Positions 1-64,000 of a stretch of 64,000 bases of DNA are shown piece by piece. Every line of letters starts with the position of its first letter. Positions within the stretch are counted from its first letter, which is position 1. A model generated the notes under the pieces. The model searched no databases. It was not told the DNA's origin and worked only from the letters and a program-made list of their open reading frames with translations. Origin of the DNA: Felis catus (Eukaryota). The DNA lies in assembly GCF_018350175.1 (NCBI RefSeq), contig NC_058368.1:62374001-62438000 (forward strand), given 5' to 3'. The position numbers and the translations under genes are program-made.

Positions 1-88
1 TGCCCCTCCCCCGTTCATGCTCTGTCTCTCTCTGTCCCAAAAATAAATAAAAAACGTTGAAAAAAAATTAAAAAAAATAAAAATAAAA
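1..88 (+). mobile_element. CanSINE (SINEC_Fc-type) 3' end, cut by the window start
   Basis: CT-rich segment tgcccctcccccgttcatgctctgtctctctctgtcccaaaaataaa followed by an A-rich tail; same sequence as the complete copies at 8355 and 53007. Confidence 0.9.
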
Positions 89-89
89 G

Positions 90-463
90 ATAAACTGATA
101 CAAATTGAAAATTTTTAAAGTTTGAGCAAAATTGATTCAAATCAGGCAGCATCTAATCTAGCAGATAGAAAGGAGCTCCAAGGAGCTGTACAGAATGAAA
201 GAGTTTTATAGGCCAAGGGAGTAGGACAAGGAAGTTGCACTAGGCAATAAAGGAGGTTGGCTATTGCAAGGACACTTTCCCTTGGGAAATGGAAGGGGTC
301 TATCAGGTGGATTGCCTAATTAGTGTTGATCAGGTGATTCTTGACTGACTGGTTTAAGATTCCATTCCTGGGAGAGTAGAAACTGTAATTATGCTAAGTC
401 ATAGTTTGGTGACATGGGTCTTAATATAGGCGATTCCTTTCGAAGCCTGTTGTGTTTTTAATA
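90..463 (-). mobile_element. Probable solo ERV1-type LTR (carnivore lineage)
   Basis: Minus strand starts tattaaaaacacaacaggc...cccatgtcaccaaac, resembling recalled ERV1 LTR 5' ends; family not determined. Confidence 0.5.
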
Positions 464-572
464 TGACACACTTTTATTATTTGTGGTCATAGATTCGTCT
501 CCTTTCCTTCTATGAGGATGAACCACCTCAGCTCCTAGCTAAGGTCAAGCTCTCTACTTGGTTGCTATATGC

Positions 573-1260
573 TGTTGGGGAAATACAATTACAAACAAAA
601 TTTCCTGCCAACCCAGGAAACCTCTTCAAAGAAGAAGAGAAAGAAAATGGTTTTATTATTGAAAAAGCATTAAACCAGAATGTGATGTATATCAAAGGTA
701 GTCTGCTAAAGACAGAAAGAAATTATCCATTTACATAAGTCAAACAGATACAATCCATTAGATACATCTTCATGACAAACTATTCTTAACTAGGAGGAAT
801 TGACGGCACCATTGGTTACACATAGTTCATCCTAAATTCACCTGGTAATTATGACCATCTGTGTTAGCTAATTGGCTTTATCCAAAGGAAAAATAAACTT
901 CTATCTTTATGAGAGAAAGTGGTTTTGCAACTTGGAGTGAGGCACCTACTGAAGTGAAGCCTATCTTCTCTCAGAAACTGGGAAATAAGGGCTTTATATT
1001 CCTTGATGGTTCTATCTCAAAGGGAAGCTTTCCAGGCCCCTGAGAAAAACATTCTTGACTGTGAGACCAGCAAGAGTTTCTTAAGCTTTTAAATGATTTA
1101 CATACATGTATCAAAGGGGCAGAGAAAGAATTTACAATTACCTAAGGAAAATGCTACCTAAAGAAAACGTTCCAAGGAAAAGAAGGAAGTGGGGAATTTC
1201 CTTCCCTTTTTGCATGGGAAAAAACATTACTTTCACTTTGAATTTGTTTTTACCCTTACA
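573..1260 (-). mobile_element. Solo ERV1 LTR, MER67-like, inserted in an L2 remnant
   Basis: TG...CA termini (tgttgggg at 573; ...cccttaca at 1260), degraded 4-bp TSD atgc/attc, aataaa on the minus strand near 652-657, L2-like sequence on both flanks. Confidence 0.6.
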
Positions 1261-1659
1261 ATTCCATTCCTTCCTTTCTCAGTATCATCAGATTTTTCTA
1301 TTCTCTGGACTGTTCCCATAAACATAAAATATGCTATGATTTCTCTAAACCAAAGAATTTAAAAAATTAAAAAAAAAAATCCTATGTGCTTTTGACGCCA
1401 CTTCCTATCAATGTATAGTCCTATCCTTTTCTTGACACAAGATTTCTTGAAAGAAATTTCTGTATAATCTGTGTCCAATTTCTCTTTCCAGGCTCTTTTG
1501 AACACACTCCACTTACAACAATATCCATAGTGCTGTTTATTCATCTTTCTTTACTTATCAACAGCATTTAACACATTGACTAAATGTGCATGTATATTTA
1601 TCTGTATATATGTATATATACATGCATAAAATCATACATATATAATCATACTTCACATA

Positions 1660-1667
1660 TAAATGTA

Positions 1668-1707
<40 letters not shown>
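1660..1707. repeat. (TA)n / (TATG) microsatellite
   Basis: Directly visible alternating TA run. Confidence 0.95.
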
Positions 1708-1709
<2 letters not shown>

Positions 1710-2004
1710 CATATTTCTCTTGCCATTTTAATTTCTCTTCTCATTGGAACTCATTTCTTCATTTGGTTCCTAGTTTGCCATACTAATTTTCCTTCTTTCT
1801 CTAGTGAATATTCCTCAGTAAGCTTTGCTGGATTCCCCTCTTCAAAATCCCAACGTCATAACACTAGAGTCTTTCTGTCCTTGAACTTAGCCTCTATCTA
1901 TATTTACTCCTTTGGTAATTTTATGTGTCCCTGGCTTAAATACTACACTCAAACATATACTAATTATGTATAAATTTCTACTTCTAGCCTAGATCTCTCC
2001 TTTT

Positions 2005-2050
2005 ATTTATTTTTATTTTTTTAATATGAAATTTATTGTCAGATTGGTTT
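2005..2050 (-). mobile_element. Ultra-short 5'-truncated L1 insertion (28 nt of L1 3' end plus A-rich tail)
   Basis: aatatgaaatttattgtcagattggttt (2023-2050) closely matches the reverse complement of the L1 3' terminus at ~61650-61679; 17-bp TSD cctagatctctcctttt at 1988-2004 and 2051-2067. Confidence 0.9.
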
Positions 2051-4815
2051 CCTAGATCTCTCCTTTTAACCACAGACTCATGAACCCCAATGAATATCAA
2101 ACACACACATAAATTTAACATACCCAGAGCTGATGTCCTGATATTCCCCACACATCTGCTCTTTCCACAGTCTCCCATGGTTTTGTAAATGGTAAACCTG
2201 ATCTCCAGTAGCTCAGGTTGCAAATTTGGAGCTATTACAACACCTCCCCATCATCTCCTATTCTTATTTTCCTCCTTTATTTTTCTCCTTTGTTCTTATG
2301 ACTAGACTATATGTTGGACATTTTACATGTTTACCTTGATTACTTTCTACTCCTTTGCTAGAAAGTAAATTTCATAAAAAATATTTTTTCATCATTACAT
2401 TCTTGTGTTTGATCCAATGAGTACTCAGTAAATATCTGTCGAATTAATGAATAAAAATGAATATTTTCTCCATTAGACAAATTTTGTCTTTAATTGCCTG
2501 GATACTAAACTACAAAGGAATAAAGAGGAAATATGTTGAGCTACTAAGATGGATGAATCTGAGGTTGAGAAATCCAATTTAATGAGTTCTAAAGTAGATT
2601 TATATAGCATTACTAATGAAAGTTATTTTGAATTTAAAATGTCCATGCCTGTTCTTGTACCTGGAATTTTCATTAGTTGGATTATAACTGCAACTGATCA
2701 AGAGAAATTTTGGTATAGAAAATTCAATCTCACCAGTTAAAATACATTAAGCTTACTCAGAAGTATTTATATCCTCTTTACAACAGGTCATTTGCAATAT
2801 TTCATAAATAATGTGCTCTCACCAGTATTTTTCTTTTTCTCCCCCACTCCTGGGCTTCCTAACTTCTCTTCTATTATGCTTCAGGTAATCTTCCTGGCTC
2901 TGACAATTAATTTTTTTCCCAGTTCTATCTTCCTTTGTGATAAAAAAGAATTGAGTTTTCCCTGGAGTAAACTGCGAGCGCTGTAGGGAATAACTGTCTT
3001 CACTTCAGACATTGGTTGCTCAGAAAAACTCTAGACTGATATCTCAGCATGTAGACACAATTGTAGATGTTTCTTTAAAAATCTGCTTGTGTTCTCTGCA
3101 CCAAACAAGGAAGGCATAATCTTTAATATCTAAGTAGACAAAATTATATTTATTTACAAATCATTGTGTTTTTCTTTGGCTTGACATCAGTCATTTGGTT
3201 GAGCTCTCTAAAGTCACACTTCTTTTGATCATAAGCACGTAACAGGTAGTATTTTTAGTATGTTTTAAAATTGACATCACTCCAAAAAAAGTAGTCATTC
3301 CTTTTGCCATGAAATTGTTTTGCTAATGCTATTAAATAATAACAATATTAAATTGGTAAGAATTTAAATAATGTAATATTTTCAAACAAGAATTGTACTA
3401 AGAGCAGTGATATTTAGAATTTAGAATGCCAATAAAGTCTTTTAAAATATAACATGGACAAAATAAGCCTTAACATAAAAATAAATACGATTTTGAATGT
3501 AAAAGGTTTCATCTTAAAAATGTGAACTCCATTTTGTATTCAAAAATTAGATTGTGACTTTTTCTTATGATGCATTACAGTCACAATTGTATGCCCTGGA
3601 AATAATACCTTGTGTGTGATTATTTTTCTGAGAATTATATACATGTTAATTCCACTTAAATGGAAAATACTATTGATCAGAAAAACTCATAATTTTGTAT
3701 TTAAAAAATTATACTTTAAAAACTATTCCTGTCAGCTTGAATCCATAGTTTAAAATGGGATCATCCATAAATATAGATTATATCATAAACTATCACCATA
3801 TTGAAAAAAATATATATCTTAGTCCATGTTGATGCCACTTACTGTATCTCTCCGAAGGATCATGTTGGAACCCCTCTACCCTTTTACTGAATTTGTGTAG
3901 ACAGTTGCAAGCATACTGAAGATTTTTCATTCTCCCTTGCAAAATGCATAGTCTCTGTATGTTAGTAAGAAGTAGGTTTGTGTCAAAGGAAATTGAGAAT
4001 CGCTATGTTAACTATTTCTCTGCAAATGATATATGTATTCTTTATGGCCACCAGCATGTATATATTTTTTTAACTGGTAGAACCATCCTGCTAATAGAAC
4101 AATCTGTTCTTTTGATTAGAGACTGAAGAGAAATGAAATAGGTTTCATAATATACAATTTTATACTGGGACTTACATGTGCACATTCATTCATTCATTTT
4201 GCTGAATAAACAACCCTGATAAGTAAAAAAAAAAAAAAAAAAAAAAAAACTATTCATATCGAATGTAAAAGGATCAGGCTTTAGTTCACTGATATTTGCT
4301 AACCATCTAAATTTTAATAAGATTACAGCCTATGTTTTATGTTTCACTATTTTCTCTTTTATGTTTACCATATTTTCTGGTGCCTAAAGAGAAGAGATGC
4401 TAACAATATTCTCTGAATGAATGTATTCATAGATTTAATGGTAATTTAAGTTTACAATAAAAAGCAATAAATACAGACTGAAAGAGCCAATGATGATGTT
4501 TTCTGCATAGGTTTTTATAAAGAAACAGTTAAAGTGATCTTAGCATATTTTGAATAATAAAAGTTGAGTTGTCAATATTGTAATATTTGGTGGCAAACAT
4601 ATATAATGTAATATCGATAAAGTCTTTTCACATTTTTTTATGAGTGAAGTGATACTACATATAATGTTAAAATGTTTACAAAGACTGGAATCATGAAATG
4701 ACTGATAATTTAACAAATACTAATTGCATACTGGTGGAAGTTCTTTCAAGGGAGTAGAAGCAATGTTGGCATCTCAAGGCATCCATTAAGTGCTTCATGG
4801 TCTCATGAAATTTCT

Positions 4816-5000
4816 TTTATTTTTTATTCCTTCATTTATTTTGAGAAAGAGAAAGCAGGGGATGGACTGAGAGAAAGGGAGAGAGAGATTTCCAAGCAGG
4901 CTCCACAAGACACAGGGCAAGATCACATGAATCATGAGATCATAACCTGAGCCAGAATCAAGAGTTGGGACACTCAACCAACTGAGCCACAAGATGCCCC
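4816..5000 (-). mobile_element. CanSINE (older subfamily)
   Basis: SINE body on minus strand; TSD tcatgaaatttct at 4803-4815 and 5003-5015. Confidence 0.9.
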
Positions 5001-5025
5001 AATCATGAAATTTCTAAACAAATAG

Positions 5026-5470
5026 TGGTAGTTCCCCTATTGGCAGGGGATATACTCTGTGCATATAGTATAGTTCTGAACCCTATATATACATTTTTTT
5101 CTGTATATACCTACCTGTGGTAAATTTAATTTATAAATTAGGCATGGTAAGAGATTGACAATAACTAATAATAAAATAAAACAATCATAATAATGTACCA
5201 TAATGAGAGTTATGTGAATGTGGTATTTTCTCTCAAAATATCTTAACTGTTACTGTCCTCACCTTTCTTCTTGCAATGATGTGAGATATAAAATGGCTAC
5301 ATGATGAGATGAAGTGAGGGGAAATGACATGGGCATGATGACATAGCATCAGGCTACTAGTGACCTTTGGACTGTAAGTCAGGAGCAGAGTCATCTGCTT
5401 TGGGGCACAGCTGATCTTGGGTAGTTAAAACCATGAAAAGTCAAACAGCAGAGAAAGGGGACACTACTAT
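5026..5470 (+). mobile_element. MER44-like (Tigger7) non-autonomous DNA transposon
   Basis: Blocks matching recalled MER44 consensus (tttaatttataaattaggca..gtaagagatt, gttatgtgaatgtgg, tgatgagatgaagtgagg); degraded TIRs. Confidence 0.75.
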
Positions 5471-5623
5471 ACTATTAAAATCCCTGTTATATCGCATTCT
5501 TTAGAGGAGGAAACATCCTCAATTTTTAAGAAAATCGCAGCCTTTTCTTCAAATTTGTCTTTATGGATTGTTATAGAACTTCACTCAGTCTGTTAAAACC
5601 AAGTGATAAATAGGCTGCCTATT

Positions 5624-5842
5624 GTTTTTTAATTAAAAAAATTAATGTTTATTTTTTTGAGAGAGAGAGACAGAGTGTGAGTGGGGGAGGGGCAGAGAAT
5701 GAGGGAGACACAGAATCCGAAGCAGGCTCCAGGCTCTAAGCTGTCAGCACAGAGCCTGACACGGGGCTGGAACTCACTGACCGTGAGATCATGACCTGAG
5801 CTGAAGCTGTACACCCAACCCACTGAGCCATCCATGCACCCC
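5624..5842 (-). mobile_element. CanSINE
   Basis: SINE body; TSD aa(t/c)aggctgcctatt at 5609-5623 and 5843-5857. Confidence 0.92.
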
Positions 5843-5973
5843 AACAGGCTGCCTATTTTATCTAGATACAACATATAGCTTTGCAATTTACACTGAATTT
5901 TTAGAGGTATTCAGACTGCCGTGTTACCAGGATATTTTTCCCAATAAAAAAGATTTTCTTTAAAATATGACTT

Positions 5974-6229
5974 GGGGTCCCTGAGTATTTCAGTCATTTA
6001 AGTGTCTGACTCTTGATTTTGGCTCAAGTCATGACCTCAAGATCTGTGATACCAAGCCCTGAGATGGGCTTTGCTCTGTCAGTATGGAGCCTGCTTGGGG
6101 TTCAATCTCTCCATCACTCTGCCCCTCCCTCTTTCATGCTCACTCCCTTTCTCTCAAAATAAATAAATAAACTTAAAAAAAAACAAATAAAATAAAATAA
6201 TAAAATAAAATAAAATAAATAAAATAAAA
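5974..6229 (+). mobile_element. CanSINE (older) with (TAAAA)n tail
   Basis: Degenerate tRNA-like head, CT-rich segment, tail expanded to a pentanucleotide repeat. Confidence 0.88.
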
Positions 6230-7149
6230 TGACTAGACCTTGAAAGTTTTAATTCTAACATTGTATGCCTTTCTTGTTTACGTTTCAGTTTTTCTTTATT
6301 TTATAATATGTATACATTCATGTGTATGTGTTCACATATATATGAAATAAGCATGTATCTTAGGACACAACTAAATAAAATATAATATATATATATATAT
6401 ATATTTTTGACTAGTCTTACAAGAAAAGATTATGACATACTTATCTGCAGTTTTGATAGCTTATAGTTGTGCAACCAAGTTTTGTATAATTCTAAGATCC
6501 AGTTGATAGTAAGCCAAAATATTCATGTAATAACATTACAACCTTAAATACGTTCATTTATTTCAACAACAAGAGCTTGTTAAATTATCTGTAAGTCTAA
6601 GTAGGAAAATATACATGCAACGGACCCAGAAATGTTTAACATTGATCATTCTTTCCATATTTTGGTTGTTCAATAATTAACTTGCTATCTGTGGCAAAAA
6701 CAGAGACAATTTTTATTTTTCTAATTTTATCCCTGATTAGCTGTGTGACTATAAGCAAATGACGATCCTTGCTTATCTAATGTGTAAAATAAAAATATCA
6801 ATAGTGTCTTATTTTGTATTTATCATGTTTATCATTATTCTCATACTATGGTAGGCCATTCAAATATAAAAATTCTACAATTTATCCGCCTGAAAATATA
6901 TTTCACATGCATACACCCAAAAAACAAATGCAGGAAACTGCCTTTTTTTTTTTTAGGATTTAATAAATGACAAGGAAAAAAAAATTACCAATGTGAGAAA
7001 AAGGAAATCATGTGTTCCAAGACTTACAAAGTTTTAAAATGCTAATATCGATTAAAAAGTAAAATCTAATCTCATCTTTCTTAGAAGAAATAAATCTAAA
7101 ACAAAATGTGTTAATATTTTAATTAATAAAGTGAATGAACCTTCTTCAG

Positions 7150-7560
7150 CTATTCTAGATAAAACTGAATACATGGGCACTAGGGAATGTATATCTGAAA
7201 TTCATGGTAGCCTTGTTTGTAACAGAAAAAACAAAACCCCCTAAATCTTCATTAACAACAGAATGGCTAAATATATTGTAGTGTAATCATGCAATAAAAA
7301 ACTAAATATTTAAAATATGTATTTTTATATTAAAATAAGTGAATCACAAATTGCGGTACCAAGATGAGTGACCCTCAAAACAAAATGTTGAATAAAGAAA
7401 AGGAAGTTATGGAAGTGATAATAAAATAGCATTCACAGAACTTTTAAAAACACACAAAAAAATGTAAGAATATACTCTATTGCAAAATATGACTATTACC
7501 AAATTGGAGAAACAGCAGAAAATAAAATCTTTAGGACTAGTTAGCCTTGTGGAATTAGAG
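7150..7560 (+). mobile_element. Ancient L1 (L1ME-like) 3' remnant
   Basis: ttcatggtagccttgtttgtaacag...ctaaatcttcattaacaacagaatggctaaatatattgtagtgtaatcatgcaat resembles the L1 ORF2 end/3'UTR. Confidence 0.5.
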
Positions 7561-8354
7561 ACATAGACAATCAGGGAGGAGTCTGTTCCAAGAAATGTTT
7601 CTATTTTTTCTATTTCACTGCATTGTATCTAGCATGCAGAACAAGCATAATTTTTGATTTATTCATAACAAAAGTTATTTTGTCTCATCATTCTTTAAAT
7701 TTATTCATAGTAAATTTCTCCTGCTTCTCCTCTCTTCTCTAACAGTAAATTTCTGGTTAAACACTTGTCAAGTTTCAGGAGTTTTCTGTTTGCTCTTAGA
7801 TAATAACACCGTTGAAAAAACTTTAGGTTGCAAAACAATTTCGGCATAAAAATTAATATCTGCACGTTTCAATCTTCACAAGTAGCTTAGTCTTCCCCTG
7901 CTCTTCCTTCTGCTAAGGTCTGCTGATGGAAGCCACCTTTTATCTGGAAAAGGTATCTGGGGACTGGTTACTTCTTCCCTGGGAGTAACCATTATTTCTA
8001 GGTCTCAAGACAGTATAAAGTGCCACTTTCCTGAGTTTAGAGAACTTTTTCCTGTTTTTAGTTTTACTTTTACATTTTCCTTCCTTTTTCCTTTTGGTGA
8101 GACTCCTATCATTGGTGACTTGTCCCTGCAATGCCATGCCATGGGCAATATTTTCCTTTACAATATTCTTCAGCTTTTGGTTCACCAGTGTCTCCCCTAT
8201 AAGAACTACTTTTAGAGACTCTTAGCCCAACTAAGAGCCCTAAGCCCTAGCCCAACTTTTCTGGTATAAGATTCCTTTACAAATGACCCTAAATACAAGT
8301 TCTACATCTGTTTTAGGATGCACCTATCTTAGATCTATTTGAAAAAGACTGTGA

Positions 8355-8582
8355 GGGGCGCCTGGGTGGCGCAGTCGGTTAAGCGTCCGACTTCAGCCAG
8401 GTCACGATCTCGCGGTCCGGGAGTTCGAGCCCCGCGTCAGGCTCTGGGCTGATGGCTCAGAGCCTGGAGCCTGTTTCCGATTCTGTGTCTCCCTCTCTCT
8501 CTGCCCCTCCCCCGTTCAAGCTCTGTCTCTCTCTGTCTCAAAAATAAATAAACATTAAAAAAAAAATTAAAAAAAAAAAAAA
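8355..8582 (+). mobile_element. Young SINEC_Fc-type SINE, complete
   Basis: Pol III A box tggcgcagtcgg (8367-8378), B box gagttcgagccc (8421-8432), CpGs intact, A tail, perfect 14-bp TSD gaaaaagactgtga (8341-8354; 8583-8596). Confidence 0.97.
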
Positions 8583-9081
8583 GAAAAAGACTGTGAATAC
8601 TTCCAATCTCTCTTCCTCTTTCCCTCCCTCTGCCATTTATCCTAAGGAAGCAGCTTGACAATACTTCCATTGCCCAATATTTTTCTTGGCATAAGTCCGA
8701 TTACCATCCCCCAAATGCAGGGGTCATATACTAAGTGTTCTAGCAATTCTCTGAAGAGTCATTTACTTTAAGTATAGCTCATTCACCTTGGAGCAGGAAT
8801 TTAGGTACATAGCGGGTCTTTCTTCAAAGAAATAGTCCAGAATTTAATTACTTACTCTCTTCCTTCCTTTTGATATTTTTCATCTTTCTGAGAATTCTAA
8901 GAATTACAGAATTAGTTTTCATCAGTTTTAGTTATAAGTTTTACACACGAAGATAATCTTCCCACCCACTTTGGTAATTGTTATCTATTATCTTCATGCT
9001 GTACTCACAAGTGAAGCAAATTGGTACCACCTTAATATCCTATTGCATATAATATATTTTGATGTTATAAAATATATTTTA

Positions 9082-9671
9082 TACTACTAGTCTTATATTC
9101 CTACTATAACAAACCATAACAAGTTTAGTGACTAATAAACAACATGGGGTTATTATTTTACAGTTCTTATAGGTCAAGTCTAACATTGGTCTCAGCAGAC
9201 TAAAATCAAGATGTGGGTAAGGCTGTGTTCCTCTCTGGAAGCTCTAAAAGAGAACCCATTTCCCTGCTCATTCAGATGGTTGAAAGAATTCAGTTCCTTC
9301 TGGTTGTGAAACTGAGTTTCATGTAGGCTGTAGCCTACAAATTCTGTCTGTATTCTTGCCTGTGTCTCCTTCCTTTCATCGTCAAAACCAGCAAAAGGGG
9401 GAGGAGCCCCTCTCATGCTTTGACCTCTCCTCCTTCTTTCTTCTGTTGAATCTCTGATTTCATCTTCCACTCTTAAGAGCCCATGTGTTAATACTGGGAC
9501 CACTTGATAATCTAGCATAATCTCCCTATGTTAGGGTTAGCTGATTAGCAAATTTAATTTCATCTGCAATTTTGATTCCCTTTTTCCATGTGATGTTAAG
9601 ATATTCATCAGGGCCTAGGGTGTGAGTCCTAAGCCTCACATCTTTGGTGAGTCATTAGTCAATCTATCACA
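9082..9671 (-). mobile_element. MaLR solo LTR (MLT1D/E-like)
   Basis: MLT1-type blocks ctaaaatcaagatgtgggtaaggctgtgttcctctctggaagctct, agaattcagttcctt, gctgattagc; ends ...tatcaca. Confidence 0.75.
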
Positions 9672-10227
9672 GATGTCTATGAAATATTTCATAGATAAAC
9701 AGTTTCTTCAAAGATGGTAACAACATGTCAGGCAAATACAAACAAATAAGTGTGTTAATAATGTCAGCCAGTCAAGAATTTAAGCAAAATGCATTTTGTG
9801 GAAAGGAGGATCATTGTGCAGAGGTAAAAGGGAAAATTTTCAATAGGACTTTAATAGTTCCACTTTTAAGTAATGAATAACCTACAATCTCAATAACCTC
9901 AATTTTTCAAACTACATGGAAATTGACAAAAACAACTTGGATAGAGAATTTAACAAAATGTTTCAACCTATGTCAGATCAGACAAGACACTGAGAATCTG
10001 AAAAATGTAAAATTTGAGAATAATTTACAGCTTAAAGATCATTCACTGTCTATGATTGCTGGTTAGTTTGTTAAAAGATTTTCCCAATATTGTTCAATTG
10101 AATTTAAACTGAATGATGAATTTAAGAAAATAAGTGGAAAGAGTTAATTTCTGTAGAGGAACATTAAAATCTGGTCCTTAGGAGTTAGTTGTGTAACCAA
10201 TCCAGACTAGCTAACATCACAAATTAA

Positions 10228-10445
10228 ACAGTAAAGTATAGTATTTAAGACAAAGTTGTGAATCTACACATCCATTGCTCAAATCTTGACTCTGATAATC
10301 ACCTCCATTTTTTGTCATGTCACTTAATTTTCCTCGTTTCAGTTTCCTCACCTATATTCATGCTTGTGAAGATTAAAATAGTTAATAAAACATGTGAACT
10401 TCTTAAAAGATTGCTCGGTTTCTAAAAAGCCTTTAGTCAACTTCA
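10228..10445 (+). mobile_element. MIR remnant
   Basis: MIR core-like tcacttaattttcctcgtttcagtttcctcacctata...ttgtgaagattaaa. Confidence 0.6.
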
Positions 10446-11845
10446 GTAATTAGGTCTAAGCTCCTAGCAGAAAAAGAATAGCACCTAGAAACTGAGGGAA
10501 TTTTTTTCATTCAAATTCTATCTGAGTCCCAGATTACCACCACTTATTGCTTGGGTGTATTATAATTTAACAATATTTAGGTCTTGGTATGAGAAATATT
10601 CTGCAGTATACTTCACTTCATGCTGAGTCAAGATTTAGACAGAGTTGGGTTCCACAGGATATAAGTGAAAACATTCTCTTTTGTCATACTTCTTGAACAA
10701 ATCCATTCTGAGGGGCTAATTCCTTCTTATTAAATTCAAGGTATTTTTCATTACTTTTGTGGTTACTCAACACAACAACAATAACAAGCCTCTTCAGTTG
10801 CACTCAGTCTCACCAAAGATTTGCATAATCAATAATTATATTATCCTGTGTAATAGCAAAACTAAACTTTATTTAAAGATTCTTCATTCAGTGACCTGGG
10901 CCCACTTTAGACTGGAGACATAAGTGGGAAAGGGACATTTGGCAGAACTTTTCTCCTTCCCTATCTTACTCTTTTATTTTTCTCCTTTGCTTTTTGAGAA
11001 TGGTGTATGATTTCCCCAGGGAAACAGTGAGAGTGGAGGTTAGAAAGGAAGTTTAAAGGGCAGAAACATTTTTTACTCACCTAGTTGAGTAAATATGGTT
11101 TGATTGTGGCTTTCCGGGTGCTTGGAATGCAACCAAAGATACCGCTCAAATAGAGTACATTTTCAGTTTCTTCACTTAAAACACGACTGCCTAGAGAATA
11201 CTGGAATTCCATTTTCGTGACGGAAGCAGTGCATTTTCCTAGGCTGATTGCTTATGGTTTTCTCAGTGCCTACTCATCCAGAGGTCCGCCTTACTGTTGG
11301 CATTCCATGACCCCTCCAGACAGCCATCTGAAGCAGTGTTGTGAATGGCAGCAGCTGGCTCCTTCTCTGCATAGCACACATCTGGAACACGAGAAACAAT
11401 CCAAAATTACACAAAGTGTAGCTAGTCTCAATAAAGTCTTTCTCTCTCCCTGTTTTGCCATCTCAGGCAGATACAAAAACGTCAAGCTCTTTTTAAATGA
11501 ATTGCACATTGTTTACTATTTCCAAATTCCATGGGGATCTGTCAGCATGATGACATATCTACCCACCCTCTCCACTTCCCTCTATAGGGATGGGAAGGAA
11601 AATGGCAGGCAAAGTCTCATTTTTCCTCCCAAAGATATTTTCTTCTTTCCTCTTTACATCAGCCTTTTTATACCCTCAAGAGGGAGGTAGGCCAAGGGTA
11701 GAAATAGTTAAGAAAACAAGACTTAAAAATAAATCATTAAATAGTTTGAGTATGTATTTCTTAATTCCCTATAGGACACCCAGTATATCATTTAGAATAT
11801 GGTAATGTTTGCCACATATCTTTCTTCCCCAATCTTTTGAAGACT

Positions 11846-12100
11846 TGTTATGGAGTGAACATTTGTGTCCCCTTACAATTCATATGTTAAAGTCCTAACT
11901 TCATGGTATTTAAAGATGGGAGTCTTTGGAAGTAACGAGGGCTAAATTTGGTCATGAGGTTGGCGTCCTCATAAAGGGATTAATGGCCTTATAAGAAGAG
12001 GGGGAGACAGACAGAAGGAGAGAGAGAGAGAGAGAGAGAAATCTCGCCAACATGCACACACACACACATATTGTGCATCAAGGAAAGACTCAGTGAGGTT
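11846..12100 (+). mobile_element. MaLR LTR 5' fragment (MLT1A/B-like) with GA/CA repeats
   Basis: tgttatggagtgaacatttgtgtccccttacaattcatatgttaaagtcctaac...ccttataagaagag. Confidence 0.75.
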
Positions 12101-14111
12101 AGCTTTCTCTCTACGAATACAATGTTTATATGTTTACTTTATCATTACCTTAGGTGAGGCAATCACAGACTCTGAATAAACTGTGAACATCTCATACTTT
12201 CTTCTCACATTAAGAAAATCTGAAACCCATCAAAATTATTTTTCACATTTTGGTTTAAGGTTGAGTTTGAGAGAATCTTTATAAAATGTTCAAAATCTTG
12301 GTATTGCCATGTTTCCAAATTTGCTGATGTATCCAAACAGATGTGGTCGCTTTAGATGTTTTATATATAGTTCAGAATTAATATTTTCCTTTTTATATGT
12401 ATTCTTGCTTTGTATAATCTGTTTTCCATAATGGTACCCTCATATATAAAATGAAATAAATTTCCCTTTGCAGTGGAGATTAATTTAACTCATTAGAATT
12501 AAAATGCTTGAACAGTTTATTATCAAAATGGATGAGTCTTCACAAATATTTGAAAGAAATTCTCTCTGATGGTCTTGCATTTTTTCCACAGTGAAATGTG
12601 AATGAGGGTTCACTCCCAAGTGAACACATCTGGAGTTAACTACATCTAAAAAAAGAAACTGACTTAAGAATTCTATTAGATGTAGTAAATCCACATTAAA
12701 TATTGAATCTCCCAATAAATAGTGATAACCAAATGGAAGACTTATATAGAGCAAGCATTTTCAAAGTCTGAAATACTTCTTATTTCTTTGCACTCTTAGT
12801 AATTATTTTCCAATTAGATTTTCTGGACTTCACTTTTATTTTCACTTCCCTTAAGGCCTACATGAATAATATGTGATCCAAATCCAAAAGTATGTAAACA
12901 CAAGCACAAATTTTGGTACAGAAAATCTTGGGAACCAAACTTAATTATTGAAAAAGACCAAAAGCATTGTTTTTCTTTTTCTGTTTATGGTTTTATGTAT
13001 AATCCTAGTTTAACAATAGGCATATAGTACCTTTTTAAAATAATCACTGATGATCGATGTCTTCAAAACTTTTGAAAATCTAAATATCACAAATAATGCA
13101 TATTTAAGTTCTCCTCACCCCCCAAGCTTAATTAATAATCCTGAATATTTAAACTATACCATAAAATTGAGAAAAGTTAAACATTTGAAAATGTGAATCC
13201 CATAAATTCGGTAACATAAAGGTTAACTGGGTTAACTAGGTTAGACTGACAAGCATTATCTTATAGGAAGAACGCTGGGTTTAGACTTGAGCATAGAATT
13301 AAGACTATACTTACTGTTTTCTTTGTTTCTCTAGGTAACTTTTAGTACAAAAGTTGAAGAGGATATATCCAAAGTCAACTTTGACTCTAAACAGCAGTGG
13401 CTTAGAGTGATAAAAATCACAATTCTCTTTTCTAAAGCAGTATTAACCTTGTATAAAAGTAAGTTCAAACTCAGAAACTAATATGGGCACTGTTTCTCCC
13501 CAGTACTATTTTCAGTTTACATTCCTTAATGTGATTTTTGTACACAATGCCACACTTCAATTTCAGCATATACTATGTACCAGGATGCAGTATTTTATTG
13601 AACATGAATCTTAAATTCTCAAGTATGAATTGTCACTTTTAAAGATGTCTGTTTTGAAGATATTCAGGCTCAAAAACCTGTTTGTTTCCAGGATGACATA
13701 TCCAGGATAAAGTTGTGTGTCTCTACACCAAAATGTAATGCTCTATGATGTATAATCCTCTTCTTCAAAGACTACACTGTAAATATTGCTGTGTACATAG
13801 TTTAGCTAAGAACTTTCTAACAAATTGTTCTTTGAACTGCTTGTTTAAGTATGTCTGCTTTTAAAAGTCTATTTAAATTTTTTTTCACTTTGTTAAATAT
13901 TTTTCTTTGGGGTTTATAACATATTATGAAATACAGTAGGTGCAATTAAAGAAACAGTTTAATACAAATAGATTACAAAGTCAGATATGACAATAATGTA
14001 ATTGTTATATTATCAACAGTTAGTGTTGTATATAAAAGTGTTTTAATTGTATAAAATGACAATTTATAACTGTTCCATAAATTAATCATAGTTTGGAACT
14101 CTTCTTCTTCG

Positions 14112-14141
14112 TTGTTTGTCTGTTTGTTTGTGTTTATTTAT

Positions 14142-14177
<36 letters not shown>

Positions 14178-14342
14178 CAAAGGAGGGAGGGATAGAGAGA
14201 GAATCCCAAGCAGGCTCTGCACCGTCAGCATAGAGCCCAACCTGGGTATCCACAGGGGGCTCTGCCTCAGAAGCCATGAGATAATGACCTGAGCCAAAAT
14301 CAAGAGACAGACCTTTAAACAACGGAGCCAACCAGATGTCCC
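14112..14342 (-). mobile_element. CanSINE with expanded (GA)n
   Basis: SINE body (gaatcccaagcaggctctgc...atgacctgagccaaaatcaagag). Confidence 0.88.
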
Positions 14343-14619
14343 ATACATTTTCTATTGATTCTCTTCTATATCATCCATTCTTCCCCGTTAGTCTTGTATT
14401 AAAGTTAATAGATTACTTTCAGTGTTTTTCAATCTCCTATCTCCACTGAGATTTTAAAGCAGAGGGCCTTCATAAACTTTCCATTTCTAAAACTAGCTAT
14501 TTATTTCACTGTTTGCCACCTTGTGTATAAATGCAAGAGATATGATTTTTCTCTACTAAATTATCTTCACCTTGTGATGCTTGCTGAAGGGTTTCTCTTA
14601 ATGGAAGAAATTCACTTCC

Positions 14620-14843
14620 CACATGTCCATTTTCACTGTGTCCTCACGTGGTGGGAAACAAACAAGAGAAATCTTTGGGGTTTCTTTTATAAGGGCACTG
14701 ATATCATCATTCATGAAAACCCCATTCTCATCACTCAATCACTTCCCAAAGGCCCATCTCTTAATACCATGACACTAGGGGTAAGGATTTCAACATATGA
14801 ATTTTTTTTTGGAGAGGGCACAAACATCCATTCTATAATAGCA
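14620..14843 (-). mobile_element. MLT1A-like LTR fragment
   Basis: ctgtgtcctcacgtgg...ttttataagggcact...cccaaaggcccatctcttaataccat...atttcaacatatgaattt. Confidence 0.75.
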
Positions 14844-17339
14844 TGCTTTCAATAGGAAATATGGAGCTGATTAATGTTATGTAAAAATGACTAATTTTCT
14901 TATTCTATGGATACTTCTAATTTATTAGAAAATCTTACTTCAGGCAGGAGCAACACAATGTAAAATTATCCTTTTACTACCTCTCAGTTTTATCGTTTAA
15001 GTCTGTTTGGTCAATTTATCTTTGCTTTTTTTTTCCCTTCTAGTAACAATATTTTTATTGCCAACAATATCTCATCCAAAAATATTGGTAATATTGGTTT
15101 CTATAGTGTTTTTTTAAATATATAGTTATTATATTTGTATTATTCAATAAAATTCAGTTCATACATGAAATACCGTATTAAGTGATTTCTGAGATTAAAA
15201 TATGTGAACATCTAGGTCCTTGTTTCTATCATATGTACTCCAAATTTATAAAAATTATGATAAATTTTCTAATACATGCAATTAAAGGAAAAATGAACAT
15301 TTCGTCAGGAAGGTTAACAAAATGTCTTTGTAGTTCTTAAAAACTTAGTATCAAAAGTGAAGCCTCATGTTCAAGCCTCAGGCTAACTTCCTTTGATTCT
15401 GAGAAGGGTCAAGAAGTACCAGAGAAAGGACACTCCAACCGGGAGAGACAAGTAAGAACAGCCATCAAAACACAGGAAGCTGTCAAGATTAGCTTCCATA
15501 TGGGATGTCAGCACTGATGGGCATATGGCAGAAATGTTTAAAATATCGTAATCAGTTGCTTAGTAAGATCTACCTAAGTGTGAATATATGATAAGATATA
15601 CCACATTTACTTTGTGTCAATAATGAAAAATCCAAACATCTCTTTGTATTGAAAAAAACCTGCTGCATATAATATAAATATCTATTATTTATAAAGATAT
15701 CTCAATGAGAAACCAAATAATTAATAGGCTGCAGATTTAAAAAGATTATTTCTTACCAAAGTACTATATTGGTAGTGGAGAAAACCAGGTCCAGTTTGCC
15801 TTTTAATGACTGGAATACAGGGACTTTGTTCCACTGTTGTTGAGAAGCTGCATGTGAGACAGAACACGGATGCAGCAAGCAGGTACCATCCACAGCATTA
15901 ACAACTAAAGGGAAGAAGTGGGGTTACCAAAAATTAGGAGCTTGGAGAAAAGTCTCTTAGACTCATGTCCTGGAATCAGACAGCTGAGGGACAGAGCTGG
16001 CTCATACTGAGGGTCAGAGAGCTGATGTTTGAGGTGCAAAATGCATATATGAGCACATATGAAAAATGCTGAGAGATGTAGAAAGAGGAAGAAGTAAGGT
16101 CCCTTCTTCTCCCTCGTCTTTCAATTGCCCACCAATGTGTTTTGCATGGACACAACTCCGAAACACTAACAGCAAAGTAGTTTGAAGACAGAAGATATTA
16201 ATAAGGGGGACTAATAGCTGGAAAGGTAACAGGTAAATAACCAGCACAATAGCACTTCCTGAGATTACAAAATAGTATGGACTATCATTATGAGTGTTAG
16301 GTATGTTCAAAAATAAGTTGCCACATAAAATTTACAAGCAACGTAAAAATATTTTAGTCCAGAAACTTCCACCGCCTAACCTCCATGGAACTCAATATTT
16401 TTTTTTTAAATTAGAATTTCTAGTAGCCATTTTTTATTTCTAAAATTCTATGATCATATAATTCCCACATGTGTATTTGTAAACTATTTTATCTGAATTT
16501 TTGATGTAGGTTAATATGTTTTATGCGTAAACAAAAATACAAACAAGACACGGTTTCTAGGTAACAGGCCTGACTGCAGTTTTACAGGCATGCGTTCTAT
16601 TCTTGGACGTAGCCTTAAGAGTAATTTGAAGTTAAGGAACTAACTTCTGTGAAAATCAACTGTTCATCTAAAAATACTAACAAAAATAAATACTATGAAA
16701 ATGTATTATAAAATTAGATGAAATTAATATAAGGGCCTTATACATTCCTGAAACATAGTAAGCATGTAACAAAACCCAGCTACAAGAATGCTGTTTTCAG
16801 TGGTTTTAAGATGATGTTGATTTGACTCTATTTCCATGAAATTTTGTAAAGCAAGAAAGCAATAGTATGAGCAAATTATTTGACCCTGCAGCCATAATAT
16901 TGATAAAATTAGAAAAGTTTTAGTATGCATTCTGTATAATACAGAAAAATGGCTACATAAATGTCATTTCAAAACATTTTATGCCATACAGACACTGTAA
17001 GATGATCAGCATGCATGCCATTCATATCGATTTTTATGTGATTACTTAAAGAAACATAGTTACTGCTGATTTATATCTCCAGATTAATATTTTATAAATT
17101 GTTCAATCTCTATTACGTGATTTATCACTTAATTATATGATTCTGATTTAAGCAAAAACTAATAACCCCAAATGGTTACGCAACTCAATGTCATGAAAAT
17201 ATAATGATTCTTAGTTTATCAGATATGTTTCACTAACATTCTAACATCCTTTTATGCACAAATACAATGCATTTATTAAAATGTAAATACTGACAAGAAC
17301 ATGTATGACCCATTCATACACTAGTTTGAGCATATGTAT

Positions 17340-17830
17340 AAACATTCATTTATTTTGTAATTTCTAGGGGCAGTTCCTATTGCCTGATGCTGTGCTAAAG
17401 GTACATACTTCGAAATATACAACATTAGTATCCGAAAGAAGTACAAGACATATTGGAGATAAATGCCAGTTGTCCTAAAATATGAAACACAAGGGTGTTG
17501 CAAAGGAAAAGAGAGTACATATCTGTCAGTTTGACTCATGGGAGATTTCACAATGAAGAAGTATGCAATGCAATTTTAAAAATAAGTAGGAGTTCACTAA
17601 AAAAAATGAAAATGTGTGTAAAGAAAATGGTTCAGTATGGGGGTGGGGTGGGTGTTGCAGAGACCAAAATGATGATGAGTAGTGAAGGAAAAGCAATTAC
17701 TTTAGTACAGTAGAAGCCTATATATGTGCACATGCAGGACCCATGAGACACAGCAAAGAAGGAAGGGTGGAAGACACCAATGGAAGATGTGTTGTGCAAT
17801 TACAAGCCATTCAAATGTTTATTTTTCATT
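17340..17830 (-). mobile_element. L2 remnant
   Basis: Begins aacattcatttatt...cctattgcctgatgctgtgctaaag (reverse of the L2 3' end); purine-rich continuation. Confidence 0.45.
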
Positions 17831-18099
17831 GTAACACCATGCGTTTTGTATTTTTCCTTTAGCTGGACATTCAAGTTTGCTTTTAACTATTTTTTTTATG
17901 TTTTAGCAACATATTCATTGCTGCAATCAACAGTCACATATATATGCACACATTTACGATTACATATATTTAAAAACAAATTTTAGGCACATGTATTGCA
18001 CCCCGTGAAATTTTTTGGTGATATATTTTAATTTATCCTGACAAAATTTTGTCAAGGTGTGTGGCAAATGATCCCACTTCAGTTACCAGCACCAATAAT

Positions 18100-18345
18100 A
18101 TAAACTCCGACATTATGTCAATGGAAAATTACAATTCAATTCAAGCAGGAATAAGTGATCTTTATATTTCAGGAATACAAGTTTTGGTTGTCCCATTTTG
18201 CAAAAAACAATGACCAGTTGAAGTAATTGCCGACAATAAAGAGGCTATGGAATGGGTAGTGAAGAAGATACTTAGAAATACAAGCTATTGCCATGTAAAC
18301 AGTTGAAGAATCAGGACTATAACCGTAAGAGTACTTTCTCCTGTA
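18100..18345 (+). mobile_element. ERVL internal (3' end) remnant
   Basis: ggaaaattacaa...caagcagga...ttcaggaatacaagttttgg...ggaatgggtagtgaagaag...aaatacaagcta...cagttgaagaatcaggactataa resembles the recalled ERVL-int 3' region. Confidence 0.6.
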
Positions 18346-18829
18346 AATGTATATAATTATGAATTATGTATTTCATAATTATATTACTACATATAAATAC
18401 AATTTTTAGAAAGAAGGAAATAACAATTGAACCCATAAAGAGACAGTGAAAACAACTATAGGGTTAAAGCAATGAAAACAATATAATGTTTGTTTCCACA
18501 AAAACAGAGAGACAAATTACTGGGTTGGAAAAAAGGAAAACCTGGAATCAGTAATAACTGTTCACTGGAGAAGAATAATTAAGGCTTCATACTATAGTAG
18601 TTGGGATAGATTGTCATAGAATAGTAGGTCTTCTCTTTTGACAAAAAATTTAACTCACTTATATCATATACCAACAAAACCTATGAACAGATGATTAGGA
18701 CATACTTACAATTTTGCTTTTTCTTTTTTCATATCTTTCTTTATTTCCTGCCATTTCTTACAATGGAGTTGGGTAGAACATTTTGAAAATTTTTAGATGA
18801 TAGCGGGATATGTCTCGGTGATACATTCC

Positions 18830-19197
18830 TGTTACAAACTGAATGTGTGTCCCCTCAAAATTCATATGTGGAAACCCTACCCTCCAATGTCATAGTATTA
18901 GAAGATGGGTCTTTGGGGAGTAATTAAGGTTATTGAGGTCATAACAGTGTAACTCTGATGAATGGGTGCATATATTTATAAGAGTATGAGAGAGCTTGCT
19001 TCCTCTGCTCCATTCCACACCTTGTGAGGATGCAAGAAGTTGGCAGCCTACAGCCCGTAAAAGGACTCTCACCAGAACCAGTCTGTGCTGGCACCCTGAT
19101 GGTGGACTCCTGACTTCAAAACTATGAGAAATAAATTTCTGTTGTTTATAAGTCTCCCAGTCTATGGTACTTTGCTACAGCAGCCTCAACTAATACG
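18830..19197 (+). mobile_element. Complete MLT1A-type MaLR solo LTR
   Basis: tgttacaaactgaatgtgtgtcccctcaaaattcatatg ... aataaatttctgttgtttataag ... ctaatacg; perfect 5-bp TSD attcc (18825-18829; 19198-19202). Confidence 0.9.
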
Positions 19198-19370
19198 ATT
19201 CCCAACAGTAAAGAAAAATAGAAGACTATTGCATCAGCTCTCAGATAGGTCCATAACCAGCTCATTCCCCACAAAGTGATCAGTTGACCCTTAGAACAGG
19301 CAGAAGGCCATGGCCAACTTGGGTGTAGTAATGGCTGGTGTACAAGAAAAATCATAAATACCAGCTGCAA

Positions 19371-19432
19371 TATTTTTTAAGTTTATTTTATTTATGTTGA
19401 GAGAGAGAAAGAGGGCATGTGAGCTGGGGAAG

Positions 19433-19470
<38 letters not shown>

Positions 19471-19560
19471 CCCAAGCAAGCTCTGCACTCTCAGCACGGA
19501 GCCCGACATGAGAAATCAAGAGTCAGACACACTTAACCAACTGAGCCACCCAAGCGCCTC
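19371..19560 (-). mobile_element. CanSINE, internally deleted, with (GA)n
   Basis: SINE body lacking the B-box-containing middle; TSD ccagctgca at 19361-19369 and 19561-19569. Confidence 0.88.
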
Positions 19561-19644
19561 CCAGCTGCAGTTTTGAAATAAATTACAAACTTGCTGACTG
19601 AAGCCTTTACTCATAATTTTCATGTTTCTGATGGTTTCATATTC

Positions 19645-19650
<6 letters not shown>

Positions 19651-19676
<26 letters not shown>
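19651..19676. repeat. (TG)13 microsatellite
   Basis: Direct reading. Confidence 0.95.
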
Positions 19677-19680
<4 letters not shown>

Positions 19681-19821
19681 TGTATGTCTCCAGGGTAGAA
19701 ATACTACATTTAGTCATTCCAGTGATGTGCATTCATGGAAGAATAGGTTATTTCTTGTCTCTCTCCTTGCTATCAAAACTGATTTCCCATAACTTCCAAA
19801 CATTAGAAAATGCACACAATC

Positions 19822-19822
<1 letters not shown>

Positions 19823-19860
<38 letters not shown>
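19823..19860. repeat. (AC)19 microsatellite
   Basis: Direct reading. Confidence 0.95.
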
Positions 19861-19862
<2 letters not shown>

Positions 19863-20300
19863 CTCTTTAATATCCCCTCGTTGTTTAAGTAATCTGAGTT
19901 GTTATTATGGCTTACAACCAAAGAATTCAGTTGATAGTGTTTCTTTTTTTTTTCTTTTTCATTAGATATGCTCAATTTTTTTTTCTTTTCATACAGTGAA
20001 AAGTTTTAGCACACTTGGATTAGTTCTATATTTATTATTACTCTTCATTATTCATTGCACTTTTGAAATTAATTATGAATCTCACTGAAGCTCTGTTAAC
20101 TTCTTTTTAAATTATAACTCCTCTTTTTTAAATAAATTTAAGAATGCATTGCCATATATTGGAAAGTCTGAGTTTGTGTTGATTCCATTTCTTTTGCTCA
20201 GTAGTAAGTTCCTGATGTCCACGAAGTCTTTATTTGTTATTATGTCAGGAACAGATCCCAACAGAATTCCTTATGAAGTATAAGAATTGTACATAGTTTT

Positions 20301-20515
20301 TTTTTATTTTTTTTAACGCTTATTTATTTTTGAGACAGAGAGAGACAAAGCATGAATGGGGGAGGGCCAGGGAGAGGGAGACACAGAATCTGAAATAGGC
20401 TCCAGGCTCTGAGCTGTCAGCACAGAGCCTGACGCGGGGCTCGAACTCACGGACCGAGAGATCATGACCTGAGCCGAAGTCGGCCGCTTAACCGACTGAG
20501 CCACCCAGGCGCCCC
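20301..20515 (-). mobile_element. SINEC_Fc-type SINE
   Basis: Complete body; TSD tg(t/a)acatagtttt at 20288-20300 and 20516-20528. Confidence 0.95.
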
Positions 20516-20576
20516 TGAACATAGTTTTGATAACTAAATCACTGCATCAAAAGTGATAAAACATAACACTTCATTT

Positions 20577-20796
20577 CTTTTGTTTTAATTTTTTTAATAT
20601 TTACTGATTTTTTGAGAGACAGAGACAAGGCACGAGTGGGGGAGGGGCAGAGAGAGAGGGAGACACAGAATTTGAAGCAGGCTCCAGGCTCCAGGCTGTC
20701 AGCAAACAGTGGATGCTGGCCTCAAACTCACGAACCATGAGATCATGACCTGAACTGAACTCGGATGATTAACCGACTGAGCCATCCAGGCACTCC
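20577..20796 (-). mobile_element. CanSINE
   Basis: Complete body; TSD aacacttcattt at 20565-20576 and 20797-20808. Confidence 0.93.
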
Positions 20797-21647
20797 AACA
20801 CTTCATTTTTATGTTTGTGGTGTACAATGTTTTCCTTGTTAAAAAAATACTTTTTGAAAAAAATTGATCCAAATATTTATATATTATTTCAAATCCAAAT
20901 GTTGGGAAGCATAGCTTTCAGACTGCAAAACATGGTCTATCCAGCAGCAGTTGACAGAATAACCAGATGAAAGCTTGTGGCATTGGAGGGAAATGGATCA
21001 AAATCATATTTAAGAAATGTGAATAGAAGAATGAATGGATGGTAATTATCATGATGTGAGAATTATATAATATCTTCTGTTACATATTCTATCATTTCTG
21101 TTCTCTAAGTACATTCCCTCCTGCTCTTGAGGCCTTTCCATATGTGGTTAACTAAAACTGGATTTTAGTTTCCCTGATGTCAAAACAGATTTAATAATAC
21201 ATGTGTTGCTAAATATCAAATGAAAGTAAATAAGTAACCTAAAAAAAAAAGTGAGAAAAATAAAGAAAAGGAAAAGACCACTAATTTAAAGAACTGAGAT
21301 CTAACAAATCTGCCATTTTAATAAAATTAGGTAAGTTTAACTCATCTACTGAAAAAAAGAAAATTTCCAGTTCATGTAGTAGTAAAATATTATCTTCATG
21401 TTGTATACAAAAAACACACCTAAAATATAATGTTTTACAGAGGCTAAAATAAATTTAATGGGTCAAAAATTAAACAAAAATGATTCAATAAAAGTGAAAC
21501 AAGGGACCTGATTTCTCTAGTAGATAAAATAGCAGTTAGCCCCAAGAATATTTTTTAAAAAGATAAAGAGTGAAATGCTGCTATAATTCACATAGAAGAT
21601 ATAACATTTATTTATATCTATGTAACATTTAATAAAATGACAACTTT

Positions 21648-21855
21648 ATTTTTTTAGGTTTATTTACTTATTTTCAGAGAGAGTGAGTGAGCAGGGGAGG
21701 GGCAGAGAGAGAGGAAGAGACAGAATCCCAGGTAGGCTCCATACCGTCAGCACAGAGCCAGATGACAGAGGGCTCAATCACACAAACCTGGAGATCATGA
21801 CCTGAGCCAAAACCCTGAGTCGGATGCTCAACCAACAGAGCCACCCAGGGGCCCC
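21648..21855 (-). mobile_element. CanSINE
   Basis: TSD aatgacaacttt at 21636-21647 and 21856-21867. Confidence 0.92.
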
Positions 21856-22093
21856 AATGACAACTTTCGTTAAGCAGAAACTATTGGGAGATGCTCATAG
21901 AGACTGATATATGCAAAGTAAAGTAGATTTTTAACACAGCCTTCAGATCTAGACAAATCAAGTGGACACAAACAACCAAGATTGACACACGATAGGCAGT
22001 ATAAGCATGTAGATAATTACAAGTATCTGGACTGAGCAATGGATATAGATAGAGAGATCCACATCCTTAAAATCAGAGATTATATATATATAT

Positions 22094-22302
22094 TTTTTTT
22101 AATTTTTTAAATGTTTATTTATTTTTGAGAGAGACAGAGCATGAGCAGGGGAAGACAGAAAGAGAGGAAGACACAATCTGAAACAGGCTCCAGGCTCTGA
22201 ACTGTCAGCACAGAGTCTGACATGGGCCTCGAACTCAGGAACCATGAGATCATGACTTGAGTCAAAGTCAGACACTCAACTGACTGAGCCATTCAAAGCC
22301 CC
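22094..22302 (-). mobile_element. CanSINE
   Basis: SINE body flanked on both sides by atatatatttttt. Confidence 0.9.
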
Positions 22303-22551
22303 ATATATATTTTTTAGAGTGAATTTGGACATTTTAAAAAATACTTTTATTAAACCATATATATTGCTAACATTAGATTTCCCAAATATAAATAATACAA
22401 TATTGACCAAAATTTAATGAATCAAGAAAGTGATAAATTTTAATATCCTTAACTCGGAAATTTAAAAAAAATACCAAAAGAGCCTTTTAATATAATTTTG
22501 TCCAGTCAAGATTAGACTGCATAGACTTCCTTCAAATCTCCATGATCGTTT

Positions 22552-22752
22552 TATTTTTCTAAAGTTTATTTATTTATTTTGAGAGAGAGCACAGAGGAGG
22601 GGCAGAAAGAGGGAGAGAAAGAATACCAGTCAGGCTCCTCACCATTAGCATGGAGCCCAAATGGGCTCGATCTCATGAACTGTGAGATAGATCAAGACCT
22701 GAGCTAAAATCAAGATTCTGACACATAACCAACTGAGACACCCAGGCACCCC
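22552..22752 (-). mobile_element. CanSINE (older)
   Basis: Degenerate SINE body ending aaccaactgagacacccaggcacccc. Confidence 0.85.
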
Positions 22753-24300
22753 TTCATGGTTTTAAAATAAAGTTTCTTTCTTGCTAATGGCATATGCTCT
22801 TAAGTTTCCCTATACGGAACCACTGACCTCAGGCTGTCTGAGGGAGTCAGATATATTTGCACGGTTACCACGCCAAAGGCACTGTGATGACCAGAGTGAA
22901 TCATCCTCAAGGTTGAAGTAGGCCTCCATACAGGAAAAGCCTCACAAGAAAGCTAGCTCCTCACCCCATTAAGACCACTAAAGCAGGTTGTTAGGGGAAG
23001 TGGGAGAGGAGCACAGGATGGTATGAGGAAACTCTGTAGCCTGCTTCCACCTGACAAGGAAGCCAAGATTCTATTACACTACTGAGAAGTAGAAGGCATG
23101 CCAGAAGATGCCTAACTCACTGCCAGTCATAGCAGCCCTCCTCCGCTTGTGCACACTTCTTCCACGTCAGGTAGACTATTTCTGGGATTGCTTGTCAACA
23201 CACCCTCTACTCCTGCACTTGCTGTTGTTCACATACCTTTGGGTCCTCTTATGTATCTACCAGTTTTCAGGCATATTCTTCTTACCAAAACATGCCACAG
23301 TCTGTTTATTTTATAACTTGTCAAAAAATGTCGTTGATAACCTTCTACTTCTTGAAACATCCCAGTATTTAGTGACCTCCTATGTCATGGGGAAGAGTCC
23401 TCTTCCACTTTAGAGAAGGAAAGAAAAGTTACCTTCTTTAATTCATTCTCAATCTCTGTCTCTCTCTTTCTCTCTTTATTTCTCTATCTATCTTTGGATT
23501 AAGTCCAATATTGCCTTTGCCCAACCTACCTACTGGCTAAATCTCAGATTTTATACTTTGGAAGGAATTAACACAAGCCATTTAACTTACTTTTATCCAA
23601 TACTCAACTGTTTAGTAGGTGTTGACAATTTAGTTCCAGATATCAGTTTAAAACTTTGTTTGCAACCCTATTTTTTTATAAAAAAGCTCCAACTCTTCAA
23701 GAATTAATTATTTTCCAATGTAAAGAGTAAATTGCTGTACTTTTACATTTAGAAACCCTTTGAGTAACCTTGAAGAACTGAAACTTGTTACCACTGGATC
23801 TTAACTCTTAACTGAGAGTACTCAGCCTATATGAACTCATACAAAACACCTAAATTCTGTATAAAATGTCACTTATTTGTGTCATGGTACATGTGAAGAT
23901 AATTTTTAACTATGTGCTATAATTACATATCCCATGGGGAAACGGAGGCCCTCCATTTATATAGAGCAATGTCATACATTGAAAATGTCCTGTCATATCA
24001 GGTTTCCATTATATTTTTGTGACAGGTGAAAAATAAGCAATAAATAAAAAGGCTGATAAGGTCACACACCTGTAATACTGTTTTCAGTTTGAGACACTTC
24101 AGTGTCATAACGATGCTGACAAATGGCAAGGGCTTTGAAGAAAACTCAGAAGTATGATTAAGGAGCTCTGAAGTTAGATGTAAAGCAAGAGATAAAAAGA
24201 TGAAATATGTGTACCCTCACTCAATTGTGACTAAGGAGGAGTCAAGTTATCTGCTTTGAAAAATCTAGAAGTTATAAACAACAAAGAGATTGCAGTGCTA

Positions 24301-24303
<3 letters not shown>

Positions 24304-24343
<40 letters not shown>
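24304..24343. repeat. (CA)n microsatellite (~20 units)
   Basis: Direct reading. Confidence 0.95.
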
Positions 24344-24345
<2 letters not shown>

Positions 24346-24497
24346 GTTTTCTGTAATAACTGCCATGGTTTCTTTAGTAAGGTTTTAATATAGGAAATTT
24401 TCATACTTAAGTGTACCAAAAAATATTTTCCTTGCAAGTACACACATGTTTAATTATACTTTTTAAAGTACTGATTTAAAATTATAAGACAATAGTG

Positions 24498-25366
24498 CAC
24501 AAACTGGTGCAGGCACTGTGGAAAACAGTATAGATGTTCCTCAAGAAATTAAAAATAGAATTACCATATGATCCAGTAATTCTGCTACTTGATATTTACC
24601 CAAAGAAAGCAAAAGCACTAATTAAAAAAGATATATACACCCCTATATCTATTGCAACATTATTTACAATAGCCAAGATATGGAAACAACCCAAGTGTCC
24701 ACCAATAGATAAATGTATAAAGAAGATGTGGTATAGAAAGAAATACAGTGAAATACTACCCAGCCATAAAGAATGAAATCTTGACATTTGCAGCAACATG
24801 GATGGCTCTAGAAGGTATAATGTAATGCTAAGCAGAATAAGTCAGTCAGAGAAAGACAAATGCCCTATGACTTCATGCATACGTAGAATTAGGAAATGAA
24901 GCAAACAACAAAGAAAAAAAAGAGAGAGAGAGAAAAAAAATACCAGACCTAAATCTAGAGAATAATCTGATGATTACCAGAGGGGAGAAGCCTAAGGAGA
25001 TGGGTGAAATGGATGAAGGGGATTAAAGAGTATACTTAGTATGATAAGCACTGACTATGGAATTGATGAATCCCTTTATTGTACAACTGAAACTAATATG
25101 TTAAATATACTTAGATTTGTGGAGCACCTGGGTGGCTCAGTCAGTTAAGCATCTGACTCTGGCCTAGGTCGTAATCTTGTTGTTCCTGAGTTTGAGTCCG
25201 CATCGGGCTTTGTGCTGACAGCTCAGAGCCTGGAGCCTGTTTCAGATTCTGTGTCTCCCTCTCTGTCTCTGCTCCTTCCCCGTGCGGGCTCTGTCTCTCT
25301 CTTTCTCAAAATTAAATAAACATATTTTTTAATTATGCTTAGATTGAAAAATAAACACTTTAAAAA
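24498..25366 (+). mobile_element. 5'-truncated carnivore L1 3' end (ORF2 C-terminus plus 3'UTR)
   Basis: ORF 24534-24776 FLKKLKIELPYDP...WKQPKCP is L1 ORF2 C-terminal sequence; 3'UTR is interrupted by a SINE. Confidence 0.88.
25120..25333 (+). mobile_element. CanSINE nested in the L1 3'UTR
   Basis: TSD tat(a/g)cttagatt at 25106-25117 and 25334-25345. Confidence 0.9.
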
Positions 25367-25916
25367 TAATTTTATACTAATTTCTAACACAAAAAATAAC
25401 TTCATATGTTAATTGTCTTTGTATCTACAGTAAAATTATTATGATTCAGCTTGGTGTATTCAGTAGAGTTCAAGGCTGAGAGTTTTTTCATCTATATAAC
25501 AAAATTATTACACTGGATGTCTTAAAAACTTTTTGGATTATTACTCAAATTTTTATCAAAATAAAACTTAAACTATTGACTTGGTGATATTTCTTTGAAT
25601 TAAAACAATACACAAGTATACAAAATATATTTAAATATTTATAGAAATAACTCTCTAATAAAAATATAGTCCTCTCAAAAGCAACAAGAAGAAAGGCCAA
25701 AATAGACACAAGCCTTCTCTCTTTTCCAATTCGTTAATAAAAAGTTTCAACAAATTAAGCACTTATTTTAAATGAGATAGAATTTAGGCTTGTCAAGAAG
25801 TTCTCTAGAGGTGAGTATAGGAGTGCTTTCTATTGTCTGAGAGGCCTGGAAACCAAACATAGGTGTGGAAAAGACACAAATTTATCAGGGGACATGAGAA
25901 TTCTGGCAGGTGTCTG

Positions 25917-26095
25917 TTTTTTAATATGAAATTTATTGTCAAGTTGGTTTCCATACAACACCCAGTGCTCATCCTAACAGATGCTCTCCTCAATGCCCAT
26001 CACCCACTTTCCCCTCCTTCCCACCCCCATCAACCCTCACTTTATTCTCAGTTTTTTATGGTTTGCCTCCTTCCCTCTCTAACTTTTTTTTTCCC
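25917..26095 (-). mobile_element. Short felid L1 3'-end insertion (~180 bp)
   Basis: ttttttaatatgaaatttattgtcaagttggtttccatacaacacccagtgctcatcc closely matches the reverse complement of the L1 3' end at ~61625-61685. Confidence 0.9.
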
Positions 26096-26693
26096 CTGGT
26101 GGTGTGTTGACGAGGATGGTAATGACTATGGCTTTATGAGTCCATTGGGGGGGGGCTAGTTTATGAAATCCTTACACCAGAAGGAGACTTTCTTTTTGAG
26201 TTAATAAAACGTATCTTTTCTATATGGACAAGATCTGCCTTCCCTGAATTTCTTTTGGAGAAATAAATAAGGAGCAAAATAATTGTAATTTCACAAATAA
26301 TTAGAAGTTTCAAGGAGCTTATTTATTCACTTCCTAAAAGTCCAATGGTTCTGTTTGCAAAATGACTAAAAAATTCCCTGCTTTAATTAGCTTATATTTT
26401 CTTAAGAAGTGGAAAAAAAGCAAAGCAATAAATATTTAATATGGTAAGAATGTATATAAAAATGCTACTAATAGAAGTAAGGGATAGAAATCATTTACAG
26501 CATGGCTGCCAGAGGGATGGAGTATTTTTGTAGATAAGGTGGTCAGGATAAAGCCTCTGTAATATGGTGACTTTGATGATCAGAAACCTCAATACAGTTA
26601 AAGGAAAATTATGTTAAATAAGAGAGATGACTATTTCAAGCCAAAATGACTTTACAAAACTAAAAATAAACGATGTCATAGTTAAAACTTTCT

Positions 26694-26887
26694 CTTTTTT
26701 TAAGTTTATTTAACTACTTTCACAGAGAGAGAGAGCACAAGTGCGGGAAGGGCAGTGAGGGAGAGAGAGAAAATCCCATGGAGGCTCCACACTGTCAGCC
26801 CACAGTGAGATGAAAGGCTTGAACACACAAACCATGAGGTCATGACCTGAGCCGAAGTCAGATGCTTAACTAACTCTCAGGCAACCC
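26694..26887 (-). mobile_element. CanSINE (older)
   Basis: Degenerate body with catgacctgagccgaagtcagatgcttaac. Confidence 0.85.
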
Positions 26888-27944
26888 TTAGAATTTTAAT
26901 TATAAGCAATGAAAAAAAAAAGGTAATTTCTCAGAAATGAATTAAGTCTATGGACATCAAACAGATAAAATATTGACAACAAAGAGTTAATATGAAGAAA
27001 CAATGCAAAACTGAAAAGAGATACTTTGAAACAAAGATCCTAGAGACCTAATATGCAACTAGGAATTTTAGAATGGTAAAACAAACAACTGTTGGGCCAA
27101 TACATCCTAATAACTAATAGAAAAAAAATCTCTTATCTACATAAATATTTTATTTTTTGAATTGAAAGGTATCTCAAGTTCTTGGCATTTTACATAAAAA
27201 AGGTATATGTCCAGATGAACTGTGGTAACATGTATGAATCAATGTAAGAAATAGGAAATCTAATATGATTATATATTTTAAAAAGCTTACTTATGTAGAA
27301 ATGGCTGACTGATATGTATTAGTCTTTTCATCTTCAACACAGAAACTAGAAGACATTTCAACTTTATTTACAGATACTTGTAGGAAAATTGATTGTGAGC
27401 TAGAATTACATGCTCTTAGAAAGCCTATTCTTTAAGAATTGCATAATGATGGGAAAAAACAAATAAGATGAGTTCAGATGGCTAATGATTCAGACAGTAG
27501 GGCCTCTATAACCTGTAGGAAACAGAAAATTATTCAAGGAAAGTAAGAACAAAATCTCAAGACAAGACAAAAGGGAACATAAAAGTGATTCATATGAATC
27601 TTTGTAACATTTATCAAATGTTACACACATCAAAATGTGTGATGAGAAGACAACTATTAGTTTTAGTATTGATATTGACTTCAGATTCTTAGAATAGAAA
27701 AAAACAGAACAACTTAAAAGAAAAAAACCCTTTGTAGCCTGGCATTAGCTTTTGTAACTTATTTCTGCAAGATGTAGTAGTAGTTGTTCAGGGAAGAAAA
27801 TTGTTAGGTTGCATGTTGGTAATGAAAAGTCAAAATAACTTGGTGCTATGAAGGGATGTATAAATTAATGCCATTTTATAAAATAATAATGCAAATTACA
27901 TTTGGTTCATAGTCATGAGCTCAATAAATAAGTTTTGGTGAATT

Positions 27945-27950
27945 AATATA

Positions 27951-27984
<34 letters not shown>

Positions 27985-28241
27985 TGAGAGAGAGACAGAG
28001 AAAGTGAAAGGGTGCAAGTGAGTGAGGGTGGAGAAAGAGAGGGAGAGAGAGAGAATCCCATGAAGGGCAGAGAGAGAGAGAGAGAAGGAGAGAGAGAAAA
28101 GCGGTGCTCACCCTTAGTGGGTCTCAAACTCACCCTAAGCGGGGCTCAAGCTCTCCCCATGTGGCATTTGAACTCATGAACCCTAGGATCATGACCTGAG
28201 CCAAAGTCAGATACTTAACTGGCTGAGCCACCCATGTGCCC
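27945..28241 (-). mobile_element. CanSINE variant with internal tandem units and (TA)n/poly(T) tail
   Basis: TSD tggtgaatt at 27936-27944 and 28242-28250; repeated ~23-nt gggctcaaactcacc-like units at ~28101-28175. Confidence 0.88.
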
Positions 28242-31200
28242 TGGTGAATTTATTTATTTGATTATTAGAAATATAATATGCCATATATTATATTTATACC
28301 ATATTTATACTCTATGTAGTTATATCTTTGTTCTGGAAATATTTTTTTAACTTAATATCCTTCCTCTTCATAGCCAATCATTGTTTTTTGGCTTTTTATT
28401 TTTCTGATTCATCAGTGTTCATTTTTACATAAGCATCCTTTGTTTTGAAAAATAATTTCAAATAGACCTAATCTACAACTTGGCTATCAAAAGTATTCAT
28501 TAGATTTATTTTAATTTCTATTTTATTTTATTGAGGGGGAGTATATATCAGTATATAATATAACATTATTAACATAGTATTAATAATTAGTAACACTCTT
28601 TAAAAGAACATAATATAATCTTAAATTAAGATTAGTAAATGGATAATTTTTAAACTGTAATTAAATAATTGTGCATATGAAAATCAATTCTGGCAAGTTG
28701 GAAAATAAAGTATTTCTACCAAGTAACTTGAATATGAGCAATTTGAAAGATTTGACTAGTATTAAATTTTAATTGGATAAACTATTTTGCTGTTAATTTG
28801 TGATTTTTCTTTGATTTCCTCTAATCCCAATAGACATGGTAGCTCTGCATTGGTCATTTACTTTTTTCAACTGACCTAACACATTTCAATAGAACATTTG
28901 TAGAATGTGAGGAGATTAACAGTTCATAAGCAGCCTAACAAATTGACTACTAATAATGCAAGACAGAAGTAGAATATTAAAATCACTTTATTTTATAAAG
29001 TCACTTCTCAAAGTATAAAAGGAGAAGAAAACTTTACTTTTATTGGCTTATGTGTAAGAATTTAATGGTAGTATCTTTTGTAAGATAATGTTAAATCATC
29101 AAGCAAAATTATCTTTGCCCTATGACTAGACAAATAAAATCTTAATATCCTAGATTTTAATTCTAAAAAAAATATGTTAATGATTTTATTCTCTAAGATT
29201 ACAAACATACTTAGTTCACTACATAAGATACCAATTCTACAAAGTAACAAACATAAACATCATTTTGTTGTCTTGTACATTTCAGTTCAAACAATCTCTC
29301 CAGCCTACTCTAGCAATTGTTTCCATGAACGGAGGCACAGAGATAGAAGATGGTTGCTTTTGCATTGTTAAAGTATAAATATATTGGGATTGGAAACATT
29401 AGTACTCACCGTTTCATCACTAACATAGTAATTTTGAGTAACTTTCATATCTGAAAAACTTCTTTTGAGAGAAAAATTATACTCAAAGTCTCTTAGTTCC
29501 TGTATAGTAAGAGGAAGGCAGAGTTAACTACATCAGAAAGTGTAGATTCTACATGGGAGTGGACATAAAACTAAAATGATATAGACGGTATAGAAAGCCT
29601 ATTCTTTAAGAATTGCATAATTGTGGGCAGAAGAAAATAGAGATAGGAGCTAATAGCCAGACTGGTATCCTGCATTTGCACCGAAGTATCAAAGTGAAAG
29701 TCTCAGAAGGTAGTTGAAGGGCATACCAAAGATCACTAAGTGCAAATAGAGGCAGGGACACTCCCCAAGCAGGTCCTTCTGAACCAAATTCAATTCTCTT
29801 CTGGCTTGAAAAGTACCCAGAGAGATCATTCTCCTTGTAGAAAGACAAAGAATACTGACTGTTTAAGGAGTTACCAGGGTGTTAGGAGTAGGCAGAGTTT
29901 GAGGGAGAATCTGAAGTGTTCGGTGACTGGGGACTCAAGGGCAACTTACTGCATCTGAAAAACAAGTCATTGCTAGAACACAAACTCACACACAGGACAG
30001 CCAATATATTCATTCAAGCTAAGTCTTACCGTATCAATTTGAGGAAAATTTAAAGCTTCAAACAAGTTTTAAGTACAACTTACTATTTTTCTGCCTAAAA
30101 TGACATCCTTTATATTTGAAAAAAAAGTTAACTTTCTTTTTCATCTGAATTTCCTTGTTCCAATAACTTTATTATATATAAAATTAGCCATGAGAACTCC
30201 CTACATGATCTTATTAATTTCACAAACACTTACATATTTCTTTTATAAATGTATAGATTGAGAAAACTCGGATTTCAATTATTTTTACTATTTTGAAGAT
30301 ACTAGGCATAAATAAAGTCATTATAAAATAAAAAGTTCAGAAATCCATGAAGAAAATTTAAAAATACAAGAAATAATAGAGAGGCACTGATGTTTACAGT
30401 ACAAAATGCATGAGAAAAAAAAACAGCACCTTGTTTCAAAGTAATTCACCTTCTGCTAGATATTTCCTGAGACAGTTCATTTTCCTTGAGAAATGTTCAG
30501 AGTAAAGAGTGATGGTGGAAAAAGAAGCAGTTAGCAAGTGGAGGGTTAAATGAGGATTCTTTCCAAGAGCAGACTGATAGAAATAGTTATATCATCAAAC
30601 AAAGAAGAATTCAGTGAGTGATGGTGGTTGGTGGCTGTGATAGGACAAGGATAAGACGGCAACATATGAAGCTATATGCTGAAATTCACTTTATATTGGA
30701 CATTGTGGTATGTCCTCTTTGTCCCTCACAGAAGATTTCATATCTGTCTCTCCACAAATTTCTTCAGTCTTTTGCCATTACTATACCTTTGCATTACTAT
30801 ACAAAATGACCATCATTTTTGGCAATTCAGTTGGTGACATTTCCAGCCAAAGGACAAATTCCACTTGACATCTAAAATTACATTGAATGTCTGGGGTTTT
30901 TTTTATTATTATTCTCCTTATAAGTTCCCCAACATGAGAATTTTATTTGCCAATCAGAATTATTTTTCACTCTTAAAATGTGTAGCATGTTAAAATACTT
31001 AGAGGGAAACACATAAAAGAGCACAGAACATTTAAAAGTATCTATTTAAAGGATCAATACATCTCCAATATCTTCAATTGGAAATGCTTTATTTTCCATA
31101 TTTAAAAATAGTGTGATTTTGATGTTAAGAGTAAGTTGGGTTTGCTCATGAATAATGAGTACCATCATCAGGTTGCTTTAATATTTAATATTAAAGTTAT

Positions 31201-31632
31201 AATTAATGAAACATCATAATTTTAATAAGAAGCATAATAGAGATTATGCAATATGAAAACCTGAGGAATGTTCCTGTATAGAAAAAAACATATCACAATC
31301 TAAATGAATCAATACCATGTCTACAGAAAAGTGTATCAAATCTATTTTCATGGATATTTAACACAGAAACCTGTATATCTTACTATTAAGAATACCTGGA
31401 TTTAATTTTAAGGTGACAGTAAAACTTATTTTTCTAAATATGAATTTTAGCCTCTTATGATATTCAAATATGATATTATTGGTACATCCCAAAAACCATT
31501 TTTCTTCCTCAAAGATAAAATAATTCTTAGAATTTTTATTTTCTCTTTGAAATTATCATTCCAATTGCCAAGTTTCTTTCCTTTCACTCTCAAAGCATGC
31601 TAATGATACATTACAATTTAACAATATATTTA

Positions 31633-34600
31633 GAAGAGAGAGAAAGATGGTCATGGAGTAGGAGGACTCTAGGTTCATTTTGTCCCACGAACACAACTAG
31701 ATAACTATCAAATCATCCTAAATACTGCAGAAATTGACCTGAAGACTGACAGAACAAACTCCACAAATACTTTAGTAGTACAGAAGAGGCCACATCAAAG
31801 AAGGTAGGGAATGCGCATATGTGGTTTAGGGAAGAAACCAATAGCACATGCTGTGGAGGGGGAGCGAGCCACAGTCATGGAGAAGGGCAAGAGAGAGAAG
31901 CACACAGAGAGATGGAAGAGAACAATTTTTCCCCAAAGCCACTGACTTGGAAAATACAAAGGACTGCATTTCATGAGTTCTTGCAACCAATGGGACTTAA
32001 AGACCGAAGTTTTAAACATCAGAAGGCTTAGCTGGGATAGAGCCCAGAGGGTACTGCACTGCTCCTAGAGAGAAGGTAGGCAAATAACCCAGGGACAGAC
32101 AGCATAGGAACAGCAATCTGAAATGTGCTTCGGGCACACAGTGGGGAGATTATTTGCTCTTCTCAGAGCACATCCCTGAGAGGCAGTGTTCACAGAAACT
32201 CCTCTCCAGGAACAAAGGAGCTAGCCAGCACCCTTTCCCTCCCTTGCTCCTCAGCATAAATAGAGCCACCAGAGAGACACAACTCCCTGCAGATATTGGC
32301 TGCCTAACTTGCTTACAGCAGTCCTCACCCCTCCATGCTCTGACAGGACTATCCTTCTCTGTCAAACTTGCCTCAGCTCCAGCACGGTGGGTCTGTCCCC
32401 TGGAAGAACAGCACAAATCCTCAGCCATACCAGGTCTCCTGACTAGAGTTCCGGAGGGCTTCAGTTCCGGTGGAGTTAGTGTCAGGTCTCATTTCCCAAG
32501 TATGAGCACACCTAATTAAAACGTGCCACATTCAGGACAAAGACCAAAAACTGTCCACAGCAGGCAAGGAGAGCTTCTGTAGATAACTGGCCTGAAGGAT
32601 AGAGCAACCAAAACACAATGGCGAGAGTGCACTGTGCACACACCAGCGACATTCCCTGAAGCGCCAGGCCCTGGCGACTACATGAACTCTACTTCATAAG
32701 GTCATTGCTTTACAAAGAGACATAACTGACTTTTCTAACACAGAGAAAAATGCAGAGATGGTGGCATTTAAAAAAAAATGCAAAGATGGTGGAATTTATC
32801 CCAAATGAAAGAACAAGATAAGGCCATGGCCGGAGATCCTAAGTGAAACGGATATAGGTAACTTGCCTGATGGAGAATTTAAAGCAACAATCATAAGGAT
32901 GCTTATTGGGCTTGAGAAAATAATAGAAGACATCAAACAGACTCTTACTACAGATATAAAAGAGTTAATAAAAAATCAAACAGGGATGAAGAATGCAATA
33001 ACCTTGATTGGAAATAGGCTTGATGTGGGGCGCCTGGGTGGCTCAGTCAGTTAAACGTCCAACTTTGTCTCAGGTCATGATCTTGCAGCTCTTGAATCTG
33101 AACCCTGCATTGGGCTCTGTACTGACAGCTCAGAGCCTAGAGCCTACTTCAGATTCTGTGTTTCCCTCTCTCTCTCTACCCCTCACCTGCTCACACACAC
33201 TCTCTCTCAAAAAAAAAAATAAATAAATAAACATTTAAAAATGTGTATAACTACCCAAAGCAACATAGAAAATTAATGCAATCCATAACAAAATACCAAC
33301 AGCATTTTTTCCAGAACTAGAATAAACAATCCTAAAATCTGTATGGAACTACAAAAGACCCTGAATAGTGAAAGCAAACTTGAAAAAGAAAAGCAAAGCT
33401 GGAGGCATCACAATTCCATATTTCAAGTTATATTACAAGGCAATAGTGATCAAAACAGTATGATACTAGCACAAAAATAGACACATAGATAAATAGAATA
33501 GAATAGAAAACCCTGAAAGGAGCCTACAGTATATAGTCAAGTAATCTTCAACAAAGCAGGAAAGAATATCCAATGAGGAAAAGATAATCTCTTCAACAAA
33601 CAGTGTTGGGAAAATTGGACAGCAACATGCAAGAGAATGAAACAGGACTACTTTCTTACACCAAACACAAAAATAAATTCGAAATGGATTAAAGACGTAG
33701 ATGTGAGACTTGAAACTGTAACAGTACTACAGGAGAAAACAGGCAGTAACCTCTTTGATATCGGCCATAACAACTTCTTTCTAGATATGTCTCCTGAGAC
33801 AAGGGAAACAAAAGCAAAAATACACTATTGGGATTTCATCAAAATAAAAAGCTTCTGCACAGCCAAGGACACAATCAACAAAAGTTAACCTATGGAATAG
33901 GAGAAGATATCTGCAAATGACATATCTGGCAAAGGGTTAGTATCCAGAATGTATAAAGAACTTCTAAAACTCAACACCTCAAAAACAAAAACAAATAACC
34001 CAATTTAACAAATGGACAAAAGACATGAATACACATTTTTTCCAAAGAAGACATCCAGATGGCTAGGAGACATGTGAAAAGATGCTTATCGTTACTGATC
34101 ATCAGGGAAATACAAACCAAAACTACAATCATCTATCACCTCACACCTGTCAAATGACTAAAATCAACAACAGGTATTGGTAAAGATGTGGAGAAAGGAA
34201 AACCATCTTGTACTATTGGTGGGAATGCAAACTGGTACATCCACTCAGGAAAACAGTATGAAGTTTCCTCAAAAAGTTAAAAATAGAACTACCCTATGAT
34301 CTAGCATTTGCACTTCTAGGTATTTACCCAAAGAATACAAAAATACTAATTCAAAGTGATACATGCACCTCTTTATTTATAGCAGCATTATATACAATAG
34401 TCAAATAATGGAATCAGCTCAAGTATCCATCAACTACTGAATGGATAAGGAAGGAAGATGTGGTATATATACATATATAGCCAATGGAATGTTACTCAGC
34501 CATGAAAAAAAGAATGTATCTTGCCATTTGCAAAGATATGGATGGAGCTAGAGAGTATTATGCTAAGCAAAACTGTCAGTCAGAGAAAGATGAACACCAT

Positions 34601-34901
34601 ATGATTTCAGTCATATGTGGAATTTAGAAAACAAAACAATTGAGCAAAGGGAAAAAATGAAAGGAAGGCAAACTAAGAAACAGACTTAACTATAGAGAAC
34701 AAATGGATGTTTACCAGAGGAGGGTGGGTGGGGGATAAGTAAAAAAGGTGATGGGGATTAAAGAGTGCACTTGCTGTGGTGACCACCAGGTATTGTATGA
34801 AAGCGTTGAATCACTTAATAGTACGTCTGAAACTAATATACACTGCATGTTAATTAATTGGACCCTAAATAAAAACTTAAAAAAATAAAAAAATAAAAAA
34901 A
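31633..34901 (+). mobile_element. Older carnivore L1 with both ends retained and a ~3.1-kb internal deletion
   Basis: L1 5' start (aagatggtcatggagtaggaggac), 5'UTR, ORF1 N-terminus (PDGEFKATIIRMLIGLEK), SINE, then ORF2 C-terminal region ([13 protein letters not shown]...KIKSFCTAK), 3'UTR and A tail. Confidence 0.9.
33027..33240 (+). mobile_element. CanSINE at the L1 deletion junction, no TSD
   Basis: Complete head ggggcgcctgggtggctcagtcagtt through tail; its flanks are non-contiguous L1 sequence. Confidence 0.92.
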
Positions 34902-35604
34902 CAAATTGAATGAAAAAGAAACCTATGTTCACAGATGTGTGTATGCATCACTTAATTTTGAACATTAAACAAATAATCACTGGACATAAAAGTAATAGCT
35001 CAGAAGTAAGTAAGCAGCAAAATCTGACTGAATCGGTTTTAGGTGCAAAATATTATATTAACAGAAATCTATCAAAATAATATTTTCTTTGCATCTTTTC
35101 ACCTCTCTGTATTTAATTAGAATTCTATATTTTCATCTATGCATCTATTAATACATCTAATCATCCATTCATCCATTCTTTTATCATTCATCTTGTATTA
35201 AAATAATTGGACTTGTATTTAAAGCTAATAAAGATGATACTGCTAGAAACTGCTGTTTTTCATTTACAATCAGGTGTGCATAGGTAAATAGCTGATTTCT
35301 ACAAATATTTGAAAAAAGGCAAGTAATTGCAACATGACAGAAAGTAAACAAATTTTAAGTTCTAAATATTTTGTATAAAGAAGAAAAATGGTAAATAAAA
35401 TCTATTAAAGTAGTTGAAAATAGTAAGAATCCATCATCTTTTGGCATCTTTTCAGTTTTGTATTGATAATTCTTATGAAAAATAAATCAGACAAGTTCTA
35501 GCACTTGATCATTTTCTATTACCGCTATCCATTCATTACAAATTCATACCCCAAAACCTAGAACATAATGTGTTAGAGTTTGCTACCACAACAAAAATTG
35601 TGGT

Positions 35605-36312
35605 TCACAGATTTGCTTCGATGTTAGCTTAATGGTCAGCTAATTCTTGTATTGAGACTTCCTTAAGTGCCTTGAATCAGTAAGTCTCTCATCTTTTTAC
35701 AGTGGCCCTGTTTGCACTTTGAAGCATGCCTTAATTCTATGGCAGTTAACAACTGTGTCTTAGCATTCACTTCCTGTTTGTGCAGATAATCAGCCAGAGT
35801 TGAGAGATTGGGACCTATTTAGTCCCCTTTGTCATATTTACATCTCTGTACATGTGTTTTTAACCAAAGGAGATTTTTTCTACTGAAAGTGTTCTGAGTC
35901 AAGTCAAATAAAGACAAGCCCTATAAATGGAGCTTTTCCAGGAAGTTTCCAGACACGTTAAATAGAGAAAATTGTCTGGGCCTGGGGCTTTTGGGAAACC
36001 CCAAACTCGGTCTGCTCCCTCTGGTAGTTGGCTGGTTTTCACAATATCCAGTTTGAGACTGCTGGATGTTAAGGCAATGGTGGAGTTGGAATGAGGGGCA
36101 AGGGAACAGGGCAAAGTAAATCACAAATTACGCTATTTCTTAAAGAGTTCAGCCATTTTTTCCGAATAAATGCTTGTCCCACTGTTGCAGGACTTTGGTT
36201 AATTCCAGAGTGAAGAAAACATTGCTTTTTTCCCCAATATTTTGCAAGTGTCCTTTATTGCTTTTTATGAAAGAGCAGATTTCTAGAGGCCCTTATTTCT
36301 CTGCTGCCATGA
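35605..36312 (-). mobile_element. Ancient L1 (L1MC/MD-like) 5' region
   Basis: cagccagagttgagagattgggacct, aataaatgct...ctttggttaattccagagt and the terminal ctctgctgccat resemble recalled old L1 5'UTRs. Confidence 0.5.
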
Positions 36313-36572
36313 ATTTTGAGTCATATATTCCTTCTTTGTCCTGACTGGCAGCTGAATCTAACATCTGATATGACTGCAGTTTTCAAAGTTCCTATCTGCT
36401 AACATTGCATTACTCATACTGCATATATTCTTCCTCATATATAGTGAATGCCCCACCTGTTCCCTCAACAAAGGTCTTAATGCCTGCAAGCTACGGTCAC
36501 TGAGGGGCTTAATTCTAAGACAAAAGTTTGTCATCTTTGTGAATTCGTAATACTGCATAACAATTTTTTATT

Positions 36573-38133
36573 TTTTTCTTACTACTTTCATATTTATTAT
36601 ACAACAATTTTTTTACAAAAAATGTAATTATACATTGTATATTCTAAGAACATGGTGATCTGTAAGGCATTTCTTTTTTTTTTCAGTTTACAAAAGGTTT
36701 ATTGAAATGTAACCCCATCATAAGTTGAGAAAGTTCTGTAGTTTTTTTTCAATATATGAAATTTATTGTCAAATTGGTTTCCATACAACACCCAGTGCTC
36801 ATCCCAAAAGGTGCCCTCCTCAATACCCATCACCCACCCACCCCCTTCTCCACCCCCCATCAACCCTCAGTTTGTTCTCAGTTTTTAAGAGTCTCTTATG
36901 CTTTGGCTCTCTCCCACTCTAACCGCTTTTTTTTTCTTCCTTTCCCTCCCCCATGGGTTTCTGTTAAGTTTCTCAGGATCCACATAAGAGTGAAAACATA
37001 TGGTATCTGTCTTTCTCTGTATGGCTTATTTCACTTAGCATCACACTCTCCAGTTCCATCCACATTGCTACAAAGGGACATATTTCGTTCTTTCTCATTG
37101 CCATTTAGTACTCCATTGTGTATATAAACCACAATTTCTTTATCCATTCATCACTTGATGGACATTTAGGCTCTTTCCATAATTTGGCTATTGTTGAGAG
37201 TACTGCTATAAACATTGGGGTACAAGTGCCCCTATGCATCAGCACTCCTGTATTCCTTGGGTAAATTCCTAGCAGTGCTATTGCTGGGTCATAGGGTAGG
37301 TCTATTTTTAATTTTCTAAGGAACCTCCACACTGTTTTCCAGAGTAGCTGCACCAATTTGCATTCCCATCAACAGTGCACGAGGGTTCCCATTTCTTCAC
37401 ATCCTCTCCAGCATCTATAGTCTCCTGATTTGTTCATTTTGGCCACTCTGACTGGCGTGAGGTGATATCTGAGTGTGGTTTTGATTTGTATTTCCCTGAT
37501 GAGGAGCGACGTTGAGCATCTTTTCATGTGCCTGTTGGCCATCTGGATGTCTTCTTTAGAGAAGTGTCTATTCATGTTTTCTGACCATTTCTTCCCTGGG
37601 TTATTTGTTTTTCGGGTGTGGAGTTTGGTGAGCTCTTTATAGATTTTGGATACTAGCCCTCTGTCTGATATGTCATTTGCAAATATCTTTTCCCATTCCG
37701 TTGGTTGCCTTTTAGTTTTGTTGGTTGTTTCCTTTGCTGTGCAGAAGTTTTTTATCTTCATAAGGTCCCAGTAATTCATTTTTGCTTTTAATTCCCTTGC
37801 CTTTGGGGATGTGTCGAGTAAGAGATTGCTACGGCTGAGGTCAGAGAGGTCTTTTCCTGCTTTCTCCTCTAGGGTTTTGATGGTTTCCTGTCTCACATTC
37901 AGGTTCTTTATCCATTTTGAGTTTATTTTTGTGACTGGTGTGAGAAAGTGGTCTAGTTTCAACCTTCTGCATGTTGCTGTCCAGTTCTCCCAGCACCATT
38001 TGTTAAAGAGACTGTCTTTTTTCCATTGGATGTTCTTTCCTGCTTTGTCAAAGATGAGTTGGCCATACCTTCGTGGGTCTAGTTCTGGGGTTTCTATTCT
38101 ATTCCATTGGTCTATGTGTCTGTTTTTGTGCCA
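36573..38133 (-). mobile_element. 5'-truncated felid L1 (36742-38133) plus ~170 bp of 3'-transduced sequence
   Basis: ORFs 37369-37962 and 37105-37356 are nearly identical to the ORF2 C-terminus of the full-length L1; 14-bp TSD aacaattttttatt at 36559-36572 and 38134-38147. Confidence 0.9.
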
Positions 38134-38919
38134 AACAATTTTTTATTATTAGACACTTTTATGATGATAAAAAGCCACAATATTATTATTTAAAATTTAT
38201 AGAGTTTTTCAAAGATGATTTTTAAATCATTTTTGAAGGTGGTTTTTTAATAGGTTTCTAAAAATATATGGCAAATCATAAAACTGAGTTAATCTGAATT
38301 TTCAAAATATCCAAATATTTTTCTCAACTCTGAGATTTGAAGGTTAGCTAAAGTACTTACCATACATTTTCAAAACAGTTAATTTTACAAATGAAATCCA
38401 ATTATATTTGGGATGCTGTTATCAGCTTTGAGATTTTTTCATGCCCTAACCACCAGTTTTGTAATTTAAACATTTGTCTAATTATTTATACTATATGTAA
38501 ATGGCATTATACAATATTTCTGAGCAAGAGTTCTATCAAAATGTGTGGATATTGGATATATCAGTAAATTACACTAGATACTATAAACTTTTGATATAAT
38601 TGCAATATATAAGGATTATTAACCCCATAATTAGCACATTTATATTTAATGTAAATGAATCAACTACCCATGCCCTTTATATCATTTTAGGATTCCTATA
38701 TGACTGTGATATTTTAAGTTGCTATGACATGTTAAATCTAATTATGTACTTTAAATACAAAAACTATGCATTTACAACTTCATATTTCTTAACTACGTTC
38801 CTCCTTTTGTTAAACATGTTACCTTGCTATTAGATCTATCATCATGCCATGTTTTTTTTTTTTTTTTTATCACATATTGGCTGAGGCCAAAGTAAAATTT
38901 AAAAATATAAAAATAGCCT

Positions 38920-39140
38920 GGGATGCCTGGGTGGCTCAGTCGGTTGAGCGTCCGACGTCAGCTCAGGTCATGGTCCAGCAGTTTATGAGTTTGAGCCCCG
39001 TGTCAAACTCTGTGCTAACAAACAGCTTGGAGCCTGGAGCCTGCTTCAGATTCTGTGTTCTCTCTCTCTCTCTCCCCATCCGCTGGCTCATGCTCTGCCT
39101 CTCTTGTCTCTCAAAAATAAATAAATGTGTAAAAATTTAT
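38920..39140 (+). mobile_element. CanSINE
   Basis: 16-bp TSD aaaaatataaaaatag at 38901-38916 and 39141-39156. Confidence 0.93.
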
Positions 39141-39999
39141 AAAAATATAAAAATAGTCAAATCATTTCCCTTTAGTATTCCTTATTGACTTCCCAATTCT
39201 CACCACATGGCTTACAAGGACTTTTAGAATTTTTACATCGCAGCTACTCTGATGAAATCTCATTTCATTAAGTACTCCACAACAATAACAAACTCCTGTT
39301 TTCTCTGTTTTGCATGTCCATGTGCCATGTTTATGGCTTAATATCTGTGTTTAATAATGTTTAATATCATAAACATGATATCTGGAGTTTTGCTTCTTTT
39401 ACACACTCTCAAATTTTTGGAGCCCATATTGTTCCTACCATATAGTATGTTACTTAGTCCCAGTGAGTGAGTGAGGACTAACAGATATCACTTCATTTAA
39501 ATATTTCTTTAAGATTTTTCTCATCAAAATTGTTTTCAGTTTACTGATTTCTCTTTCACACTCTACTGCATTCTTGTCATGGAACGGTATTAGATGAATT
39601 CTGTGATATAGAGCTATAGACTACAAAGGCAAAATATCAATCCTGATTTAATATTATAAAATGACATCAAGTATTTTTAGGAGAAATCTTTCAAAGAGAA
39701 AAAGAAATTTACAATGAAATATAACAGCCTGAACTGCTCGACATATCAGGTAAAAATATTGAAGCATCATTTTTTCCTCCCAGTTAATTGCTTGAGATTC
39801 CACCTGCTCCATTAACAGGAAATATAATATATCCCTTTTGGGCTATCAAGTCTTCAAAATATCTCAAGAATGCTAGGGGCTTATAATGTTATGAGAAGTG
39901 TCAGAATCTGGCTTTCAATTCTAAGTTGAGAGAAAACAGAAGCTTCATCAGGTTGATAATGCCATGGATTTTGAGAAAGAAATAGAAAGTCATGATGTT

Positions 40000-40435
40000 T
40001 TATTTTATTACTTTTACTGTTTGAAATGGGAACACTTTAAAAACAGATGTAAAAGTAAAGAGAATAACATAATGAGCATCCGTGTACCCAATTCTGTTGT
40101 GATTATCATCAGCAGTCTGCTGGGCTTATTTTATCTTCCCCTTTCTGGAGGAGGGAGGAAGCTAGAGGGTTTTAAAGTAAATTCAGGACATCAAGTCATT
40201 TCACTTAATATTTCACTAAATGTTTCATTTAAATGTTTCACTGTACATCTTTATTAGATAATGATTTTTATTAATGATTTTATTAATAATACTAGTATCA
40301 TACTTACTAATAGTAAAATTAACATAATATCACTACTTCCTATTCTATTTCAATATATTTCTGATTAACTAAAAAATACATTTTTACAACCAGTTTGTTC
40401 TAGTCAAGATCCAAATGAGATATGCTCATTAATGG
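40000..40435 (-). mobile_element. Ancient L1 (L1MC/ME-like) 3'UTR remnant
   Basis: aaaagtaaagagaataacataatgagcatccgtgtaccca, tttaaagtaaattcaggacatca, tttgttctagtcaagatccaaa. Confidence 0.5.
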
Positions 40436-40780
40436 TGTTGCCTTATGCTGTTACATATTAAAATTGTTGGCTATTGATCTAAAAATACTCCAGCTAAGCT
40501 ATACAACCAACCGTCCTCATACCAGTTGGCATCATGATCTATAAAATGCACCAGTAGTTCACTATCTCATAGACCAATAAACACTGCCCTTTTGCACTCT
40601 TGGATACCTTTCCTAAGGTCAGAACATCTTCCTTTTTGCATAATTCAGGTAAAAAGGTCCAATTTTATACTCTGTTGCCCATGTGACATGCTAATCTCAC
40701 TATATTTATCCTTCTACGTGCCTCAGAGAGATGTACCATTCTGAAAAAGACTTTGCAAATGATTCCTAAGTATTGCATAA

Positions 40781-41242
40781 TGTATCTATTAGATTTGGCA
40801 GCATAAAAAAGCACCTCAAATCTAATGGCTTAAAATAATAGCATTTTAAGCTATATTAAACTTATAATTAAGAGGGTTAACCACTTGAAGTGGGCTAAAT
40901 TGGTATTGACTGGGATCGCTCATGTGTCTGTATCACTCCACCCATCCAGACATTTGGACTTGGACCATTAGCTGGAGTGATAAGGAAAAATGAACTCTGT
41001 ATGTCTTTCCTTATATACAAAAGCTTGGGGTTCTTCACATGGTAGCAGTTGAAGATTTCCAAGGGAGGTAAAGTTCCATTGTGCAAACATTTTTCACCTT
41101 TCTGCTTGCATCATGTTAGCAAATGTTAGTCCATTGGTCAAAACAATCTACATGATCAAGCTCGGAATCGGTATAAGAGACTATCCAAAGGTCTAGGCTA
41201 GGTTAAATACATTGGAGAACAGTACTCCGATATTCTACCACA
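40781..41242 (-). mobile_element. Old MaLR LTR (MLT1G/H-like)
   Basis: cacctcaaatctaatggcttaaaataa...tctgcttgcatcatgtt...ccattggtcaaaacaatctacatgatcaagctc...ctaccaca. Confidence 0.65.
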
Positions 41243-42710
41243 TATTTCAACCCTTCCAAATAATTATTTTAGGTGTATTTTGGCACCTTCTTCAGCGGGG
41301 AAAAGGAAAACAATCCTATAAACTTAATTCTAGTTAAGTAATCCTCATAAAATGATCTGATTAAAATATAACTTTTTTGGAGAAAAATAATATCATAATG
41401 TTATATTCACAACCCTACTAATTTATCTGAGCTTATAACTAAATAACATTGGTAAAGTCCCTTGGTGGCTTAGCTTGGTTTCCTTTAAATAGGAAGACAT
41501 TAGATCTGTTTTTCTACATCAAAATGGCATTTTCAATTGCATCATCTCTACCAGATAACCACAAGACTCCAATCTGACAGGACTGTCTCTCAATACACAA
41601 CAATGGAAACTGACAATGAAGCCCTGGGAGACGGATACATTTCCAATAATGCACGGATTATTATTATTTATTATTTAAACATACCTATTTTCCCTCCACA
41701 GGGAAGTTTACAGCATTCGGTGAGGGGAAATAAAAAAAAAAAAAAAAGCTATTTTACTGTTTTTTTTTAAATGGTTATTTCTCCAAACTCGAAAAGTTTC
41801 ATGTCATTTTCAAGCACATTATTAAGAGAGGCAGAGCCAGATCAGATTCAAACTTTCCTCTCTCACAGCCAAATCTTCTGCAATTGAAAACGCCACGGTG
41901 ACAAAAGGAACTGCCAGGTAAGAATAAGCTATTCTGGCTGAGAGACTCTACCTCTCCCAATCATCCTGATGTTACCTGTGTTATTTCATAGGTGTCACAC
42001 TTAGATTAGATAGAAACACTACAATTAAATTGAAAACTAATCGCACCTCAGGGAGAATGTCAAGCTGGTATTATTTTTCAACGATCCTTATTGATTATTC
42101 GTGAGAACCTAATGTGAGGTTTCTAGTGTGGTATGAAGACTGTCATACGTGCCATGAGCTGAGCTGAGTGACATTATAAGCTTGATCAGGAAATTAAATA
42201 TCTTATATATGATAGGACAGAAAAATCACTATGACCAACATGCAGTTGGCTATGGGTCAACTTTTCTCTGTTTGGCCTCAATTATTAAAGCCAGTATCTA
42301 TCTCCCTGCATCCTGTGGGATTATGTTAGTTTATACACTCTTACAAGATCAGCTATTCTTCTAAAACACCATAAAAATACAATACAATCATTAGGAAAAA
42401 AGAACTAAAAATAATTTCTACTCTTATATTTAATGCTAAATTTCCTTACAATAATATTAAGGATCTCTTTGCAAAGTAAAGTTTCAATGTTTAGAGAGCA
42501 TAGAGCTAAATATTTGGAGTATATTCGTTCTATTCCTCAAAGTTAACAGCTTTAATTTAACAGCTATTTAAAAAACTAATTTTAGACTTACAAGAGATTT
42601 GCATAAGAATAGTACAGAGTTCCTGTATGTCCTTCACTCAGATATGCCTCTTTTAATATCTATCAATACTAAGAAATTCATCTTGAAACAATACTATTAA
42701 CTAAATGACA

Positions 42711-43346
42711 GAAAATAACAAGTGTCGGTGAGGATGTGAAGGAGTTGGACCCTCTGTGCACTCTGTGGATGTCTCACAAAAAATTAAAAGTAGAATTACC
42801 ATCTGATCCAGCAATCCTACATTTGGGTATTTATCCAAAAGAATTGAAAACAGGATCTCAAAAGAGACATTTGAAATTCCATGTCCATTAGAGCATTAAT
42901 CAGTATCCAAGAGGCAGAAACCACCTAAATGTCCACTGATGATGAGTAAGGAAAATGTGGCACATACATACACAGAGTATTATTCAGTCATAAAAAAAGA
43001 AGGGAAACCTGTCATATACTACAACATGGATGAACTTTGAGGAAATTTAACTAAATGAAATAAAGCAGTCACACAGAGATAAAATCTGTACGATTCCACC
43101 TCGATGACACATGTAAAGTAGTCAAGCTCATGGAAGCAGAAAGTAGAGTGGTGGTTTCCACGAGAGTGGGGTGTAGGAAATGGGCAGCTGCTGTTCCGTA
43201 GGTATGAGTTTCAGTCATACATATTGAAAAAGCCCTAGACATCTGCTCTTCAACATTGTGTTTGTAGTTAATATATATTCCACTCTTAAAAGTCTGCTAA
43301 GAGGATAGGTATCGTGTTACATGTTTTTCACCACATTTTAAAAAAT
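42711..43346 (+). mobile_element. L1MA/MB-like 3' fragment
   Basis: aataacaagtgtcggtgaggatgtg, aaaattaaaagtagaattaccatctgatccagcaatcc, acaacatggatgaactttgagg. Confidence 0.8.
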
Positions 43347-43496
43347 GTAGTATTTACATGTTGGTTTTGTTTCCAGTAAGACTTCTAAACACCTTTCTTG
43401 GTTCTTATAGCATATTATTAGGACTATCTTTTTAATACTTTTATATAGTTAGATATGCTATCCACAAATAGAAACAATTTTATTTTATCTTATTCA

Positions 43497-43859
43497 GTAA
43501 CTTATTGCCTTTGTATTGCTATGACAAAAATAGGATAAATTGGATTTCTTATAAACAACAATTTTTTCTCATAGTTCTGGAGACTGAAAGTCTAAGATCA
43601 AGGTGCTAACATGGTCCAGTTCCGGTTATGGCCCTCTTCTAGGTTGCAGACTGATGACTTCTTACTGTATCCTCACATGGTGAAAGGGGTGAGGGAGCTC
43701 CGTGGGATCTCTTCTACAACAGCAATAATCCCTTTCAAGAAGGCTTTACTCTCATGACCCAAACACCTCCCAAAGCCCCACTTCTTAATACCAATAGCTT
43801 GGGGATTCTGGGTTTCAACACATGAATTTGGGTGGGAGACAAATATTCAGTCCATAGCA
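43497..43859 (-). mobile_element. MLT1A-type MaLR LTR inserted in old L1
   Basis: ctcatagttctggagactgaaagtctaagatcaagg...ctgtatcctcacatgg...attcagtccatagca. Confidence 0.85.
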
Positions 43860-44800
43860 ACCAGTCTATATTCCATCTATCACTTGTGCACTGGTTAGGA
43901 ATTTCAAGTACAGTGAAGTGGAAAGAGAAGATAAGATTTGCCCTTATTCCAGAAATACTGGCAAGACATTTAGTCTTCCATCATTACATATGATGCTAGC
44001 TCAATGGTTTTTCATAGAGACCCAATATCAAGCAAAGAAAGTTTCCTTCTACTCCTGAATTGCTCTTTCTACATTACTGATTTCACCCATATTTTTTTCT
44101 TATTTAGTTTGTTATTTGGTGAAATATATTAATCAACTTCCAAATTATATCAGTGATACAGTCTTATATTCTTGAGGTAAACTTCTCCTTGGTCTTGACA
44201 TATTATTCTTTTTTTACATATTGTTTTGTTCAATTTGTTAATATTTTGTTGAGAATTTTTTCATCTATGTTCCTAAGTAATATTGGTTCAAGGTTTTGTT
44301 TTGCAGTATTTGTTTTTAATATTTAAAAAAAAATTGACCTTAAGAATGATTTGCAAAGTATTCCCTTCTTTCCTATTTTCTGAAAGAAACTGTAGAATTG
44401 GTATCATCTCTTCCTTATACTCAGTAGTAAAATTATCTGAGTCTAGGATTTACTTTTTTACAAAGTTTTTAAATAGAAATTCAATTTCTTTAATAGGTAT
44501 AGATAGGATTATTTTGGTTATCTATTTGTGAGATTATGTCTTTCAAGAAATCTGTCAATTGTATCTACATTTTTTAATTTCTGTGCATGGAGTTGTTTGT
44601 TTTATTTCCTTATTATCTATTTGATGTCTGTAAAGAATATAGCGCTATTCCTTGTTTTGTTTCTGATATCGGCAATTTGTATTTTCACTGTTTTACTCTT
44701 GATACGACTACCTTGAGACTTGTAAGTTTCATTGATTCTCCCAACAACTGAATCAGTGTTTGACTATCTTGATTTCCCTCCACCTTTTTTCTGCTTGCTC
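43860..44800 (-). mobile_element. Ancient L1 ORF2 remnant
   Basis: T-rich antisense-L1 motifs (tgatgctagc, gaaagtttccttctactcct, aatattttgttgagaattttttcatctatgttc). Confidence 0.65.
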
Positions 44801-46418
44801 TGGGTTATGAGTGAACATTTAACACTGTGAAAGAAGGCATTATTTTTGCCTTAAATTCCAAAAACGACTTGATTTCCTATCAGACCAACTCCTTGGAAAC
44901 AACTGGTTTAACTTAATAAATTAATTTATTTTTTTCAGTTTTAGGATGTGCTCCCTTGGTTGCTGACAAGGTTATAGTGACCTGCAGGTGCTTCTTTCCC
45001 AAATCTGGAGAAGAAAAGAGATGCCATTGTAAACTGACTTTCCATTATAATCCCCATTGTGTGAAAAGTGAGCTATATCTTTGCAAATCAAAAACATTTA
45101 GAGGCAGGACCTTTTCTATTAGTTAGTACCTGATGACAAAGCTTACTTTTGCATTACAATTATAGAATGTTCACAATTTTGCATTAAGCTACTAGCCTAT
45201 GATGTCTTTTCTATTTCTTCTATCCCTTGAATTAATTTAACAAACCAAAATTGTTAGTAGTTGTTCATAGATAAACTGGAGATGAAAATGTTGATGTGTT
45301 CAAAATTAATCATCTTCCTGAGAACAAACATGTTTACTCACTATGTCAAGTTTGCCATACCTCATTTTATGTTTAGGAAAGAAAAAAAAAAACAGTCCTC
45401 TTTTAAAGGGATGTTGATTAGGCTTATTTCTATTTTAACCATATAGGTCCAGACATAGGAGTTCTGGCTTTAACTGTGGTTATTCCCCCCAGTCTATCTA
45501 CATTATATCATTAATTACTGCTTCATATGACTAACAAAGTTTGACTTATAAAAAACACTTTGAACAATTCCCATATGCAGTTAACAATTCAATGTATAAT
45601 GCAAAATCCTAAGATACAAATAAATTTCATATTCCATGAAATTTCTGGGAAGGGAAGTCATAATCTTATGTGCATATATCAGATTACTCCCACTCTGAGG
45701 TTAAAAAATTATTGCCTAAAGCACTGTAAAATGATTTTTAAATGCTTGTAATATTCAATAAGAATAAAATATTTATATCCTATTATGAGGAAAACCATGT
45801 TTTAATATGAAGTATGATGTACTTACAGTAGTTATGGCCTATTAATTATTAAAAGTTTTAATATCATATATGAAAAACTTGGTGAATTGCTTTCCAATAT
45901 TTCAAGTGATTTAAAAATCAGTGTCTGTATCATTAATAAATTTTGGTATCCAGGTCATTACATTGCTTCTCCAACTTTCACTAATGCTTTAGGCATGGAT
46001 GTGAATGAATTGATGTCTAATACAACATGGTGTTCATTAATCATATTAAAGAAATTCCGGCAGATCCTTTATATGAAATATCCTAAAACTAATGCAGAGC
46101 TCAGTCTCCTCTTGGCAAGAGAGGCAAATTCTGGCCTTGAGATTTAAAATGTTTATGGCTTTATACCTGAATAGCTGTACAGTATATATAAAATGCAATT
46201 GTAATAATATATTTAGAAACACAAACAAAACTTCTATACATAAAATACAGGTAATATTTCTTATGTTAGTAAATGCACAACCATTGGTAATTATAAAACA
46301 GGAAACTATAACTGAAATTTACAGTAATCAACTTCTATGAAAAGTTTTCTTACATTATGAAGCCATTTAAATTTAATTTTTGAAGTTCGTATTCTAAAAG
46401 AAATAGTGAAAGTGATTT

Positions 46419-46607
46419 GGGGACACCTGGGTGGCTCAGTCAGTTGAGCGACCACTCATGATTTCAGCTCACGTCATGATCTTGTGGTTAGTGAGGTTGA
46501 GTCCCGCATCAGGCTCTGTTCTGATTGTGGGATTCTCTCTCTCACTTCCTCTCTGCCCTTGTCCCCTTCTCCTTGTTGTTTCAAAATAAATAAACTTTAA
46601 AAAAAAA
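46419..46607 (+). mobile_element. CanSINE (older, shortened)
   Basis: Head ggggacacctgggtggctcagtcagttgagcg, CT segment, A tail. Confidence 0.88.
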
Positions 46608-46741
46608 GGATTTCTTCTATCTTCTCTTAGAAAACGTGAATATATCAGGAAAAAATGTAAAACAGGAATCGAAGTTATACATCTAATTAAAACAAAATAT
46701 CTAAGACTGAATGACTGTTTAAGAGTGACTAAGTAGTGTCA

Positions 46742-46965
46742 GGGCGCCTGGGTGGCTCTGTCAGTAAAGTGTCTGACTTTAGCTTAGGTCACAATCTCAC
46801 AGTTCATGAGGTCAAGTCCTGCATTGCCCTCTGTGCTGACAGCTCAGAGCCTGGAGCCTGCTTCAGATTCTGTCTCCATCTCTCTCTGTCCTTCTCCCAC
46901 CTAATGTGCTGTCTCTGTCTCTCTCTCAAATATAAGTAAACATTTACAAAAATTAAGTAAAAAGA
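46742..46965 (+). mobile_element. CanSINE
   Basis: Flanking repeat agtagtgtca at 46732-46741 and 46969-46978. Confidence 0.9.
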
Positions 46966-48523
46966 GAGAGTAGTGTCAACTGGGGATAAGTTCATGTGAC
47001 ATATATGATGGCTCTCACAAATGAGATCAAAGACTACAGAACATAGGCAAATATTGCAAAAGCAGTACTGTAAGTTAAGTGACATCCTTTAAGAAAAAAT
47101 AGGACTTCCTTCTTTAGAACATAAAATAGAAACACAGATGCTGCTTGCAGGATCTATTCCACTCTTATTTTTACTGCTAAAATAATTCACCAACATTTAA
47201 AACTCTGTACTGAAGATTCCTGTTAGTCTAGATCATGGTTTGAAACTCCATACCAAAAAAACTTTCTGAAAATAGGTGTTCTAATTAAACAAACACCATT
47301 TTTGGATGAATAATGATAAAAAAAGAAACTCATGTAGGAGATACATAAAGATATTATGAGAAAAAAAATGAGAACGGAAAAGTAGAAGAATAAGAAAGAA
47401 ATAAAAGAATTTCACCAGAAAAATTTACCACAGAGCAACCAAAGTTGTGACTAAACAGATTTTCATGAAATAATAAAACAAGATCCCAAAGCAAAGTTTC
47501 ACAAACTCAAAAGACCTTGATGAAAAACAAAAAGTAAGGATATTATAGAGACATAGACTTCACTTTGAATGACATGGAAGACATTGGATAGTTATTGAAC
47601 AGAAATATAACACAATGTAACATATAATTTAAAGATATGTTTTCTGGATGTCATGTTGTGAACTGGATAAAAAGGGGAAAGAACGAAATCAAGGAGCGCA
47701 ATTAAGAACTATTACGAAACATGGAGGTAGCATGCACAAAAGGGGTAGGAGGAGACATGGTAGTTGCCAAGGATCCAAAAATAAATAAAACTTGGAAAAA
47801 TTCCTGCACTCATCAAGCATCCTCTCCAAACCAGGACACATGCAAAATATTTATGATATATGTACTATTTCATGGCAAGAATTGATATGGTGAAATAGGA
47901 TGCAAACAAGGAAAAGAGGAGTGTAGGTTGGTAATTCAAGCAACCACCTGAAAGAGCTATAAAAGCATTCCATGAGGACATCTGTGGAGAGAGCAGCCCC
48001 CATAACATAAACAGCAAATGGAGTCTCCAAGATTAAAGCATGACTGGCACGTTCAACAATGAGGCCAGCATGGCTGGAGCAAAGAAAAGTCAAAGTGAAC
48101 TGTAAAAATTTGGAGAGGGGTGTATACTCAAGAGCAAATTTTTGTTTGTTGTTTTCCTTTGTTTTGAGAGCGGAAAATTACATCATGTGTATGCTGACAG
48201 GAATGATTCTGAAAGGAGAAAAAAGTGATGATGCAGAAAGAGAGACAAGAATTTCTAGAGCCAAGAATTCCTCAGAAGTGTCAGTGGGATGAATATGGTG
48301 TGTAAGGAGAAGAAATGACTTGAGGAAAAACACCAACAGCTTCCTTGGAAGAGACTGCAACATTTACAGGCTCAGATGAGAGAAGTGGGTTGACAAGGGG
48401 AGATGGTGATAGAATTTCCCTAATGATTACTTCTATGAATGAGGAAAAGAGAGGAGGTGTTGAAAATTTGAAGAGAATAGGGAGGATATGAAATATTATA
48501 AGTGGTTGGTAAATGATCCAGAT

Positions 48524-48691
48524 TAGTAGTTTCAAACTTGGCTGCATACTGAAATCAACCGTGAAGCTTTGAAAAAACAGAATTGTGGAATTATGAAATT
48601 CTGATTTAATTGGTCTGGAATGTGTCTCACCATCACAATTTTAAAAGCATACTAAGTAATTTTAATGAACATACAAGGATGAGAATTACTG
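48524..48691. mobile_element. MER5A-like hAT-Charlie MITE
   Basis: tagtagtttcaaacttggctgcatactgaaatca...attctgatttaattggtctgg...tgagaattactg (degenerate TIRs). Confidence 0.75.
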
Positions 48692-48773
48692 GGCTAAGGA
48701 ATTGTGTTAAGTCTTACATATATCATCACACCATACCCAAGGGCCATCTAGAGGTAAATGGCTCCATATTTTT

Positions 48774-48988
48774 TTTTTAGTTTTTTTAATGTTTATTTAT
48801 TTTTCAGACAGAGAGAGACAGAGCATGAACGGGGGAGGGTCAGAGAGAGGGAGACACAGAATCCGAAACAGGCTCCAGGCTCTGAGCTATCAGCACAGAG
48901 CCTGACGCGGGGCTCGAACTCACGGACGGTGAGATCATGACTTGAGCCGAAGTTGGCCGCTTAACCAACTGAGCCACCCAGGCACCCC
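48774..48988 (-). mobile_element. SINEC_Fc-type SINE
   Basis: TSD ggctccatattttt at 48760-48773 and 48989-49002. Confidence 0.95.
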
Positions 48989-49209
48989 GGCTCCATATTT
49001 TTAAAGTAAGACTGGTCAGCATGTTTGTGTGTTTTTCCCTATTCTTCTGTTTTTTATTTTGTTGGTGCAGAGTAGGTCAAGAATGTATTGAACAAGCATG
49101 AGGCTTGCCTGGATTTGAATGAACAAAGGGAATAGAACAAAGCTAGTTTAACTATAATTAAGACTCATTAAGATCTAAAATGAGACAAAAAGAGATGAGG
49201 TAATGAGGG

Positions 49210-49582
49210 ATTTTATGGGTTGCACTGTGCCCCCACCCCCAAATTCATATGTTGAGGTCCTAATTTCCAGTACCTCAGAATGTGATCTTATTTGAAGGCA
49301 GGGTCTTCACAGAAGAAATTAAGCTAAAATGAGTTATTAAGGAATGTCCTAATGCGATGTGATCGGTGTCCCTATAAGAAGAGGAAATTTGGACACAGAT
49401 ACATACACAGGAAGAGCATGGCCATCTACCAAGAAGAGAGGACTGAAACAGATCCTTCTCTCACAGCCCTTAGAAGGAACTAATGCTGTGAACACTTTGT
49501 TCTTGGACTTCTAGCCTCCAGAACTGTGAGAAATAAAGTTCTGTTTTTAAAGACACCAGTTTGTGGTAACTTTTTTAATACA
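49210..49582 (+). mobile_element. MLT1B-like MaLR LTR
   Basis: aaattcatatgttgaggtcctaa...cagtacctcagaatgtga...ttggacttctagcctccagaactgtgagaaataaa. Confidence 0.85.
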
Positions 49583-50592
49583 AAGAGCATGAAATACACT
49601 GGAAAAATGTAAAATTCTGTGTTTTAGTGCAGTCCCAGAACCATCTGAGTAGAAATAGTATTGAAATAAAGGGATATAAGCAGAGGAGTAACTAAATTAT
49701 GTTTACAGATGAGTTGTTTCTTTGAGAAACGACAAGAACTAGGGAAGATGGCCATAGACAATCAATGATTGTGATGAAGTGGAAGACAATATCCCTAGAA
49801 AAGAGATTAAAATAAAATAGATATAGTATTGCAAAACTGAATTAAGAAATAACTAACTTCATCAATAATTATGACAGGACTAACTCTTGCAAATAGTGAT
49901 GTGTCAGCCAAGAGCTAGATTCTTTAAGGAATTAGAGTGGGCACTACCTAGCAGTAAAGGCTTATGCTATTCAGTGCTATGTGTTTTTTAGAGAAAAACA
50001 CAGAGAGAATGATCTCAATGTTATAAGAAGAGGTCCAGCTGGGATAAATCAGTTATCACTTGAGATATCTGCAAGGGATGCAGCATTTTAGGGAAAAATA
50101 CTGGCGTGAGAGCAAACTGAGAGGAAGCACTGAAAAGGTGAAAGTATGTATCTGTCAACTGATGATCACTTCTAGAGAGTACACTGAAAAGATTTCAGGG
50201 GCTAAAGGTGACAGAACATGGGATTAGAAAAGTGGATATACAGAGCTACATAGAGGTATGGAGTGTCGTCCCAAAATAACTCGAGAACCCTGGGTTCTGG
50301 TGGTGATTTATGAAAATAGACATTCAAGGTATAAATATGTTATTTCTGATTATATAAGCCAGAAAGTGGCATTAAGCTATCATTTCACAGTTTTATTATA
50401 TGTGATTTACACACACACATAATAAAATATATTACCTCGCTAGCATATTTTACAGACTATCTTTGCTTGTATACTTAAGCCTGGGTGGTGAGTTTCTGGT
50501 TAAACTGCTATCATAATTATATATATGTTATCTACATGGTTGAATATTTCTCAGTATGTGTTCATCATCAGAAATTACCAGAAATTAATATA

Positions 50593-50938
50593 CAGTTGAT
50601 CCTTGAAAACAATGGGTTTGAAATCTGTGGGTCCACTTAAATATGGAATTTCTTCAACAAACACAGTACAGTATTATAAAATGTATTTTCTCTTCCTTAT
50701 GCTTTGCGTAATAACATTTTCTTTTATCTGATTTATTTTATTATAAAAATGCAGTATATAATACATATAACATACAAAATATGCATTAATTGACAGTTTA
50801 TATTATCAGTAATATAAGCCTTCCAGTCAACAGTAAGCTATCAGTAGCTAGGTTTTGGGGAAATCAAAAGCTATCCACAAATTTTCGAATGCACGCGGGT
50901 CAGCATACCTAACTATCCCATTGTACAAGGGTTCACTA
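50593..50938 (+). mobile_element. Tigger2a-like non-autonomous DNA transposon
   Basis: TA|cagttgatccttgaa ... tacaagggttcacta|TA degenerate TIRs with TA target duplication. Confidence 0.8.
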
Positions 50939-53006
50939 TAATGTATAATAGCCTGGATAAAGATACACAGTTTGTATGGAAAATGAGGATGCTTAAAAAA
51001 TTAAATTATTTTAATTTACTTTCTTAGATTTTTTTGAAATAGTAGAAAATAATGTTTAATAAGAGACTAAATTTTCACTTGTTTCCAAAGAATCTATTAC
51101 AGGAATGAATTTCTAGTTTTTAATAGAAAAGAAAGTAATTTTTGAAAACATAGCCAACAAAGGAATAAGTTTGAAATTGGGATAAATGCAGGGTTGCCCT
51201 TTTGAAAATAAACTGAGCTCTGTCTGGGCTCTTTTGATTAACGAGGATAAGTAAGGGCCCTCCACTCAGAGCATAATTTATAGAGTTCCATGATAAAACA
51301 TATTATTCAAGGTCCTACTTGAACTGAAGGTGATTTATTAGACTTGATATAAAACTGTGTTAATGAATCACAGCTAGGTGAAGTCTTGGGGTCTTCAAAA
51401 CTAAGGGTAAATATAACAGAGCTCTAAAATGAAAAGATATATAAATCATCTAATCTCTAATGACAGTTTATGTCCATGAAATGTCTATATGCTCTGCATT
51501 AATTCCTACTTTCATTCTGAAAGCAATATTTTGAGCTTCTAAGAATTGGTTACTATCATAACTGGAATGAATGACTGAATGTATGAAGAACTGAATTAAT
51601 GCAGTTACCTTCCAATCCATTACTGCACTTGTAATTGTAACATGATACGCTCTGATTATGCAAATGTAAAAATACACAAGATACAAGACATGGCTTTCAT
51701 GGAAGCTTGTTTCCTGAAATTTATGGCTGCTTGTTTTTCCCAACTGTGAAACAATCCTTTATAAATAATGGAAGGATGCTATAATGTGGCAAACTTTATA
51801 AGATAAATTATGTGCTAACTGTACTAGTTCTGCTGTTTACTGCCTTCATTCCCTTATTTAACAGGGACTTCTGTTTAATAATAGAAATACAAAACCATTT
51901 AAAAATGGATTTAACTGCAACTATTTAACATAATCTATTGTTGGCATAATTACTCATGGTTTATTACAAATCACATTTAACCTTGAAAAGTGTGGCCAAC
52001 AAAAGATAGTTAATAATTGTATACAAATAACATTTTTCTAACAAAATATAAGTACATAATATTCTCCAAATTTTTCATTGAAAGATAAAGCAACTGCTGT
52101 TTTTGAAGAGCCATGTTACTAATTTGCTTTTTGTTCCCCTAGTTTCTTTAGAGAAATACATGCAGTATATGTGTGGTAATAACCAGTAGGATAGACTAGC
52201 ATGTCATTATTCCCATTGTTTTAGAATGTAAACAATTTTAATCTGTATAGTGGCTACGCAAGATTCCAACTGTGCAAAGAAATTTAGGCACGGTGAAAAA
52301 CCCAGGCCAAATGGATGAACCCATGCAGACATTTTCAAACCTGAGCCAGAATCCAAGGGGGTGTTAGTACCAAATCATCCAATTCACACTTCTAAATATG
52401 ATGTCAGATATTCAGTATTCTTGGCCTTTGTGATAAGTATTCATTCCCATGTTATTGTTGAAGGATTAATTAATCTTATGTTGGTCAATTACTGATTATG
52501 CGTCCATCATATTAAAACTGTTTATGAATATTTTATAAAATAATGACCAAACAACAAAAATCTATGCAAAGGTAAGAATGTTTATATTGTATTCTATAGA
52601 ATTTTCCAAACAACTAACATAACTATCTTGATTTGAAATGCTTATTTTCTCTCCTGATTATCCAAGGTATTGCATAACAGATACTATTCAGATCAATTAT
52701 TTTTTGTTTGTGTGTTTTTGGCCTGTGTTTTACCTCAATCTCCTATTATGCCAGAATTGGAAAATATATTTTAAATTGATACACCCAGAGCTGCACAATT
52801 GATTTGCAGTAAATTTTATACTTTACTCTTCTTGCTTGTGATATCTACATTTAAAATGAAATTTGGAATCTTACTGATAGAATTCATAACTATGGAAATT
52901 GGAAGAAAAGCTATTTTCTAGTTAGGAGTTATAAAAGTTTCCTTCAAATCACATTATATCCTTAATTGTTATTTTGATGATAACAACTAGGTTAATAAGT
53001 GTTTCT

Positions 53007-53230
53007 TTTTTTTTTTTTTTTTTTTTCAACCTTTATTTTATTTTTGGGACAGAGAGAGACAGAGCATGAACGGGGGAGGGGCAGAGAGAGAGGGAGACAC
53101 AGAATCGGAAACAGGCTCCAGGCTCTGAGCCATCAGCCCAGAGCCTGACGCGGGGCTCGAACTCACAGACCGCGAGATCGTGACCTGGCTGAAGTCGGAC
53201 GCTTAACCGACTGCGCCACCCAGGCGCCCC
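53007..53230 (-). mobile_element. Young SINEC_Fc-type SINE, complete
   Basis: CpG-rich, near-identical to the 8355 copy, long pure poly(T) on plus strand, perfect 13-bp TSD aataagtgtttct (52994-53006; 53231-53243). Confidence 0.97.
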
Positions 53231-53934
53231 AATAAGTGTTTCTAACATCCACATATCTCATCTGTTCTCTTTTAAATAATGGCATAAAAAGCCACATTAA
53301 AATATGTTTTTCATATGCATTTTATGATACATATAAATATCATCATATATAAATAGATATAGATACATAGTACATAGATATATCAACAGTTACAATATAA
53401 TGCAGTGTATATTTAATGAAAAACACACTCAGATATTTGGAGAAAATTATTTTACTGTTTTCAAGTACACTTCAGTATTTGTTTATTTAAAATATTTTTG
53501 GTGTGTATCAACTAGTTTTGAAACTGTTTTGAATAGAACAGGAATATACTATGTTAAACCATCTCTTTAGAATGGGTGAATACATACAGAGACACTACTC
53601 TATGCTAAATTTAAATTCCTAAATTAGTAAAATAGAGTAAATGAGCCAAGGAATCTTTATCTCAAAGTGGATCTAGAGACAGAAAAGCAATACAGTCATG
53701 TATTTTCAATTATTACTATAAGCTCAATGAAATGGATTACATTATGAGCTACTAAAATTTTTTCAGGGCATTAGGTTGTCTAAATGCTTTTATTATCAAT
53801 TGAAGAGCAAGTGCCATTTTAAATACAGATATGCCTCAAATTCTCCATCTCTGTTTTAAAGGTTTTTTTTTAATTTTCCCCCTACTTAACTTTTCACTTT
53901 TCTTTGTAGAGATGTACAGACCTTATATGCAAGA

Positions 53935-54030
53935 TAATATATGTATATATACATATGTACATACATATATATGTATATATGTATATATATGTATATATAC
54001 ATATATATGTACATAATATATATACACACA
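53935..54030. repeat. (TA/TG/CA) low-complexity repeat
   Basis: Direct reading. Confidence 0.9.
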
Positions 54031-54348
54031 AGTGATAATGTTCAAATCCTTCAAATTATTTTTTTGAAGTTTAGCTTTCCTGAACTGCTATTTCTGTATT
54101 GTGTACGAATCCCCAAAACAGCTGAAAGTCCCACTTTTTAAATTACAAAGCATTTAAGCATGGAGACACAGAGGTAGCACTTAGCAAAGGGAAAACAGTG
54201 AGCCACATGTGCCTAGAAGAGAGTCTGTCTCAGGTGGACAATGGCCCAAACCAAACAGCAATTAAGCCGAATCTGCCAGGAAGCATTACCAGGCTCCAAC
54301 CACACTGAGTGAGACCAGGTCATGGATGACCTTACCATTAACTTTCTT

Positions 54349-54562
54349 TAAAAAAATGTTTTTTTACATTTATTTATTTTTGAGAGACAGAGAGAGACAG
54401 AGTGTGAGCAGGGGAGGGGCAGAGAGAGAGGGAGACACAGAATCAGAAGCAGGCTCCAGGCTGCCAGCACAGAGCCTGACATGGGGGCCGAAACCACAAA
54501 CTGTGAAATCATGACCTGAGCCAAAGTTGGACACTTAACCGACTGAGCCACCCAGGTGCCCC
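54349..54562 (-). mobile_element. CanSINE
   Basis: 15-bp TSD accattaactttctt at 54334-54348 and 54563-54577. Confidence 0.94.
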
Positions 54563-55114
54563 ACCATTAACTTTCTTGAGATCCTTCTATCTGGTAAACA
54601 CCGGAAAAACAGAGGATTCAAAAGACAGACAACGTAGAATCACATGGCTCCATGGAGACCCAAAGAAACCTCCAAATCATGAAGCAATCTGAGTCCTCAT
54701 TTACCCTATCATCAAGAGACCATCAACTCCATGGAAAGGAGCTATGAACAGTGGTGTTGATGAAACTCTGGGAAATTGAGCATTTTTACTTAGAAATATT
54801 GAGTGTTACTTTAAGGGCTTTACACATAATGGCACTGATGAACTATACTGAATGAAACTACATTACAGTTGTTGATGAATTTTGAAGGAAGACAATCACT
54901 TATAAACAAAGTAGCTTCATTTTCTTACACTTTAGAGTTGTATGTGAATATATTTTATGCCACTACAATATCTGGATATGTATACTTGGCCATACCTTTC
55001 AAATAGCGGCAAAATTAATTTAAATGCTACAGGTGGACTATCATGGCTAGCACATTTCATCATTTAGTAAAGATTCAAATATAAGGAGGTAATTACATGT
55101 GCACAAGCAGTGAC

Positions 55115-55267
55115 TATATTATATATATATTCACTGTATATGTATATATATATATGTATACATGTACATGTATATATATGTATACATGTACATGTATACA
55201 TATATATTCACTATATACATATATATTCACTATATATGTATACATGTACATGTACATATATATATGT
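55115..55267. repeat. Compound (TA/TACATG) low-complexity repeat containing a 36-bp perfect palindrome
   Basis: Motifs atatattcact x3 and tatgtatacatgtacatgta x3; palindrome at 55172-55207. Confidence 0.9.
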
Positions 55268-55755
55268 AATTTTCTTTAGGGCATTAGGTTGTCTAAATGC
55301 TTTTATTATCAATTGAGAAGCAAGTGCCATTTTAAATATAAATATCCCTCAAATTCTCTGTCTCTGTTTAAATATATATCATAGTATTCTGATCCTAATT
55401 CATTATCCCCTTCTTATATATCTTAGAGCTTTCTATACTTGTTAAGAGATATATTAATCCACTTGCAAACTAATGTACATATTTTTCTTTATTCATTGGT
55501 TGCCCAAAAGTTATTTCAAAATATCATATCTTATTCTACTATTTATCATCTCTTCTTTTGAAACATATAAACACTTATTTTCTGTTTTGTATTTATTGCT
55601 AGTAGCTTAATCTAACACCAGAAAATACAAATATTGTACTCAAGCATTCAGAAAATACATATTTAATCATGAATAATTTAAAAAGACTTACACAAGTGGA
55701 ACCTTGCTTCTTGTTTATGAACTTAAACTAATTTAACTTAAAATCTGAAAATGTC

Positions 55756-56686
55756 GGAGAGAGATAGGAAAATGGTGGCGTAGGAGGACGCTGGGCTCAC
55801 CACGTGTCCTGCTGATCACTTAGATTCCACCTACACCTGCCTAAATAACCCAGAAAACCGCCAGAAGACTAGCAGAACGGACTCTCCGGAGCCAAGCACA
55901 GATGAGAGGCCCACAGAAGAGGGTAGGAAGGATGGAGAGGCGGTGCGCACTGCAGGGACTGGCGGGAGGGAGCCAGGGTGGAAGGGCGGCCTGCCGGCCA
56001 AGCAGAGCCCCTGAGTCTGGCTGGCAAAAGCGGAGGGGCTGGACGGAGTGTGTTCCAACAGCAAGCGGGACTTAGCATCTGGGAGGTCATAAGTGAACAG
56101 CTCTAATCAGAAAGCCGGGAGGGCTGGAGGACAAAGGGAGGGAGAGTTGCTGAGCCCCAGGATGACACAGCTCAGTTTGGCAGGGAACAAAGGTGCTCGC
56201 CAGCGCCATCTCCCTCGCCTATCCCCCAGCCAAAATCTAAAAGGGAACCAGTTCCTGCCAGGGAACTTGCTTGCTCTGCGCAAACACCCAACACTGTGCT
56301 TCTGCACAGCCACCCCTCCAGTAGCTGGTCTGACTCCCTCCTACTGCCACAGGGCTCCTCCTGAAGTGGATTACCTAAGGAGAAGCGAGCTAAGCCTGCC
56401 CTTCCTGCCCCTGTGCACCTTGCCTACCCACCCCAGCTAATACGGCAGATCCCCAGCACCACAAGCCTGGCAGTGTGCAAGTAGCCCAGATGGGCCACGC
56501 CACCCCACAGTGAATCCTGCCCCTAGGAGAGGGGAAGAGAAGGAACACACCAGTCTGACTGTGGCCCCAGTGGTGGGCTGGGGGCAGACATCAGGTCTGA
56601 CTACAGCCCGCCCATCAACACAAGTTATTCAAGACAACACAGGGGAAGTGCCCCACAGTCCCACACCACTCCAGGGACTATCCAAA
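55756..56686 (+). promoter_or_regulatory. L1 5'UTR (internal Pol II promoter region)
   Basis: GC-rich segment between the TSD and the ORF1 ATG; promoter function assumed from general L1 biology. Confidence 0.7.
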
Positions 56687-57588
56687 ATGACGAAACAGAA
56701 GAATTCCCCTCAAAAGAATCTCCAGGAAATAACAACAGCTAATGAACTGATCAAAAAGGATTTAAATAATATAACAGAAAGTGAATTTAGAATAATAGTC
56801 ATAAAATTAATCGTTGGGCTTGAAAACAGTATAGAGGACAGCAGAGAATCTATTGCTACAGAGATCAAGGGACTAAGGAACACTCAGGAGGAGCTGAAAA
56901 ACGCTTTAAACGAGATGCAAAAAAAAAAAAAAAATGGAAACAACCACGGCTCAGATTGAAGAGGCAGAGGAGAGAATAGGTGAACTAGAAGATAAAATTA
57001 AGGAAAAAGAGGAAGCTGAGAAAAAGAGAGATAAAAAAAATCCAGGATATGAGGGGAAAATTAGAGAACTAAGTGATACACTAAAAAGAAATAATATACG
57101 CATAATTGGTATCCCAGAGGAGGAAGAGAGAGGGAAAGGTGCTGAAGGGGTACTTGAAGAAATAATAGCTGAGAACTTCCCTGAACTGGGGAAGGAAAAA
57201 GGCATTAAAATCCAAAAGGCACAGAGAACTCCCTTCAGACGTAACTTGAATCGATCTTCTGCATGACATGTCATAGTCAAACTGGCAAAATACAAGGATA
57301 AAGAGAAAATTCTGAAAGCAGGAAGGGATAAACATGCCCTAACATATAAAGGGAGACCTATAAAACTCCTGACTGATCTCTCTTTTGAAACTTGCCAGGC
57401 CAGAAAGGATTGGCACGAGATCTTCAATGTGTTGAACAGAAAAAAATATGCAGCCGAAAATCCTTTATCCAGCAAGTCTGTCATTTAGAATAGAAGGAGA
57501 GATAAAGGTCTTCCCAAACAAACAAAAACTGAAGGAATTCGTCATCACTGAACCAACCCTACAAGAGATCCTAAGGGGGATCCTGTGA
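56687..57588 (+). pseudogene. L1 ORF1p, disrupted
   Basis: MTKQKNSPQK...EFRIIVIKLI; frameshift at the A-run ~56919-56934; RNNIRIIGIPEEEE...IIAENFP; premature TGA at 57264-57266; natural end LRGIL* at 57588. Confidence 0.92.
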
Positions 57589-57638
57589 GACAAAGTACCA
57601 GAGACATCGCTACAAGCATAAAACATACAGACATCACA

Positions 57639-60600
57639 ATGACTCTAAACCGTACCTTTCTATAATAACACTGAATGTAAATGGATTAAACGCACCAACC
57701 AAAAGACATAGGGTATCAGAATGCATAAAAAAACAAGACCCATCTATTTGCTGTCCACAAGAGACTCATTTTAGACCTGAGGACACCTTTAGATTGAGAG
57801 TGAGGGGATGGAGAACTATTTATCATGCGACTGGAAGCCAAAGGAAAGCTGGAGTAGCCATACTTATATCAGACAAACTAGACTTTAAATTAAAGGCTGT
57901 AACAAGAGATGAAGAAGGGCATTATATAATAATTACAGGGTCTATCCATGAGGAAGAACCAACAATTATAAATGTCTATGCACTGAATACGGAAGCCCCC
58001 AAATATATAAAACAATTACTCATAAACATAAGCAACCTTATTGATAAGAATGCGGTCATTGCAGGGGACTTTAACACTCCACTTACAGAAATGGATAGAT
58101 CATCTAGACACACAGTCAATAAGGAAACAAGGGCCCTGTATGGTACATTGGATCAGATGGACTTGACAGATATATTTAGAATTCTGCATCCCAAAGCAGC
58201 AGAATACACTTTCTTCTCGAGTGCACATGGAACATTCTCCAAGATAGATCACATACTGGGTCACAAAACAGCCCTTCATAAGTATACAAGAATTGAAATT
58301 ATACCATGCATACTTTCAGACCACAATGCTATGAAGCTTGAAATCAACCACAGGAAAAAATCTGGAAAACCTCCAAAAGCATGGAGGTTAAAGAACACCC
58401 TACTAAAAACTGAGTGGGTCAACCAGGCAATTATAGAAGAAATTTAAAAATATATGGAAACAAACAAAAATGAAAATACAACAATCCAAACACTTTGGGA
58501 TGCAGCGAAGGCAGTCCTGAGAGGAAAATACATTGCAATCCAGGCCTATCTCAAGAAACAAGAAAAATCCCAAATACAAAATCTAACAGCACACCTAAAG
58601 GAACTAGAGGCAGAACAGCAAAGGCAGCCTAAACCCAGCAGAAGAAGAGAAATAATAAAGATCAGAGCAGAAATAAACAATATAGAATCTAAAAAAACTG
58701 TAGAGCAGATCAACGAAACCAAGAGTTGGTTTTTTGAAAAAATTAACAAAATTGACAAACCTCTAGCCAGGCTTCTCAAAAAGAAAAGGGAGATGACCCA
58801 AATAGATAAAATCATGAAGGAAAATGGAATTATTACAACCAACCCCTCAGAGATACAAACAATTATCAGGGAATACTATGAAAAATTATATGCCAATAAA
58901 TTGGACAACCTGGAAGAAATGGACAAATTCCTCAACACCCACACTCTTCCAAAACTCAATCAGGAGGAAATAGAAAGCTTTAACAGACCCATAACCAGCA
59001 AAGAAACTGAATCAGTTATCAAAAATCTCCCAACAAATAAGAGTCCAGGACTAGATGGTTTCCCAGGGGAGTTCTACCAGACGTTTAAAGCAGAGATAAT
59101 ACCTGTCCTTCTCAAGCTATTCCAAGAAATAGAAAGGGAAGGAAAACTTCCAGACTCATTCTATGAAGCCAGTGTTACTTTGATTCCTAAACCAGACAGA
59201 GACACAGTAAAAAAAGAGAACTACAGGCCAATATCCCTGATGAATATGGATGCAAAAATTGTCCATAAGATACTGGCAAATCGAATTCAACAGCATATAA
59301 AAAGAATTATTCACCATGATCAAGTGGGATTCATTCCTGGGATGCAGGGCTGATTCAACATTCGCAAATCAATCAACGTGATACATCACATTAATAAAAG
59401 AAAAGATAAGAACCATATGACCCTGTCAATCGATGCAGAAAAGGCCTTTGACAAAATTCAGCACCCTTTCTTAATAAAAACCCTCGAGAAAGTTGGGATA
59501 GAAGGAACATACTTAAATATCATAAAAGCCATTTATGAAAAGCCCACAGCTAACATCATCCTCAATGGGGAAAAACTGACACCTTTTTCCCTGAGATCAG
59601 GAACACGACAGGGATGCCCACTCACACCACTGTTGTTTAACATAGTGCTGGAAGTTCTAGCATCAGCAATCAGACAACAAAAGGAAATCAAAGGCATCAA
59701 AATTGGCAAAGATGAAGTCAAGCTTTCACTTTTTGCAGATGACATGATACAATACATGGAAAATCCGATGGACTCCACCAAAACTCTGCTAGAACTGATA
59801 CATGAATTCAGCAAAGTTGCAGGATACAAAATCAATGTACATAAATCAGTTGCATTCTTATACACTAACAATGAAGCAACAGAAGGACAAATAAAGAAAC
59901 TGATCCCATTCACAATTGCACCAAGAAGCATAAAATACCTAGGAATAAATCTAACCAAAGATGTAAAAGATGTGCATGCTGAAAACTATAGAAAACTGAT
60001 GAAGGTAACTGAAGAAGATATAAAGAAATGGAAAGACATTCCCTGCTCATGGATTGGAAGAATAAATATTGTCAAAATGTCAATACTACCCAAAGCTATC
60101 TACACATTCAATGCAATCCCAATCAAAATTGCACCAGCATTCTTCTCGAAACTAGAACAAGCAATCCTAAAATTCATATGGAACCACAAAAGGCCCCAAA
60201 TAGCCAAAGTAATTTTGAAGAAGACCAAAGCAGGAGGCATCACAATCCCAGACTTTAGCATCTACTACAAAGCTGTCATCATCAAGACAGTATGGTACTG
60301 CCACAAAAACAGACACATAGACCAATGGAATAGAATAGAAACCCCAGAACTAGACCCACAAACGTATGGCCAACTAATCTTTGACAAAGCAGGAAAGAAT
60401 ATCCAATGGAAAAAAGACAGTCTCTTTAACAAATGGTGCTGGGAGAACTGGACAGCAACATGTAGAAGGTTGAAACTAGACCACTTTCTCACACCATTCA
60501 CAAAAATAAACTCAAAACGGATAAAGGACCTGAATGTGAGACAGGAAACCATCAAAACCCTAGAGGAGAAAGCAGGAAAAGACCTCTCTGACCTCAGCCT

Positions 60601-61458
60601 TAGCAATCTCTTACTCGACACATCTCCAAAGGCAAGGGAATTAAAAGCAAAAATGAATTACTGGGACCTTATGAAGATAAAAAACTTCTGCACAGCAAAG
60701 GAAACAACCAACAAAACTAAAAGGCAACCAACAGAATGGGAAAAGATATTTGCAAATGACATATCAGACAAAGGGCTAGTATCCAAAATCTATAAAGAGC
60801 TCACCAAACTCCACACCCGAAAAACAAATAATCCAGTGAAGAAATGGGCAGAAAACATGAATAGACACTTCTCTAATGAAGACATCCAGATGGCCAACAG
60901 GCACATGAAAAGATGCTCAACGTCGCTCCTTATCAGGGAAATACAAATCAAAACCACACTCAGATATCACCTCACGCCAGTCAGAGCGGCCAAAATGAAC
61001 AAATCAGGAGACTATAGATGCTGGCGAGGTTGTGGAGAAATGGGAACCCTCTTGCACTGTTGGTGGGAATGCAAACTGGTGCAGCCACTCTGGAAAACAG
61101 TGTGGAGGTTCCTCAAAAAATTGAAAATAGACCTACCCTATGACCCAGCAATAGCACTGCTAGGAATTTACCCAAGGGATACAGGAGTGCTGATACATAG
61201 GGGCACTTGTACCCCAATGTTTATAGCTGCACTCTCAACAATAGCCAAATTATGGAAAGAGCCTAAATGTCCATCAACTGATGAATGGATAAAGAAATTG
61301 TGATTTATATACACAATGGAGTACTACATGGCAATGAGAAGAACGAAATATGGCCGTTTGTAGCAACGTGGATGGAACTGGAGAGTGTGATGCTAAGTGA
61401 AATAAGCCATACAGAGAAAGACAGATACCATATGTTTTCACTCCTATGTGGATCCTGA
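57639..61458 (+). pseudogene. L1 ORF2p (APE endonuclease, reverse transcriptase, C-terminal Cys-rich domain), disrupted
   Basis: Endonuclease motifs GDFNTPL and SDHN; RT motifs GTRQGCPL and LFADDM; HCWWEC; in-frame stops ending at 58447, 59353 and 61303, plus frameshifts near the start and the end. Confidence 0.95.
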
Positions 61459-61570
61459 GAAATTAACAGAAACCCATGGGGGAGGGGAAGGAAAAGAAAA
61501 AAGAGGTTAGAGTGGGAGAGAGCCAAAGCATAAGAGACTCTTAAAAACTGGGAACAAACTGAGGGTTGAT

Positions 61571-61604
61571 GGGGGATGGGAGGGAGGGGAGGGTGGGTGA
61601 TGGG
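61571..61604 (+). other. G-tract cluster in the L1 3'UTR (G-quadruplex-capable)
   Basis: gggggatgggagggaggggagggtgggtgatggg; a G-rich tract is a known feature of mammalian L1 3'UTRs. Confidence 0.7.
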
Positions 61605-61970
61605 CATTGAGGAGGGCACCTTTTGGGATGAGCACTGGGTGTTGTATCGAAACCAATTTGACAATAAATGTCATATATTGAAAAAAAAATCAGAAAATGT
61701 CTTCATTGCTGCTGTATATGAAAACTTTTGAGTATATGGCATAATAAGGGCAGGCAGTAGCAGTACTATCTTATCAACAGTATAGCCATTCTCCAGAGAT
61801 GACGAGTAACAAGCACACATATTTACCTGCACATGTACATGTGGCCTATAAAATACAGAAATCTAAGTCATTATATCATGTATCTATCCAATAAGTAATT
61901 GAACACTGTACAAAGTAAAGAGGAAAATGAAAGAATATGGTCCTGTTATTTAAGAAGTTCCCAGTTTATT

Positions 61971-62193
61971 GGGACACCTGGGTGGCTCAGACCGTTGAGC
62001 ATTCGACTTCGGCTCAGGTCATGATCTCACAGTTCGTGGTTCATGTCCCGCATCAGGCTCTGTGCTGACAGCTTGCTCAGAGCCTGCAGCCTGCTTCAGA
62101 TTCTGTGTTTCCTTCTCTCTCTGCCCCTTCTCCACTCGTGCTCTGTCTCTTCTCTGTCTCTCAAAAATAAATAAATGTTATTTTTTTAAATAA
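61971..62193 (+). mobile_element. CanSINE
   Basis: 17-bp TSD aagaagttc(c/a)cagttta at 61952-61968 and 62194-62210. Confidence 0.93.
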
Positions 62194-63916
62194 AAGAAGT
62201 TCACAGTTTACTTACAAAGCAGAGATATATATTTATAGGACATAGTAGAAAATGATGTATGAAATTATGAAATAAAGAACAAGTTGTTGGAGTTGCAGGA
62301 TTTCAAAGAATAATAAAGTAAAACTGTAAGGGGGATAAATAAGCATAATGGGTAACATGGTTTATCTCTTATCTCACTTTTTCTTTATAGATAACTGAAG
62401 GTTCTGTACATGTGCTCTTCCCTTCTCCTATTAACACAGCCCTCCTTCTTGCTTAGTGATTATTCCAACTAAGTAACTTATTACATCTTAAACCATCTGT
62501 ATCCTTTAGATGTTTGCTCTGTCAGTACAAGGACTGTTAGTGTCAAGGAGCTGGAGTAGGAAGGTCAGTATTGTTTCTGTCGATAATCTTTCTGATTGCA
62601 TCTTTAACACACATTTTTATTAACACTTTATGACACTTAATAAATGTCATTATTTTTAAATAAATGCCATTATACAATAAATGGCTTAAATAAAGCCATT
62701 ATTTTTCTCTTAAAAATATATGTAAAGTATAACTTAGGCTTTTGGACAGTAGTCTCCCTATTCTATTCTCATTAAGGATCTTTTACAAAATTCTCTGACT
62801 AGGCAAGTGTTCAGTTCAAAAGATTTTATATAATATAAATCTTATCAAGCATTCATATTGTAAAATATAATTTGGGGAAAGAAAATTGTACCTATTTCAG
62901 AGTCAGTTAACAATCATAAAATGGAGATGAAGGAATAGAATCATATCAATCACATATCTTTCCTTTGAAGACAGTTAAGATATGTCATAATAATCTCAAT
63001 GAGCAGCGAAATTGCACCCATATGTATCTCAAAGAGTTATATGATTCCAAGTTATATATGTTAATTAGCGGGTAAAATATTCTGAGACCAATTAAAGAAA
63101 AATAATTACAGAACCAAATATTTACATAACATTAACCGAACAAAAAATATTTTGGGGCTTAAGAATCTTAACTTTCTCCTTTAATTCAAGGGCTAACACT
63201 TTAGAACATTAACTACATGTTTTAAAGTAAGAAATACTTCTTAATATAAATGTATAATTTATGGACATTTCAGCCTTGCTTGTACTTTCCAATTTCTTCC
63301 ATCTATAAATTTTGTATAATAATTTCCCAACTGAAAACAACCATAGCCTAGTTTTTCATAGTAGTAAATACATCATTCTGGTCATTGTCAAATTGTTCTT
63401 TTATATTTATGCTTATTTGAAGTCATCTTATGATATTTTAATTGAAGTTTGACTATACAGGTATTTTTGCCCTAGATAAGGAACATAAAATATTAATGTA
63501 AAAAGTCTTATTTTTTCTGGAGTCATTTGAGTGGCGTTGTGATTTAAGGTCTGTACTTCTCTACTTGTAGGGAAATAAAGTTATTCCAAATGATTTAGCT
63601 GAATTTAGATGAGGAAAACAATGAAGCCAAAAAACTTATGCGTAATTTATATATTATGAGAAGTTTTATACTGAATTATGTAATTTTTAGAAAACAAATT
63701 TATTCACTCAATTCTCAAAAAATTAAAACTTCAACACACAAGTCCACTGACAAGAAATAGTACACTTAGTTTGGAACAAAACATAACATTTAAAATGTTG
63801 TGTGGGTTTACTGGCTTCAGTTAAGTCAGTGTTAAATATTTTGAGCAAATTAATTATTTGCTGATCTCAGTTACTTTGCATAAAATGCTGTCCATCATAT
63901 ACAGATTATGATGGTT

Positions 63917-64000
63917 ATTTTTTTAAATTTTTTTTTCACTGTTTATTTATTTTTGGGACAGAGAGAGACAGAGCATGAACGGGGGAGGGGCAGAGAGAGA
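63917..64000 (-). mobile_element. SINEC_Fc-type SINE 3' part, cut by the window end
   Basis: T-rich tail then tttttgggacagagagagacagagcatgaacgggggaggggcagagagaga. Confidence 0.9.

Follow-up and report, generated by a model that had tools for sequence, protein, structure and literature searches.

A 5′-truncated L1 in the cat genome with extra 3′ DNA of likely transduced origin: one step or two

We examined a window of 64,000 nt from the Felis catus genome (assembly GCF_018350175.1, contig NC_058368.1, positions 62,374,001 to 62,438,000), in which a 5′-truncated L1 on the minus strand is followed by extra DNA before its target-site duplication (TSD). The extra DNA is likely an L1 3′ transduction, a reading that we would put at roughly 0.85, because the TSD is anchored at the L1 5′ junction, the extra DNA ends in a poly(A) hexamer and a tail, and no template for it is found in the window. 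One transduction, with an internal hexamer and A10 run already present in the flank of the source element, is the best explanation and has slightly better than even odds; a serial origin through two successive transductions is possible. L1 3′ transduction is an established process in humans and dogs (PMC5668948, PMC4866827, PMC9311842, PMC13141329, PMC13756887, bioRxiv 10.1101/2024.08.27.596794).

Anatomy of the insert

The features of the insert are collected in Table 1. A preliminary description of this locus had placed the two 14-mers, the A8, both hexamers, the A10 and the segments between them, and all of these positions were correct on re-reading. It had also put an A7 ahead of the TSD; the run exists (36571-36577, with the distal hexamer 15 nt ahead of it), but two of its A's belong to the 14-mer, and outside the 14-mer the terminal tail is only AAGAAAAA, 8 nt that begin 12 nt past the distal hexamer. 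Between A8 and the 3′ TSD copy the extra DNA falls into two segments of 58 and 92 nt, with an AT content of 76%. The internal hexamer lies 14 nt upstream of A10. The second copy of the 14-mer lies 169 bp past A8, so that the repeat encloses the L1 together with the extra DNA.

Table 1. Features of the L1 insert, in window coordinates
Feature	Position	Strand	Basis or remark
5′ TSD copy	38134..38147, to 38150 with one mismatch	-	starts exactly at the end of L1 homology
5′-truncated L1, with the C-terminal ORF2 region plus the 3′ UTR	36750..38133	-	alignment to full-length copy
L1's own poly(A) hexamer	36762-36767	-	12 nt before A8
A8, remnant of the source L1's tail	36742..36749	-	full-length copy ends alike, with A9
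Proximal extra DNA, 58 nt	36684..36741	-	contains poly(A) hexamer 36698-36703
Internal A10	36674..36683	-	a former tail if serial; otherwise an A-run, native or expanded, from the flank of the source
Distal extra DNA	36581..36673	-	hexamer 36593-36598; 22% GC over 36581-36669
Terminal A-rich tail remnant AAGAAAAA	36573..36580	-	sequence reading
3′ TSD copy	36559..36572	-	exact 14-mer match

The same young family is also represented in the window by a full-length L1 (~55756-61690, plus strand), which has endonuclease (EN) and reverse transcriptase (RT) domains and stops in ORF2 and serves as a control. The truncated L1 is separated from it by a p-distance of 3.8% (52 substitutions over 1,381 aligned positions, 96% identity), and its ORF2 piece has 95% amino acid identity to the ORF2 of the control. 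Right after its tail the control carries a 16-bp TSD with one mismatch, and that tail is A9 only, TSD included; both copies thus end alike, in 8-9 A, and the 8-nt terminal tail of the insert is similarly short. A short tail and a slightly imperfect TSD are therefore normal for L1s of this age class. The control further contains an A16 run in its ORF1 region, at 56919, which suggests that A-runs expand in place. Rfam models run over 36000-38800 gave three weak matches, all of which lie within the L1 and score far under the gathering cutoffs.

Words sampled from the left flank and the extra DNA were 95% present in 19 sequencing runs from nine studies besides the possible source, so this part of the sequence is no assembly artefact; the 19 are the runs that ranked highest by sampled words, and are silent on fixation.

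Target-site duplication and origin of the extra DNA

The 14-mer occurs twice in the whole window, counting either strand, and these two copies are the ones that bound the insert. The repeat lengthens to 17 bp if one mismatch is allowed, and by alignment to the full-length copy it adjoins the L1 5′ junction exactly, with no microhomology. When the 250 nt that follow the tail were shuffled with dinucleotides preserved, 6 of 20,000 shuffles gave a junction match of at least 14 nt (~3 in 10,000). Such a match was found at 12 of 21,072 AT-rich pseudo-junctions and at 68 of 489,900 pseudo-junctions overall; Markov models put it at about 2-4 in 100,000 per 200 bp. The shuffle count argues against the extra DNA being native flank, that is, an L1 inserted with no surviving TSD and a 14-mer that matches by chance or is left over from an earlier duplication at the locus. 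We consider such an origin unlikely, though several observations favour it. The target word is A/T-rich, and a third copy of it, 11 bp long and absent from the preliminary description, lies nearby within the extra DNA at 36603-36613. Its occurrence there weakens the case for the TSD. Moreover, L1 tails of the young family are often T-interrupted, which makes the first three letters of the 14-mer less informative.

Also in favour of native flank, the extra DNA aligned colinearly with the right flank under one scoring (1 shuffle in 300 and 5 in 500 did as well, and 0 of 120 when anchored), this alignment being the best of 456 tiles. The similarity was gone under three other scorings, where 36 to 143 of 500 shuffles did as well, and a composition-corrected pair-HMM of the extra DNA against the right flank gave a best ln LR of 1.8, a value reached by 33 to 130 of 600 shuffles. 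An old tandem duplication involving the right flank was accordingly rejected, as it fails the three scorings and the pair-HMM (ln LR at most 1.8). Tandem Repeats Finder (TRF) reported no array spanning the insert site.

The 11-bp copy bears on another alternative, in which two coupled or nested events struck one target, by re-priming or template jump. Two copies of the target word would then bound an insert of ~30 nt (hexamer, 12 nt, tail), while the first and the middle copy would bound the L1 together with about 125 nt of flank. Coupled events would account for the 11-bp copy, which arises in 115 of 20,000 shuffles when the extra DNA is randomised. Elsewhere in the window, a 17-bp TSD surrounds a ~30-nt L1 3′ end, which indicates that tiny inserts occur. 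Against this, the longer insert would be left with almost no tail and with a variant hexamer only, and two events at the same base should be far rarer a priori than the 0.6% chance match. We regard coupled events as very improbable. The same low standing applies to their particular form in which the copy at 36603-36613 would record re-priming, with a ~30-nt cDNA taking the target overhang before synthesis restarted on a transduction-bearing L1 RNA; if true, the insert would be an inherited germline fossil of ORF2p template jumping, atop a possible serial transduction.

The terminal hexamer precedes the A-rich tail by 12 nt, inside the 10-40 nt that PMC9311842 reports between poly(A) signal and tail in human donors; the hexamer alone arises in 423 of 5,000 shuffles. 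No other copy of the extra DNA was found in the window by blastn or by a motif scan, which matched only itself, and sensitive alignment within the window gave scores inside the shuffle range. In metagenome contigs, a scan with a degenerate motif returned 0 loci. Templated insertions resemble the present case in placing non-L1 DNA of less than 250 bp inside an L1 insert, but their templates are described as lying no more than 15 bp from the site (bioRxiv 10.1101/2024.08.27.596794), and here no template was found at that distance from the insert.

The nick site on the top strand reads CT/AATA, AT/AATA or AT/AAAA according to the length taken for the TSD, which is A-rich and not the canonical TT/AAAA.

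One transduction step or two

Under a single transduction, transcription of a full-length source L1 would have run past the element's poly(A) signal and on into ~160 nt of AT-rich flank. Cleavage and polyadenylation of the RNA would have followed some 12 nt past the distal hexamer, where the anatomy of the insert places the start of the tail. Target-primed reverse transcription would have copied the tail, the flank and the 1.38 kb of L1 that are present in the insert, ending within ORF2 and leaving the 14-17 bp TSD. The internal hexamer and A10 would have been present in the source flank beforehand, the A-run being native or expanded by slippage and possibly part of a decayed element of the Tigger type. 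Human transductions have a median length of 63 and a mean of 206 nt (PMC9311842), and the ~160 nt of extra DNA fit these lengths.

The preliminary description had instead read the insert as a serial 3′ transduction. Its transduction is well supported by the TSD, the terminal hexamer with its tail and the lack of a local template; its serial step is a possibility drawn from the internal hexamer and A10, a kind of module that is found in non-retroelement DNA of the window as well. On that account the 58-nt flank would have come from a grandparent L1, with A10 added as its tail at the parent locus, and the parent would later have read through both signals and picked up ~90 nt more. The geometry of the internal module (hexamer, 14 nt, A10) is indeed tail-like, and the module is rare: when the extra DNA was shuffled, a hexamer with at least ten A's came up in 6 of 5,000 trials (42 of 5,000 for at least eight A's) and in 0.6% of 170-nt windows taken as background. 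Nested transductions with poly(A) tails between the segments are reported for SVA elements (bioRxiv 10.1101/2020.12.16.423102).

Elsewhere in the window, 13 sites combine a hexamer with at least eight A's, as classed by eye with overlapping hexamers merged. Seven are SINE tails and two are L1 tails (one being that of this insert), which makes nine of the 13 retroelement tails and favours the serial origin; the other four, among them a site with A25, lack any SINE or L1 end and weigh against it. Both the rarity of the internal module in shuffles and the preponderance of true SINE or L1 tails among comparable modules count against the single step, as do the short terminal tail, the non-canonical nick site and the tentative nature of the Tigger likeness. 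Taken by itself, the tested evidence makes the serial origin no less likely than the single step.

Other considerations tell against a serial origin. Extra DNA of 76% AT is easily parsed into further modules, for example the variant hexamer at 36638-36643, which precedes another A7 by ~23 nt. Two rare read-throughs are required; transductions are rare in dog (~1.8% mappable, PMC13141329), so that two in succession should be rarer still.

What shifts the balance is the possible identity of the proximal segment. Its 58 nt seem to resemble the end of an old DNA transposon of the Tigger type (MER47A-like, the family name being uncertain), and the likeness seems to run a few bases beyond A10. On this assumption the hexamer at 36698-36703 would be a product of CpG decay, and beneath A10 there would be A-rich sequence native to the element. 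The putative element would supply an A-rich stretch at A10 with no earlier tail, and lowers the odds of the serial origin because of this. No partner inverted terminal repeat for the proximal segment was found in either flank, which speaks against native flank, and the absence of the partner end is expected if one end alone was transduced. We therefore keep the single transduction as the best explanation, and hold the serial origin, judged from the window alone, to be possible but distinctly the less probable.

Known systems and other elements of the window

Multi-step structure is known among the transduction lineages of human L1, in AC002980, RP and LRE3. The three lineages are named in PMC4866827. 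The cat insert is like human and dog L1 3′ transductions, as these are described, in having an L1, a tail, unique DNA, a downstream poly(A) signal and a second tail within one TSD (PMC5668948, PMC4866827, PMC9311842, PMC13141329), and unlike them in that its tails are eroded, its host is, as SINE and L1 3′ ends also suggest, a cat-like carnivore and the insert is known from the window alone. The stacked segments split by A-runs recall the nested transduction of SVA, for which three sequential events are described (bioRxiv 10.1101/2020.12.16.423102); the SVA segments were, by that account, traced to source elements, whereas the cat insert is known from a single window. Retro-DNAs are fragments of DNA transposons, Tigger included, that were retrotransposed with a long TSD and a tail, but the study that describes them reports leaving out fragments that adjoin a retrotransposon (PMC11195612), and the Tigger identity is in our case tentative.

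Nested transduction has already been described, and the cat insert is at best a new carnivore example of a known process. A transduction tags its source element; if mapped, this one would point to a single active lineage of L1 in a cat-like genome; the serial origin, if true, would give three loci in order. Our limited search of the literature, by titles and the starts of abstracts, returned nothing on L1 transduction in felids, which is no proof of absence, and a mapped case might for this reason add a little to what is known of felids; the mechanism itself is well known, and the insert implicates no gene or function.

Several other elements of the window were recorded. At 4205-4249 (plus strand) a poly(A) hexamer stands 14 nt ahead of an A25 run; upstream there is neither a SINE nor an L1 end, and the preceding 2.2 kb showed no TSD of at least 8 nt; it may be a native A-run or an orphan retrocopy end. 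An extreme L1 truncation lies at ~1992-2067 (minus strand), with ~30 nt of the 3′ end, a T-interrupted tail and a 17-bp TSD. Older L1 pieces, with 70-82% identity to the young copies, are found at ~33226-34900 (plus strand) and at 24500-25099 and 25917-26093 (minus strand), among many SINEs of ~200-230 bp. Finally, a local direct duplication of ~105 bp, with 90% identity and its copies 1.5 kb apart, occupies 53756-53859 and 55268-55372; the latter copy adjoins a TA/CA microsatellite.
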